In this document: positions 1 through 64,000 of the stretch, piece after piece
Numbering within the stretch: position 1 is the first letter of the stretch
Layout of the letters: every line of letters starts with the position of its first letter
Source of the DNA: Hemiscyllium ocellatum
Lineage: Eukaryota
Assembly (NCBI RefSeq): GCF_020745735.1
Contig: NC_083436.1
Location: 30,837,299-30,901,298, forward strand
Reading direction: 5' to 3'
DNA length: 64,000 nt
Notes under the pieces: generated by a model
Database searches by the model: none
The model's input: only the letters and a program-made list of their open reading frames with translations
What the model was told of the DNA's origin: nothing
Translations under genes and position numbers: made by a program

Positions 1-199
1 CCCTTCTTCAGGAAAGGCTCATTCTGCTTCATTCAAGAGCAGAATCCCACTTCTAGTGGAGTGAAAGAGATTGTGATGTACTGGGGCAGGATGCTGATCA
101 TTGTTCCACTCAAAACCAGAAGAACTAAACATAAGTAAGTACGGCATTATCTGGCGGTAATATTAGAAGCTCCAGAACTCGCTGCCTGCATCTTTGTTT

Positions 200-951
200 T
201 AGAGTCATAGAAATGTACAGCACAGAAATAGACCCTTCAGTTCAACACTTACATGCTGACCAGATATTCCAACCCAATTAGTCCCACCTGCCACCACCCG
301 GCTCTTTTCCCTCCAAACCCTTCCTATTCATATACCCATTCAAATGTTGCAATTCTGCCAGCCTCCACCACTTCCTCTGGCAGCTCATTCCACACACACC
401 CACTACCGTCTGCATGAAAATGTTGCCCCTTAGGTCTCTTTTATATCTTTCCTCTCTCACCCTAAACCTATTACCTCTAGTTCTGGACTACCCCACCCCA
501 AGGAAAAGACCTTGTCTATTTACCCTCTCCATGCCCCTCATGATTTTATAAACCTCTATAAGGTTACCCCTCAGCTTCCAATGCTCCAGGGAAAACAGCT
601 CTAGCCTATTCAACCTCTCCCTATAGCTCAAATCCTCCAACCCTGGCAACTCTCTTGTAAATCTTTTCTGAACCCTTTCTTGTTTCACATCTTTCTGATA
701 GGAAGGAGACCAGAGTTGCATACAATATTCCAAAATTAGCCAAATCAATGTCCTGTACAGCCACAACATGACCTCCCAATTCCTGCACTCAATACTCTGA
801 CCAATAAAGGAAAGTATACCAAACACTATCTACTTGTGACTCCACTTTCAAGGAGCTATGAACCTGCACTCCAAAGTCTCTTTGTTCGGCAGCGCTCCCT
901 AGGACCTTACCATAAAGTGTATAAGTCCTGCTAAGATTTGCTTTCCCAATC
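200..951 (-). mobile_element. CR1/HER1-like LINE 3' fragment
   Basis: Minus-strand translation ERVQKRFTRELPGLEDLSYRERLNRLELFSLEHWKLRGNLIEVYKIMRG is the CR1 ORF2 C-terminus. Has a (CTATGACT)-type tail; frameshifted. Confidence 0.9.
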
Positions 952-1642
952 CATTTCTTTTCCCTGCCTTTAAGACACTCCTTCAAACTTTCTTCTTTGA
1001 GCAAGTTTCAGACACGGCTCTGTTTTCCTTTGACTCAGTATCAGCTTCTGTCTGAATACCACCACACCACAACTAACCCCCCAACTCCTATGTGCTACTT
1101 TGGAAGAGGTGCTACATAAATGCAAGTTAGTTTGTTTTCTTGTGGGACCTTGGTGTGGAAAATTGACCATTATGTTTCAAACTAAAGAGTGTAAACATGT
1201 CTCATTGACTTTAAAGCATTTTGAGTTGCCCATAAATTGTGAAAAGCACTATATGAATTAAATGCCTTTCTTGTTTTCTTTATAATTATAGATGGACAAT
1301 AAATATTGCCTTGACAGTATTAGCCATATGCTGAGATCTTTTAAAAATAAAAATACAAGTCACTCTGTCAAGGATATAAAAGTGCAGTCTTCAATATTTG
1401 TCAGAGAAGTTGATCTGAAATCATTTAATTATTTAATTTTAATTTAATTTAAGTGTTTGTTATACATCAAACACCATTGAAAGCAACACTTTTGAACTTT
1501 TAATGGATCGGTTATACAGACACTCAGATTGTGTGAATTATCAGTCACCCTTCAAAAATAATGTAAGTCCCAGCAACCACACTAACTCAATGATAATATA
1601 CTGATGTTCCTTCACCCTACTCAAGCTATAGTAAGAATGAGT

Positions 1643-1938
1643 GGGCGGCACGGTGGCACAATGGTTAGCACTGCTGTCTCACAGCGGCTGAGACCTGGGT
1701 TCAATTCCTGACTCAGGCAACTGATTGTGTGGAATTTGCACGTTCTCCCTGTGTCTGTGTGGGTTTCCTCCGGGTGCTCCGGTTTCCTCCCACAGTCCAA
1801 AGATGTGCGGGTCAGGTGAATTGGCCATGCTAAATTGCCTGTAGTGTTAGGTTAGGGGTATGGGTGGGTTGTGCTTCGGCGGGTTGGTGTGGACTTGTTG
1901 GGCCGAAGGGCCTGTTTCCACACTGTAAGTAATCTAAT
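1643..1938 (+). mobile_element. tRNA-derived V-SINE (HE1-like)
   Basis: A/B-box head GGGCGGCACGGTGGC...GGTTCAATTCC, V-domain TGTGTGGA.TTTGCACGTTCTCC, CR1-like tail ending in AATCT repeats. Confidence 0.9.
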
Positions 1939-2923
1939 TGAATACTGAAAGATAAAGTACAAATTTAAAGAAGCAACACTTATTGATCGTATGACATCAA
2001 ACTTTGTAACTAACCTGTAAACACTGGGCATTCACCTGGTGTACTGCTGCTAATGAATGTAACTATTTTATAGTGTAACACTGGAAGGGTTTCTTCCCCA
2101 GATACATGACTTGCCCAATTATCTTTGCTCAATACTGACTCAGGCCAATTGATATTCTTTACATTAAATGGGAATAAAACATAACGTGAACAAAGCAATG
2201 TAGTAATCGAGTAGTTTTCAGTTTTATTGATCTGGGTCTCACCAAGAAACTTTCCAGCTAGTTAAGTGTGTGAGTCAAAACTGTCTCAGGTTCTTAGTTG
2301 GATTCTGCTTCTGTTGTTCTGCTGTTTCATTTCACCCTTTCTGTTTGTCTTGATTATGCTTTGCTCTCCTTCATTCCGCCCTCCCTTATTACGCCCCCTA
2401 TCTTCCTTTGTTGGGGTTTAAACTCACCTGCTCTTCTTTCTTGCCTCTTCCTTTTTTTCGTTGCAGAAACAAATCCTTTGCAGAGAACTTCCAAATCAAG
2501 AAGATAAAATGTTATGTGTTCGCATTCCCATTTCTGTTGCGATATTATTGCGGCGAACACGTGTAAACTTCAATCGAGGTATATAAATGATTGCAACAGC
2601 AGACGTTTAAATGCAGAGCAGCTATAAATTTGTTCAAGGATGAAGAATATTGGGTATGAACTGTTTCAGCTTGAGCCGTGCCTATCTCGCTCCCCCCAGT
2701 TAGAAAAAGGATAAGATTTGCATTTTAACAGCTTCCCCCACCCCCACCTCCCCATCCCCCAACAGCCTTTGCTGTCAATGCATTACTGCCGAAGTGCTGT
2801 AATGTTGTAGATGCCTACATGATTAACATTGGTACGGATAAAAGGATACCGTTACTGCTCTTCTACAAACTGAGGGGTGACCTTAGAGAGATTTATAAAA
2901 TCATGAGGGGCATGGATTGGGTA

Positions 2924-3158
2924 GTAGTCACATGAAAGAAGTGAAACTATCACTGTATTCTAACAGATGAAAGGCTTAACAGACAATCAATTTTTCAATG
3001 TATAATTTCAGTTACATCACACTGCAAGTTTTTGCTATAAATTCTGTGCTACGATCGAGCCCTCCACTATCACCTGATGAAGGAGCGTCGCTCCGAAAGC
3101 TAGTGTGCTTCCAATTAAACCTGTTGGACTATAACCTGGTGTTGTGTGATTTTTAACT
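2924..3158 (+). mobile_element. Penelope-like 3' fragment, family B, with hammerhead ribozyme
   Basis: TSD ATGGAT(T/A)GGGTA at 2912-2923 and 3159-3170. Homologous to 53012-53430 and 61785-62003. Confidence 0.85.
3071..3105 (+). ncRNA. Minimal type I hammerhead ribozyme motif (family B, intact)
   Basis: CAC-CTGATGA-A-GGAGC-gtc-GCTCC-GAAA-GC-TA-GTG: stem I CAC/GTG, 5-bp stem II, palindromic AGCT, predicted cleavage after CUA at 3102. Confidence 0.8.
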
Positions 3159-3375
3159 ATGGATAGGGTAAATAGACAAGGTCTTTTCCCTGGGGTGGGG
3201 GAGTCCAGAGCTAGAGTGAATAGGTTCAGGGTGAGAGGGGAAATATATAAAAGAGACCTAAGGGGCAACTTTTTTACACAGAGGCTGTTATGTCTCTGGA
3301 ATGAACTGCCAGAGAAACTGGTGGAGGCTGGATGAGTAAATGAATAGGAAGGGGTTTGGAGGGATATGGGCCTGA

Positions 3376-3577
3376 GTAAAAAATGAGGTCTGCAGATGCT
3401 GGAGATCACAGCTGAAAATGTGTTGCTGGTCAAAGTACAGCAGGCCAGGCAGCATCTCAGGAATAGAGAATTCGACGTTTCGAGTCTGATGAAGGGCTTA
3501 GGCTCGAAACGTCGAATTCTCTATTCCTGAGATGCTGCCTGGCCTGCTGTGCTTTGACCAGCAACACATTTTCAGCT
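3376..3577. mobile_element. Penelope-derived fold-back element, family A
   Basis: 15-bp TSD GGGATATGGGCCTGA at 3361-3375 and 3578-3592. 76-bp inverted arms at 3409-3484 and 3503-3578. HHR core CTGATGA...GAAACGTC at 3486-3513. Confidence 0.9.
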
Positions 3578-3812
3578 GGGATATGGGCCTGACGCTGGCA
3601 AGTGGGACTAGGTTAGTTTAAGGTATCTGGTCGGCATGGACGGGTTGGACCGAAGGGCCTGTTTCCGTGCTGTACTTCTCTATGACTGTATGAATGCTTT
3701 GGGGTCCTTTACATCCCACATGAAAGGGCAGCTGGAGTTTCAGTTTGAATGCCCCATCCAAAACACACTACCTGGGAAAGTGCAGCACATCACTCACTCA
3801 CACACTGGAACG

Positions 3813-3897
3813 TGAAGAAGGGTCACTGGACTCAAAAATGTTAAACTGTTTCTCTCTCTCTACAGACCTGCTGAATTTTTCCAACAATTTCTCTTTG
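3813..3897 (+). mobile_element. Degenerate Penelope terminal fragment, family D
   Basis: TGAAGAAGGGTCACTGGACTCAAAAATGTTAAAC...GACCTGCTGAATTTTTCCA, homologous to 7095-7260. Confidence 0.65.
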
Positions 3898-4445
3898 TGC
3901 TGGAGCGTCAATTTCGATTTGTCTGCTCAGATCCTAAAGTGGTATTTGCAGATGTTGGACGGGGGTTTGGGGGAAGTGGATCTGATGTTCAGATTTGAGT
4001 CTCTCTCCCCTCCCCCCAGCCGACCCCAAAACCTTTTGGCCGCTTGATTAGTCAGAGAGCGATGCGAGACAGTGTGGAGGCTGACTCCTTCAGTCACTGA
4101 CCTCAGGGCAAATAAATTTCCGCACAGAATCCAATCTACACAAATGAGTGAATGTCGTCTAAGATATCCAACGTGTTTCAGAATTGAACTAAGTCCCATC
4201 AACTTTGGTCTTTTTCTGACAACGTGCAATCATTAAATTACCGTCAGTGGTCGGAAATAGAGATTAAGGGAGTTCACAACGGGTTACGAACTGAAGTGAC
4301 TGTTTGAGGGTTGATCAGGCCTGGATACACTCCATCCTGGCCACTGAGCTTCCTGGGATTCGTGAGATAGAGAGAGAAACCTTTCCCTGTTCAGTCCTCC
4401 ATCCCTGCAGGTGTTCTTGTGTCCATTCTACCTCACCATTTAACC

Positions 4446-4574
4446 CACTTATCTCTCCACCCCCTCGGCTCACAGCCTCATTCCTGATGAAGGGCTTTTG
4501 CCCGAGGCGTCGACTCTGCTGCTCCTCGGATGCTGCCTGACCTGCTGTGCTTTTCCAGCACCACACTCTCGACT
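4446..4574 (+). mobile_element. Penelope terminal fragment, family A, HHR mutated (GAAA to GAGG)
   Basis: CACTTATCTCTCCA...TTCCTGATGAAGGGCTTTTGCCCGAGGCGTCGA...GATGCTGCCTGACCTGCTGTGCTTTTCCAGCA. Confidence 0.8.
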
Positions 4575-6359
4575 TGTAGCCTCCTTATCTGTGTGCCTCT
4601 CAACTCCCCATCTCCGGAGAAACAACCATAACCACTTTCGAGAACTGAGAATTAAGGTTTTTTTTCGGAGCTGTTATAGATGAGGTGGGCAGATGCTTCC
4701 GTCTGGGATCGTCGCCCGTTCTACTGAACCGCAAATTCAATGTTTTTCTTAAATTCCCCAAGGAATATTACTCCTCACATCATAGCCTCTCCTTCCAAAC
4801 CAGCTTCGACCTGGAGCTGGTCATTTGCAGACAGAAACAGAGCAGAGTCCAGCTGTTGTTTGAGAAGATAACAATGTGAATTATTTTCTTTCAATAATTA
4901 CATAAGTTTGTCTCTCTCTCTCTCTCTCCGAACACAAAATGTGAACTATTTGATTATTCCCCACCGCATAATGATATTAAAGAAGTGAAGTTTGGGACTG
5001 AAACACGTTTCATAGTTGCAAATTAAGCCAAGTGAAGATTGCCGAGTTCAAGTAAATCTTGCTAAATTACAATAGTGTTAAATGGTGCTGAACAATGTGA
5101 GTTATTCAGGCAGGGGTGGAAGGGGGTGCGGGGTGGATCAGGAATGGCCGTCCAATTCTGCAGCTAGAACTGACAAGGTACTTTCTGCTTTGAAATGGTA
5201 CAGACCTCAATAAATAATGAAAGACTTTTTTTTCCTTAGGATTTTCCAGAAAACATATATTATCCCGAGATATCGCGCAAACTACGGAATGTCTATGTTG
5301 TGTGACTCTCCCCACACCGCACTTAATCCGTAATGAAACATTTGGCCAATGTTCCCGAAACGGCCAATCTCACGTTTTGATTTATCTGCGGGCTGCAGGA
5401 TCGTGTCAGTGCCCCAGTGACCTGACTGAGTCAAGTGCGCTTTCTCCGGGGCAGTTTCCATCCTCACTTGTTGATGTTGGATGTCATTCTGCAATGGCCG
5501 GGCACAATCCAAATCAATTCACAAAGCGCGCTGCGGGGAAGACCAGAGTGGTTTGATGAGCTTCGCATGTTGATGATGACCATTCCATCCCTTGACCTGA
5601 TCTAAGGAAGAAATGGCGGTTAAGAGCGCCATTTAAGTCTGACTTAAATCAGAGGGTTATATTTAATCACTCATTCGCACTGCGCCCGATGATATAACCC
5701 AGATAAATGAACCCCGTTTCTGTTCGGTTATTGATTTTTTTTTCTCCATTGATCCAATTGTAGAGAAAATGGTTAAACTATTTTGCTTTTTAGCATTGTC
5801 ATTGAAATTAGATAAACCTACGCCTGCTCAAATTCCTACCGTGTTCCTCAGACACAAAAAAGAGATATTAAAACTGATAATAACGAAATCCGCCTCTCTG
5901 AACAACACTGGCAGTTAGATAACTGCACGTTTTACACAATTACGTTTGCCTTTGGGAATAATGACTGTCACCCTGAGGGGTGGGTGATACCGAGGGAGAG
6001 ACAATAATTTTAGGGACTTTGCCAGTTAATGTTAGTCCCACCTGAGGTGCTGGCAGCGGGTAATTAACATTCAGTCAGCATTTAGCCACCAGTCTTTAGT
6101 TAAATAGTCATAAAAATACACCTATTGATCTCCTACGAAATTCAGGCGAGATAGTTTCCATCAAAACCCAACTATTATTGCCGTCACTCACTTGTAAACA
6201 GCGCGTGTCCAAATATCTCTGCGAATTAATTTACTGGCGGAAAGTACAATACCATTAAATGTCGTCGCTGACTGTTATTTTCCAGCTCCTACCAACTTCT
6301 ATCGTTTATCGATTTATTATTCATCAATTTTCTTCATCCAGCGCTGAAAACTCTCCCTG

Positions 6360-6563
6360 GAGAAAGCGAGGACTGCAGATGCTGGAGATCAGAGCTGAAA
6401 AATGTGTTGCTGGAAAAGCGCAGCAGGTCAGGCAGCATCCAAGGAACAGGAGAATCGACGTTTCGGGCATCCCTGAAGAAGGGCTCATGCCCCAAACGTC
6501 GATTCTCCTGCTCCTTGGATGCTGCCTGACCTGCTGCGCTTTTCCAGCAACACATTTTCAGCT
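6360..6563. mobile_element. Penelope-derived fold-back element, family A
   Basis: 16-bp TSD CTGAAAACTCTCCCTG at 6344-6359 and 6564-6579. Inverted arms of about 80 bp. The HHR has GAAA changed to CAAA. Confidence 0.9.
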
Positions 6564-7094
6564 CTGAAAACTCTCCCTGTCCCACTGGGGAATTCACTCG
6601 AACCGCTAAATCTTAAGCGGTATGTTGTACCATCATTTTGCCTATATATCTTTCGAATCAAATTGTATTTTAAAGGCTTATCAAGAGGGTTGTTAAATAA
6701 ACCCAACCAGCACTTTAAGTACGAGGAAATCGATTAGAATAACGTTCAACGCTGATATGAATCAGATGCTGCGTTAGTAAATAATACAGAGAGGGGCGAA
6801 TAGGGCTGGGACCGTTAATATGTGCATCGAGTTAGGGTTTCTCAAGGCGAGATCTGAAACAAATCCTATCTTCATCTTCATATTCAGACAAGGATATTCC
6901 ATATTATTGCTGGCGACTCAGAATCTATTCGTATCCCTATCCGGGTTCAATCTCAAATGTATTAACTGAAATTAGTGTACGGTATAACAGAGCGGCCGTG
7001 AAACTGTTCTAACAAACAACTTCCACGAGCAGACAAGTAAAATAAGTGTTATCCCCACCCTAGAACGTCTGTTACTGGGATGAAATCAAACACA

Positions 7095-7260
7095 GAAGAG
7101 AGATGCTGGAAATCTGAATTTAAAAAAACAGAAATTGCTGGAGAAACTCAGCAGTTCTGAAGAGGGGCCACTGGACTCGAAACGTCCACTGCTTTTGTTT
7201 TCTGCCCACAGATATTGCCAGACCTGCTGAGTTTCTCCAGTAATTTCTGTTCTTGATTCG
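7095..7260. mobile_element. Penelope-derived fold-back element, family D, with HHR-like core
   Basis: Arms at 7128-7154 and 7224-7250. GTT-CTGAAGA-GGGGCCACTGGACTC-GAAA-CGTC at 7154-7186. Confidence 0.75.
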
Positions 7261-7449
7261 TAAATGATGTCGCTTGCAGCTTACCGGTCGGTAAACGCTG
7301 GGCGACAGGTGCCAGGGTTTTGGAGGTTGTGCGGCTGGGACAAGGTGTACAGCATTAACGGAGAGCCGCGCAAGGCAATGTACAGGCAGCCGGGCCCATA
7401 CAGCGAACCAGGGGGAGGTCATCAGAGCACGGCTGTGAATCTCGATTGT

Positions 7450-7766
7450 GGGCGGCACGGTGGCACAGTGGTTAGCACTGCTGCCTCACAGCGCCTGTAG
7501 ACCCGGGTTCAATTCCCGACTCAGGCGACTGACTGTGTGGAGTTTGCACGTTCTCCCCGTGTCTGCGTGGGTTTCCTCCGGGTGCTCCGGTTTCCTCCCA
7601 CAGTCACAAAAGATGTGCGGGTCAGGTGAATTGGCCATGCTAAATTGCCCATAGTGTTAGGTAAGAGGTAAATGTAGGGGTATGGGTGGGTTGCGCTTCG
7701 GCGGGTCGGTGTGGACTTGTTGGGCCGAAGGGCCTGTTTCCACACTGTAAATCTAATCTAATCTAA
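7450..7766 (+). mobile_element. tRNA-derived V-SINE (HE1-like), young full-length copy
   Basis: Complete head, V-domain and (AATCT)3 tail; CpGs retained. Confidence 0.92.
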
Positions 7767-10700
7767 CCCCTAAGCTGGAGGGTGCGCACCGGGTCTGAAC
7801 ACTAGACGGACAAACCCTGAAACCATATAATGGATGTTGAAACATTTTTTCCCCTGCATTCGGAAAGAGAGGGCAAAATGTTCTTTCAACTAAATCACTT
7901 CAGGAATGTAAAGCATTGAGCCCTCCCAACCTAGACAGACTGGACTATATTTATGTATATTTTTTAAAATATGTATGTTCACTTGTGAAGACTAATAAAT
8001 CAGACGCGAATGCAAAATATTAAATATTGAGATACCTCCGCACTGCTGTGGACGCGCCGCTAGCTATCGGGACAAGAAAGGCGAACAGATTTCACGGGGG
8101 ACTCTCTCACACTTTCAGATCAGTGTCGTGCTGCCTTTTCGGCTGTCGCCCTTTTCTTTTACCGATCTGTCGCCGAGATCCTCGGAGTCCGGAGGCCAGT
8201 TCAGTTTGCTGGGTCATAGCTTTCAATGGTCCTACCGTCAGACGACTCTGGCCTGATTGACTCCAGCAGGGAAGCGAGAGGCTTTTTTTTCCGGGGGAGT
8301 AAATAACAGATGATTGCGGTTAATAATTCAGTAATCATTAATGAGAGCACACCTCCTTGAATGACTGGCCGGCTCAGGGCAATCAGTTTGCAAGCCACAT
8401 CCGAACCAAATGAGACTTGCAGCTCCCTCCAGGGCGAGGTGATGCCTTTCAGTCTTGCTTCCCCTCTTGTTGCAAGTGACACCTTTGCACAGCCGCAGCT
8501 CCCAGTGAGGTAAAACTCGACAAAAGTTCTCCTCCCGTCGTTTTATTCCAGAGAATATTCCACGAGGGACTGAGTAAACTCACTGCGCCCTCTCTATCTG
8601 AAAATATTAATCTCGAATCCTTTCCACAGAAAAGAAGGGAGCTCATATTTCAATAAATTTGCAATCAGTAACTCGCTTAGCTCAGTTCCAGACCTCTCAA
8701 CAAACTCATGACAGGCCCTGCATCCGGATCATAACCAATTGTTTGAACCCCCCACGCTCCTGTCGTTTGTTTTTACTTTGAACACACACCGCACTTGTCA
8801 ACCTGGGGGCTTGATTTGTTAATACTTCAACCCCCGCCACCACAAGCACTGACCCCCACCACAGGAGGAGCGGGAGGGGGGGGGGGGTGGCAGATTTCCC
8901 ACCCCTGCATTTCCAGCAGAAAGCTGGGAATAGATATTAGGAAAGTGCGCGTTTGAACAGCTCATGCTTTTCGTAGGCTTTAGAATCAGCTGAAAAGCCA
9001 ACGGAGAATGGGTGTTGAATGCATGGATTCTGAATCAACCTTTCTCGAAGTTACGGCACCCCTCTCCTCTCCCCCCGCCCCCTTCGCGGGCAGATAGGTC
9101 TTCAACGCAGGCCTTTCAGCCTAGGGGTAGGGACACTGCCACTGCGCCGCAAAAGTGCCACAGTTTTCCAAAATTGCATTCCCACACCAGTGGAAAGTCA
9201 GGATTGTGGGACAGTTTGCCGTTCTATCCGCTAGGTGTCGCACTGTGAGCGACTCAGCCCCCTTCTGCAGATCTACAAGTGTGAGGGCATTGAAGCGCAC
9301 ACATAGCAGTGAAGGTAGAAACCTTCTAACGCCACATTTATACTCCAATCTTCCCTATTACCAAAGACAGATCTAATAAACTATATAGCTCTTTGCATAA
9401 AATTTTGCATAGCTCACAGGCATCTATTTGACATTAAAACTAGCTATTATTTCGCCGACAAAGTACCACAATTACAGCTCTATGTTTTACACGAGACTCA
9501 TTGTTAAGGGTCACCCAGGAGGACCTTACCAGTTTAAACCCCTATCTGGTGAAGTGTTAGAGCCCGAGGCTGCGCGGCTTCTGACACGTTTCCAGGTTTT
9601 CATCTTTGGCAAAGACTTGGCTTCACTGGAAATGGATCCATGGCGAAGAAACAGGTGGAATGTTCCTCGTGTGCCGTGCAGGAGTTTGAGGGTCGCTCGC
9701 CTGGCTCGCGTCATCGCTGGCGGGTTCACTGCAACTAACTGCAGGGTCCCCGGGACTTGAAGTCAGAGCAGCCGAAGGCTCGGTGGGGATGCATTGTTAT
9801 TGACTGGTGTGAGCCGAGGCTTGAGGCATGGAACCTGTTGTCAGAAGGCATACGCGGACAGATAGCGATACCCTATTAAAACAAAATAAAACGCAACAAT
9901 AAAATAAAGGATATATTTTTAGTCTGATCACAATATTTACAAAACTTACTACTTTAAAATAAATAAGATTCCGGAACACGTCTAAATGTTATAGTAACAA
10001 ATATTTGAACGTGGATTTTCTGGATGTGTGCGGTAAATGCATACCCAAAATGTAAATATGGAATACACACATATAGAATATGTAAATATAGAATATATAG
10101 GTTTTACTGAGTACGAGTTATATTCTGTTTATGTAATTCGTTAAATAAGACTCTGACACATTATACCGTTGTCTCAAATAAACACCTACCACTAATTGCA
10201 GGAGTGTATATGTATTACTTTTTCCAACTTTAGCAAGAAGTCCGAATTCCTTATAAACAGGAAGATGTTGGTCCTTTATTTTGAATGTAAAACTAAGTCT
10301 ATCAGATGTTCTTTAAAGTATTTTAAAACGTTCTTAACCAGCTTAATAGAACAGCATTTCACTATTAACCCAGGGTACCCGGTTGCGCCAAAGTCATTCG
10401 CTACTGAGATGTGTACATTGTGAAACACGGTTACCTCAGTATTTCCTGACAATATAAAAAAAACATACTGTTTTGTTTCACAAATTGTATAAGTCATGAT
10501 TGTATTCACTGTTATTTTAATTATAAGCTCGATTTGGTTCTCGGTATTTTTGCTCTGTTTTAATAATGAAAATTCCCTTTAACTAATTGCGATGTTAAGG
10601 CTAAAGCCAACGGGAATCGATAAATGGTGCCCAGCACTGAACCGGGCCGCGAGTGGGTGGAAGACACGGTATTTGTTCATTTCATTTTCACCGCTTGTCA

Positions 10701-10949
10701 GCGAATTTCTTTAATAACAACGTAATTTCAGATGGTATTCAGGACAGTTAATCAAGGAAAAATATTTTTCAGCCTTTGGACGTTCGAAAAACCATCGAGT
10801 CTCCGCCGTTTTTGAAGTCCATTAACGGTGAGGCAGCAGAAAGGTATCTAACTCGGCAGCACCGAGTCAGTGACGGAACAAGAAGAAATATTGAGTATTG
10901 AGCATCCATTATAAACGACTGATTCTGAATAAACAGACTTTAAGTGCGC

Positions 10950-10971
10950 GTGTGTGTGTGTGTGTGTGTGT
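10950..10971. repeat. (TG)n microsatellite
   Basis: Read directly from the sequence. Confidence 0.9.
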
Positions 10972-11508
10972 GGGGAGGGGGCGAACAATCCTAGATGCAT
11001 TATCATCACAATTTAATTCATCCACGACTGATTTGATTTCGATAGATCTCTTTTGAAACCAATTGCAGACTTCTCCCTTGAACATCACCCCGTTTGATGC
11101 GTATTGTTATAGTGGCGAGGAAGACGGCAGATTGTAATGACCTGGGGAAAAAAAAACAAGCTAACTCTGTGTCATTATGTGAAATAAACTTCAGATCACT
11201 CGATATGTGCCACTGGTAAAACCCAGAACCACTATCACGCTGGCATCTGACTCCAGCGCCTTGTTGCACCTTGGCGTTTGTTTAAATTACTAAAACATAA
11301 TTAATCGACACCTTCTTTGGGAAACCCGTTCAATTTAGACTCTGATTCTAACCATATGGTTCTTATATAACGGGACATTTCCGGTCAATACATATCCTTA
11401 AAGCATAATGCCAACCTTAAATTAGTTCAATGAAGCAAGTCGCCGTCAGATGTGTTGTTTCCAAATATTTTTAAGTAAAAGTGTGCTCTGGGTTTTGCCA
11501 CCTCCCCC

Positions 11509-11541
11509 CACACACACACACATACACACACACACACACAC
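11509..11541. repeat. (CA)n microsatellite next to the promoter
   Basis: Read directly; one interruption. Confidence 0.9.
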
Positions 11542-11579
11542 TATTGGAGTCTCGATGCTCTTTCTGGTCAGTTGCTTTC

Positions 11580-11760
11580 GGTATGTAAATGAAGGAGGGG
11601 GCGGGCTTTGTCCATCCTCCTATGAGGAGGGGTAGGCCTCCGTACGTCGGTGCAGTCTGAGCCAATCCCCAAGCCCATTCCTCGCCCCGGCCCTTTGATT
11701 GACGGGGAGGTGGGCACAGCTCCTGTGCACTTTCCATCCGGAGCACTTCTCAAAACGTCT
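11580..11760 (+). promoter_or_regulatory. Probable NKX6-1 proximal promoter (GC box, CCAAT box, PBX/PKNOX-like site)
   Basis: GGGGCGGG at 11598-11605, CCAAT at 11662-11666, TGATTGAC at 11696-11703. GC-rich with no clear TATA box, about 500 nt upstream of the ATG. The TSS cannot be determined. Confidence 0.55.
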
Positions 11761-12201
11761 CAAAAGTGATGGGAAGCTTTTATTACCACCGGCTGCTTCA
11801 TGTGGGGCGGCAAGGCGAGAGCTGAAAAAAAAAGTCTAAATCTCTTATTGCATTTTCTTTTTGGGGGGTCGGTATATGAAAAAAACCCCAAACTCTGCAA
11901 ACACTTCTGAGAGCAAGAATATCGACCCCAAATCAACAGCTTCTCTCCCCTTGCCCAACTATCACCGTACCTGGGAAATCTAACGGGAGAGTGTTTCTGA
12001 ATCCTTGCTTTATATTAAAAAAAAACAAGATTCCCCAAATTGGTGGAAATTCTTGGACTTTCTTCGAGGTGAAGCTGCCGCTGGTGGTGTTTACATCCAA
12101 CTCTCTCGCCCCCCACCCTCTTCCTCCACCCCCTTTTGTCCTGTCTTCCCTCCCCTTTCCTTGTGATGACTTGGTGACTGGTTCCGATCACTTTTTTGGT
12201 G

Positions 12202-12662
12202 ATGTTAGCGGTCGGACAGATGGAGGGGAGCCGCCAGAGCGCGTTTGTGCTGAGCAGCCCGCCCTTAGCGGCCCTGCACAGTATGACCGAGATGAAGAAC
12301 CCCTTGAATCCTTACTCTCTCCAGACGGGGCCCGGTTCAGTCACCGGCCCTTCCTCCATCTCATCGTCTCCTAGCCCGGCGGGGATTATCAGCGCGGCCG
12401 CTTCCACGGGGCTCAAGTCGACCTCCAGCCTGCCCGGTTTCCTGGCCCAGCAGCTCTCGTCCACCACCCCCCACGGGATTAACGACATCCTGAGCCGGCC
12501 GGCGATGCTCCCGGGCGGAGGTGGAGGCGGTGGGAGCGCTGGAGGTGGTGGAGGTGGTGGTGGTGGTGGAGGAGGCGGGGTCGCCTCTGCCCTGCTCTCG
12601 GGAATCCCTCGTTTCAACGCCAGTCTCAGTCCCCCTCCCCCGGGGATGTATTTCAGCCCGGG

Positions 12663-12693
<31 letters not shown>

Positions 12694-12814
12694 GCGGCGG
12701 CGGTCGCTCGTTATCCCAAACCGTTAGCTGAGCTGCCCGGCAGGACCCCCATCTTCTGGCCGGGAGTGATGCAGAGTCCACCTTGGAGAGATGCCCGGCT
12801 AGGCTGCTCCCCGC
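12202..12814 (+). CDS. NKX6-1: NK6 homeobox 1, coding exon 1 (N-terminus, eh1/NK decapeptide [11 protein letters not shown], poly-Gly and poly-Ala tracts)
   Basis: ATG at 12202 gives [32 protein letters not shown]...[35 protein letters not shown], which matches the vertebrate NKX6-1 N-terminus. Donor GTAAGT at 12815; 613 nt, phase 1. Confidence 0.97.
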
Positions 12815-13281
12815 GTAAGTACAAACCCTCATATTCCCCCCTTCACCTGCCCCTGAAACAGCAATTATTCATCTTCCTCACAGGTTTCCTTCCTTCTTTC
12901 TGTGTTTTTTTATGTAAACATCATCATTTTTAAAATGCATTACTCTGATCAACACCATGCGTGATAATTCCTTGTATTTCTGATATTAAAATAAATAGCA
13001 CGAGTCAAACAAATAGTATCCAATTATCAATAACTGACTATTGCATGTATTTAACTATAGTACCATTTGCTCTTAGTAAGCATTCATTTCTGAGGAACTG
13101 TTGATTCGGCCAGTTGATCTAAACTTCTGTCATATTGAGCCAATATTAATTGTTCAGCTGTATTATTCCGTCACCTTCCTCTCATTCTGACCAATCCATC
13201 TGTAATCCCTCTTCCACATTTCCCTCTGAAATAAACAAGCAGCATTTGTTGTTTGACACGCCGCTTGCTGTCTCCTTTCAG

Positions 13282-13454
13282 ATCAGAGCGCCATGCTGAT
13301 CGATAAAGACGGGAAGAGAAAGCACACCCGACCCACCTTCTCCGGCCAACAAATTTTCGCGTTGGAGAAAACTTTCGAGCAAACGAAATATTTAGCCGGA
13401 CCCGAGAGGGCGAGACTGGCGTACTCACTGGGAATGACTGAGAGTCAAGTCAAG
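13282..13454 (+). CDS. NKX6-1: NK6 homeobox 1, coding exon 2 (homeodomain helices 1-2 and start of helix 3)
   Basis: Acceptor tctcctttcAG ends at 13281, and C+AT restores His. Encodes [58 protein letters not shown]. Donor GTAGGG at 13455; 173 nt. Confidence 0.98.
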
Positions 13455-14740
13455 GTAGGGTTGCTTGACAGATGCGTGTTATCACAAACACAGCACAGAT
13501 GAAGATAGGTCAAAGGCGGGCGATTTTCACAAACCCAAATCTGATCGAGCAAAATTAGGAGACTTATATTCTTGAAAAAAATGTGAAAATTAAAATCGAA
13601 ATAAGATAATTACAGTAAAACTTTAATAAGCGTGCCGACCCAAACTGCTGCTTTTTGATGTGAGCGACTGATTCCTAATCAGTGCTAGTTTCAACTCACA
13701 GAAACATCTTAATTTAGCATCCACTGTTCCACCGAAGATTGTGTTTCAAAGTCACATTTGCAGAACCCATGTTTAGCATTTGTAGCCCGCACCTTGTCTT
13801 TTACCCTTCGATGTCTTTTAACCCCTCCGTTTGATTTGTTTTTTATTGGCGACCAGCGGTCGGTGGCAGCGTCTGATCTAAGAGGTTATTCATTGGAGAT
13901 ATATATTTCCCCCGCTTTGCGATTTGGAGCGCACTCGATTTTTTTTTGCCAAGCGATTGTAGTCCTTTCAGGCACGACCACGACAATCAAAGAAAAGTTG
14001 ACAACCGCATAAATAAAATATTTCTATCATTAAAACAAATCAGAGAAGGGCTAAGCACATTTATTGTGTTAATCATTTGTGGGGTAATTATTAATGGAAC
14101 ATTGCAAATTGTAATGTATTTGTTTTTAAAGGAAAGAAGCTCTTAATATAGGGATATAAGTAATTTACATTTATGAGCTCTTAGATAAAGATCAAAACTG
14201 TCAAAGGACTTAATTTATCTCAGTACGCTGTATAAATGGGCTTGTGTGTGTGACAGAGAACCAGTTTAAATGGCGCATGGTCAACAATCTAAAACCTACA
14301 TAATTATTCTTGCTAAGGATTTCAATATTTAAAACCCTCATCCAAACCGTGCTTTCTCTGCGAAACGCAACTAAAATTAATACTGTCACTCTACGCTCAC
14401 ACGAAGTGTAACACGCCTAAGTGGTTCCATAACTCTGAAAACTAACGGTAGCAGCGCAGCTCTCAGGTGAAGGAATTACTCTGCGCCAGGACTCTCTCAG
14501 TCTTGAGTCCTTACACAAGTGTCATTCCAGCTCGGTCAAAATTGCCATCTTCAATCTGCAGACCAAAGTATAACGGATGCAGGTTTCTGACGTGTGCATT
14601 CGAGGGGGGGTGGGGGGAACTGACTGCTCAGAGTTTTCACAGGGACTGTAAATCATCCTCTCTGTGTGTGTGAGAGAGAGATTCTTTGTAAACGCATTTT
14701 CTCTAAGTGCTGGCATTAACTTGTGCTCCTTTCGATTCAG

Positions 14741-14983
14741 GTCTGGTTCCAAAACAGACGGACGAAGTGGAGAAAGAAACACGCCGCGGAAATGGCCACA
14801 GCCAAAAAGAAGCAGGACTCGGAGACTGAGAGACTGAAGGGCACCTCGGAAAACGAGGATGACGATGATGAATACAACAAGCCGCTGGATCCCAATTCGG
14901 ACGACGAAAAAATCTCCCAGTTGCTGAAGAAACACAAACCCAACACATTGCACGTCCTTACCAGTGAAAACGAAAGCTCATAG
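14741..14983 (+). CDS. NKX6-1: NK6 homeobox 1, coding exon 3 (helix 3 WFQNRR, acidic C-terminal domain, stop)
   Basis: Acceptor ttcgattcAG ends at 14740. Encodes [34 protein letters not shown]...[22 protein letters not shown]; TAG at 14981-14983. Spliced CDS is 1029 nt = 342 aa. [16 protein letters not shown] fits NKX6-1 better than NKX6-2 or NKX6-3. Confidence 0.98.
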
Positions 14984-15513
14984 GGAGAATCCGGGGCTTT
15001 TATATTCCTAATCCTGCGGAAACTAGCACTAAACTATCTATTTACCACTTCTCTGTACATTTTCAGAGATGTATATATTTTTATATATAAGTTATGGGAA
15101 GATTTGATGAGCGGTCGAAGCACTAATTTCCACCCGCCTCGCCTCTTGAAGGACATTTGAGCCTCCAATCTCGAACATTTTTACACTGAGATGGGCACAG
15201 AAATATATTCCGCTCAGAGACTGAGAGTCCTAATTGTGGCGAGTGAGGAGCTCCGCTACATGTAAATAGCCCATGTATTAAATGCCGAACAGAAAGAAAA
15301 AAAAACTGTGAATATTTATGTGTAAAATACATTTTGTATGAGAACAGATCCGTTTAAAATTAGCATTGGGCTTTGGTTTCTAATGTATAGATTTAGTTTC
15401 ATTTCTTCGTGTTTTGGAATCTTGTGGAGTCTGAATGCCAAGTCTCGTCAGAATTTGTGTTTGTGACTTTAAAACAAAAAAAAGTACGGTGTCTTTTTAA
15501 TTCGTTAGCGTTT

Positions 15514-15519
15514 AATAAA
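15514..15519 (+). terminator. Candidate NKX6-1 polyadenylation signal
   Basis: First AATAAA after the stop codon, followed by GT/T-rich sequence. Alternatives are ATTAAA at 15277 and AATAAA at 15616. Confidence 0.5.
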
Positions 15520-18500
15520 TTATATTGTAATTCCAATTAGTGACCATCTGGGTGTAGGCTGTTTTAGGAAAGTTTTATGGCCTCTCTACCTGAATCTCTG
15601 AGTCGACTCCGGGAGAATAAACACTTGCCCTAGATTCTCACACAGATATGTTAAAATTATTTTTAAACTTGCGGTGATGTTGTGGCTTGGATTTCCCCTG
15701 ACCTCTCTCTTGAGATATGATGTTTAGTTGTCTTTTGAGAAAAAAAATATTTTTCATGAATAGTGTTAAAACTATTCCCTAAAAATCTCCCCGGGTCTCC
15801 ACATAACGCCCCCCCACTCCTCCAACAAAACAGTCTCCGCTTGGACCTACTTAGGAAAATTGGCCGCTTGGACCTGAGGCAATTTTTTGGATGATTTCTG
15901 CATTGAGGTCGTGCACTTTGTAAGGACTAAGTCTGGCGACGGGTCATTAACATTTCGAGCGGTTCCCCTTTGTGGGTGAAATGGACATTTGATTCAGTTT
16001 TGCCTTTCTACGCTCGACTGTGCTGTGGGCTAACACGTCGGAGCAGAGCAAAGAAAGAGACACGTTTGTGGTTCAATTCTTGAGGTTCAAGTGAATATCC
16101 CTCCCGGTATTCGAGAGTTATTTGTTTCCAGGTCTAAAGGCATCTGCCGAGCGATCCCGGAAAACGGGTTAAGAGTAATTACAGAGGGGATCGGACGATA
16201 TAATTTATTACCATTACAAGGACATTTTTTTTCTCTCTCTCTGAAGAAGTAACCTGCTTTTGTGTGTGTGTGGGTGTGTGTGTGTACTTCAGTAATTACC
16301 ATGAGAACGAAGAGAGCCTTTTGTGTTTGTTGAGACCGGCCGTTGAAATGGCGTTTACTTTTAATGAGAAAATCCAACGTCTCCGCAGTCTTCCCCGTTC
16401 ACGCTATTGGAGCTGTGACAGAACATTAATAAAGGGTGGGATGTGTTGGGGAGAGAGGGGAGGTGGTGTGCTGTCATGGTTTTGGCGACGAGAACCGGTC
16501 TAGAAAAATAACGGGCATCCCATAATATGCTGATGGGACGATGTCAGACTTCAGAGGGAAATAGTGTGGAGTTTGGAGGCGGTTATATGAATTAAACAGT
16601 GAATAAAACTCCATTCAGAATCGCAGCTTCCTCTGTTAATTTTTTGGGGGGGAGGGGAAAGAGATTGGGAGCTTCAATTAGACGGTGTTAATGAAACTGT
16701 ACAGATGGGGAGCAAAATCCGTTCATTTTATGAACGAACAAAACAGACATCAGATTGCAGTAATATTTGGGAAGTGAGAGGAGTTATGTAAAATGGGGGA
16801 CTAAGGCAGTTAGTTCAGAATTTCAGAATGACCGCAAGTGATTTAATCCATCTTGACATTTGATTTCATTATTTTCTTTAAAAAACGATGCTTTGTTTTA
16901 CAGAAGGAAAGGTCATCACAGAAAGGATAGGAGGATAAAATAAATAGGGGAACGTGACAGGGTCAGAGGACAAGAGATAGCAGTGATATAAATTAGTGTT
17001 CTGTGACAATTGGACAATTATAAAATTATAAAACGGCTGTTTCCTCAGTGCAGATGGAGTTAAATCTTCTTTCGTATTTATTTCGAGAGATCGAGTGCAT
17101 TGGCAAAATGAACGACTGGGTAACTAATAGTTGTAATAACTAATTCAGAATATCTGGTGAATGGACAGGGTATAGACATGAGTACCGCTGATTGAAAAAG
17201 GAGCCCCGCCGACAGTAATTACAAAGGGCGGCGTTATTTCAGAAGTATCATCGGAAAAATAACATCGAAGGGGCAATTCAAAGAGATCTCTAGTTATACT
17301 GCCGTGGGGCAGGACAACCCACCCTGAATTTGTGTTGCTCTTCATTCGATTAGAGTTTTTTTTTTGTTCTTTTGCTGAACAAGTTTCAGTTTGTTAAGTG
17401 TGTTCTCTCGCGTGAATGCAAACCTGCCAATGAAGTTGGTTTGGGCACGCTGCTTTAAAACCGACGTTAGGTATCTGACAATATTGTACTCTCCGGCGGA
17501 GGTGCTGAATTATACAGGACAATTTTACAGGAGATTTGTACAAGGGACCGGCCTCTCATTGAGACCGTTTGTGACGATTCTAATTATGAATTCGGTAGGA
17601 GATTAATACCCGAGACTGCGCCTTGTGACTGAAACTGTTTCTAATCTGAAACATTTGCCATCATCTTAGTTCCCATTTGATTTTTATTTTGTTCAGTAGA
17701 ATACCGAAGAACTTTATGTTCCTCTGCAAACGACTTGATTGAGCGCCTTCGAATGAACTCTGCAAGAAATAAACCCCCAAGTCGTTGCTCTCCGTCACCA
17801 ACGACTGACATTTATATAGAGCCTAAAACGTCCTGAGACGCTGTGCGGGAGGGTAACAATAAATTCACACGGGGCCATACAGAGAAGATTTTCAGGGGTG
17901 CAGGGGCGACAGATCTTAGTGCTGGACTGCAGCGTGACAAATATACCAAATATACCATCACCCCTCAGCTTCCAGGCTGAAGATTGGAGACAGCGGTTTA
18001 TTAAACGTATGACATTGTCTTGACCATGACCACTCCCCCCCCCCCCCCCCCCCCCCTCTCCCGCCCGAGGAATATCAAACCCCCTTCTGATGTCAAAGCC
18101 CACTTGAATCATAAATACCTTGGGGATCCCAGTGAAGTCCAGGACTCATTGACAAACTGTAGGAGTGCACACGGTGAGACCTGCAGCACACTGAAAGCGA
18201 GGTGAACCCGGATCAAGTGGACTCCTGTTACTGTAGCCAAGCCGAGATGAGCAGAAGGAGGTGACACACTTTGAGGGCTACCGCTCTTTCAAGAGATTGA
18301 GTAAAATTAAGGATCATTCCAAAACAGTAAAGTGTATTGGCTTAGGGCTTGATAAGTTGTGATGCTCAATCTGCCTAAAGTCAGCGAAATGATATGTTAT
18401 TTAAAAGTTAAAACAAAATAAACTTTGTTTTGAACAAAATTGTTGAGGCATTTTAAATTCCAGGTGCCCCTCCCCCCATTGATAGGTACAAGAAGTGATC

Positions 18501-19162
18501 ACTAGCGTTTTTGCTGGGCCGCTGGTATTTCTCTTAAAAGGGATTGATGACCCGAGCACAGGAGTTTTCCCTGGCTTCAGACATGAATATCTCACAAAAG
18601 GCGCAGGCCACTTCCCACTGGGTCCCACATTAGCGCCATTCAGGGTATTCAGATCGAGATCAGGCGCCAGCAGAGGATGCTGTTCCTTATTGACGGCCCG
18701 CAGACTTTAAAACCTGCTTCACAGACGGCGACTGCACAAGTCGACAGCTTTGTATTGATCAAGAGAAAGGTCCGGATTGCTCAGATCGTTTTCCAATAAC
18801 CATGTTCATTACATGCTAATTTGGGTCAATAGCCCAGGAGTTTGTGTGTGGCCCTCGCTAGGCGAAGCAAAGCTTGGGAAATAATGTGACCAGCCGCTTC
18901 CTCGACTTTGCAGCTGAAGTTAACGGCGATAACAGAGCGCAGGGCTCTGACACCCAGTACCGTGAGGTACTCAGCCGGACATCGGAACGAAAGCTCGGAA
19001 ATGTGCTCCCCAACTAAGCAAACAGCTCCCACATCCCGTTAAAACTGGATTCAACACAGCAAGGAATCACAAAAATGAAGCCAAGAGCGGAATTGTCTCT
19101 GATAAAACAAAATCCCTTCCGTTGACAATATTTCATTATTATTCAATATAACATTCTGCTGG

Positions 19163-19278
19163 GGAGCCTCTTGTGGCACAGAGGTAGTGTCCCTATTTCT
19201 GAGCCAGGAGGCCGAAGTTCAGGTCCCATCAGAGTAACAGAAGTGTGTAATAACATCCCTGAACAGGTTGATTAGAAA
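19163..19278 (+). mobile_element. Short tRNA-derived SINE-like repeat
   Basis: CTTGTGGCACAG.GGTAGTGTCCCTA...GTTCAGGTCCC; related copy at about 49343-49465. Confidence 0.55.
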
Positions 19279-19704
19279 AGATCTGCTGTCATTTACAAAC
19301 GTGAAGGAAAACTTGAACCCCGCTCACCATTCATTACCTTCTAAACGCCTCTCTCTAACTATCCCATCACCGCATTTGGATGGATTTGCCGTTTGGCAAA
19401 TACCAGTTCATAATTTAGTTTCCCGTCACAGGACGGCGTCATTGGGCACTTTCCCTGACCAGCAACACCACCCACACCCTCCCCCACAAACCGTGGGTCG
19501 ATAGACATGAATACTGACTGACCAATGCTCTGAAATGTCCTTCCCTCCCCATTCAATCCGGGTTAGAAAGCAGGATTGCAACGCTCCCTGCTCTGATTTT
19601 AAACTGTCTTTCCATGCGATTTAGGAATTTCGGGCTCGTGGGCACATTTCCTGTGGTATCCAATGGGGCCTGGCAAAACATCTCTGGGTATTGCCTACCA
19701 TCAT

Positions 19705-19713
19705 TGGGTGGTC
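19705..19713 (-). promoter_or_regulatory. Consensus GLI binding site
   Basis: TGGGTGGTC is the reverse complement of GACCACCCA and lies in non-repeat DNA. Function untested. Confidence 0.4.
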
Positions 19714-20698
19714 GTAAAGCTGCCTTGAAGTGGAACCACAAATTTAGCGCGAAGCCTGACCCAGGCAGTTTCCAAGAGGTTCAAAACTGAACCTATTCTG
19801 AGGATAGTTTGGAAGATTACGTCAAAGTAACTTAATGACATAATGACACAGGTTTAGAGACGTCTGTTCCCGATGAAACTCCTTTGAGGATATTACATGC
19901 AGAGTATCACATGGGTACTGAAATTACCACTGTCTTTCTTTGAATTGGGCCTTTTATATCACTGGAATTCAGTAGAAAAATATTGAGGACTTATAGGAAT
20001 TTTTTTACTGGGTAGAATTTTTTTTAAAATCTTAATTCAAAATGATTTATTTCTTCAAAAAATACTTCGGTACCTATGATTCAGTGAAAAGTTGTAAAAT
20101 ATATGTTGGTGTGCAAAGTATGCAGTCAACAACGTGTTTCATTAGAATTAGATGCAGAAGTAGGCCATTCGGCCCTGACACCACCATTCCGTTCCATGCA
20201 GCATCTTTTTTAAATTCCACATTCCAATCCACCTGCACAAGATTTGATTTCATTGCCAAATAAGAACTTACCTTTATAAAATTTTAAATGACTCGCCTCC
20301 ATCCTTCTGTGTCTCCTGAGGTCCCAGTAACTCGCCAACTCTGAAGAACTTAGTCATGTTTACTTTCTCTCCGCTCACCGCTTCCCCACCCTCCTACATG
20401 CTGACTCTCCCGCTGCCCCACCCCCCCCCACCCCACCCCTCGCTGGCTCACTGCCCTCCTCCCGCTGGCGTCTTGAGAACGCCTTGCTGTGATAATGGTT
20501 GGGGTGAGACAGAGGGAGCAAAGTGAATGGAACGGTTGGAGATAAGAGAGAGAGAGGCGCGAGGGATGACGAGCTGGAAAGGCAAGTGCTCGCCATAAGT
20601 AGGAGGAGAAAGTGAGGGCTGCAGATGCTGGAATCAGAGCTGAAAATGTGTTGCTGGAAAAGCGCAGCAGGTCAGGCAGCATCCAAGGAGCAGGAGAT

Positions 20699-20730
20699 TC
20701 GACGTTTCGGGCATAAGCCCTTCTTCAGGA
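20699..20730 (-). ncRNA. Minimal hammerhead ribozyme motif (family A, opposite polarity)
   Basis: Exact reverse complement of the motif at 20732-20763. Confidence 0.75.
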
Positions 20731-20731
20731 A

Positions 20732-20763
20732 TCCTGAAGAAGGGCTTATGCCCGAAACGTCGA
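20732..20763 (+). ncRNA. Minimal hammerhead ribozyme motif (family A)
   Basis: TC-CTGAAGA-A-GGGC-ttat-GCCC-GAAA-CG-TC-GA; GUC cleavage triplet, ACGT palindrome. Confidence 0.75.
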
Positions 20764-20994
20764 ATCTCCTGCTCCTTGGATGCTGCCTGACCTGCTGCGC
20801 TTTTCCAGCAACACGTTTTCAGCTCGCCATAAGTAGCCCGATAATGTATAGCGAGTACCACTGACACCGCAGGCGAATCCTCCGCTCAGTGTATTCTTAG
20901 AAAGATGGTACCTCCAATACTTTTGCATTCCCTCAGTGCTGCACTGAAATATCAGCCGAACTAATGCAGATCACAACTTTTTAAAAAACAGTTG

Positions 20995-21262
20995 TTAGAT
21001 TAGATACTGGCCCTTCGGCCCAACACCGACCGTCCGAAGAGTAACCCACCCAGACCCATTCCCCTCTGACTAATGCACCTATCACTATGGTCAATTTAAC
21101 ATGGCCAATTCACCTAACCTGCACGTCTTTGGACTGTGGGAAGAAACCAGAGCACACCCATGCAGTCACGGGGAGAATGTACAAACTCCACACCCACGGT
21201 TGGAATTAGAAAGTGGGACCCTGGTGCTGTGAGGTAGAGTGCTAACCAATGAGCCACCTTGC
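20995..21262 (-). mobile_element. HE1-like V-SINE (duplication copy 1)
   Basis: Reverse complement of the SINE consensus seen at 7450-7766. Confidence 0.85.
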
Positions 21263-22467
21263 TCTAGAGTTTTACAACACACTGGCTCCACCCTACCTGG
21301 ACATAGCCTTCTATTCTAGTGAAAGTCATAGAACAAATCTATATTGCAAGGCAAAAGTAACTTGATTAATGTTGATGAGTGAATGGATCAGTTATGAAAA
21401 AAAATAGGAAAAAACTGTATAATTGAGTTCTCTCGAATATTAATTACATCATGTTTATAAAGATAGCCAAAATATTACAATTGAACAAGGTCAGATGTGA
21501 AATTTAAATTTGCTGTATATATTAGAGCATGTTTTGTAATTAAAGAATGATAGCTATTTAAATAATCTGTTGTGAAGGTTAATTGAGTCAAGCATTTTTA
21601 GGGATACTCAAAATGCAGTTAATATGCACAAAACAATAGTAATAGAAGAATAATTCCAATATTTTTCATGCCCTTGATTTTTTTTTGTATCTTCATGAAT
21701 AAAAGGTGAGATAAAGAGAGAGAAAAAGATGGAACATTCAAAAATATTTAACTTCTACTTGTTAGCTCAGAAATTATTTCAGCTACAAAACCAAAGCAAT
21801 TTGCATTTGTGCCATTTAAATCTGGTTAAAATATAAAAAAAAGTTTAAGAATGCTTCACAATAGAAATAGATGCCAATGTATGGAGAGAGGAAGTCAAAG
21901 TGACAAAACAAATGAATTTAAGTTTTGAAAATTGAAGGAAGAGATAGAGGGACAAAAGGATTCAGGCACAGTGAAGCATAACTAGTTGGAACTGTTTTTA
22001 CTAGTTCTTATACAAGATTTGAATTTCCAATAGACTATCAATGCTATCGTCATACAGCAGCAACATTAAAAATAATTGTGCACAAGTAGAGACATAGGAA
22101 CAAGGGTATACAGTTTAACCTTTTGAGTGTGATCTACCGTTCAGTGAGATCATGGCTAATCTGTGACCTAACCCCGTACAACCATCCTTACCCAAATCCC
22201 TTAATACCTTTGCCTAACAAAAAAAAATCCATTGATCTCAAATTTAAATGAACAATTGATCGAGTATCACTTCCCATTTGTGAATTTATTTTTTGCAAAA
22301 TTAATATTGAAATTGAATCACATATATTGTTTGGGTTTATCTAACAATGCCATTCTGGCAAACGTTTTCCAATCTTTTTTAGCAGTCATCTAAAGCACTT
22401 TTTTTTTGTTTGTTTGAACTCTTTTCATGATGAATAATGCAGATCACAACTTTTTAAAAATAAGTTG

Positions 22468-22735
22468 TTAGATTAGATACAGGCCCTTCAGCCCAACACC
22501 GACCGTCCGAAGAGTAACCCACCCAGACCCATTCCCCTCTGACTAATGCACTTACCACTACGATCAATTTAACATGGCCAATTCACCTAACCTGCAAATC
22601 TTTGGACTGTGGGAGGAAACCAGAGCACACCCATGCAGATACGGGGAGAATGTACAAACTCCACACCCACGGTTGGAATTAGAAAGTGGGACCCTGGTGC
22701 TGCGAGGTAGAGTGCTAACCAATGAGCCACCTTGC
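22468..22735 (-). mobile_element. HE1-like V-SINE (duplication copy 2)
   Basis: Paralogous to 20995-21262. Confidence 0.85.
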
Positions 22736-24359
22736 TCTAGAGTTTTACAACACACTGGCTCCACCCTACCTGGACATAGCCTTCTATTCTAGTGAAAGTC
22801 ATAGAACAAATCTACATTGCAAGGCAAAAGTAACTTGATTAATGTTGATGAGTGAATGGATCAGTTATGAAAAAAAATAGGAAAAAACTGTATTCGAGTT
22901 CTCTCGAATATTAATTACATCATGTTTATAAAGATAGCCAAAATATTACAATTGAACAAGGTCAGATGTGAAATTTAAATTTGCTGTATATATTAGAGCA
23001 TGTTTTATAATTAAAGAATGATAGCTATTTAAATAATCTGTTGTGAAGGTTAATTGAGTCAAGCATTTTTAGGGATACTCAAAATGCAGTTAATATGCAC
23101 AAAACTATAGTAATAGAAGAATAATTCCAATATTTTTCATGCCCTTGATTTTTTTTTGTATCTTCATGAATAAAAGGTGAGATAAAGAGGGAGAAAAAGA
23201 TGGAACATTCAAAAATATTTAACTTCTACTTGTTAGCTCAGAAATTATTTCAGCTACAAAACCAAAGCAATTTGCATTTGTGCCATTTAAATCTGGTTAA
23301 AATATAAAAAAAAGTTTAAGAATGCTTCACAATAGAAATAGATGCCAATGTATGGAGAGAGGAAATCAAAGTGACAAAACAAATGAATTTAAGTTTTGAA
23401 AATTGAAGGAAGAGATAGAGGGGCAAAAGGATTCAGGCACAGTGAAGCATAACTAGTTGGAACTGTTTTTACTAGTTCTTATACAAGATTTGAATTTCCA
23501 ATAGACTATCGATGCTATCGTCATACAGCAGCAACATTAAAAATAATTGTGCACAAGTAGAGACATAGGAACAAGGGTATACAGTTTAACCTTTTGAGTG
23601 TGATCTACCGTTCAGTGAGATCATGGCTAATCTGTGACCTAACCCTGTACAACCATCCTTACCCAAATCCCTTAATACCTTTGCCTAACAAAAAAAAATC
23701 CATTGATCTCAAATTTAAATGAACAATTGATCGAGTATCACTTCCCATTTGTGGAATTTATTTTTGGCAAAATTAATATTGAAATTGATATCATTTGGGT
23801 TTATCTAACAATGCCATTCTGGCAAACGTTTTCCAAGGTTTTTTAGCAGTCATCTAAAGCACTTTTTTTTTGTTTGTTTGAACTCTTTTCATGATGAAAA
23901 TTTTTTACACAACAATTATAAATACAAAACAAAACCTTAAATTTTAATAATTAAGAATGAGAAATTCGACCTCTTTATTTGAGATCCAGGTTAAAAATAC
24001 AAAAACATACTGCACCTGAGAATTCATGAATTTAAGGAATATCTTGAGATAGCTTTGTCATTGGTCCAAATGGGTACCCAATCCGATTGCATAGGTTTTA
24101 AGACAGGAATCTTGTTATTTTACGGGATTTGTGTGGAATTTAGGATGTCTGGGAGACTTATGACCCTGTTGATTTATGACAATTTCCCTGAACACAACAA
24201 TGAGACTTCAGTCCTCTGCATTTTTCTGTCTCTGTTGATGTTGGATTGCTTGTCCTTCTTTATATACAGTCACATACAACATTTCACAACAAAAGCATTA
24301 CTTTTCTGCATATACCTGATATTATCTAACTGATTGCAATCAGAAAACTTTCAGGATTG

Positions 24360-24456
24360 TTTTCGAGTCTTGAAAGGTTAACTATGTTTTCTTCCTACAG
24401 ATCCTGCCAGACCTGCTGAGTTTTGCCAGTAATTTCTGTTTAATTATTTCCAGATT
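24360..24456 (+). mobile_element. Degenerate Penelope terminal fragment, family D
   Basis: GTCTTGAAAGGTTAAC...GATCCTGCCAGACCTGCTGAGTTTTGCCAGTAATTTCTGTT. Confidence 0.6.
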
Positions 24457-26590
24457 CATGCTCCTCCTTGGTGATATTAGATGCCATATCTAGGCTAATG
24501 GCATTTACATCCACATATTTGAACCTAACCATGTGTGTGATAAAGGTTTAAAATACATGATGATTATTTGAGGTCATGAGTTCTGAAGTAGAAGTAAATG
24601 GGATTTGGTTTTCAGTTTTGTACATTTTCTTTTATATAAGGATTGAAGGAAGCCATCCAGTTTCTGGAAACTTCAACTTATACAAAACCGTTGCTTGTAA
24701 CTAATCTAGTGGAAAGTTCTACTCACACCTCACTTCTATCCTGACTGACACATATTGCCCGTTGGCTCCCCTACATGCTTCTGTGCTCCATTCTGTACCT
24801 TTCTCCAGCCCCAAACTCATCATGCCCACTTCATGTTCCTCTGATTGTTGTTCTGAGTTCTTTCTTGCTGTATTACCATGAGTGACTAAGCCTCACCTGT
24901 CCAGGCTTGACACTTTAGATCTCTGCTTTACTTAAAGTCCACAAGCTCCCCAGTTTCCTCTCTTTCCCTAAGAGCTTATTTAACAGTCTCATCTTTGATC
25001 AATATTCATGGACCACTTTTAATATCTTGTACTATGTCTTGATGTTCATGTATATTCCAGATTTAACTTCTGAACAGCTGTGGGAGCTTTATATACATTA
25101 AAATTTCATTATGAATATACATCTATGGTGTTTCCATAACAGTCTATCTCAGTAATTCAGGTAACTGGAAACCAAATAACCAGATTTGTTGAATGACCCT
25201 GAAAAGAAAGAGTTATCAACAATGTTTCACTTCTTGTGACTTTTACTTTAGCACATCATAATAAACATATATGAGGGATTAATTTACCGGGAAATATTAA
25301 TTAAAAGGATCCATTTTACTCCAAAAGTTGATGATACAAAGATATATCTCATAAAACCACAATCATCTGTTGCATTTCTCTCAGACAGGGGCACCACGTA
25401 AAGATCCAAAGATCTTTTAATCAGCCTGTCCTAGATAGAATCTCTCATTTTCTCATTCAATAGATTTGGATGCCAAGTCAAATACTGTCAGCTATATTTG
25501 ATCTGCAATGTCCAGAAACAGTTGTCATTTGAACAATATACTCCTGCAAAACCCTCTTAGCTTGGTTCACAATGATCTCGATGGCACAGATTTGCTTTTA
25601 TGCAATCTCTTTACTAAAGCTTGTTAAATGATCTGGTTGACGCTGGAAAACGTTTATTGCAGCTGCAGTAAAATAATATAATTCACAATCTCAGCTCTAA
25701 CCTGATGTTTAGATTTCTGTCCAATTCAACGGTGTTACACACACAGTTTTTTTCTAAAAGTCCCTTCTGTGTTCTCCCTTCTACTCCAACCAACCCTTGT
25801 CTGCAGCTCTCCAATGGCTCTGCACAAAGCCTCTTGACTTTCTTCCTGTTGTTATCAATTCCAGGTCATAGCTCACATGGACCAGCATCTCTTATTGTCC
25901 AAGAATATTACAATGAATCCTTTACAACTGATGTGAATTTGTAAAAGTTATTATCAAGCATTCTTAAAAACAATTAGATGCCACAGATAATTTAAATAAA
26001 TTACAAGATTTTCTTGCTTTATTGCTTCCATCACAGTCTACATAACCTTCAAAGGTTTCTAAAGTGGGGGATTCTGTTCAATTATGTACTGTCATTCTTT
26101 GAATCTGGTATATAGTAGTTATTGTATCCTGTACCAAGCTAGAAAGGTAATTGCAAATTTCAAGTATCAGAATCTCACTGTTATTTTCCACAAAGTGTAT
26201 GCCACAGAAAGTGTCAGGGATATAGCTTCCACGTTGACAGAATCCACTTTTATGAGATTCTCAGCAGCAGAAGAAGCTGCATTACTATTTAATCTGGAAA
26301 ACTCTTCCTAACAACATTGTGTGTACATAGCTCTCCCTTTCACACCCATGAACTTCAGTGATTCAGGAAGTCATCTCACCACCACCTGCTCAAAGGGAAT
26401 TAGGGTTAGGATAAACGCTGTTGAGCTAGTGATGCCTACATTCCACAAACAAATAAAAACATAACAGTAAAACAATTAAGTTTCTTCTCATAAAAAGGAA
26501 AAAAATATAATCTGATGTTGAGAACAAAATGGATTCTAAAATAATTTATAAGACTATTGGAAAGTTAGCCTTTATTTCAAAGTCTGAAGT

Positions 26591-26668
26591 CACACAACAC
26601 CAGGTTATAGTCCTACAGATTTATTTGAAATCACAAGTTTTCGGAGCACTGCTTATTTGTCAGGGGAA
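26591..26668 (-). mobile_element. Penelope terminal fragment, family B, degenerate HHR
   Basis: CACACAACACCAGGTTATAGTCC...AAGTTTTCGGAGCACTGCTTATTTGTCAGG matches the reverse complement of 3071-3158. Confidence 0.75.
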
Positions 26669-27543
26669 GTGAAGGGAAACACACAGGCACAATGCTGCAA
26701 CCAGGTTGAAACTTTTCAAATAATCTTCCAATCACAACTTGGTTGTGAGCACATGGGGTACACAATTTCCACAGCTTTCATTTTATAAAGTTGTATTTAT
26801 TAAAATTTAATAAGGACTTATTAAATGGGGAATTTCTTTACCATAAATGTTTTTGTATTCCATGCAAAATTTGATTGTGTGGTGTAAAATTTGATCTATA
26901 CCATATTTTCTGCATGGGGTCACAATTTGTAACCTGCCTACATCTGTTGAAGTGAAAGTGGGTAGCATGCAAATGTAGTGCTGTTGACTGATTTATCTAA
27001 TGTTTAGTGTACGTTAGAGTGGTGCCAGCACTATTGCATGTCTTAGTGCTCAGTAGGAAACCAAGTAGAGTTTGTTAATAGTGGTGGTATTATCAGGAAG
27101 CTGCACTGATTTACACCAAGATGTTGCTAAATATCACTGCTTCATTTGTGAACAAGGAACACAGTAGGAAAGAGAGAGGGAGAGAAGGCTTTAGGCTTGC
27201 AAGTGTGATGCTAGAGGTATTGGAGGTGGAAGTGAACAGAGGAGAGCTGCTCTGTTTCCCTGGATAGTCACAAGGACCATCTAAAGAAAGGTTAGATGCA
27301 GGTGTCCAGGGAGGTCAGTTGTGTGCATCTGGAGTTGCAATACAAGAGATCTAAGGTCAGTCAAGGTAGAGTCATATTATAACTTCTGCTAATCTCCCAC
27401 ACCTGATCAATGGACCACAATAATTCCTGGGAACTTATGATTCCCAGCCAACATCCAGCAAATTTTAAGGATGAAAGTGCTGGAAGAAATTCTCCTGGTT
27501 GTTCATTGCAGAAGATATCTTGCAGCTCAGTTGTTCTCAAAGT

Positions 27544-27872
27544 TAGAATAGAATGATAGAATCCCTACAGTGTGGAAGCAGGCTATTCAGTCCATCGAAT
27601 TCACAATGACTCTCCAAACAGCATCCCACCTAGACCTGCCCCCTATCCTATCTTTGTATTTACCAAGGCTAACCCACCTAACTTGCCCATCCCTAGTCAC
27701 GATGGTGAATTCCTGATGAAGGGCTTTTGCCCGAAATATCGATTTTCCTGCTTCTCGGATGCTGCCTGACCTGCTGTGCTTTTCCGGCACCACTCTGATC
27801 TCCAGCATCTGCAGTACCCACCTCCATCCTGATGCTGTGAGGCAGCATTGAGAACCACTGAGTCACTGTGCT
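27544..27872 (-). mobile_element. Diverged HE1-like SINE interrupted by a Penelope fragment
   Basis: The SINE tail (27544-27700) and head (27828-27872) flank the Penelope piece. Confidence 0.75.
27708..27825 (+). mobile_element. Penelope terminal fragment, family A, with HHR (ATAT tetramer variant)
   Basis: TTC-CTGATGA-A-GGGC-tttt-GCCC-GAAA-TA-TC-GA followed by the family A 3' end. Confidence 0.85.
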
Positions 27873-27909
27873 ATCCTCTGGTGACCTGTGAGATTCTTTG
27901 AGGTGTTTT

Positions 27910-28170
27910 CTTTGAATTTCAAATCCCTAACGCATAATGTCTGGAATTAAAAGTCTAAAGATGACCATGAAACCATTGTAAATGTTTGGAAGAAACCCAT
28001 CTGGTTCATTGATATCCTTCAGGGAAGGAGCTCGTTACTTGGTCTGGCCACTCGTGACTCCAGACTCACAGCAATATAGTTGACTTGTAACTGCCCTTTT
28101 GGCAACTAGGAATGGACAATAAATGCTGGGCTAGCCAGTGACAGCCAGATAACCCATGAATAAAAAAGAG
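27910..28170 (+). mobile_element. Shark SINE-like repeat (GATGACCATGAAACCATTG / GCAATAAATGCTGG family)
   Basis: Related copies at about 35200-35380 (+), 43690-43905 (-) and 51105-51720 (-, split by an HE1 SINE). Similar tail at 48590-48905. Confidence 0.65.
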
Positions 28171-30484
28171 AAAGACCAGGTACATGACATCAGACAGCCA
28201 GGCAGTTTTGCAAGTGTGCAACTCAGGTAATTTTAAGCACAGGTAACAACAACGTGGTTTTATAACCAAGACTTACATTACTGTTGCAATGTTCAATGGT
28301 GAGATTAGATTTTTAACTCTTGCGGGCTGAAATGAAGAAGAAGTGCCAGCTGAATGCTAATGCTTGATATGGGTCACCAGCTTGAAATCAGACACTGCAT
28401 AATTGGTACCTCAGCTAAAGCTGCACCATTCTTCCTACTAATTCTGCAGTGGGAAAGAAAATGCAGGTGGACTAGACCTAATAGGAGGTCATTGAAATCT
28501 TTTGTCCCGATGTCAGTGGCCACTGAACAAGGAATACTTGAGGAATTTGTATTACTGAATCATGTCCTGTTTGACTCCTAACCTCTGTTATCTCATCTTA
28601 GGTAAATGTGCTACTTTACATTATATCTTGTCAGGGAAATGTTTCTCCCTTTTTTTAAATTAGTATCATGTGTTATTTCTGATGCACTTACATGTTGTCA
28701 ATGGACAAGACAGGGTTTGACTGAGATGCCACAGTGATACAATAATCTGGTATCCAGATTAACACAAAGAAGGATTGCTGTTGACAGTTGAAATGGAAAC
28801 CAACAGAAGTCAGTGACTTTGGGAGAGAAGGGTGGGAGATAAATGAAGATATGAAAAATGAATATTGCAAATTCCTGTTGAAATAGGGATGCAATGTCTC
28901 AGTAAATTCTGTGTATTCTTATCTATCTTGGACATGTAATGATACTATCTGGTCATCCTCTTTCTCATTGATTAAAACAGTTTAGTTTCAAGCCAACTTA
29001 CTTGTGCCTATACTTTTTGTGACAATAGCTTTGTGATCCAGAAGTAGGTGCAACACTTGTCATACTGATCCAGGTTCAGGTATGAAATTCAAACAGATAT
29101 CCATCAGCAGTATTGCTACACTGTCAATTATTGAAAAAGTTAGCTGTTTGTTGTAACATATACAAGAAACTCCCCTTACACATGTGCACACATATACCTT
29201 GTCATTAACTGCCACATTTTGGGATCTTTGACTATTTGATGAAGGAAGATTTTTTTTTAATAATTTATATGAGGATGGTGGTATTAAATTCAATTAATCA
29301 CAAAGGATTAAATTCTCATTCTAGGAATGTAAATTAGTTCCACTTCATGTAGCATATGTTGAAAAGTTTATTTGTTTGAAAATGATTGGTTAGAAGATCT
29401 TAAAGCAGATGTTCCAGCCACTACTGTAAGATAGATCTCTGTTTGCCAGCTCAGCACAAGCATCAACACATTTAAAACAAACGCAAAGGCATTTATTTGC
29501 TAATTTTGCTCAGGGGTCATGGGGTTCTACAACTCAACTGTTTGCACAACTTTGTTTGATCCATTGAGTGTGGTGCAGCTTATCCTGGTGGGCAATTACT
29601 TTTATTTTAAATTAAATCAGAAGAGTAAACCTTACTCTTATTGGTTCTTGGGATATGGGTGCCCTGTTATTATCCATTCTTTATTGCTTTCAGAATAAGA
29701 TAATGGGACTTTCTTCTGAAATTGCTCCAGTCTTTGTGGCAATGGCACTCCAAAAGTGGTGTTGAATTCCTGAATTCTGACTTGAGCATGATTCAGGTTG
29801 AAGGATCGGCACTACATGTCCAAGCCAGGATGGTTTGTGACATGGAGGACAGTTTGTGTGTGTTCGTACGTTAAAACACTTTTATATTTTCAGTCTCAGT
29901 GCCGATATGGCTGGCCCAGTTAATTTTCTGGAAAACTCTTGTTCACAGAAATATTTGTTGCACATGTTGGCTTGGAATTGCATTGTTGATCTTGAACAGA
30001 CTTATCTACAGTCAATTTCCATTAGATAAAGACACAGCAATCAAAGTGCCCTTTCAAAACAGATATGCAATTTACTCAGGAAGTTGGAAACATGTTTCTA
30101 GAAATTGGGCATCAAAGTTTACAAAGTTCTTTGTTTGCTCTGTTGCATATTATCAAAAGTGACCACAAAATTATAGAGAAACCATGAATGAAGGTTCACG
30201 AGTCATAAAAAAACTACGTGAAGTCATGTGATGAACAGCAACCATATTAATCAATCATGTGATATATGGAACCTCAATGATTAATAACAGTTAAGGAATT
30301 AAAGCTTCAACTCAGGACAACATGTCTACCAGATATGTAATATGTAATTGGTAATATGTTCAATACCGCTGAACAATGTGGTAAGTTAATGGAGGAGTTG
30401 AAGCTATCTTTACTTTGTCACCTTTTTTGGTGCTTGAGTTATTACCTTTTCTCACTTGACCATGAGTCACAGACAAGAGTCATA

Positions 30485-30813
30485 TTAGATTAGATTCCCT
30501 ACAGTATGGAAACAGGCCCTTCAGCCCAACAAGTCCACACTGACTCTTCGAAGAGTAACCCACCCAGACCCATTTCCCTACCCTATATTTACCCCTGACT
30601 AATGCACCTAACACTATGGACAATTTAGCATAGCCAATTTACCTGGCCTACACATCTTTGGACTGTGAGAGGAAACCGGAGCACCCGGAGGAAACTCACG
30701 CAGACACGGGGAGAACGTGCAAACTCCACATAGACAGTCGTCCAAGGCCCGAATTGAACCCAGGCCCCTGGTGCTGTGAGGCAGCAGTACTAACCACTGA
30801 GCCACAGTGCTGC
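30485..30813 (-). mobile_element. HE1-like V-SINE
   Basis: Full-length reverse-complement copy. Confidence 0.9.
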
Positions 30814-31778
30814 TTCATTATATTTTCATTTATTAGTGGCTCAAGATAAACTCACTTCTTTTTCTACATTCATGTTTTTAATGGATTAGATTATTTATTT
30901 TTTCCACTGGGGAATGAATATTCTTAAAATATGAATGGATTTAATTGAATAATATTTTACTTGTGATATCACCATAACATCTTTTAAGGTCAAGCCACTT
31001 TCACCACCAAAGCATTACATGTTTCTGTGTTATTAAAACTAAACCGGGGATACAATTAATGCTAGTTCATGGACTTGAATACATGCTTTAGATAACATGC
31101 TATGATGTTTTAAATAATTGCTTTTGAAGAAGCAAAGAGACTCAACCTGTTAGTTGAACTGAAGGTCATCTGACAACTAGTACATTCTGAAGGGTACTGC
31201 GGGGGGGGGGGGGGGGGGAAGATGGGCATTTATTCCCTCGACGGAAACCACAAAAATGGATGGCCACTTTATTATTTTTGCACTGAGTGCTGCTATAGCC
31301 ACTATTAATGTAACCATCCGAGATGGGAGCAATATGAGACAGCATCATGTTGTACTCAGAAAAGTGATAGCTCTTCAATATAACCAGCATCAGGCTGCCT
31401 TGAGGTCAATCCTTTCTGCCACTTGTGATTCTCACAGCCTCATGTTCTAATTCCTCTTCAATACTATTCTTTTCTATCATCCTTACCTCGGTAGCTTATA
31501 TTAAATTCATAGCCTTCTGCTTTTTCTAAAACAAAACAAGCATCACGATTAAGCAGCAATATAAATGCAGGTCAGTATTTATTTGGAGATGTAATCAGAA
31601 TTATGCATCACGGTAATAACAACCAGTATATATAAATCTGTGTTGCTGTACCCTTCTTCATAAAAGTACAGCGAGGCTAATAACCCTTGACTAAAACTAG
31701 ATGGTTATATAGTTGCAAAGTTTTGGTAGGAAAACACAGCTTTTAGCAGGAATCTTTACACCCACTGCAATACCTTTT

Positions 31779-32062
31779 ATTAGATTCCTACAGTGTGGAA
31801 ACAGGCCCTTTAGCCCAACCCTCTGAAGAGTAACCCACCCAGACCCATTTCCCTCTGACTAATGCACCTAACACTATGGGCAATTTAGCATGTCCAATTC
31901 ACCTAACCTGCACATCTTTGGACTGTAGGAGGAAAGCAGAGCACACCCACACAGACAGGGGGAGAATGTGCAAATTCCACACAGACAGTCACCCAAGGCT
32001 GGAATTGAACCCAGGACCCTGGCGCTATGACACAGCAGTGCTAACCACTGAGCCACCATGCT
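31779..32062 (-). mobile_element. HE1-like V-SINE
   Basis: Reverse-complement copy. Confidence 0.9.
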
Positions 32063-32998
32063 CGGAGACTGGATTAAATTATATTGCATTTGTAATGTTG
32101 TCTATTTAATCATGAATAGAGACATATTAAATAACACAGATTATAACATTCTGAAGGATTTAAATGTTTGCTTTTAGTTGCCAGTTGGAAATACAGGACT
32201 CTAAAGCTTCATGTGTTCATGTTTCCCATTCAGGAAAAATACCATAGGAACTGGCAGAATGTTAATACTATGTTGTCTGCACCAGCTACAGCTATCAGGT
32301 GTTGAAATAAATTCTGAATTAAACACACCTTCATGCAAAAATTATGGTGTTGACTATTACATAAGATAAAAGCTATAACTGTGTGTTGTCAATGCAAGAT
32401 TCAATTGCTAAACATTCAAGCAGCTTTATATTAAGAATTCATTTATACTTTTGCTACTGGTCAAAGACAAAATTGATTCACTCAAGCAGAACTTTCTTTT
32501 ACAGTGCCTGCCACAGAATCAAATTATTGTGGCCAGGGTGCTTTGCGCTGGCCATTGAGAAAGCAGGTGCTCTGTGTGTGTTTATAAACTGTCCAAGAGG
32601 TCTTCAGCACTTTATTAACCCAGTTAATGAAATGGCATTTGACACCACTTTGAAGCTGTCATCTCCACAATCAGGATTCTTAACAGGACCTTATCAGCAG
32701 GGAAAGAACTTGCTGCCCTTTAGCTGGTTACTTACTAATGGAAATTCAGCCCTTCAAGCCTATTCTACCATTCAACTCAATCCCCTCAACTCCATTGACA
32801 GACCTTGGTTCTATCACTATTAAATCCATTGCCAAACCAAGTTCCATTAACCACTGTTTTAAATTTTCAACAGATCTAACCTGATCTGTTTTGGTGGGAC
32901 AGTTTCTTGGATCTTCTACATTGAAGCATTTTCATCCCTGAATGGCCTCTCATTTTAAGCATGTGCCTCCTTCTTTTAGGCTTCCCCACCAGAGGGAA

Positions 32999-33522
32999 TA
33001 GAGTCATAGAGTCATAGAGATGTACAGCATGGAAACAGATCCTTCGGTCCAACTTGTCCATGCTGACCAGATATCCCAATCCAATCTAGTCCCACCTGCC
33101 AGCACCTTGCCTGTATCCCTCCAAACATCCCTTCTTATTCATATACCCATCCAAATGCCTTTTAAATGTTGCAATTGTACCAGCCTCCACCACATCCTCT
33201 GGCAGCTCATTCCATACACGTACCACCCTCTGTGTGAAAACGTTGCCCCTTAGGCTCTTTTGTATCTTTCCCCTAAACCTTTGCCCTCTCATTCTGGACT
33301 CCCCGACCCTAGGGAAAAGACTTTGTCTATTTATCCTATCCATGCCCCTCATAATTTTGTAAACCTCTATAAGATCACCCCTCAGCCTCCGATGCTGCAG
33401 GGAAAACAGCCCCAGCCTGTTCAGCCTCTCCCTGTAGCTCAAACCCTCCAACCCTGGCAACATCCTTGTAAATCTTCTCTGAACCCTTTCAAATTTCACA
33501 ACATCTTTCTGATAGGAAGGAG
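32999..33522 (-). mobile_element. CR1/HER1-like LINE 3' fragment
   Basis: ERVQRRFTRMLPGLEGLSYRERLNRLGLFSLQHRRLRGDLIEVYKIMRG...FTQRVVRVWNELPE; (CTATGACT)n tail. Confidence 0.92.
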
Positions 33523-36304
33523 AGCAGAAGTTTCTCCAAAGGATTTAACAGCCATAAGAAAGCACATGGGCGGAGGCACCTCCAGTTTTCCTGCAATCTC
33601 AGAATGAGAACTAAGGTGTCTGAGGAGATGACATCCATTTTCACATTTATTATCACATGTACTCAAATGAGTGTAGTGAAAAGTTGACAAGTCGCCACTT
33701 ACAACACCATCTTTGGTACATGTTTGTTTGATAACTTTGATAAAGGATTCTAAAATAACCAGTGGTCCTTTAAATATATAAAGTATTCCATAAAATAGGG
33801 CATTTCCTATTGAGCTTTAAACAATGTCATTAACTTCTCACTATCTGCCCCCAACCTGATTAATAATCTTAATCATCAGTTAACTCAGTTTCAATATTCA
33901 ATAAGCAAGAGAACACAAGTCCAGTTTATATCAACTGTCCTCATAATTTAATCCTTTTAACTCTAGTATTATTCCAATGATACCATGCTGCACTCACCTC
34001 AAGGTCAATATATCCCCCCAAGAAACAATAGAGAGCAAAATTCAATATTCTAAATGGGTTATAATTGTTTTTTAGATTACTAGCACAGATTGAAATTTAT
34101 GAGCAACCCTTCTTCCCACTGTCCCAGATCACACCATCCCCACATCCTACTCTCAGAATCAGATTGGCAGGCTGATGTGGGGTTTGCTACTTAATGGCCA
34201 GTTCAGGGATTCCTGCTTCTACTGGATGTAGGGATTTAGCCCACAGAGGGAAATGACCATGTCAACTGAACAGCCTGACATCTTTCATTGCTCAGCTACT
34301 GGCACTTTGGGCCCCTGTGTCCAATCGAGTCCTCCCCAAGATCATCTACCCCCAACGTCCTTCCCACTTGCATTGTTCAGCCCAATGGCTATGCCACTTA
34401 TGAAGGCCTACCAACCTGGCCCTGGGCCCACTTCTCTTCACAATGATTGCCGTTGTGGTCTATAAACAATCCTAGCAATGGCCAATGATCCCAGTGGCTC
34501 TGCTGGAACCGGACAGAGCTTCCTCTGCAGATGGGTGCAGAGGTTCCTCTTTAAATAAAGCAATCGCCAAAAGCCTGCTAAATGGTTCTGGTACAAACTG
34601 GCCAAATGTGGAGGGCTTGTCTCGGGCTTTTAATGAGCGTGGTGGGGGGTGATGGTGAGGGGATGGGGGGAATGTCGCTTGGTCAGAGATTCTTTCCTCT
34701 CATTTTAAATCCAGCATGCAACTGTTAGCCTTTTGTATCTCTTTCTGACTGGTACAACAGATGTGGTGATGCAAGCTGCACTCACTCATCACTATTTATA
34801 TGTTTCAGCGCTGTTATTGTCATCAGAGAGGGTAGAGGATGATACTGGCAGCCAATTTTAGGAGAGAGGAAATGGCAGGATGCTTTATTCACTGCTCGGA
34901 AATTTCACGGGTTTTATAGAGGAAGTCTAGGCTGTGCAAGCAGACTGGCCTTGCTACAGATCAAAATTAGCTTTGCATTGATGTAAAATTGGTTGACAAA
35001 CTGCATGAGTTATTTAAGTGATTTGATTTTATTGCTCGAGTTTCTAAGATGTTCTGGAACTGTTGCCAATGTTTTGCAAATCTCATTCTCACAGTCTACC
35101 TATTTCCCCATGAAAATCCATTCAAACCAGAGACTTTGAAAACTATTGTTAAGGTGCGGGATAGTGATTGGGCAAGTGATTACGGAACTGGACAAGGAAC
35201 CGAGAAGCCTTAAATTCAAAATCCCATAATGTTGAGTTGAGAAATTGATTGATTAAATCTGGTAATTTGTTGGGTAGCGCAAGACAAAATAACTTCAGAT
35301 ACTGCCACAATCTGTTCATTAATTTCCTTCAGGGAAGGAACCTGTCATTTGGTTCATGATTCGTATTCCACGCTAAAGGGATGATCTTCACCCATGGCCT
35401 GGAAACGTTTGTTAAAAAAAATGTCAAGCAGTTATCTAATGTGTCTAGTTCAACTCATACTCACTGGGATTGTGAGCATAACATTTAACTTCTGAAATCA
35501 CAAGTACCACCAAAACTCTGTGGCCACTTGCTGAATCAGAAAGGCTCCAATGTTTATAATATTGACAATCACTGATGAGTCATAAGTAATTTAAACTAGT
35601 TCTGCAAGATACATATTGTAATGATGAATTAGAGTTTGTTCTCGAAGTGCAATTAGACTTCCCTTTGCATGTTTGATAAGCTTTTATATCTCTGTGTGGA
35701 AAGCTGCTAAAAATGCAAACTGGTATCTGAAGGATGAAACTGGGCAACTTAGGGCCCCAGTGACAACATATTTCATATTTAATGGATTCTAAATTAAGCA
35801 GTCCAGGAAATGCAAAGAAAGTGTACACTAGAATGAATGAATTTAATGTCAAATCAGGTGCAGAAAGAGAAATAAAAAAAGATGGTAAGAATGATTGTTT
35901 TGGCGGGGGGGAGGGGTTAAGAAGAACAAAATAAATTAAATAATAAATATAACTGTTATAAATCTCCAGGCAACTTATTTTTTTAAAGAGTCTCTTCAGT
36001 TTATCCATGCCATTTATCACAGATCTCTGAGCCCACTCTTGTAAGTTTTTTGTGCACCCACTCCAAAGTCATCACATCCCCCCCTAAAGTGTTGTCTCCA
36101 GAATTGAACACATTATGGCAGTTGGGACTAAATCAGTGTTTTATGTTAATCATAACTTCTTTAAATGTATACTCTATGTTTTGATCATAGCCCTTTCATT
36201 GGTGCTTATAGCAGAGCATCTGATCAATAGCTACCTCAGGGCAGACTAGCAATAAGTAAAATTATTGTGAAAAGCCAGTAAGGATTAAACTCCATCAAAT
36301 AATA

Positions 36305-36606
36305 TTAGATTAGATTCTCTACAGTGTGGAAACAGGCCCTTAAGCCCAACAGGTCCACACTGACCCTCCAAAGAGCAACCAACCCAGACCCATTCCCCCA
36401 CCCCACATTTATCCTGACTAATGCACATAACACTATGAGCAATTCACCTGACCAGCATATCTTTGGATTGTGGGAGGAAACCAGAGCACCCAGAGGAAAT
36501 CCATGCAGACACGGAGAGAATGTGCAAACTCCACACAGACTGTTGCCCGAGGTGGGAATCAAACCCAGGCCCCTGGTGCTGTAAGGCAACAGTGAGCCAC
36601 CATGCT
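36305..36606 (-). mobile_element. HE1-like V-SINE
   Basis: Reverse-complement copy. Confidence 0.9.
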
Positions 36607-38876
36607 TTACCAACATTAAAATGAGCAGAAGTTTGATCAAAAGCCAGTGGATCTTTCTTCAAAGACTCTGAGTGCAGATCAGCAGATTAAATTAAAAGAA
36701 AGTTTGCACAAGTTAATTTCTGGGCAGGTAGAATGAGTTTTATGATTTGAAGATATTAATGAGCCTCTCCTTTAATTTGGTCTCAGTTTTTGTTAACTGT
36801 TTCTCTCGACTAGAAGAACTATCACTGTTACAGCATTGAGATACATGGGTTACATACTTCACTTTATTAAGATTAGAGCCTATAAAAGGAAGGATTAATG
36901 GACAAAGGTGATAGTGGAGCTGCCTTAAATATACTAGACGTCATTTTATTAACCTGCATTGAGTAACATTCTTTGACGATAAATTAAAATTATAAAGATG
37001 AAATTGCATGAAAAACACAGAATGCCTGCAGCAAAAAAGATATATCTTTTGTAACAAGCCTTTTGTTGACACTGATTGAAACCGATATTTATAAAAATGT
37101 CTGTAAGCATTGTTCAAGCAAATGTCTGAGATTTGGGAGATGGACTGCTGCTTAGCAACATCCTCAGAGGCTTGCTTTTATGCATCCATCCTGAAATATT
37201 TTCATCCTTTCCTCACAAAACTCATCAATGCAGGTAGGAAATATGGTATAGGAATTGGTTCTATTGACGTCAGTGTCAGATTTTTTTAAGCGCTTTTGTA
37301 CTTTTTGCACTATGTGGGATCTCTAACCTATCTATCTAATGTTTGACCGATTACAATCAATTGCCTTCCTTCTGTACTTTGTCTTAGTTTTATTATGGAA
37401 TGCAGAGCAGATCTGTAATACAGTCAATGCATCTATATCTTAAATACCTGTCAGAATGGAACGTGAAGGCAATCCATACGATTTTCTTGCTTGATTTAGT
37501 GGACAACTGGGATTAGATGTTTAATTGCATATATTATATGTGAAAGAAGTTTAGAAATTCAACTATTGGCAAAGGAGATCTTATTGATGTATTTAAGTTT
37601 TTGAGGATGGGAAGTTTTAAGAACTGAATGAGATGGATATAGAAAGAGTTTACATCTTTTGCATCATAAAGATTGCCAATTACCCCCCTCTGGTACTGCT
37701 TGGGTCTGGCCATGCCTCAGCACACACATGGAACTCCCATTCATCTATTTTTGCCTCAACCTCCTACTTGACTATTCCAATAGCCCATTAGCTGCCTGTC
37801 TAACTCTTAAGTGCCTCATTAACTCTTACATTATACAAAGCTCTCCTCTGTCCTTGGAAATACCACTCTTCATCCCTGTATTCTCAGATTTCCACATTTA
37901 AAATGCATCACCTCGGATTTGGACATTATTATGATACTATCCTTCCCTATTTTTGTAACGACCTCCAGCCATACACATCCCCAAACTCTTTGATTCTGCC
38001 TGAGGTCCCTTGTCCATCCATCAACTATTTTACCCCACTATTGGTGGCCTTGAATCCCAATGTCTGGAATCTTTCTCTGAAATTCTCTGTTTCGTTGCCT
38101 CCCTTTTACTCTTGAACACCCTCTTTCAATATAACCTCTTTAAAAGCTTTTGGACACCAATCCCAAGATCTGCTTTATTGTTGGAATCTATTTTTATCAC
38201 CTTATGCCTTTTTTTTCTTAATTATAGATTCAATATAACTGTGTTATTGTTAACTATACAAGGGAATGAAAATCATTAATTGAATGCATAATAAATGCCA
38301 GACTTCCCAGTGATGCTTACATTAATAAAGTTATGCAGTCTAGATATATTACATGCTTTCAAACAGATAGACAGAAACTCATATTCCTACACGCTGCTCC
38401 ATAGTTGTACTCATATGTATCCACCAGGTAAACAAAATTGCTGTGAATAGGCCCACACATCTGTGGGTGGGAATATTGGCAGGGAACTTCAATGCCAATT
38501 TGCACTGATTCCAGCATCTACAGTAATTAAGACCCATTAAGAACCATTGCTCTTCATATCACTAAGGTAGCCAGAATCAAGGAAAAGTTACCTTATTGGA
38601 GCATTGGCAAATGATCTAATGTCATAGTTGGTACTTCTCACAGTTGGCAAAATTGCCTGTTCACCAAACAGCAACATGACCATAACTGATCAGAATTGTT
38701 CCTCTAAAACATGGGCTGATGTCTGGAAAGGACAGCAATTGTTTTGAGAGGTTAACATCTTTGCTCCAGCTTCTCACATCAGGGAATGTTAAAGTTGACA
38801 ATGGCTCCACCTCAAGCAACACTCCCCAGAAAATTGGATGAGAGGTTATAATCCAGTAAACATGTGATTCTCAACA

Positions 38877-39115
38877 ATAATAGAGACAAAGCCCATTGGT
38901 TGCTTGAAATCTGAAACAAACAGAGAATGTTGGAGAACCTCACAGGTGTGGCAGCATCCTGTGGAGATAGAAACAGAACGAACATTTCAAATCCAATGCG
39001 ACTTTTCTTCAGAAATTCGGAAGAAGAATCCCTCTGGACTTGAAGTGGTGACGTGTTTCTCTGTCCACTGATGCTGTCAGACCTGCTGAGATTCTCCAGC
39101 ACTCTCTATCTTTGT
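38877..39115. mobile_element. Old Penelope-derived fold-back element, family D
   Basis: TSD ATGTGATT(C/T)TCAACA at 38862-38876 and 39116-39130. Decayed inverted arms meet at TTCTTCAGAAATTCGGAAGAA. Confidence 0.75.
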
Positions 39116-39902
39116 ATGTGATTTTCAACATCACACTAAACATCACAGAACCCAGGCTGGGAGTATTTGGGTAGAATTGTCAGATTTTAACTCATAATAG
39201 GGAAATAAACCGATGGAATAATCAAAAGAGTTTTAGCATTGTGATTGAATGGTGGGTAACCCCTCTCATGGACGAACAGATACAACCAGTAAGCAGCTGG
39301 GAGAGTGGGAACACTACAATTAGCCTATGTGGTGCTGAATTGATAGATTTAGTCTGGGTTTCAATGTTGGATCATTAGATTTCTAATGGAAGTTCATGTA
39401 CTCAACCATCAAAGAAGGACAGAATTTGCCTTCGCTATTGATAAATAGATTATGAGTCCATAATTTTTTAATATTCATACTTCAAGCTTTGAGGACTAAA
39501 AACTCTGCCTTGTTTATTCTGCAGGCTGATCACACAGTAGAAGGACACTGCTCAGTTTGCACCAGACTGGGTCAGCTTGTTCTCTCATGCTTTTACAGTG
39601 CAGCTGTGAATATGTTACCTACTGCAAGATTTGTACATATCTTTAGTTCCTAACTGTAGCATATAACAATACGCATACAATAATATATAACAGATGTTTC
39701 CACACTGTAGGGATTCTATTATTCTATGATATGCTGCACCAGAATGGAATAGCCTGCCAATAAAGTCACTATAGTCCTATTGAACCATTGGTGTGGGTCC
39801 TCATTCGAGAGAGACAACATGTGGAGGGTCACCATGCCTCAGACGAGGGGACAAGTTGAGAATACAAGTCCCTTGTGGTAACCTTGTAACAAAGTTGGCA
39901 CA

Positions 39903-40021
39903 GGCAAAAGTGAGGACTGCAGATATTGGAAACCAGAGTTTAGATGAGAGTGGTGCTAGAAAAGCCCAGCATGTCAGGCAGCATCCGAGGAGCAGGAAAA
40001 TTGACATTTCAGGCAAAAGCC
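39903..40021 (-). mobile_element. Penelope terminal fragment, family A, inserted in another SINE
   Basis: 13-bp TSD CAAAGTTGGCACA at 39890-39902 and 40022-40034. Truncated at HHR stem II. Confidence 0.85.
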
Positions 40022-40638
40022 CAAAGTTGGCACAACGACACCAACTCCAACTAACTGAGCTAACCAATTCCCCCAATGTGCCAATGCTCGCCTATTGTTA
40101 ACATTTGATGTTGAATATATAAGGAAGGTAGTAGAGATTTGGAGCAAACTGTTTGCTCCACTCCCACACCCTGGCTGTCTAATTTATCCTGAGGTCACTG
40201 AAATCTTCTCCACTTTATCATGTTTGTCATGTTTATTTCCTTCCTTTGCCATAACCATTCACGGATCTCTGGATCTCTGATGCAGATTTTGTTTTCTATA
40301 ATTTCTTTCACCGTTGCTTTCTTTTGCCTTTATGCATGATCACTTCTGTTGTTGAACTTCTCCTGCTCTCCACCTAAATACAGCATTTTCTTTTGTCCCC
40401 TTTTCCTGGTTTTGCCTTGCTGTATAAACAATTTGCCTGTAACACCTTGCATTTATGATGAGAATCAATCTGCCTGAAAAATGATCAAACCTCCCCTTCT
40501 CCACAAAGTCTGCCTAACCTGCATTTTCTGACTTCTGATATTCTTTTGATACCTGCGTTAAAGTTGAGTGAATAGGGTTCAGGTACAGAACAGCCATGAT
40601 CTGATAGAATGGTCTAATAGGCTAAATGGACTACTTCT

Positions 40639-40999
40639 TACTGAGTTTTGAGAAGATTTGTAGCTCAGGTTGAAGTTTTGGATGTAGGTTTGCTCGCTGA
40701 GCAGAAAGGTTCATTTCCAGAAGTTTCGTTACTTTACTAGGTAACATCTTCAATGGACCTCATGTGAAGTCAAACAAACACATCGAGTTAGACCCCCATC
40801 TACCACCCCCTGAGAAAAGGAACGGGAAGTGACTTCACCACAGGAAATAACATCACCACAGGAAATGACATCACCAACCCAAAGAAACCCAAACATATAA
40901 ATAGAAAGCAGCAATTTTCAGCAATACTTTGCATGAGGTCCACTGAAGATGCGACCTAGTAAGGTAACAAAATGTCTGGAAATGAACTTTTCAGCTCAG
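40639..40999. mobile_element. Penelope insertion, family C-related: inverted terminal repeats around the ORF C-terminus and 3' UTR
   Basis: 12-bp TSD TGGACTACTTCT at 40627-40638 and 41000-41011. Internal DNA codes NKHIELDP-IYHPLRK (frameshifted), resembling the end of a Penelope GIY-YIG region. Decayed HHRs on both strands, with stem I TCCA/TGGA. Confidence 0.8.
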
Positions 41000-41480
41000 T
41001 GGACTACTTCTGTTTGGTAGTTCTTGAAGTCACGAATTATTGAGGTACTGAAAACTGCCTGGTACTTGTGGAATCACATTTGGGAGAGCATAGAAGACAG
41101 TTGTCTTCAAGATTAAAGAACTTATTTCAGTGCAAGCTCTGCGGAGTCTTGGTGTGATTCAAAGACCTTTTTAAGCAAACCCATTCCCGGTCACATAATC
41201 AAAGCATTAGTCTGCACTAATGAATTCCACCATATTTTATTCACCAAGTAAGTTTCTGTTTAGCCTGGATTATTACAAAAGCAATTAACAATCTTTAAAA
41301 ACAAAGAATTAGGCATTAATTTACAAAATAGTTTTAATGCTATCCAGTGAGGGGTTGGGAGGTTTCAACTGAATCTTTTACACATGTTTAAAAGCTGATT
41401 GAAGATTTGTAGCTCGGGTATCCGTTGTTGTGGTTCTGCTCGCCGAGCTGAAAGTTTTTGCTGCACACGAGGCTCCAACA

Positions 41481-41520
41481 GCACTGATGATGTTCCCTAG
41501 CCAGGGAACGAAACGTTTGC
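41481..41520 (+). ncRNA. Minimal hammerhead ribozyme motif, tandem copy 1
   Basis: GCA-CTGATGA-T-GTTCCCT-agcc-AGGGAAC-GAAA-CG-TT-TGC: stem I GCA/TGC, 7-bp stem II, ACGT palindrome, cleavage after 41517. Confidence 0.85.
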
Positions 41521-41696
41521 AGCAAAAACTTCCAGCTCGGCGAGCAGAACCACAACAACGGATACCCGAGCTACAAATCTTCAATCAGATTTTAAACACT
41601 TACGGGCGCGAAACGCTGAAACAAGCCAGGAGATGGGAATCCTGCGCTAACCGCCTCAGCGCAACATATGACAGCGCTTCACACGAGGCTGCAACA

Positions 41697-41736
41697 GCAC
41701 TGATGATGTTCCCTAGCCAGGGAACGAAACGTTTGC
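41697..41736 (+). ncRNA. Minimal hammerhead ribozyme motif, tandem copy 2
   Basis: Identical to copy 1; cleavage after 41733. Confidence 0.85.
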
Positions 41737-43908
41737 AGCAAAAACTTCCAGCTCGGCGAGCAGAACCACAACTTTTACACATGTTTTTACATTTTATTTC
41801 AATTGATTCATCAATAATAGATTTATTAACATTTTACATTATTATAACCTTTTAGTAGGCATTTTATTGTGAAATATCCATGTGCTACAAATTCTATACA
41901 TGGAAACTATATGTGAGATTATATATGCATTCTGTAACATTCTCTCTGTTACTTGTTTACTTTGGAGTGCATTTTCCTCAAAATGTGGTGTTTTTCTCAC
42001 ACACACCCTGGAACTGGGATGTCTTCAGCTAAATGAACACTGCTGTGCCAACAATTACCATAGGTAGGTAGGTTTCAGTTTTACCAGGTAATAGGGGATA
42101 TCGTTTAGGAAAGTTCCCATCAAACTGTGCTTATTTTTCATTCAATGCAGCAGAGATCAGAAATACCTGTTTTATCATGTAGTTAGCTGTCACTGTTTTT
42201 GACATAATGTGAGCTTGGATATTCAAATAGTTTCAGAGCCAGCAGTTAACAGCTGTCTCGAGCAGCAGTTATATCTCTCCTGGAGGACTGGGAACAGCTG
42301 TTCTCTAATAGATGCTGTTTCAGGGAGGCCACTGGGATACAGCACAGTTAAACTAGGTGGATCTTGATCTGCAGTAACTAATCAGAGGAAATTTAACATG
42401 TAATGACATTGTTGGTAATATGTTAGAGTCGTGTTTGGCTTCACCAAATGCAGTGATACTTGGTTAAAGGGAAGCTTGTTTAACACCTTGAAATTATTTG
42501 ACAGCTTCCTGTCATCTTTCCATTAGAAAAGGACAACACTGCTTAAGATATCGAAGGCAAGTTGAGATTTAAATTGTCCATGAGCATTTATTGCAATGAT
42601 TAAACAAGACCGACAAAGGTTTTAGAAATGCATTCATCATTTGGACAACTGTAAATATTAATTGAAAATTAAACAATTATCTATGTCTCTCTCAAAGCAA
42701 GAGATTAATCTGAAAAATATGATAGTTACTTTATTGACGTTATCCTGTGGTATCCTGTGACCTCGTTGCAAGATGTTTATGAACTGTTTTGACTTTGTCT
42801 AATTTCAACTTGAAAAGAAGTTTCAGATGAAAACCTTTACCACAAGCTAGAATACAAAGTCCCCATTCATTCATTCTGTTATTGCAGTGTCTGAGTACAG
42901 AAGCAAATATTTGGCAGAGGAATGCAGGGCCAACAATGGTGTAAGTGATGGGATATTCCTTTTCATAGAAGCGTATGCTAAGGTTACATTTCCTCTTCAC
43001 AATTTATTTTTATAACCATCGAAAAAAGCTTTTGTGAGACAAATGTGCTCCTAAATAGACTCCCCAATAGCTTGAAAGCATTTTGAAGCGATTATGGCTA
43101 TAGAGCCATCAACATTTCAGAATAAAAGGACTTCCAGTTCGTGTCAATATATTTGCCCTCAAATGTCAAGAAATGCAGTTACCTTGATCAGAGTCGCCTC
43201 TTTTCACCCTCTGCAATATGTTTAGATGCAAGAAATAGTAAAGCTTTGCACCAACACTTCATTCATAAATGTCTAGTTGTCACCCTGATTTCATATAAAA
43301 TATGCTAGTTGAAAAGTTGCCAGTGCTTCAAGAAGAAATGTTAATAGTGGACTTTACCCAGGTTGTACCACCTTCAAACTATTTGCCTAATCTTAAATGC
43401 ACATGTCATATTAATTGGACATTGAGGTATGTCGGGTTATTTATCATTAGCTTGTGAATGTGTGTTGCCATGTTTAACTGAAAAAAAAAGTTCCAGTTCA
43501 GATTTGGAAAATATTCTGTTCTGGTATATGCACAACCTAAGTACTCGATTATGACTAAAAACAGTGTGTGTGCCAAGAAGAAAAAAATGGCTAGCTTGAA
43601 ACATTTGGAGGATTTCCTTTTGCTTAAAAAAGTGTATAGTAAAATGGTAAAGCTGCTATGGAGAATGAGAATATGAATTTGTTATAATTTTTTAAAAAAT
43701 CATTCACAGGAAAGGACATCAACAGGCTAGGGTAGCATTTATTGCCCAGTGGGCAGTTAAAAGTCAAACACATTGCTGTAGTCACATGTATGCCAAACCA
43801 GGTCAAGTTTCCTTCTCTCAAGGGCATTAGTGATCCAGATGGATTTTCCAACAATGGTTATCATTAGACTCTTAATTATATTGAATTCAAATTCCACCAT
43901 CTACTGTA

Positions 43909-44190
43909 GGGCGGCACGGTGGTTAGCACTGCTGCCTCACAGCGCCAGAGACCCAGGTTCAATTCCCGGCTCAAGCAACTGACTGTCTGGAGTTTGCACA
44001 TTCTCCCCGTGTCTGCGTGGGTATCCTCCCACAGTCCAAAAATGTGCAGGTTAGGTGAATTGGCCATGCTAAATTGCCCATCGTGATAGGTGAAGGGGTA
44101 AATGTAGGGGAATGGGTCTGAGTGGGTTGCGGGTCGGTGTGGACTTGTTGCCCCAAAGGGCCTGTTTCCACACTGTAAGTAATCTAATCT
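43909..44190 (+). mobile_element. HE1-like V-SINE
   Basis: Head, V-domain with a small deletion, AATCT tail. Confidence 0.9.
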
Positions 44191-44354
44191 TTAAAAAAAA
44201 GTTGTGAATCTATATCTCAGACCTCTAGACTAATGGCCCACTGACAATACCACAAGGTTGTTGCATCCCGCTGAGAAAATTGTACTTTTGGCTTTTGCAA
44301 GATGTTCTTGTTTGGTTAAGTATTTTTGAGGCAATTATTTATGTACAGAAGGTA

Positions 44355-44878
44355 CAATGGAACTATCTAAAGAAAGATATACTGGCATTGGAGACAATCC
44401 AGAGATGGGTGAAATCAAGTATGGAGGGATAATCTTCTGAGAAAAAGTTAAGTGGCTTGGTTCTGTACTCACTGGAATGTAGGAGCATGAGAGGCAACCT
44501 GACTGAAATGTAAAAGATTCTAAGGGGGCTTGAGTGGGTAGATGTGGAAAGGTTGTTTTCCCTTGTGGGATAGTTTAGGACCAGAGAGCATAATCTCAGA
44601 ATAAGAGCTTTCAAGACAAATGAAGAGGAATTTCATATCCCAGAGGTTAGTGAATCTGTGGAATTCTTTACCACAGAGCACTGTTGAAGTTCGGTCATTA
44701 AATGAATTCAAGACTGACATAGGCAGATTTTTAATCAGTAAGGCAGTGGAGAGTTATGGGGAAAAGGCATTAAAATGGAGTTGAGGATTATCAGGTCAAT
44801 CATAATCTCATTGAATGGTGGAGCAGACATGATGGACTGAACGGCCTACTTCTACTCCTAGATCTGATCATTATATGA
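44355..44878 (+). mobile_element. CR1-like LINE 3' fragment (second family)
   Basis: Decayed YSLE.R.MRGNL.EM.KIL.G and NF.SQR.VNLWNSLP coding; 3' end GACTGAACGGCCTACTTCTACTCCTA. Confidence 0.85.
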
Positions 44879-45098
44879 TCAATCCGAACTGGACGTTCAA
44901 GCTATTGCTATACCATTGTAATTCTGAAGGAGTTTCTTTTCTGTTGCAGCTCAATGCTCTGCTGTGTTTTACTCAATCTGTCAATTTCACCCCAACAATT
45001 CTCATCACACTCACAGCAATGAGGCAGATTCCAAATGAACCTCAATAGCACCTATGTAATAAAGCTTGTAAAACTTCTGCTTGGAGTCAACAAATTAA

Positions 45099-45199
45099 TG
45101 GAGCGGTGCAGGATGAAGGGCTTTTGCTTGAAACGTTGATCTTCCTGCTCCTCGGATGCTGCCTGACCTGCTGTGCTTTTCCAGCACCACTCTAATTTG
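45099..45199 (+). mobile_element. Penelope terminal fragment, family A, decayed HHR
   Basis: 13-bp TSD GTCAACAAATTAA at 45086-45098 and 45200-45212. Confidence 0.85.
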
Positions 45200-45212
45200 G
45201 TCAACAAATTAA

Positions 45213-45496
45213 GATTAGATTAGATTTCCTACAGTGTGGAAACAGGCCCTTCGGCCCAACCAGTCACACTGACCCTCCGAAGATTAACCCACCCAGACCC
45301 ATTTCCCTCTGATTAATGCACCTATCACTATGGTCAATTTAACATGGCCAATTCAGCTGACCTGCACATCTTTGGATTGTGGGAGGGAACCCACGCAGAA
45401 TGTGCAGACTCCATACAGACAGTTACCCGGGGCTGGAATCAAACCTGGGACCCCGCTGCTGTGAGGCAGCAGTGCTAACCACTGAGCCACCATGCC
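45213..45496 (-). mobile_element. HE1-like V-SINE
   Basis: Reverse-complement copy abutting the Penelope TSD. Confidence 0.9.
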
Positions 45497-46385
45497 AGCG
45501 TTGATTGTGGCTGGCAAATAACTTTGAGCACACGTCAGCAACTACTTGTATTTATCAATGACGGTCATCCATTTTGGTCTTGGTGACTAACTCCATATCA
45601 CCTTAGGTGGCTCAACAGGCCCTTCTGCTACATTGGCTGCAGAACAATGGTGGTCTGAGAAACTGCAGGATTTGCTGACTTCTGTTTTTCTGGGAACATC
45701 TTCTCAGCCTGCAGAACGTCTTGCCTCTTCCAAAGCCCTTCCAACCAGTCAGCCTACAGAGATCCCAGATGTCTGTGCTGTAGAATACGTTGGGAAATTG
45801 GGTTTGGAGGATTCACAGTCTGACCTTCTTAATCCTTTCCACATTTTATCATTTAACTTGGATACAAGAGCTGCAATTTTAGCAATGCATCTGTGAATTT
45901 CAGCTGTGGTACATTGCAGGTTATTATTGAACCTAGATAGATGAAACTATCAACAACCTCCAACTTCACATTGTCAATACTGACAGATAGCAGTACTATG
46001 ATGTCCAAGGCCATGCCATTATCTCCTGGTGATGATGGTCAAACAGAACTCCTGACAGGTATGACAGAGCCTGTCCATTTGCTGCTGAAGATGTTTCTCC
46101 ATTTGGAACAGCAGTTGCACTATCATCGTCATGGAGTAACTTTCAGATGAGGACGTGGCACATTTCTGGCCTAGGCCTCTGGTGAGCACAGCTAAATAGC
46201 TTTTCTCTGAGTTCTAGTATGTAATTAGATAAAATGAATGGGGTAATACAGTAGCAAAGAGGAGAATACGCCAAAGAGTGTTTGGGCCAGAACACAACCT
46301 TGTTTGACCCCAGTGCAGATCTCAGTTGGGCTCTGGTTTTGCTCTGTCATGGTTGACCTTGCCTACCATGTTGTCATGAGGGGGG

Positions 46386-46585
46386 AGTCAGTTAGCTTAG
46401 TTGGCTGGATGGCTGGTTTGTGATGCAGAGTGCCATCAACAATGCGATTTAATTTCACACCATCTCATGTTGCCATGATGGTCTTGCATTCTCGACTGAG
46501 ACATGGTGACCTCTTGGCTACAATTCACTATCACTCCTTGGTCTCTAATGAATCAGCAGTCCTCTGGAACTATGGTGACTACTAT
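46386..46585 (+). mobile_element. tRNA-derived SINE (TAGCTCAGTTGGCTGGATGG family)
   Basis: Related copies at about 39760-40066 (-) and 62900-63095 (-). Confidence 0.6.
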
Positions 46586-48959
46586 GTGTTGTCATGGAAA
46601 GAGAAGATTGTATTCAGCAATGTTGATGAGTAGCCAATTTTCTAGTTTAAATCAGCTACCTCTACTCACATGATCAAATGCCTCGGTGAGTTGAATAAAG
46701 GTAATAACCATTCATCGATTTTCTCTTGAGAAATGGTGTGAACAAAAGCAATCTCTGGCATTTATAAATGTATCACTCTTAACACAGTAAAATACCCCAA
46801 AGTGCTGCACAGGAACATCAAATGAAGTTTGGTGACAAACCAGGTAAGGTGATATGTCGCCAGGTGATCAATTGTTTGGTCAAAGAAATAGATTTTAAAG
46901 AACACCTTGAAGGAGGGACAAGTGAAAGAGTGGGCTGAAAGTGTTGGGAGGGTGCTTCAGACTCTGCAGCTGAAGGCAAGGTAACAAATGGTGCAGATGG
47001 ATCTAAAGTCATAACTCCAGATCTATCTGCACCATTGCAAATGTTGAATTGCACTGTTCGATCAAAAAATTCAACATTTCACAGTTTTTTGTAATTTTAC
47101 TTTCTGGTTAATGGTCTATCTGGTAACATTATAGAACATTGTTTTGTGTGGACCAGAAGATTGAAGAAAAGGTTACACACAAAGACATTAACAAAGTTCA
47201 AATAATTAAACCATTCAAGATTATTCAGTACTGAACAGATTTCAAATTACAACAGAGTATGAATATTCATTTACATTATAAGAATAACAAACATTTGTAA
47301 AACCAGCCTGAAAGGTCTTCATCAATAGACTTCAGCATTCATACTTTTATTAACACAAGCAGCACTAAAATAACTAGTTAACTCACACTAAAGTACATCC
47401 CTGTAATAACCTATTCAATCATATTATAAAGTCGTGTCAAGAAAGTCACAATATTTCATCTTTATGCAAATACTTCAGCGTCAAACCATTTGTGTATTGC
47501 TAAGGTTTTTTATTAAAGTGCATTCTTTTTAATTTGTCCCAATAAAACATCAACCCTATTGCCCAAGAATTATAGCAACTATTAGAGTAACATATGGACA
47601 TTGTGCACTCAGAAAATAAAAATCAACAGCTAAAGTGGCAGGGTCACAACAGGGAGCAAACACTTAACAAAATGGCAGTTGGGTAATAGATTTTCTTCCA
47701 ATGCACTTGTATGTAGGGGGTGTCATGTGAATCAAAGCTGTATTACATAGAGCTGCCTGTACATGTAACTGCATTTAGACCAGGCCATCACTCACAAACA
47801 TCATTCACATGAATATCTTGACCCAAGAATGTGATAGAAATCTGATGCCAGCTATTGAGGACGAGGCCTGATCAGCATTCATGTTTGACACATGATTGAG
47901 GTTTTTCAAACAAACTCATTGTAAGATAAATATTTGAGCTAGTTCAGAAGCCCCAGATCGAACAAGAGCATTTCCTGAAAATAGTCGATGTTACTTTCTT
48001 TTAAGGGTGGCGTTCTGAAGGAGAACGAAAACTAGGTGAAATAATTGTATCCCAGTTGCTTATTTAGTATTTTACTTATGTAACTTTCAACGATCATTCA
48101 GGCAAAGGTAATATTTCTTTGCATTGGCATCATTAATTTTAAAAGATCATCAAAGAATTTCTTACCTGATCTGTGCTCTAACCTCTTGCAACATTTCTTA
48201 GGTTGGAATGTGAATTACCTGTTTTGAGTTAAGTATGAGTTGCCACAGCCTGAATAGCACTCACAGTTTGCAACTTTTTCATCTACTTCCCACTTGGGAG
48301 GTATGCTTGCCTTGTGTTCTCTGTTCTTATTCTGCACTATTGTTGTCCTTAACATGTCCTGCATTTTGTTACCTTTCCTTTCGACTGAATGCACAGACTT
48401 GGTGTGGGGAGTGGATGGAGGTGCATTTATGGAATTGATTCAGCCTGTGGGGCTCTTGATTTCACTGCTGCAATTGAAGCAAATTAAAATAGCAGTTTTC
48501 TAAAACTTCCAACCTCGCCTCCTGATCAGTAAGTGAGGACACTTTCCATTCTGCAACTGTCTGAAAAGGCAAGTACAAGTTTATTTAGTTATTCATTGAG
48601 GACAGTGGGCTTTGCTGATTGGGCCAGCATTTATTGCTCAGCCCTAATTACCCTTGAGAAGGTGAGGGTGTATTGCCTTCTTGAATTGCTGCAGTCCTTT
48701 AGGTAGAGGTAGATACCGTGTGCTATTAGGAAGGGAGTTCCAGAATTTTCACCCAGCCATATTAAAGGAACAGCAATTTATTTCCAAGCCAGGATGGTGA
48801 GTGACTTGGAAGGGAACTTGCAAGTGGTGGTGTTCCCATATATCTGCTGCCCTTGCTCTTCCAGTTGCTAATGTCTCAGGTTTGAAAGGGGCTGTTTAAG
48901 GAGCGTGGAAAAGACAAAAGATTTCCAATATTATAATACAAAACCAGAGATTTACATCT

Positions 48960-49190
48960 CAATCCATCTGAGAATGTATATTTTACCTTTCATGACAACA
49001 GGATGTCTTTAAATGCTTTCCATGGTCAATAAAGCACCTTTGGAACACACAGTTGTAATACAGGAAAGGAACAACAAATTTGCACAAAGCGAGCTCCCAA
49101 AAACAGCATTGGGACAATCATCAGATACTCCACTTTAGTGAAGTTGAATGAAATGTCACTATTGGCCAGCACACTGGGGAGAACTCAGGA
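48960..49190 (-). mobile_element. Deu-domain SINE remnant (SacSINE1/AmnSINE1-like)
   Basis: Reverse strand reads GAGTTCTCCCCAGTGTGCTGGCCAAT...TGCTGTTTTTGGGAGCTCGCTTTGTGCAAATT. Related + strand copy at about 51860-52105. Confidence 0.55.
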
Positions 49191-49934
49191 TTCAGAAAGC
49201 ACAGAGGGAAACAACAAATGAACACGCAAAACATGAATATCAAATCATGAATATACCAATATCCTATAGTGTGGTTTCAAGCCATTTGTGAAATTTTCAG
49301 GAGGCATTGATAACATTATGCCATTTAATGTCACTTTCCTAGAGGATCTTGTGGCACAGCTTTAGTGAGACTTGAACCCGCATTAATGTCCCTACCTCTG
49401 ACCCAGGGGTCCTGGATTCAAATCCCAGCTGTGGGTAGCAACATATTTAAAGAGGTTAATTAAGATGATTAATAGTGTTTTCATGTTGAGAACTGGTACT
49501 TGATTTTTAAAATTATATATATTGACCGAGTAATACAGCTATTTCATGAAGAAATCTGTTTTCTTAAACTAGGAGGCAAATATTATCATCTACTTTTCCA
49601 GAACATTTAATTTATTTAACAATCAATTGAATCTTTCTGGTAAAATAATGATGTATTAATCCTTAAATATCAGGGGATGAGGAGCTGCAATGTGATTGTG
49701 AATGTCCAGAACTTGGAGGTAGTTCGTTTCATCTCATACAGATATCTTACTCTTCGCCACATTATTTTAAAAATGCACTGAACTTACAGATTAGTTGCTT
49801 ATTAAGTTCATTCCAGAAAATTAGGACCATTAGTTAATAACATAACCACTCCTTTACTGCTATGATAGTTGTTAATGTAATGCCCGTCAGCCTCTCTGTT
49901 TCATGAAGGTAACAATTTGAATTAGAAGTATTAT

Positions 49935-50047
49935 GGATGCTAGGGATCTGAAATAAAAACTGAAACTGTTGCAGAAGCTCAGCAGATCTGGCAGCATCTG
50001 TGGATAGACACACAATGATAGCATTTTGAGTCCAATATGGCTCTTCA
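49935..50047 (-). mobile_element. Degenerate Penelope terminal fragment, family D
   Basis: GATGCTAGGGATCTGAAATAAAAAC...CTCAGCAGATCTGGCAGCATCTGTGG...TTTTGAGTCCAATATGGCTCTTC. Confidence 0.65.
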
Positions 50048-51170
50048 ATTTAAATAGCTGAAATTCATTCCTATAAATAGCTATAGAAATATTATTTTTA
50101 AAGTTTGAAATATTTTGCGTACTTCTGAAAAAAAACTCGTCAGTTTTTGTATTTCTTCTTAATCAGATGTTTCCTTTCATCTCTGTGGTTTTCTTACCTG
50201 ATTTGATGCTGATTCACCATATTAGGTTGTCTGTCAGTTCTATTTCTTTCTCAATCCTTAACTCTCATCGATTAAAGAGACATAGTGTTGGTCCCAATAT
50301 TCACTAAGGTCCCTGATCTTCCATTGACCGTATTGTCAGTTTATATTTCCAATATCTATGGTGCAGCCATTTTCCTGAACTGATGGGCACAGGAAGAAGT
50401 CAAACCGAATGTGCTGCACCAGCTAGATTTGGTTCATATTGCAAAACTGAACTGTATGAAAGGATAGCACATGTCCCTAGTGCTCATAGGTTCAAGACAA
50501 AGTTTTCCACAGATGGGCTTTGAGTTTACTATCAGCATGGTAAGGAGGCAAATAATATGGTCTACCCTTTAATGGTCATAGTAGAAGTGCCATCTTTAAG
50601 GATCACCTTTATAAGTAAGAGCCCTAGACATAGGTTATTGTTTCTGTGCCTGAGATTCAAGTGTCTAATGCTTGCAAAAGACGTAGTGACTTGGCTTAAT
50701 CTGAAACTGTGAGCCATGTGAGAGTTGGAGGACTAAAATTTGTTAGCACGCAACAGTAGACAGCAATTTGATTTCAAAGGGTCAGACATTGGTTATTATT
50801 GTTACGAGACTTGATGAAATAATTACCTTCTCTTTACTCATATAGTTTCACGGTAATGAGTTGATGAATTACTTCAAACACATATACGATGTGAGACTTT
50901 AACATGAATTCCCTGAAATATGAAAAACATATGGCATCCTGAAAATTTTAATTTTGTCTAATACAGACATCTTTTATTGATATGATCGCCATTTTCTGCC
51001 TAAATAGTTTTTGTACAGCGTGAGCTGACCTATTGCTTTGAAAATTACTAGTGAAAGAAAGAGTTAGGGTTAAGCACATGGGGTCATTGCTGGCTCCCAA
51101 TTTTTAAAAAATCATTTACAGGATGTGGGTGTGACTGGTTAAGCCAACATTTATTGCCCAGAGAGCAATT

Positions 51171-51500
51171 GGGGAGACACAGTGGCTCAGCAGTTAGTAC
51201 TATAGCTTCATAGCACCAGGGACCACAGCCTCAGGTGACTGTCTGTGTGGAGTTTGTATATTTTCCCCATGTCTGCATGGGTTTCCTCTGGGTGCTCCAG
51301 TTTCCTCCCACAGTCCAAAGTTAAGCAGGTTAGGTGGACTGACCATGTTAAGTTGCCCAAAGTATCCAGGGATGTGCAGGCTAGATGGATTAGCCATAGG
51401 AAATGCAGGGGTATGGTAGGGGAGTGGGTCTGGGTGGGATGCTCATCAGAGGCTTGGTGCAGACTTAGTGGCCTCTTGGCACGCCATAGGGATTCTATGA
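51171..51500 (+). mobile_element. HE1-like V-SINE, diverged
   Basis: V-domain GTGTGGAGTTTGTATATTTTCCCCATGTCTGCATGGGTTTCC. Confidence 0.85.
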
Positions 51501-53011
51501 ATTAAAAGTCAACCACATTGCTATGGGACTGGAATCATATATATGTCAGTGGTTTCCTTCCCTAAATGCAACAAATTGGCTTTTCTATAAACAATCATTA
51601 ATGATTCTGAATTGTTATTAAATTCAAATTCCACTATTTATCATGGTGGGATTTAACCAGGATCATCAGAATATTGCCTGAGTGTCTGGATTACTAGCTG
51701 AGTGAGCCATCACCTCCCCTATCATCTGATATCATCGTCTAGAATCAAAACACAGCAAGGTTTTTGTCCAACTGTTAACAAAAAGAGCTTGAAATTCAGT
51801 TAACAAGAAGCATTAATTTGCTTCATTTTGCTTGTGTGTGACCCTTAATTGCCCCAGTGACAGCATTCATGAGTCAGGAAGATATGTGGTTAAATCTCAA
51901 TCCAGAGTTGACACTATGAAGTTGAGGAAGTTTTACACTGTCTTCTCTCTCATGTGGGTTTGAAAGATTATTTGCACTATCTGAAGAAGAATTTATCAGC
52001 AATTTATCCCTCAACTACCGACACTGAAACAGATTTGCTGTTCACTGATCATTGTTGGATGTGAGAGCTTGCTGCGTACTAATTGACTGTTGTGGTTTCT
52101 TGAAGGAAATTGGGAGAACATTATCCTTTGAGCAGAAACATAAATTTGTGAAAGCTGGTCTTGCTGGATGATATGCTGAGAAATTGTCATGCACAAATAA
52201 ATATAGATGATGGAAATAGAAAATTGTGTATATCTACCACTAAATAAATACAGCAAATACTGAAAACCTGTTCTGTGCCTTTTCCAATATCCTGATACCC
52301 CTCTAATGCTGAATGAATTTGAGGAGGGGTTTTGACTCCAAATGCAGACCATCCAACTAGTTGCTTCATTACCTCTCACCTTCAGTCAACCACCCAGTCC
52401 TTTCTTCTCAAACTTCTCAAGTCCCTCACTAACATTTTCTCAAGATTTGTTAACTGCTCTCCAAAGACTCTCTTGACCCAGTTCCTGATTCAATTACTCC
52501 TTCTCCTTAAGTGTTGTTGCACCAATTATTAGAACTTCTATTGTCCTCTTCCTCAAAAGGCCCACTCTCAATTCCACGCAGACATGGGGAGAGTGAGCAA
52601 ACTCCACACAGTCACCCAAGGGCGGGATCGAACCCAGGTTCCTGTCACCCTTAACAAGATCATAGTTTGACCACATTTGGGAATGCTCTGCATAAATGAA
52701 GCGTAACATCTTATTTCTGTAATAAAGGATAATATTCCATTTTTCTACTGAATCACTTGCACTTTTTCTAACGCACGCACGAAAACATCTCGATGCCTCT
52801 GCGCCTTAGAATTCTACCGTCACTTTTCATTCAAATAATACTGTTTTATTGTTCCTGCCAAAGTGAGCAATTTCACATTTTTCCACACTATACTCCATTT
52901 GCCAGATTTTTGCCGCTCACTCAGCCTATTATCAATCTGCATTCCTGTTATCTTCACCAGACACTTTACAAAATCTCTTTGTACCACCTGTAACACTAAT
53001 TACTATGTCCC

Positions 53012-53430
53012 TATTTGGAGGTGCTGGTGTTGGGCTGGGGTGTACAAAGTTAAAAAATACACAACACCAGTTTATAATCCAACAAGTTTATTTGGAAGCA
53101 CTAGTTTTTGGAGTGCTGCTCTTTCATCATGGTCTTCCAACATGACAGCTATTGTTAAAGTTCACTTGAGAATGTAACTTTAAACAAAAGTTCTGGGGAT
53201 TTACATATGAAAGAACTGGTTATTCTAAAAGATGAGAGACTTAACAAACACTCCAGGTCTTTTTCAATATATAATTTCAGTCACCTCACACTGTAAACTT
53301 TTGCTATAAATTCTGTGTTTTACAATCTTATACTCCACAACCACCTGATGAAGGAGCAGCGCTCTGAAAGCTAGTGCTTTCAAATAAACCTGTTGGACTA
53401 TAACCTGGTGTTGTGTGATTTTTAACTTTG
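53012..53430. mobile_element. Penelope insertion, family B, inverted termini; HHR at 53342-53376 (+)
   Basis: The left arm (53045-53132) is a decayed reverse complement of the right arm. CAC-CTGATGA-A-GGAGC-agc-GCTCT-GAAA-GC-TA-GTG. Confidence 0.85.
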
Positions 53431-54273
53431 CATTATGTACTCATTCCCCTTATCTTCATCACTGACATAAATTGTAGATATTTGAGAGTAGTGGACAAAT
53501 CACTAATGAGTCTAAACTGAAGTGATACTTGTCTTTGTTAACAAAATGGTTTATTGCATGAAAACAATTTATATAATTTACTTTACTAGTCAAGCATAAT
53601 TATCATGACTCTCAGGAACTGTATAGAACACATCTGCTCCCATTGAAAGGTAGTGTAGAACTCCCCTATCTCCACCATATTTGTAGAGTTCAATGTAACA
53701 CAAAAACTACCTCCTTCAGAACAATTCCTTTAGTAATCACTGGCACTTCTGCAACACCCCATTTTTATCCCAGAATTGGTGCCTGTGGCTTCAGCTGCCT
53801 TACCACCTTGCCCTAGAAAAATCCTCCAGTTCTCCCTGGCCTTTTTCTCTTTGAAAATTATCCTTTAATACCTACTTCATCTTGTGCTTTAAGTCAATAC
53901 TGCTATCTACTGATTGAAATAACAGTCTGAAGTATCTTGGCCATGGATGTTATGACTCTGATTATTTACATCACCACGACATACATGAATCTCATTATAC
54001 CATGACACTCACCTCTTTCAGCAAGTTTTTAGATACCCCTGCTTAAATTATTTCCAATGTCAAACTAACTGTTTAAAATAATTGTGCCTGTTAAAATCCA
54101 AGGAGATTTCTCTATGTCAAAGGTACTGTATAAATGCAAGTGAATTAGTTGTTGCATTCTGCAGTTGCATGTTTTTACTGTATCTGTGTTGCTTTTCATA
54201 TTTGTCTGAGCAGCAATAGCCAATATTTTTTCACTGATTACAGATCTGATTGTATGGCACAGTTCTCAGTATT

Positions 54274-54324
54274 GGGAGAAAGTGAGGACTGCAGATGCTG
54301 GAAAGTCCAGCACCACACTTTTTG
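54274..54324. mobile_element. Collapsed family A fold-back element (termini only)
   Basis: TSD ACAGTT(C/A)TCAG(T/C)ATT at 54259-54273 and 54325-54339. GAGAAAGTGAGGACTGCAGATGCTGGA is joined to TCCAGCACCACAC. Confidence 0.7.
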
Positions 54325-54772
54325 ACAGTTATCAGCATTCACTGATAACTAAATGCTGTTATAGTTTATTTACACAGAATAGTCACTTTAAGTGAATGCA
54401 CGTGAGGCAGAGTTACACTATTATGTGTGTTGTAAATGTGTAAACTCTGCTGTTACTCTATTCTATGAGCTAGCTGGACTTGTGGTTACCATAAAGTAGA
54501 TTTGCTGCCACCATCTTCCTTTTAGTTGGGATCTACAGAGCCTGCTGTGTCCAGGGAGATAGAGGAAAACCACTGCATATTTTAACAAGAGGCTTTTGTC
54601 TTGAACAAGATGTAGTTTATTGCATGGTAGCAATCAGGTATAGGTTCTTGGTATTAAGACCTGGATTCAGAACCTAATGTCTACCATTCCAATTTTGACC
54701 AGACTGGGTAGAGCTTAAACCAGTTTTCACCTTTAACACTTTAACCAATTGTCTGATACAACAGCTCCACCA

Positions 54773-54773
<1 letters not shown>

Positions 54774-54812
<39 letters not shown>
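54774..54812. repeat. (TG)n microsatellite
   Basis: Read directly from the sequence. Confidence 0.95.
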
Positions 54813-54816
<4 letters not shown>

Positions 54817-56114
54817 GGGGTGCACCGAGTTGGTTGTGGTGGGAGATAATTGGTTGGCCTTTGACTTGAGAACTATTAATCTTGATTATGTTCTGGATTC
54901 TATGAAGCCTATAAAATCTCTACCCACTGGAGAATCTTTTATCTCTTGGATGTCCTTTGAGGAAGTTATGGTGCCTGCTGAATCAGAGAAGTCATCCCAT
55001 CTAGTGGATCCTTAATGCCCCGAACATCTTCATGGAAAGCAGATGCCATCTTGGTACAGTTATTTTCTTCCTAGACAGTATCCTGGATTTCTGAACCAGG
55101 CAATTTCTTCTTGACCACATCCTGAATCTGTGGCTGGTGGTAAGCCAGTATTGGTAGTGGCTTCCAAGCAACCATATGCAATTTACTTTCAATGCGTGCA
55201 ACCAAATTTTTATTTTTAATCTGCTCACCTATCAGTGCTAAAGTAAAAAGACTCTGTACTTGTTAGATGCTTGCATTTGTCAACATTTGTTCGGTGATCA
55301 CTTTACTGGTTAACCCAACATATTCAGTTCAGTCCACTTGAGGATTGCTAATTACATAGAATGGCCACTGCTACAGGTATTGATGATTCTTCGTTGGAAG
55401 AACAGAAATGTTTTCTACTTGGACTTTTATTAACATCTGAAATCGGATTTGAATCTCCCCGAATAACTTGTTCACTAAATAATGTTGCAATGGAGTGGAA
55501 AACATTTCTGCTAATCCTGTATAGTCATTGATTCACAATCAGCTATCAGCTCTTCAATATTTTTGGAGATTACAGGCTGAAAAACTTATTGGGTTCTGGC
55601 TGTTTTTCCCGAGTCTATTATTTTGGCTATATAGTTGCAACATTATAGACTGTAAAGTGTGCTTCCTTACCCATGAAATATAATCTGATAATGAGTATCA
55701 ATTTAAAATTAGTCACATATCCATTGACATAAATTGCTTCTTGCCAAAATGAAGTTGCTGAATCTCCAATTATTCGTTGGAATGGATTGGATGATTGTTC
55801 TATTGCAGGTTGTTATACCTTGTAACGTTATTGTGTGAGGAACTCTTGACTTTTTGCTGCTCTGTAACTGTGTTCTACATCTGCAGTGACCCATTGTTAT
55901 ACAAATATAGCATTCATTATTAATAGCTAGACATGATTCCTGTGAAATTTGAGAACTGACACTCACATTTAGTATCTGCAACTTGGCCTTCTGTGTATAT
56001 TGACTTCTCAGGTGTGTCCTTAGGGCTTTGTACATTACAAAAGGATTGGATTCTACACATCACCTGTGATAAGGTTGATTTTCTCCTCTTCAAATTGATA
56101 GCTGTAGATTTAGT

Positions 56115-56963
56115 AAAATCGACGTTTCGGGCAAAAGCCCTTCATCAGGAATACAGGCAGAGAGCCTGAAGGGTGGAGAGATAAGTGAGAGGAGGGTGAG
56201 GGTGGGGAGAAAGTAGCATAGAGTACAATGGGTGAGTGGGGGAGGGGATGAAGGTGATAGGTCAGGGGGGTGGAGTGGATAGGTGGAAAAGAAGATAGGC
56301 AGGTAGGACAAGTCATGGGGACAGTGCTGAGCTGGAAGTTTGGAACTGAGGTGAGGTGGGGGAAGAGGAAATGAGGAGTGAGTTTGTTTCAGGACATGGT
56401 TGAAGAGCGTCAGGGCAGAGGAAATGACCTGGGAGTTGCAGTGGGAGAGGGACTCCCTGAGATTCTTGTAGAGAGAGGAGGAAAACTTCTTCAAGGCAGG
56501 CATCCTTGCAAGAGGATTCGCAGTAGGGTTAAAATCAACAAGGTAAAAACAATGACTGCAGATCTCCCACCCAGAGTACACTTTGCACCCTTACCACCAT
56601 CAGTGCTTCCTCCAAGTGTTGTTCAACATTCCAAACTTCCAGCTCAGCACTGTCCCCATGACTTGTCCTACCTGCCTATCTTCTTTTCCACCTATCCACT
56701 CCACCCTTTCCCCCCCCCACCGACCTATCCTCTTCATCCCCTCCCCCACTCACCTATTGTACTCTATGCTACTTTCTCCCCACCCCCACCCTCCTCTCAC
56801 TTATCTCTCCATCCTTCAGGCTCTCTGCCTGTATTCCTGGTGAATGGCTTTTGCCCAAAACGTCGATTTTACTGCTCCTCGGATGCTGCCTGAACTGCTG
56901 TGCTCTTCCAGCACCACTAATCCAGAATCTAGTTTCCAGCATCTGCAGTCATTGTTTTTACCC
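56115..56963. mobile_element. Large Penelope insertion, family A, with inverted arms of about 230 bp and the ORF N-terminus
   Basis: 15-bp TSD AGCTGTAGATTTAGT at 56100-56114 and 56964-56978. Arms at 56115-56345 and 56629-56872. Minus-strand ATG at 56503 gives MPALKKFSSSLYKNLRESLSHCNSQVISSALTLFNHVLKQTH. Confidence 0.9.
56119..56150 (-). ncRNA. Minimal hammerhead ribozyme motif (family A, intact core)
   Basis: Minus strand reads TC-CTGATGA-A-GGGC-tttt-GCCC-GAAA-CG-TC-GA. Confidence 0.8.
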
Positions 56964-58978
56964 AGCTGTAGATTTAGTGTCTGGTTTGAAAGCAGTTCTG
57001 TATCTTAAGAACTGTTTTCTCCAAGACGTTTAATTCTGTATTCTATTTAACCCATCTCTGAAAATAATTTTCCTGACAATATTATTCTTCTGCCATTTCT
57101 TTAAATCAATTTAAATGTTCATTTTATTTTAAAGCTTTTATTTACGGAATATATTAACACTGGGTTATTCTATTTGCTGTTAAAATCTGCTGCTAGACCG
57201 ATTCGGTTTCATTTTCTTTCTCTTGGAAGTATTTTGATTCTGCAAGATAGCAATGCTGTTTTATTATCCTTGCTTTAAAGGTTTTTAATTCTGCAGTAAA
57301 GCAATACCAATTCTCTGTAGTGCTGTTTTGGAAGGTTTGCCCATGGTTATGTAGTTCAAAACAAGAGGATTCCTTTTTTCTGTCACTGAAATGTAAGATT
57401 CCTGCATTGTGGAGCCTGATAAATGATACTTCACCTTTTTAGCTGTTTCATGAAATGAATTGTTCTACCTGAGATTCTAAAGCTGAATTGCTTTCTCTTT
57501 ACAACTTTCTGTAGATAATTCATGCTGTCCATAGCACTTGTAATAATGCCCAAAACCTTATAACTTTAATGAAGATTCCCCTTCACTTTAATGGCTTCTC
57601 TGAATGAACTCTGGATTCTTGCAGCTTAATGCCTTCCTCTCTAAGTGTAGCTTCAGTTATGGATCTCCTGCACTCATAATGGCCTCTATAGTCTCCAGTA
57701 TGTTTTTTTTCTGTTAGAATTTGTCTGCTTAGCCTTCTAAATTGCTCATCATTGTTTGAACTCTGGCTTTGTGATGATCCCAGTGCGATAAATTTAGCAT
57801 AAGTTGTTTCTATTCCCCCAGTGCAATGCTTGTGCAACCATTCCTCATTGTAGTAGCCAATGCTTGCTCTGAGCTGTAAGCACTTTTTATGCTTCTAGCT
57901 TCTTCAGTTTGTAAATCTGCTGCATTTTAAAGTTTTCCACTTTGTCCACCAGGGATTTCAACTTTCTGGTTGAACCTCTAAATAGGGACTGAAGCTCTTG
58001 CAGTTCATTCGTATCTGATATAATCTGTAATTGCTAAATGTGGCTAGTTTGTGCAGCTTCTTGCTCATACTTATTTCCACACTTCTCTTACCAGGTCAGA
58101 AATGCTTTCAGCATTGAGTCTCCCTTGTTGAATTTTGCCGCAAGTTTGTCCACTCCAAGCTGTTTGGTTGTTTAGCTCCTTCTGCTGCTAATGTCTACCC
58201 TGTAGCTTTAACTGGATTTTTTTCTAGGTTTGATGGAATTTGTTCTATACAGCTAAATCGAGTTCCAATCAACACAGCTGTATATCACGTTGTATTGATA
58301 CAGGTCTCAGTATAAAGGTCTCAGTCTCCGTCTTGCTGCAGCCACTGGCATATACATGCTACCAAATCACTCAACTAGCTTAGATATGGTGTTGCTTGTG
58401 ATTGTAATGTATGTAGCTCTCAGGAATTGTAATACAAGTCTATTGAAGCTTTCAGCACTATGTTATCCAGGTCTAGTTGCTATGTTATGGGAGTCAACAC
58501 AGGTATCTCTTTGTCATACACTAATATCCTGCTGAAGGTCAGGAGACAACATTAGCATCAGCAGCAGACTATAAGGGCAGATTAGATCAGGTCTATCTCC
58601 TTCAATATCTAGAGGTGTGCTGCCTTTCCCCATTCAAATCCTTATGATGTCATCAGATTGGATGGAACTTAATGCAGTGTTCAGCATTAACTCTTTCTGA
58701 ACCATACAGTATCTTCTCTCTATATAAAATATTGTGCCCTGAGTCAGGTAGGGAAGTGGCAGAAAAATATGGCACCTGGCCCACCACATGTGACAGCTGG
58801 TAGGGCTTTTGCTTCCCACACTGTCTTAATTGCTGCCGATGCTTGCAACTTTGTGAGATAGTGAAGTGTAGTGTCCTGAGTCAAGGTAGGTGTGTAATGA
58901 CAGAATGGCAGAATTATTACCACATGGAAAGAGACAAATCAGTTCATCCTGTTTGTGCCAGCTCTCCATAGGAGCAGT

Positions 58979-59289
58979 TTAGATTAGATTACTTACAGTG
59001 TGGAAACAGGTCCTTCGGCCCAACAAGTCCACACCGACCCACCGAAGCGCAACCCACCCATACCCCTACATTTACCTCTTACCTAACACTACGGGCAATT
59101 TAGCATGGCCAATTCACCTGACCCGCACATCTTTGGACTGTGGGAGGAAACTGGAGCACCCGGAGGAAACCCACACAGACACGGGGAGAACGTGCAAACT
59201 CCACACAGTCAGTCGCCTGAGTCGGGAATCGAACCCGGGTCTCAGGCGCTGTGAGACAGCAGTGCTAACCACTGTGTCACCGTGCCACC
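58979..59289 (-). mobile_element. HE1-like V-SINE, young full-length copy
   Basis: Near-identical reverse complement of 7450-7766. Confidence 0.92.
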
Positions 59290-60834
59290 CACCAACTTTG
59301 AGCTACTTCGAGCTACACTCCTTCCTTCCCCCACTTTTCCCGAACATTCATCCTTTCCAGATAACAATCCTATTCCCAGGTCATCACTTCAAGAACCTGC
59401 CTCTACTATGCCCTCAGGCATTGCCTTCCATATCCATATGAAGGCTTCTTTTCCTGCCAGTTTGGAATGGAATCTTACCATCTGGGGTCTTCGCTTGGAC
59501 TGAGGAAAAAGTTTGGTTTGCTTTTAAATGGATCATTTCAACCAAATGGTCAGGAAACCGACAGCATCCAATCAGCCATCCAATTTAAACCATTGGTTAA
59601 AATAATTGTTGTTGACTTTTGATCAGCCAAACTCTGCCTGGTCTCCATATTTGTTTTTAACGTGGACAAACATGTGTCCTCTGTTCACTCAACATGGACA
59701 CTGGGGAGTCAACCCTTCCCTCATCTTGACACCTTTGACACTGCGTTGTTCATATTTAAATTTCACTGCACTTTATATGAGGTAGTAGGTTGGCCAGCCA
59801 CTATAAAAGGCTAGCTAGAGGTTGACATACAGCAAAGGAATGCTGGAGGGCTAGTGAAAGAGCATTCTCTCCATTTTTATCCCCTCCCCCAGCAGCCCAC
59901 CGCCCCCCCCCCCCCCCGCCCCCACTTGTCTGCCTTCTCCACTGTTTTAGCATCACCAGTCATGCGAAGGGAATCTACCTTATAAACTGCTACAAGTGCA
60001 ATAAATGATTGATGTGCACAGAAAGTAATTACAGAGAATGCTTTTGCATGGGGGGAGCAGACACCAGGGTTCCCTGCAGATATCTGAGATAATAAATTTC
60101 CTTGCAGTTAAATAACATTCACAGTGCACATAATTAAAGTTCTGGAAGGATTGTTTTATGTATAATTTAGACTAAGCCAAGCAAATCTTTGGTTTCTGCA
60201 TCTCGGAGATTTAAGCAGAAGCAATGAGGGATGCAGAAACAACACAGAGTCCCTGTATATCATGTTGTAGGATCATATTGTTAACTATTTGAGTAGATGT
60301 TCTAGAGAATAGCTTGGTAACTAGCAATGGAATCATTGACTCCCATTGAGCGGACAAATGTTTCATATTCAGACTCGGCTAATGTTTGAAATGGTGCTGG
60401 TCTTACCTGAGGTTTGCTGCGAAGTGGAGGAGAACATATCAGTCTTTGTGGGATACTTCAAAGAATTGTTATGGCACCGCAGGAGGCCAGTTGTACCATT
60501 TTGTCTGTGATGGATCTCCAAATACGTAACTCACCAAATGTTATTCCCCATCTTCTCTCCATGGTCCATCACATTCCGTCTTTTCAGATAATAATCCAAT
60601 TCGCCCCTGAGTGTCTCAATTCAACCTGTCTTCGCCATTTGGGGCCTACAGACATTTTCAAGGCTTGATTGGGTGTTGAAGAGTGTGACAATAGAATATC
60701 TAATCTCACGATTCCATTGCTTGTTATGGTTTTAATCTTCTCTTTGTGATCTTCCTGCCTGAGCCACACCATGCCAGCTGGCCAATGTCTCACCAAAACA
60801 ACTGATTCATATTGTGTTTCAACGGGAGACTCAA

Positions 60835-61320
60835 ATGAAATAAAAACAAAAATAAAATACTAGGAACTACGCAGCAGGTCAGGCAGCATCCATGGAGAGA
60901 GAAACATTCAGGTCAGGGACCTTTCGTCCAAACTGAATGTGATAACAATGGAATAGGATTTGAACAATGGAGAGGAGAATTGGACACAAGAACAAAAGGT
61001 TGAAAGGCAGAAGAGGTCAATTAACAAAAGATTTCATGCTAAAAAAGATAAAGGGAGTAAATGGTCATAATAAAGAAACGAAGATCTGTCCCGAGTGGGT
61101 GTAGATGGCAGTATAATGATCTACTGTGCGCAAAAGTAACAGCAGGAGAAACAATGTTCAGACTGATACATGCAAAAGCTAAACAGAAACTAATTGAGGG
61201 GATAGACTTTGTAGTTTGAAATTATTGTTACTGAATGTTGAGTCCAGGAGGTTGCAAAGTGACTAACTGAAAGATGGGATGCTGTTCTTTGAGCTTTTTT
61301 GCATCACCGCAGCAGACCAA
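60835..61320 (-). mobile_element. Old Penelope-like 3' fragment
   Basis: GCAGCAGGTCAGGCAGCATCCATGGAGAGAGAAAC terminal motif followed by a purine-rich decayed UTR. Confidence 0.5.
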
Positions 61321-61784
61321 GGCTAGAGAAATCAGAATGGAAGAAAGGGTTAAAATGGTAAACCATTAGAAGGTTAGGTTTATATTATGGACAAAACACA
61401 GGCATTCAAATGAAAAATAAAACAACAGACTACGTAAATGCCAGGTGATAATCATCTCCAACAAGCTAGAGAATAAATATCTCCCCTGTCCTTTAATAGC
61501 AATCCCTGCCATCAAAATCCTGATGTTCACTATTAACCAGCAACTGAGCTAGACCATCCATATGAAAACTGTGACCACAGGAGCACATCAACGATAGGAC
61601 TTCAGGGCAAGTAACTCATCTCCTGACTTCCAAAGACTATTCACCATCTTCAAATCACAAGTCAGGAGTCCTGTGGAAAGCTCAACACTGGATCAGTAAA
61701 ACTCTAAGAAAACTGAAGAAACCCGACACATCAGGAGAAAATAGATTACTTTATTGACACTCCATGTCATCAACTTCACCAGTT

Positions 61785-62003
61785 ATACAAAGTTAAAAAT
61801 CACACAACACCAGGTTATAGTCCAACAGGTTTAATTGGACGCACACTAGCTTTCAGAGCGATGCTCCTTCATCAGGTGATTGTCTGATGAAGGAGCATTG
61901 CTCCGAAAGCTAGTGTGCTTCCAATTAAACCTGTTGGACTATAACCTGGTGTTATGTGATTTTTAACTTTGTACACCCCAGTCCAACACCGGCATCTCCA
62001 AAT
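61785..62003. mobile_element. Penelope-derived fold-back element, family B, HHR cores on both strands
   Basis: 11-bp TSD CTTCACCAGTT at 61774-61784 and 62004-62014. Arms of about 90 bp. Minus-strand HHR at 61844-61878; plus-strand HHR at 61884-61915. Confidence 0.9.
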
Positions 62004-64000
62004 CTTCACCAGTTGTGCCCTCTACCACTGATGCACAGTGGTAAAAGTGATGCTAACAACAAGATGCACTGTAGTAATTCCACCTTCCAACATGGTGACC
62101 TCTACCACCTCAAGGAGCAAGGCCAGCAGATGTATGGGAACACCCACTCCACAAACTCTTCCACTCCCAGACACACACTATTTCATTGTTCCTTCCTTAT
62201 TGCTTGATCAACCCAGGAAAGATACCAATTGCTTAAAGGGGGTGTGTGGTTTTGACTGGTACAATAGAGACCTTTATGGACCAGCGGACCCTGCAGGAGC
62301 TGGTTGCATCATCACTCCTGACAACAAAGTTTTGATTTAATTTTTTTCAGGTTTCTTTTGCAGTTTTCTAAGTTTTTTTGTTGACTGATTTTATTTTTGT
62401 TACTGTGCCCCACTGGGGCTGTATGATCTGTTTCAGTTTATTTTGAAAAGGGTAGACCGTTGATTGAATATGGGACTACTCTAGTCCATATGCTTCATCA
62501 CCTTGTAGCAGGATATCAGAACTTCCTCCAGCCTTTCTGATATCTCCAAGGTCCTCCAATTCTGTTCCATTTGCAGTGTTCTACCTTTGGTGATAGATTG
62601 TTCAACTACCAAGACCCTAAATTTCAGAATCCCCTCCTCGAACCACTTCACCATCCACGCTTCCCTCATTCTTTAGGTTGCTCCTACAAAATCTACTTTT
62701 ACTAAACTTTTGGTCATCTGTCCTGATGTCACATGGTGTGGAGCTGTATTAAAATGTTAGTCTGATCTCCTGCGAAGGTCCTTGTGATGTTTTTCATATG
62801 TCAAAGGTGCTATATCAGTGTAAGTCGTTATCAGTGAGATGCTTTTAATCACTGAGGTATCGGGTGGACCAAGGAAAGGCTCCTACCTTTTGTAAATAAG
62901 TAAAGTTGCCATAGTCCTACTGGACCATAGGGCTTGTCTCTTTAGAAATAGACAGCTGGTAGAGTGAAACATGACGGTCATCATGCAAAGGGAGAGGTTG
63001 AGAAAAAGAGTCCTTCATGGTAACCACAGTCAGTGTGGGGGTAGAACCCACACTGTTAGCATTATTCTGCATTGTCATCCAGCCAACTGAGCTAGTGACT
63101 TTTCTTTTGCTTCTATTGCATTGTGGTGTACACCCACACACATTGCTTCTAACAGGAACCATCTACTAAAACAAATGAGAGAGATTTCTAGATGAGGTAT
63201 GCATATGTGTAATTATCAACCCTTGATCTTCAGAGTGAATAGTTCAGACGAGAACAGCCTTCCTGAACAGGTCGTCTGCATTTTAGTTGGAAGTTCACAG
63301 TCAGTGAATATACACAAATAAAGAGAAATCTACCATTTCTAAAAAAAAAGCATGTTAAAATTGAAAATATAAAGGTTGGTTGTAGGTAAAATAATATTTT
63401 AACCAAGCTGATGAATAGTTAAGATTAACACCTGATTGTTGCAGTATGGTAATGGATCAGATCTATTAGCTTGTTACGCAAGATTTGTTTAAAGAGACTA
63501 TTACGCAGTCATTTAATCAATTTGTTATACTGAAGGTCGTGACTTTCTAGACACTTGCAGTATGCCTGTTCAGTGGCTGTCAGACCTGCCTTAATAAAGT
63601 TAACACATGCTGTGTTTTATTCTCAATGTTTAAAATTCTCTCACAGTGCAATGCTTCATCTGATTAAGGTTTTATTCTTTGCCCTTCTATCAAAATTGGT
63701 CACTTCCGTCATGGTTGTGGAGAAAGAGTATTTTTCTCCTTTATAGCATCATAAATTTAATATGGATCATTAACTCCTGATACACATGCATGTCCTGACA
63801 AATGTAGTCAATGAATAATGCACATAATGTGCTTGTGCTCAAATACATCACATCATAGTGAATGCACTAAACAAATATCATCTTTAACATTGATTATCTG
63901 TATATGAAGAAACATTCATGCCAGTTGTTAAAGTATTCAGGGTAATACATAAGACCAATGTCCCTTAGATATGAGTTGCTTTAATTACAAATGAATACAG

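What the first reader, a model, noticed from the sequence alone, without database searches (positions are those of the whole stretch)
41390..41771. Retrozyme-like unit: two identical intact hammerheads in tandem, 216 nt apart
Seen: the HHRs at 41481-41520 and 41697-41736 are identical and in the same orientation, inside direct repeats bounded by a perfect 15-bp TSD. The spacer joins a Penelope-like ORF start directly to the 3' terminal repeat, so RT and endonuclease are absent. Known: tandem minimal HHRs can pair through their ACGU palindromes into a double hammerhead, and retrozymes release monomers that circularise. Inference: a + strand transcript would cut after 41517 and 41733 and release a 216-nt non-coding RNA, possibly circular and mobilised in trans. 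CpGs are intact in a CpG-poor neighbourhood, suggesting a recent insertion.
Basis: partly seen in the sequence, partly recalled or inferred. Interest (0 to 1): 0.88.

Follow-up and report, generated by a model that had tools for sequence, protein, structure and literature searches.

The report
RT-less mini-Penelope insertion, two hammerheads
A 382-bp insertion in what looks like a shark genome is a young, gene-less offshoot of Penelope-like retrotransposons that carries two copies of their stripped-down hammerhead ribozyme 216 nt apart; it is a clean example of a kind already described and very common in this genome, and nothing yet shows that it releases an RNA circle.

Summary
A 97-nt direct repeat occurs twice, 216 nt apart (2 mismatches). 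The 40-nt hammerhead (HHR) stretches are identical, and a perfect 15-bp target-site duplication bounds the insertion (41390-41771). CpG o/e is 0.98 inside and 0.20-0.24 in the flanks.

It is the reverse complement of 41518-41593 and ends at the complement of the first base after the predicted cut. [quoted passage not shown] Helix II covaries. The motif fits the published PLE "min-HHR".

Not shown: transcription, cleavage, circularisation, or other copies with the same junction. Published min-HHRs cleave poorly, and the inverted arm disfavours HHR-1 in read-through RNA.

Earlier notes of this scan report many similar mini-Penelope elements elsewhere in this genome. Verdict: a new member of a known kind, of modest interest.

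The parts
41375..41389 (.). Left copy of the 15-bp target-site duplication. Its last 5 bases (41385-41389) also match the element as microhomology.
41390..41465 (-). Inverted partial copy, the reverse complement of 41518-41593 with 2 mismatches. It ends at the complement of the first base after the predicted cleavage site. Its outer ~38 nt (41390-41427) reach beyond the 3' end of the direct copy and so form the PLE 'tail'.
   Evidence: tail concept from PMC8557442
41460..41465 (.). Junction microhomology between the inverted arm and the direct copy (5 of 6 bases shared with 41676-41681). It explains the 41463 G/T 'mismatch' of the direct repeat.
41466..41517 (+). Partial first unit (unit positions 165-216), holding most of HHR-1.
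41479..41522 (+). HHR-1, a minimal type-I hammerhead. It has a CUGAUGA core, an unpaired U, a 7-bp helix II with a 4-nt loop, GAAA, a 1-bp helix III with a CG loop, a cut after U41517, and a 3-bp helix I.
   Evidence: 53.7 bits, E about 4e-15
41518..41733 (+). Complete 216-nt unit from cleavage site to cleavage site.
41518..41666 (+). Stretch homologous to the 5'/N-terminal leader of PLE proteins P0002, P0003 and P0004. All three tblastn matches end at 41666.
41534..41572 (+). Conserved hairpin, AGCUCGG (41534-41540) paired with CCGAGCU (41566-41572). The 3' end of the insertion (equivalent to 41555) falls in its loop.
   Evidence: one compensatory pair only; weak
41667..41699 (+). 33-nt linker upstream of HHR-2 of unclear origin. 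It contains the deletion junction, which cannot be placed exactly. It shows weak similarity to the next ORF stretch of L001.
41695..41738 (+). HHR-2, identical to HHR-1. The predicted cut is after U41733.
41734..41771 (+). Partial third unit (unit positions 1-38) and 3' end of the insertion. It shares 1 nt of microhomology with the target.
41772..41786 (.). Right copy of the 15-bp target-site duplication.

Best explanation
This is the product of one retrotransposition event of a Penelope-like element (PLE) lineage, and the RNA that was copied had lost the RT/GIY-YIG gene. The insertion has four parts: an inverted partial copy, about 1.4 head-to-tail copies of a 216-nt unit, a ~38-nt tail, and a 15-bp target-site duplication. 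Each unit consists of the first ~150 nt that follow the PLE hammerhead (the leader of the PLE ORF), fused through a ~33-nt linker to the hammerhead itself. The likely sequence of events is as follows (inferred). A PLE RT/endonuclease supplied in trans nicked both target strands 15 bp apart. The bottom-strand nick primed cDNA synthesis on an RNA longer than one unit, either a tandem transcript or a 216-nt circle. The top-strand nick, primed through 5 nt of microhomology, copied a second RNA up to a 5' end made by hammerhead cleavage. The two cDNAs were then joined through 5-of-6-nt microhomology. The hammerheads are of the PLE min-HHR type, which can only act as a pair through the ACGU palindrome. 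Whether this particular locus is transcribed and cut is unproven. For HHR-1 in read-through RNA it is unlikely. My confidence that this is a PLE-derived, RT-less insertion is about 0.95. My confidence that its template was already a short 216-nt-unit non-autonomous element, rather than a one-off deletion, is about 0.55-0.6.
For: Architecture: direct repeat, inverted repeat and duplication match the PLE insertion structure described in PMC8557442, namely a partial tandem, an inverted 5'-truncated copy and a 30-40-bp tail. Homology: phmmer of the 141-aa frame finds P0002, P0003 and P0004. P0004 carries DUF8422, a domain that co-occurs with RVT_1 and GIY-YIG in eukaryotic proteins. DNA and protein alignments show homology from the HHR to 41666. 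Ribozyme: a covariance model built only from relatives outside the window hits both HHRs at 53.7 bits with all pairs standard. Four of 7 helix II pairs and 1 helix I pair show compensatory changes, and 86% of cells are paired against 32-47% when the partner is slid. The features match the published min-HHR: long helix II, short helix I, unpaired nucleotide 5' of stem II (PMC4209133). The inverted arm ends at 41465, which pairs with 41518, exactly the predicted cut. Youth: CpG o/e is 0.98 against 0.2 in the flanks, there are only 3 differences in 167 duplicated nt, and none is a CpG transition. Context: the literature derives animal non-LTR retrozymes from PLE pLTRs, including in a cartilaginous fish. 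Scan notes report many mini-Penelope elements in this genome; these are leads only.
Against: No second copy of the 216-nt unit or of its junction exists in the 64-kb window. Metagenome and viral scans were empty, though shark DNA is not expected there. A propagating family is therefore not shown. No RT/EN partner was found among the long ORFs of the window. Only one of the several hairpin-type insertions in the window has its arm ending at the cleavage site, so that coincidence could be chance, roughly 2-5%. No RNA data are available.
Confidence: 0.58

Rival explanations
1. One-off product. A full-length PLE RNA (promoter-HHR-ORF...HHR) was copied, and the RT jumped from just upstream of the 3' hammerhead to codon ~50 of the ORF leader, skipping about 3 kb. 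Alternatively, a full-length insertion later lost its interior by genomic deletion. In either case the 216-nt unit never existed as an RNA and is not a family.
For: The junction region occurs once in the locus and nowhere else in the window. Weak similarity between 41676-41714 and the next ORF stretch of L001 could have guided a template switch or a deletion. PLE insertions are known for complex rearrangements. Every feature of the locus fits one internal jump equally well.
Against: The scan's notes list many short hammerhead-bounded Penelope units of various lengths in this genome (unchecked). Non-autonomous PLE derivatives are documented. The retained parts are exactly those conserved across relatives: the HHR plus the downstream hairpin.
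Confidence: 0.3
2. This locus is an active retrozyme: a + strand transcript is cut after 41517 and 41733 by the paired hammerheads, and the 216-nt product is ligated into a circle that serves as template for further insertions.
For: Both cores are intact and identical, and the ACGU palindrome is present. In a transcript that starts at 41466, the HHR helices cost 0.8 kcal/mol or less over the MFE. The circular 216-nt fold is somewhat more stable than shuffles, z = -2.2. There are precedents in axolotl and invertebrates (PMC7229834).
Against: In a read-through RNA the 85-bp hairpin (whole-insertion MFE -204.9) competes for the helix I strand of HHR-1, and forcing HHR-1 costs 9.1 kcal/mol. Helix I has only 3 contiguous pairs, and the active ACGU duplex is worth only -1.7 kcal/mol, against -7.7 for the inactive 8-bp palindrome pairing. 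The upstream CCAAT/TATA stretches seen in L001 and L003 are missing. Min-HHRs cleave weakly even as dimers, and 8 of 9 predicted Xenopus dimers did not cleave. There is no expression evidence.
Confidence: 0.1
3. The locus is not a ribozyme element. Either it is a chance CUGAUGA/GAAA pair inside an ordinary repeat, or it is a hairpin (miRNA-like) locus.
For: Rfam gives no hammerhead at gathering score, and sub-threshold miRNA-family hits cover the hairpin.
Against: The miRNA hits are far below gathering score (59.8 against 150, 34 against 80) and reflect only the long inverted repeat. An independent covariance model gives E about 4e-15, and compensatory changes support helices I and II. Rfam models are not expected to match 1-bp helix III variants.
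Confidence: 0.02

Closest known systems
Minimal hammerheads (min-HHR) of metazoan Penelope-like elements (Cervera & de la Pena 2014, PMC4209133)
   Same: [quoted passage not shown] The motif sits in the repeated ends of a PLE-type insertion. Pairs on opposite strands 100-700 bp apart were also described.
   Different: Here the two motifs are only 216 nt apart with no RT/EN between them, instead of about 3 kb. The helix I adjacent to the core has only 3 contiguous pairs.
Animal non-LTR retrozymes (Cervera & de la Pena 2020, PMC7229834; Li, Clavereau & Pollet 2026 preprint, 10.64898/2026.07.22.740005)
   Same: Non-coding tandem units of 170-400 nt (51-972 bp in the preprint), each with a type-I HHR. 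When target-site duplications are present they are longer than 4 bp. The elements derive from PLE terminal regions and are reported in a cartilaginous fish. The locus meets the preprint's operational definition: an HHR in every repeat.
   Different: The 2020 paper assigns canonical HHRs with loop-loop contacts to retrozymes and min-HHRs to PLEs; this unit has the PLE min-HHR. GC is 51% against a typical value below 45-50%. There are only 1.4 units. No circular RNA has been shown.
Canonical PLE insertion architecture (Craig et al. 2021, PMC8557442)
   Same: A partial tandem forming pseudo-LTRs, an inverted 5'-truncated copy at the 5' end, a 30-40-bp tail at one end, and an HHR in the pLTR.
   Different: The whole coding body is missing. 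The 'full-length' unit is 216 nt.
Plant LTR retrozymes (Cervera et al. 2016, PMC4918200)
   Same: A non-autonomous retroelement with two hammerheads predicted to excise an RNA between them.
   Different: Plant elements have type-III HHRs in true LTRs, a PBS and PPT, 4-bp duplications, 600-1000-nt circles and Gypsy-type mobilisation. None of these features is present here.
Twin priming of LINE-1 (recalled from memory, Ostertag & Kazazian 2001; not checked here)
   Same: Both nicked target strands prime cDNA synthesis, giving an inverted 5' segment joined to a direct 3' segment through microhomology.
   Different: The enzyme is different (GIY-YIG EN and a telomerase-like RT). Here the inverted segment ends at a ribozyme cut site, and the direct segment is longer than one unit.

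Membership tests
Hammerhead ribozyme, PLE min-HHR class | Conserved core: CUGANGA, GAAA, the A15.1-U16.1 pair and H17 | tested here: met
   Both copies have CUGAUGA, GAAA, the pair A41513-U41516 and U17.
Hammerhead ribozyme, PLE min-HHR class | Helices I and II supported by structure and covariation among relatives | tested here: met
   Four of 7 helix II pairs and 1 of 4 helix I pairs show compensatory changes. 86% of cells are paired against 32-47% when slid. A model built without window sequences scores 53.7 bits. Caveat: only 9 sequences from about 5 lineages.
Hammerhead ribozyme, PLE min-HHR class | Long helix II, short helix I, an unpaired nucleotide 5' of stem II, and a minimal palindromic helix III | tested here: met
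   Helix II has 7 bp, helix I has 3 bp then an A.A mismatch then 1 bp, there is an unpaired U41491, and helix III has 1 bp inside the AAACGUUU palindrome.
Hammerhead ribozyme, PLE min-HHR class | Match to an Rfam hammerhead model at gathering score | tested here: not met
   There is no hit at gathering score; Hammerhead_3 scores 13.9 bits against 48.5. I would not expect Rfam's models to match a 1-bp helix III, so this argues little against membership.
Hammerhead ribozyme, PLE min-HHR class | Self-cleavage activity | not testable with these tools
   This needs in vitro transcription. The kissing-type dimer is a pseudoknot and cannot be evaluated with nested folding.
Penelope-like element (insertion hallmarks) | Partial head-to-tail tandem (pseudo-LTR) with an adjacent inverted 5'-truncated copy and a 30-40-bp tail | tested here: met
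   compared with the description in PMC8557442.
Penelope-like element (insertion hallmarks) | Sequence homology to PLE elements | tested here: met
   P0002, P0003 and P0004 show 46-51% identity over 60-72 aa. P0004 carries DUF8422, a domain linked with RVT_1 and GIY-YIG.
Penelope-like element (autonomous) | ORF encoding RT and a GIY-YIG endonuclease | tested here: not met
   The unit is 216 nt. Homology stops at 41666, before DUF8422 and the RT. Pfam finds nothing in the 141-aa frame. The element is therefore non-autonomous.
Animal non-LTR retrozyme | Tandem units of a few hundred nt, each with a type-I HHR and no coding capacity for RT | tested here: met
   1.4 units of 216 nt and two HHRs.
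Animal non-LTR retrozyme | Canonical type-I HHR with helix I / helix II loop contacts (2020 definition) | tested here: not met
   This is a min-HHR with 3-bp helix I and no loop 1. The 2026 preprint's operational definition does not require this feature.
Animal non-LTR retrozyme | Multi-copy family with independent insertions | tested here: inconclusive
   There is no second copy in the window, and the metagenome and viral scans were empty. The rest of the genome is not searchable with these tools.
Animal non-LTR retrozyme | Expression as linear and circular monomer RNA | not testable with these tools
   No RNA data are available.
Plant LTR retrozyme | Type-III HHRs in LTRs, a PBS and PPT, and 4-bp duplications | tested here: not met
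   The HHR is type I, the duplication is 15 bp, and there are no LTRs.

The most novel reading that the evidence does not exclude
The 216-nt unit would be a self-contained circular-RNA replicon of a vertebrate genome. Its length is a multiple of three, and one sense frame has no stop and begins at the AUG AUG that lies inside the hammerhead core. It could then be translated endlessly as a circle, like the ribozyme-bounded circles proposed for totiviruses (PMC13725137). In that reading, the inverted arm ending exactly at the cut site would be a genomic footprint showing that these min-HHRs cleave in vivo. The evidence does not exclude this but does not favour it: 23% of dinucleotide shuffles also have a stop-free frame, and most of the frame is inherited from the PLE leader.
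Probability: 0.04. Interest if true: 0.8.

Novelty: new member of a known kind. Interest (0 to 1): 0.28.

Why it matters
If the family reading is right, this copy is an unusually legible intermediate between autonomous Penelope elements and the short hammerhead-bearing 'retrozyme' repeats of animals. It still carries the PLE-type minimal ribozyme, the PLE leader sequence and every PLE insertion scar, yet it is already reduced to a 216-nt unit. The inverted arm stopping at the predicted cut site is indirect genomic evidence that such minimal hammerheads do cleave in cells, which in vitro work has struggled to show. It also fits models in which both target nicks prime cDNA synthesis. Beyond that it is one ordinary copy among very many in this genome.

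Tried and rejected
1. Rfam at gathering score and at E up to 10 gave no usable hammerhead hit. The sub-threshold MIR9471, mir-8186 and mir-44 hits merely reflect the long inverted repeat.

2. Exact and degenerate HHR patterns found nothing in metagenome contigs (both scans used) or viral contigs. This is uninformative for a vertebrate repeat.

3. The search of earlier findings by sequence was blank.

4. Pfam on nine long window ORFs and on the 141-aa frame found nothing, so no RT/EN partner was found in the window.

5. L002 was searched for a full-length PLE to define the true 3' end. The copy there is truncated after about 340 aa, so the exact deletion junction (41667-41699) could not be placed.

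6. The endless ORF in the circular unit is real but not significant: 23% of shuffles have one.

7. The fold stability of the circular unit is only z = -2.2.

8. The energy of the active double hammerhead cannot be computed with nested folding because it is a kissing-loop pseudoknot. Only the palindrome duplex energies were obtained.

9. The conserved AGCUCGG/CCGAGCU hairpin has one compensatory pair, and that pair could be CpG decay on both arms. It was not pursued.
Full report
**What is in the sequence**

The stretch 41390-41771 is a 382-bp insertion flanked by a perfect 15-bp direct duplication (41375-41389 and 41772-41786). The bases just outside the two copies differ, so the duplication is exactly 15 bp. 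Inside it, a 97-nt segment occurs twice in the same orientation, 216 nt apart, with two mismatches (41463/41679 and 41475/41691). Each copy holds the same hammerhead-like motif.

CpG observed/expected is 0.98 in the element, 0.20 and 0.24 in the 5-kb flanks, and 0.39 in the window as a whole. The CpG remark is also confirmed.

There is an inverted repeat, 85 nt long and 96% complementary, between 41385-41469 and 41514-41598. Base-by-base comparison shows three things.

- The arm proper is 41390-41465, the reverse complement of 41518-41593.
- Its outermost 5 bases overlap the target duplication as microhomology.
- Its inner end, 41465, pairs with 41518, the first base after the predicted cleavage site.

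The next base is a mismatch. After that the sequence follows the direct repeat.

The six bases 41460-41465 match the equivalent bases of the second direct copy at 5 of 6 positions. The 41463 'mismatch' of the direct repeat is therefore really the junction between the inverted and direct parts.

The outer ~38 nt of the arm (41390-41427) correspond to sequence lying beyond the 3' end of the direct copy (41771 is equivalent to 41555).

The insertion is thus made of an inverted partial copy, then unit positions 165-216, then a full unit 1-216, then unit positions 1-38.

**Comparison with the literature on architecture**

Craig et al. 2021 (PMC8557442) describe PLE insertions by three features.

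- They are organised in partial tandems that form pseudo-LTRs.
- They often have an inverted 5'-truncated copy adjacent at the 5' end.
- A 30-40-bp tail is present at one end.

HHRs lie in the pLTRs of canonical PLEs. Every one of these features is present here.

**Is the hammerhead real?**

Rfam gives no hammerhead at gathering score. The only trace is Hammerhead_3 at 13.9 bits, E = 7. The sub-threshold miRNA-family hits just reflect the long hairpin.

The motif reads as follows:

- a CUGAUGA core;
- one unpaired U;
- a 7-bp helix II with a 4-nt loop;
- GAAA;
- a single A-U pair closing a CG loop as helix III;
- U17, with the cut after 41517 / 41733;
- a helix I of three contiguous pairs next to the core.

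This is the 'min-HHR' that Cervera & de la Pena 2014 defined for metazoan PLEs. [quoted passage not shown]

*Independent support from relatives outside the window.* A phmmer search with the 141-aa frame that runs through the element (41430-41852) found three proteins. Their loci carry homologous hammerheads.

- L002 comes from NCBI assembly GCA_000715545.1, which from memory is a liver fluke. I did not check this.
- L001 and L003 are metagenome contigs.

On a 9-sequence alignment, 4 of 7 helix II pairs and one helix I pair show compensatory changes. 86% of cells are paired, against 32-47% when the 3' partners are slid. A covariance model built only from the five non-window sequences hits 41479-41522 and 41695-41738 at 53.7 bits (E about 4e-15; the calibration is rough) with all 12 pairs standard. 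It also picks up two decayed relatives at 40715-40758 (-) and 40938-40981 (+). Both hammerheads are therefore genuine members of a PLE hammerhead lineage.

**Is the spacer a PLE ORF start joined to the terminal repeat?**

The three proteins align with the window frame from the hammerhead onward. The stretch that encodes the ribozyme is read as 'ALMMxP..KRLQ' in all of them.

P0004 continues into DUF8422. That domain co-occurs with RVT_1 and GIY-YIG in eukaryotic proteins, which is the PLE architecture. P0004 also shows the ADKG motif. Craig et al. list a DKG motif among the diagnostic regions.

tblastn of all three proteins against the window ends at the same base, 41666. DNA alignments agree.

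The unit therefore breaks down as follows:

| Window coordinates | Content |
|---|---|
| 41518-41666 | PLE leader |
| 41667-41699 | 33-nt linker of unclear origin |
| 41700-41733 | hammerhead core |

The RT and the endonuclease are absent. The exact junction cannot be placed, because no full-length relative from the same genome was available. The L002 copy is truncated.

**How it was most likely made (inferred)**

- Two nicks 15 bp apart gave the duplication.
- The bottom-strand 3' end, with 1 nt of microhomology, primed cDNA synthesis from unit position 38 backwards. Synthesis ran through a complete unit and on to position 165. The template therefore held more than one unit, so it was either an uncleaved tandem transcript or a circular monomer.
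- The top-strand 3' end, with 5 nt of microhomology, primed a second cDNA from unit position ~76-81 to position 1. Synthesis stopped there, as expected if that RNA began at a hammerhead-cleaved 5' end.
- The two cDNAs were joined at a 5-of-6 microhomology.

This mirrors the more-than-unit or circular template idea of Cervera & de la Pena 2014 and the review PMC6765202.

The coincidence of arm end and cut site has a chance probability of a few percent. The other hairpin-type insertions I looked at in the window do not show it. I therefore treat it as suggestive only.

**Would this locus release a 216-nt RNA?**

- *Folding.* The whole-insertion transcript folds into the 85-bp hairpin (MFE -204.9 kcal/mol). 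Forcing helices I and II of HHR-1 costs 9.1 kcal/mol, and of HHR-2 2.0 kcal/mol. In a transcript that starts at 41466 the cost is at most 0.8 kcal/mol.
- *Dimer contact.* The active dimer contact is a 4-bp ACGU duplex worth -1.7 kcal/mol. The full 8-nt palindrome AAACGUUU, which would disrupt the core, is worth -7.7 kcal/mol.
- *Promoter.* Relatives L001 and L003 have CCAAT- and TATA-like stretches 44-62 nt upstream of the core. The window unit has only the leader-derived sequence and the linker there.
- *Published activity.* Min-HHRs showed no cleavage as monomers and low cleavage as dimers. Only 1 of 9 predicted Xenopus retrozyme dimers cleaved in vitro.

I put the chance that this locus itself yields a circular 216-nt RNA at about 0.1.

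**Family or one-off?**

The junction region occurs once in the locus and nowhere else in the 64-kb window. The public collections I could scan do not hold this genome. The locus alone cannot separate two scenarios: a copy of a 216-nt-unit family, or one internal jump or deletion from a full-length PLE.

Notes from earlier stages of this scan list many hammerhead-bounded mini-Penelope units of other lengths elsewhere in this genome. Two follow-ups called them known-kind elements. These are unchecked leads. They raise the prior for a family but are not evidence for this unit.

**Age**

There are only 3 differences in 167 duplicated nucleotides. Two are transversions and none is a CpG transition, while all CpGs are intact. 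The insertion is therefore young, or the differences date from the insertion event itself (RT errors or two template molecules).

**Comparison with what is known**

This kind of element is published.

- PLE min-HHRs: PMC4209133.
- Animal non-LTR retrozymes of 170-400 nt, with duplications longer than 4 bp: PMC7229834.
- A 2026 preprint deriving those retrozymes from PLE pLTRs across vertebrates, including a cartilaginous fish.

This copy differs from the 2020 retrozyme definition in carrying the PLE-type minimal ribozyme rather than a canonical one. It differs from a PLE in lacking the gene. It sits neatly between the two, as the preprint's model predicts.

**Verdict**

The feature is real and well defined. 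It is a new member of a known kind and of modest interest. The endless-ORF idea rests on three facts: 216 = 72 codons, one stop-free sense frame, and AUG AUG inside the core. It is not statistically supported, because 23% of shuffles also have a stop-free frame. It is recorded as the low-probability novel reading, by analogy with PMC13725137.

Noticed in passing
window 40697-40770 and 40926-40999: An older, decayed relative of the same hammerhead lineage lies about 400 bp upstream. It is an inverted pair of 74-nt arms (85% complementary), each with a degenerate HHR (24.6 and 19.8 bits with model R1), flanking three copies of an 18-mer (40822-40875). This fits the reported tendency of PLEs to land near earlier copies.
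   Followed up: partly
window 3405-3582: A hairpin-type insertion of another min-HHR family: 83-nt arms, 96% complementary, 12 nt apart, with CUGAUGA-A-GGGC...GAAACGUC in the loop region. Here the arm runs past the cleavage site into helix II, unlike at 41465.
   Followed up: partly
window 61786-61973: A head-to-head pair of a third min-HHR family (GAAAGCUAGUG type, AGCU palindrome): 90-nt arms, 96% complementary, 8 nt apart, with complete cores on both strands at 61851-61875 (-) and 61884-61908 (+). More copies lie at 3074 and 53345.
   Followed up: partly
window-wide (13 sites): Thirteen hammerhead-like motifs lie in 64 kb. Twelve of the 13 have one unpaired A or U between CUGANGA and helix II, the feature described for PLE min-HHRs.
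   Followed up: partly
L001 351-384, L003 401-434, L002 5998-6031; window 41484-41492: In this lineage the hammerhead core plus the bulged U spells AUG AUG (A6-U7-G8, then A9-U-G10.1), in frame with the predicted PLE leader. Gene callers start P0003 there. If the true start codon lies in the core, cleavage would separate cap and start codon from the ORF. I found no statement of this in the papers read.
   Followed up: no
window 41518-41733: The unit is 72 codons long and one sense frame is stop-free when read as a circle. This is not significant (23% of shuffles). From unchecked scan notes, several other unit lengths reported for this genome are also multiples of three (354, 366, 384, 1359).
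   Followed up: partly
window 41534-41572; L001, L002, L003 equivalents: A conserved hairpin, AGCUCGG...CCGAGCU, lies just downstream of the cut site in all relatives. The 3' end of the insertion falls in its loop. It may be a recognition element for the RT. There is only one compensatory pair, possibly due to CpG decay.
   Followed up: partly
L002 13848-13931 (-) joined to 13915 onward (+); L003 182-265 (-) and 381-464 (+): The relatives from other organisms show the same head-to-head inverted-copy architecture around the hammerhead. The leader is 46-51% identical at protein level between a vertebrate window and what I recall to be a fluke genome. This points to deep conservation or horizontal spread of this PLE lineage.
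   Followed up: no
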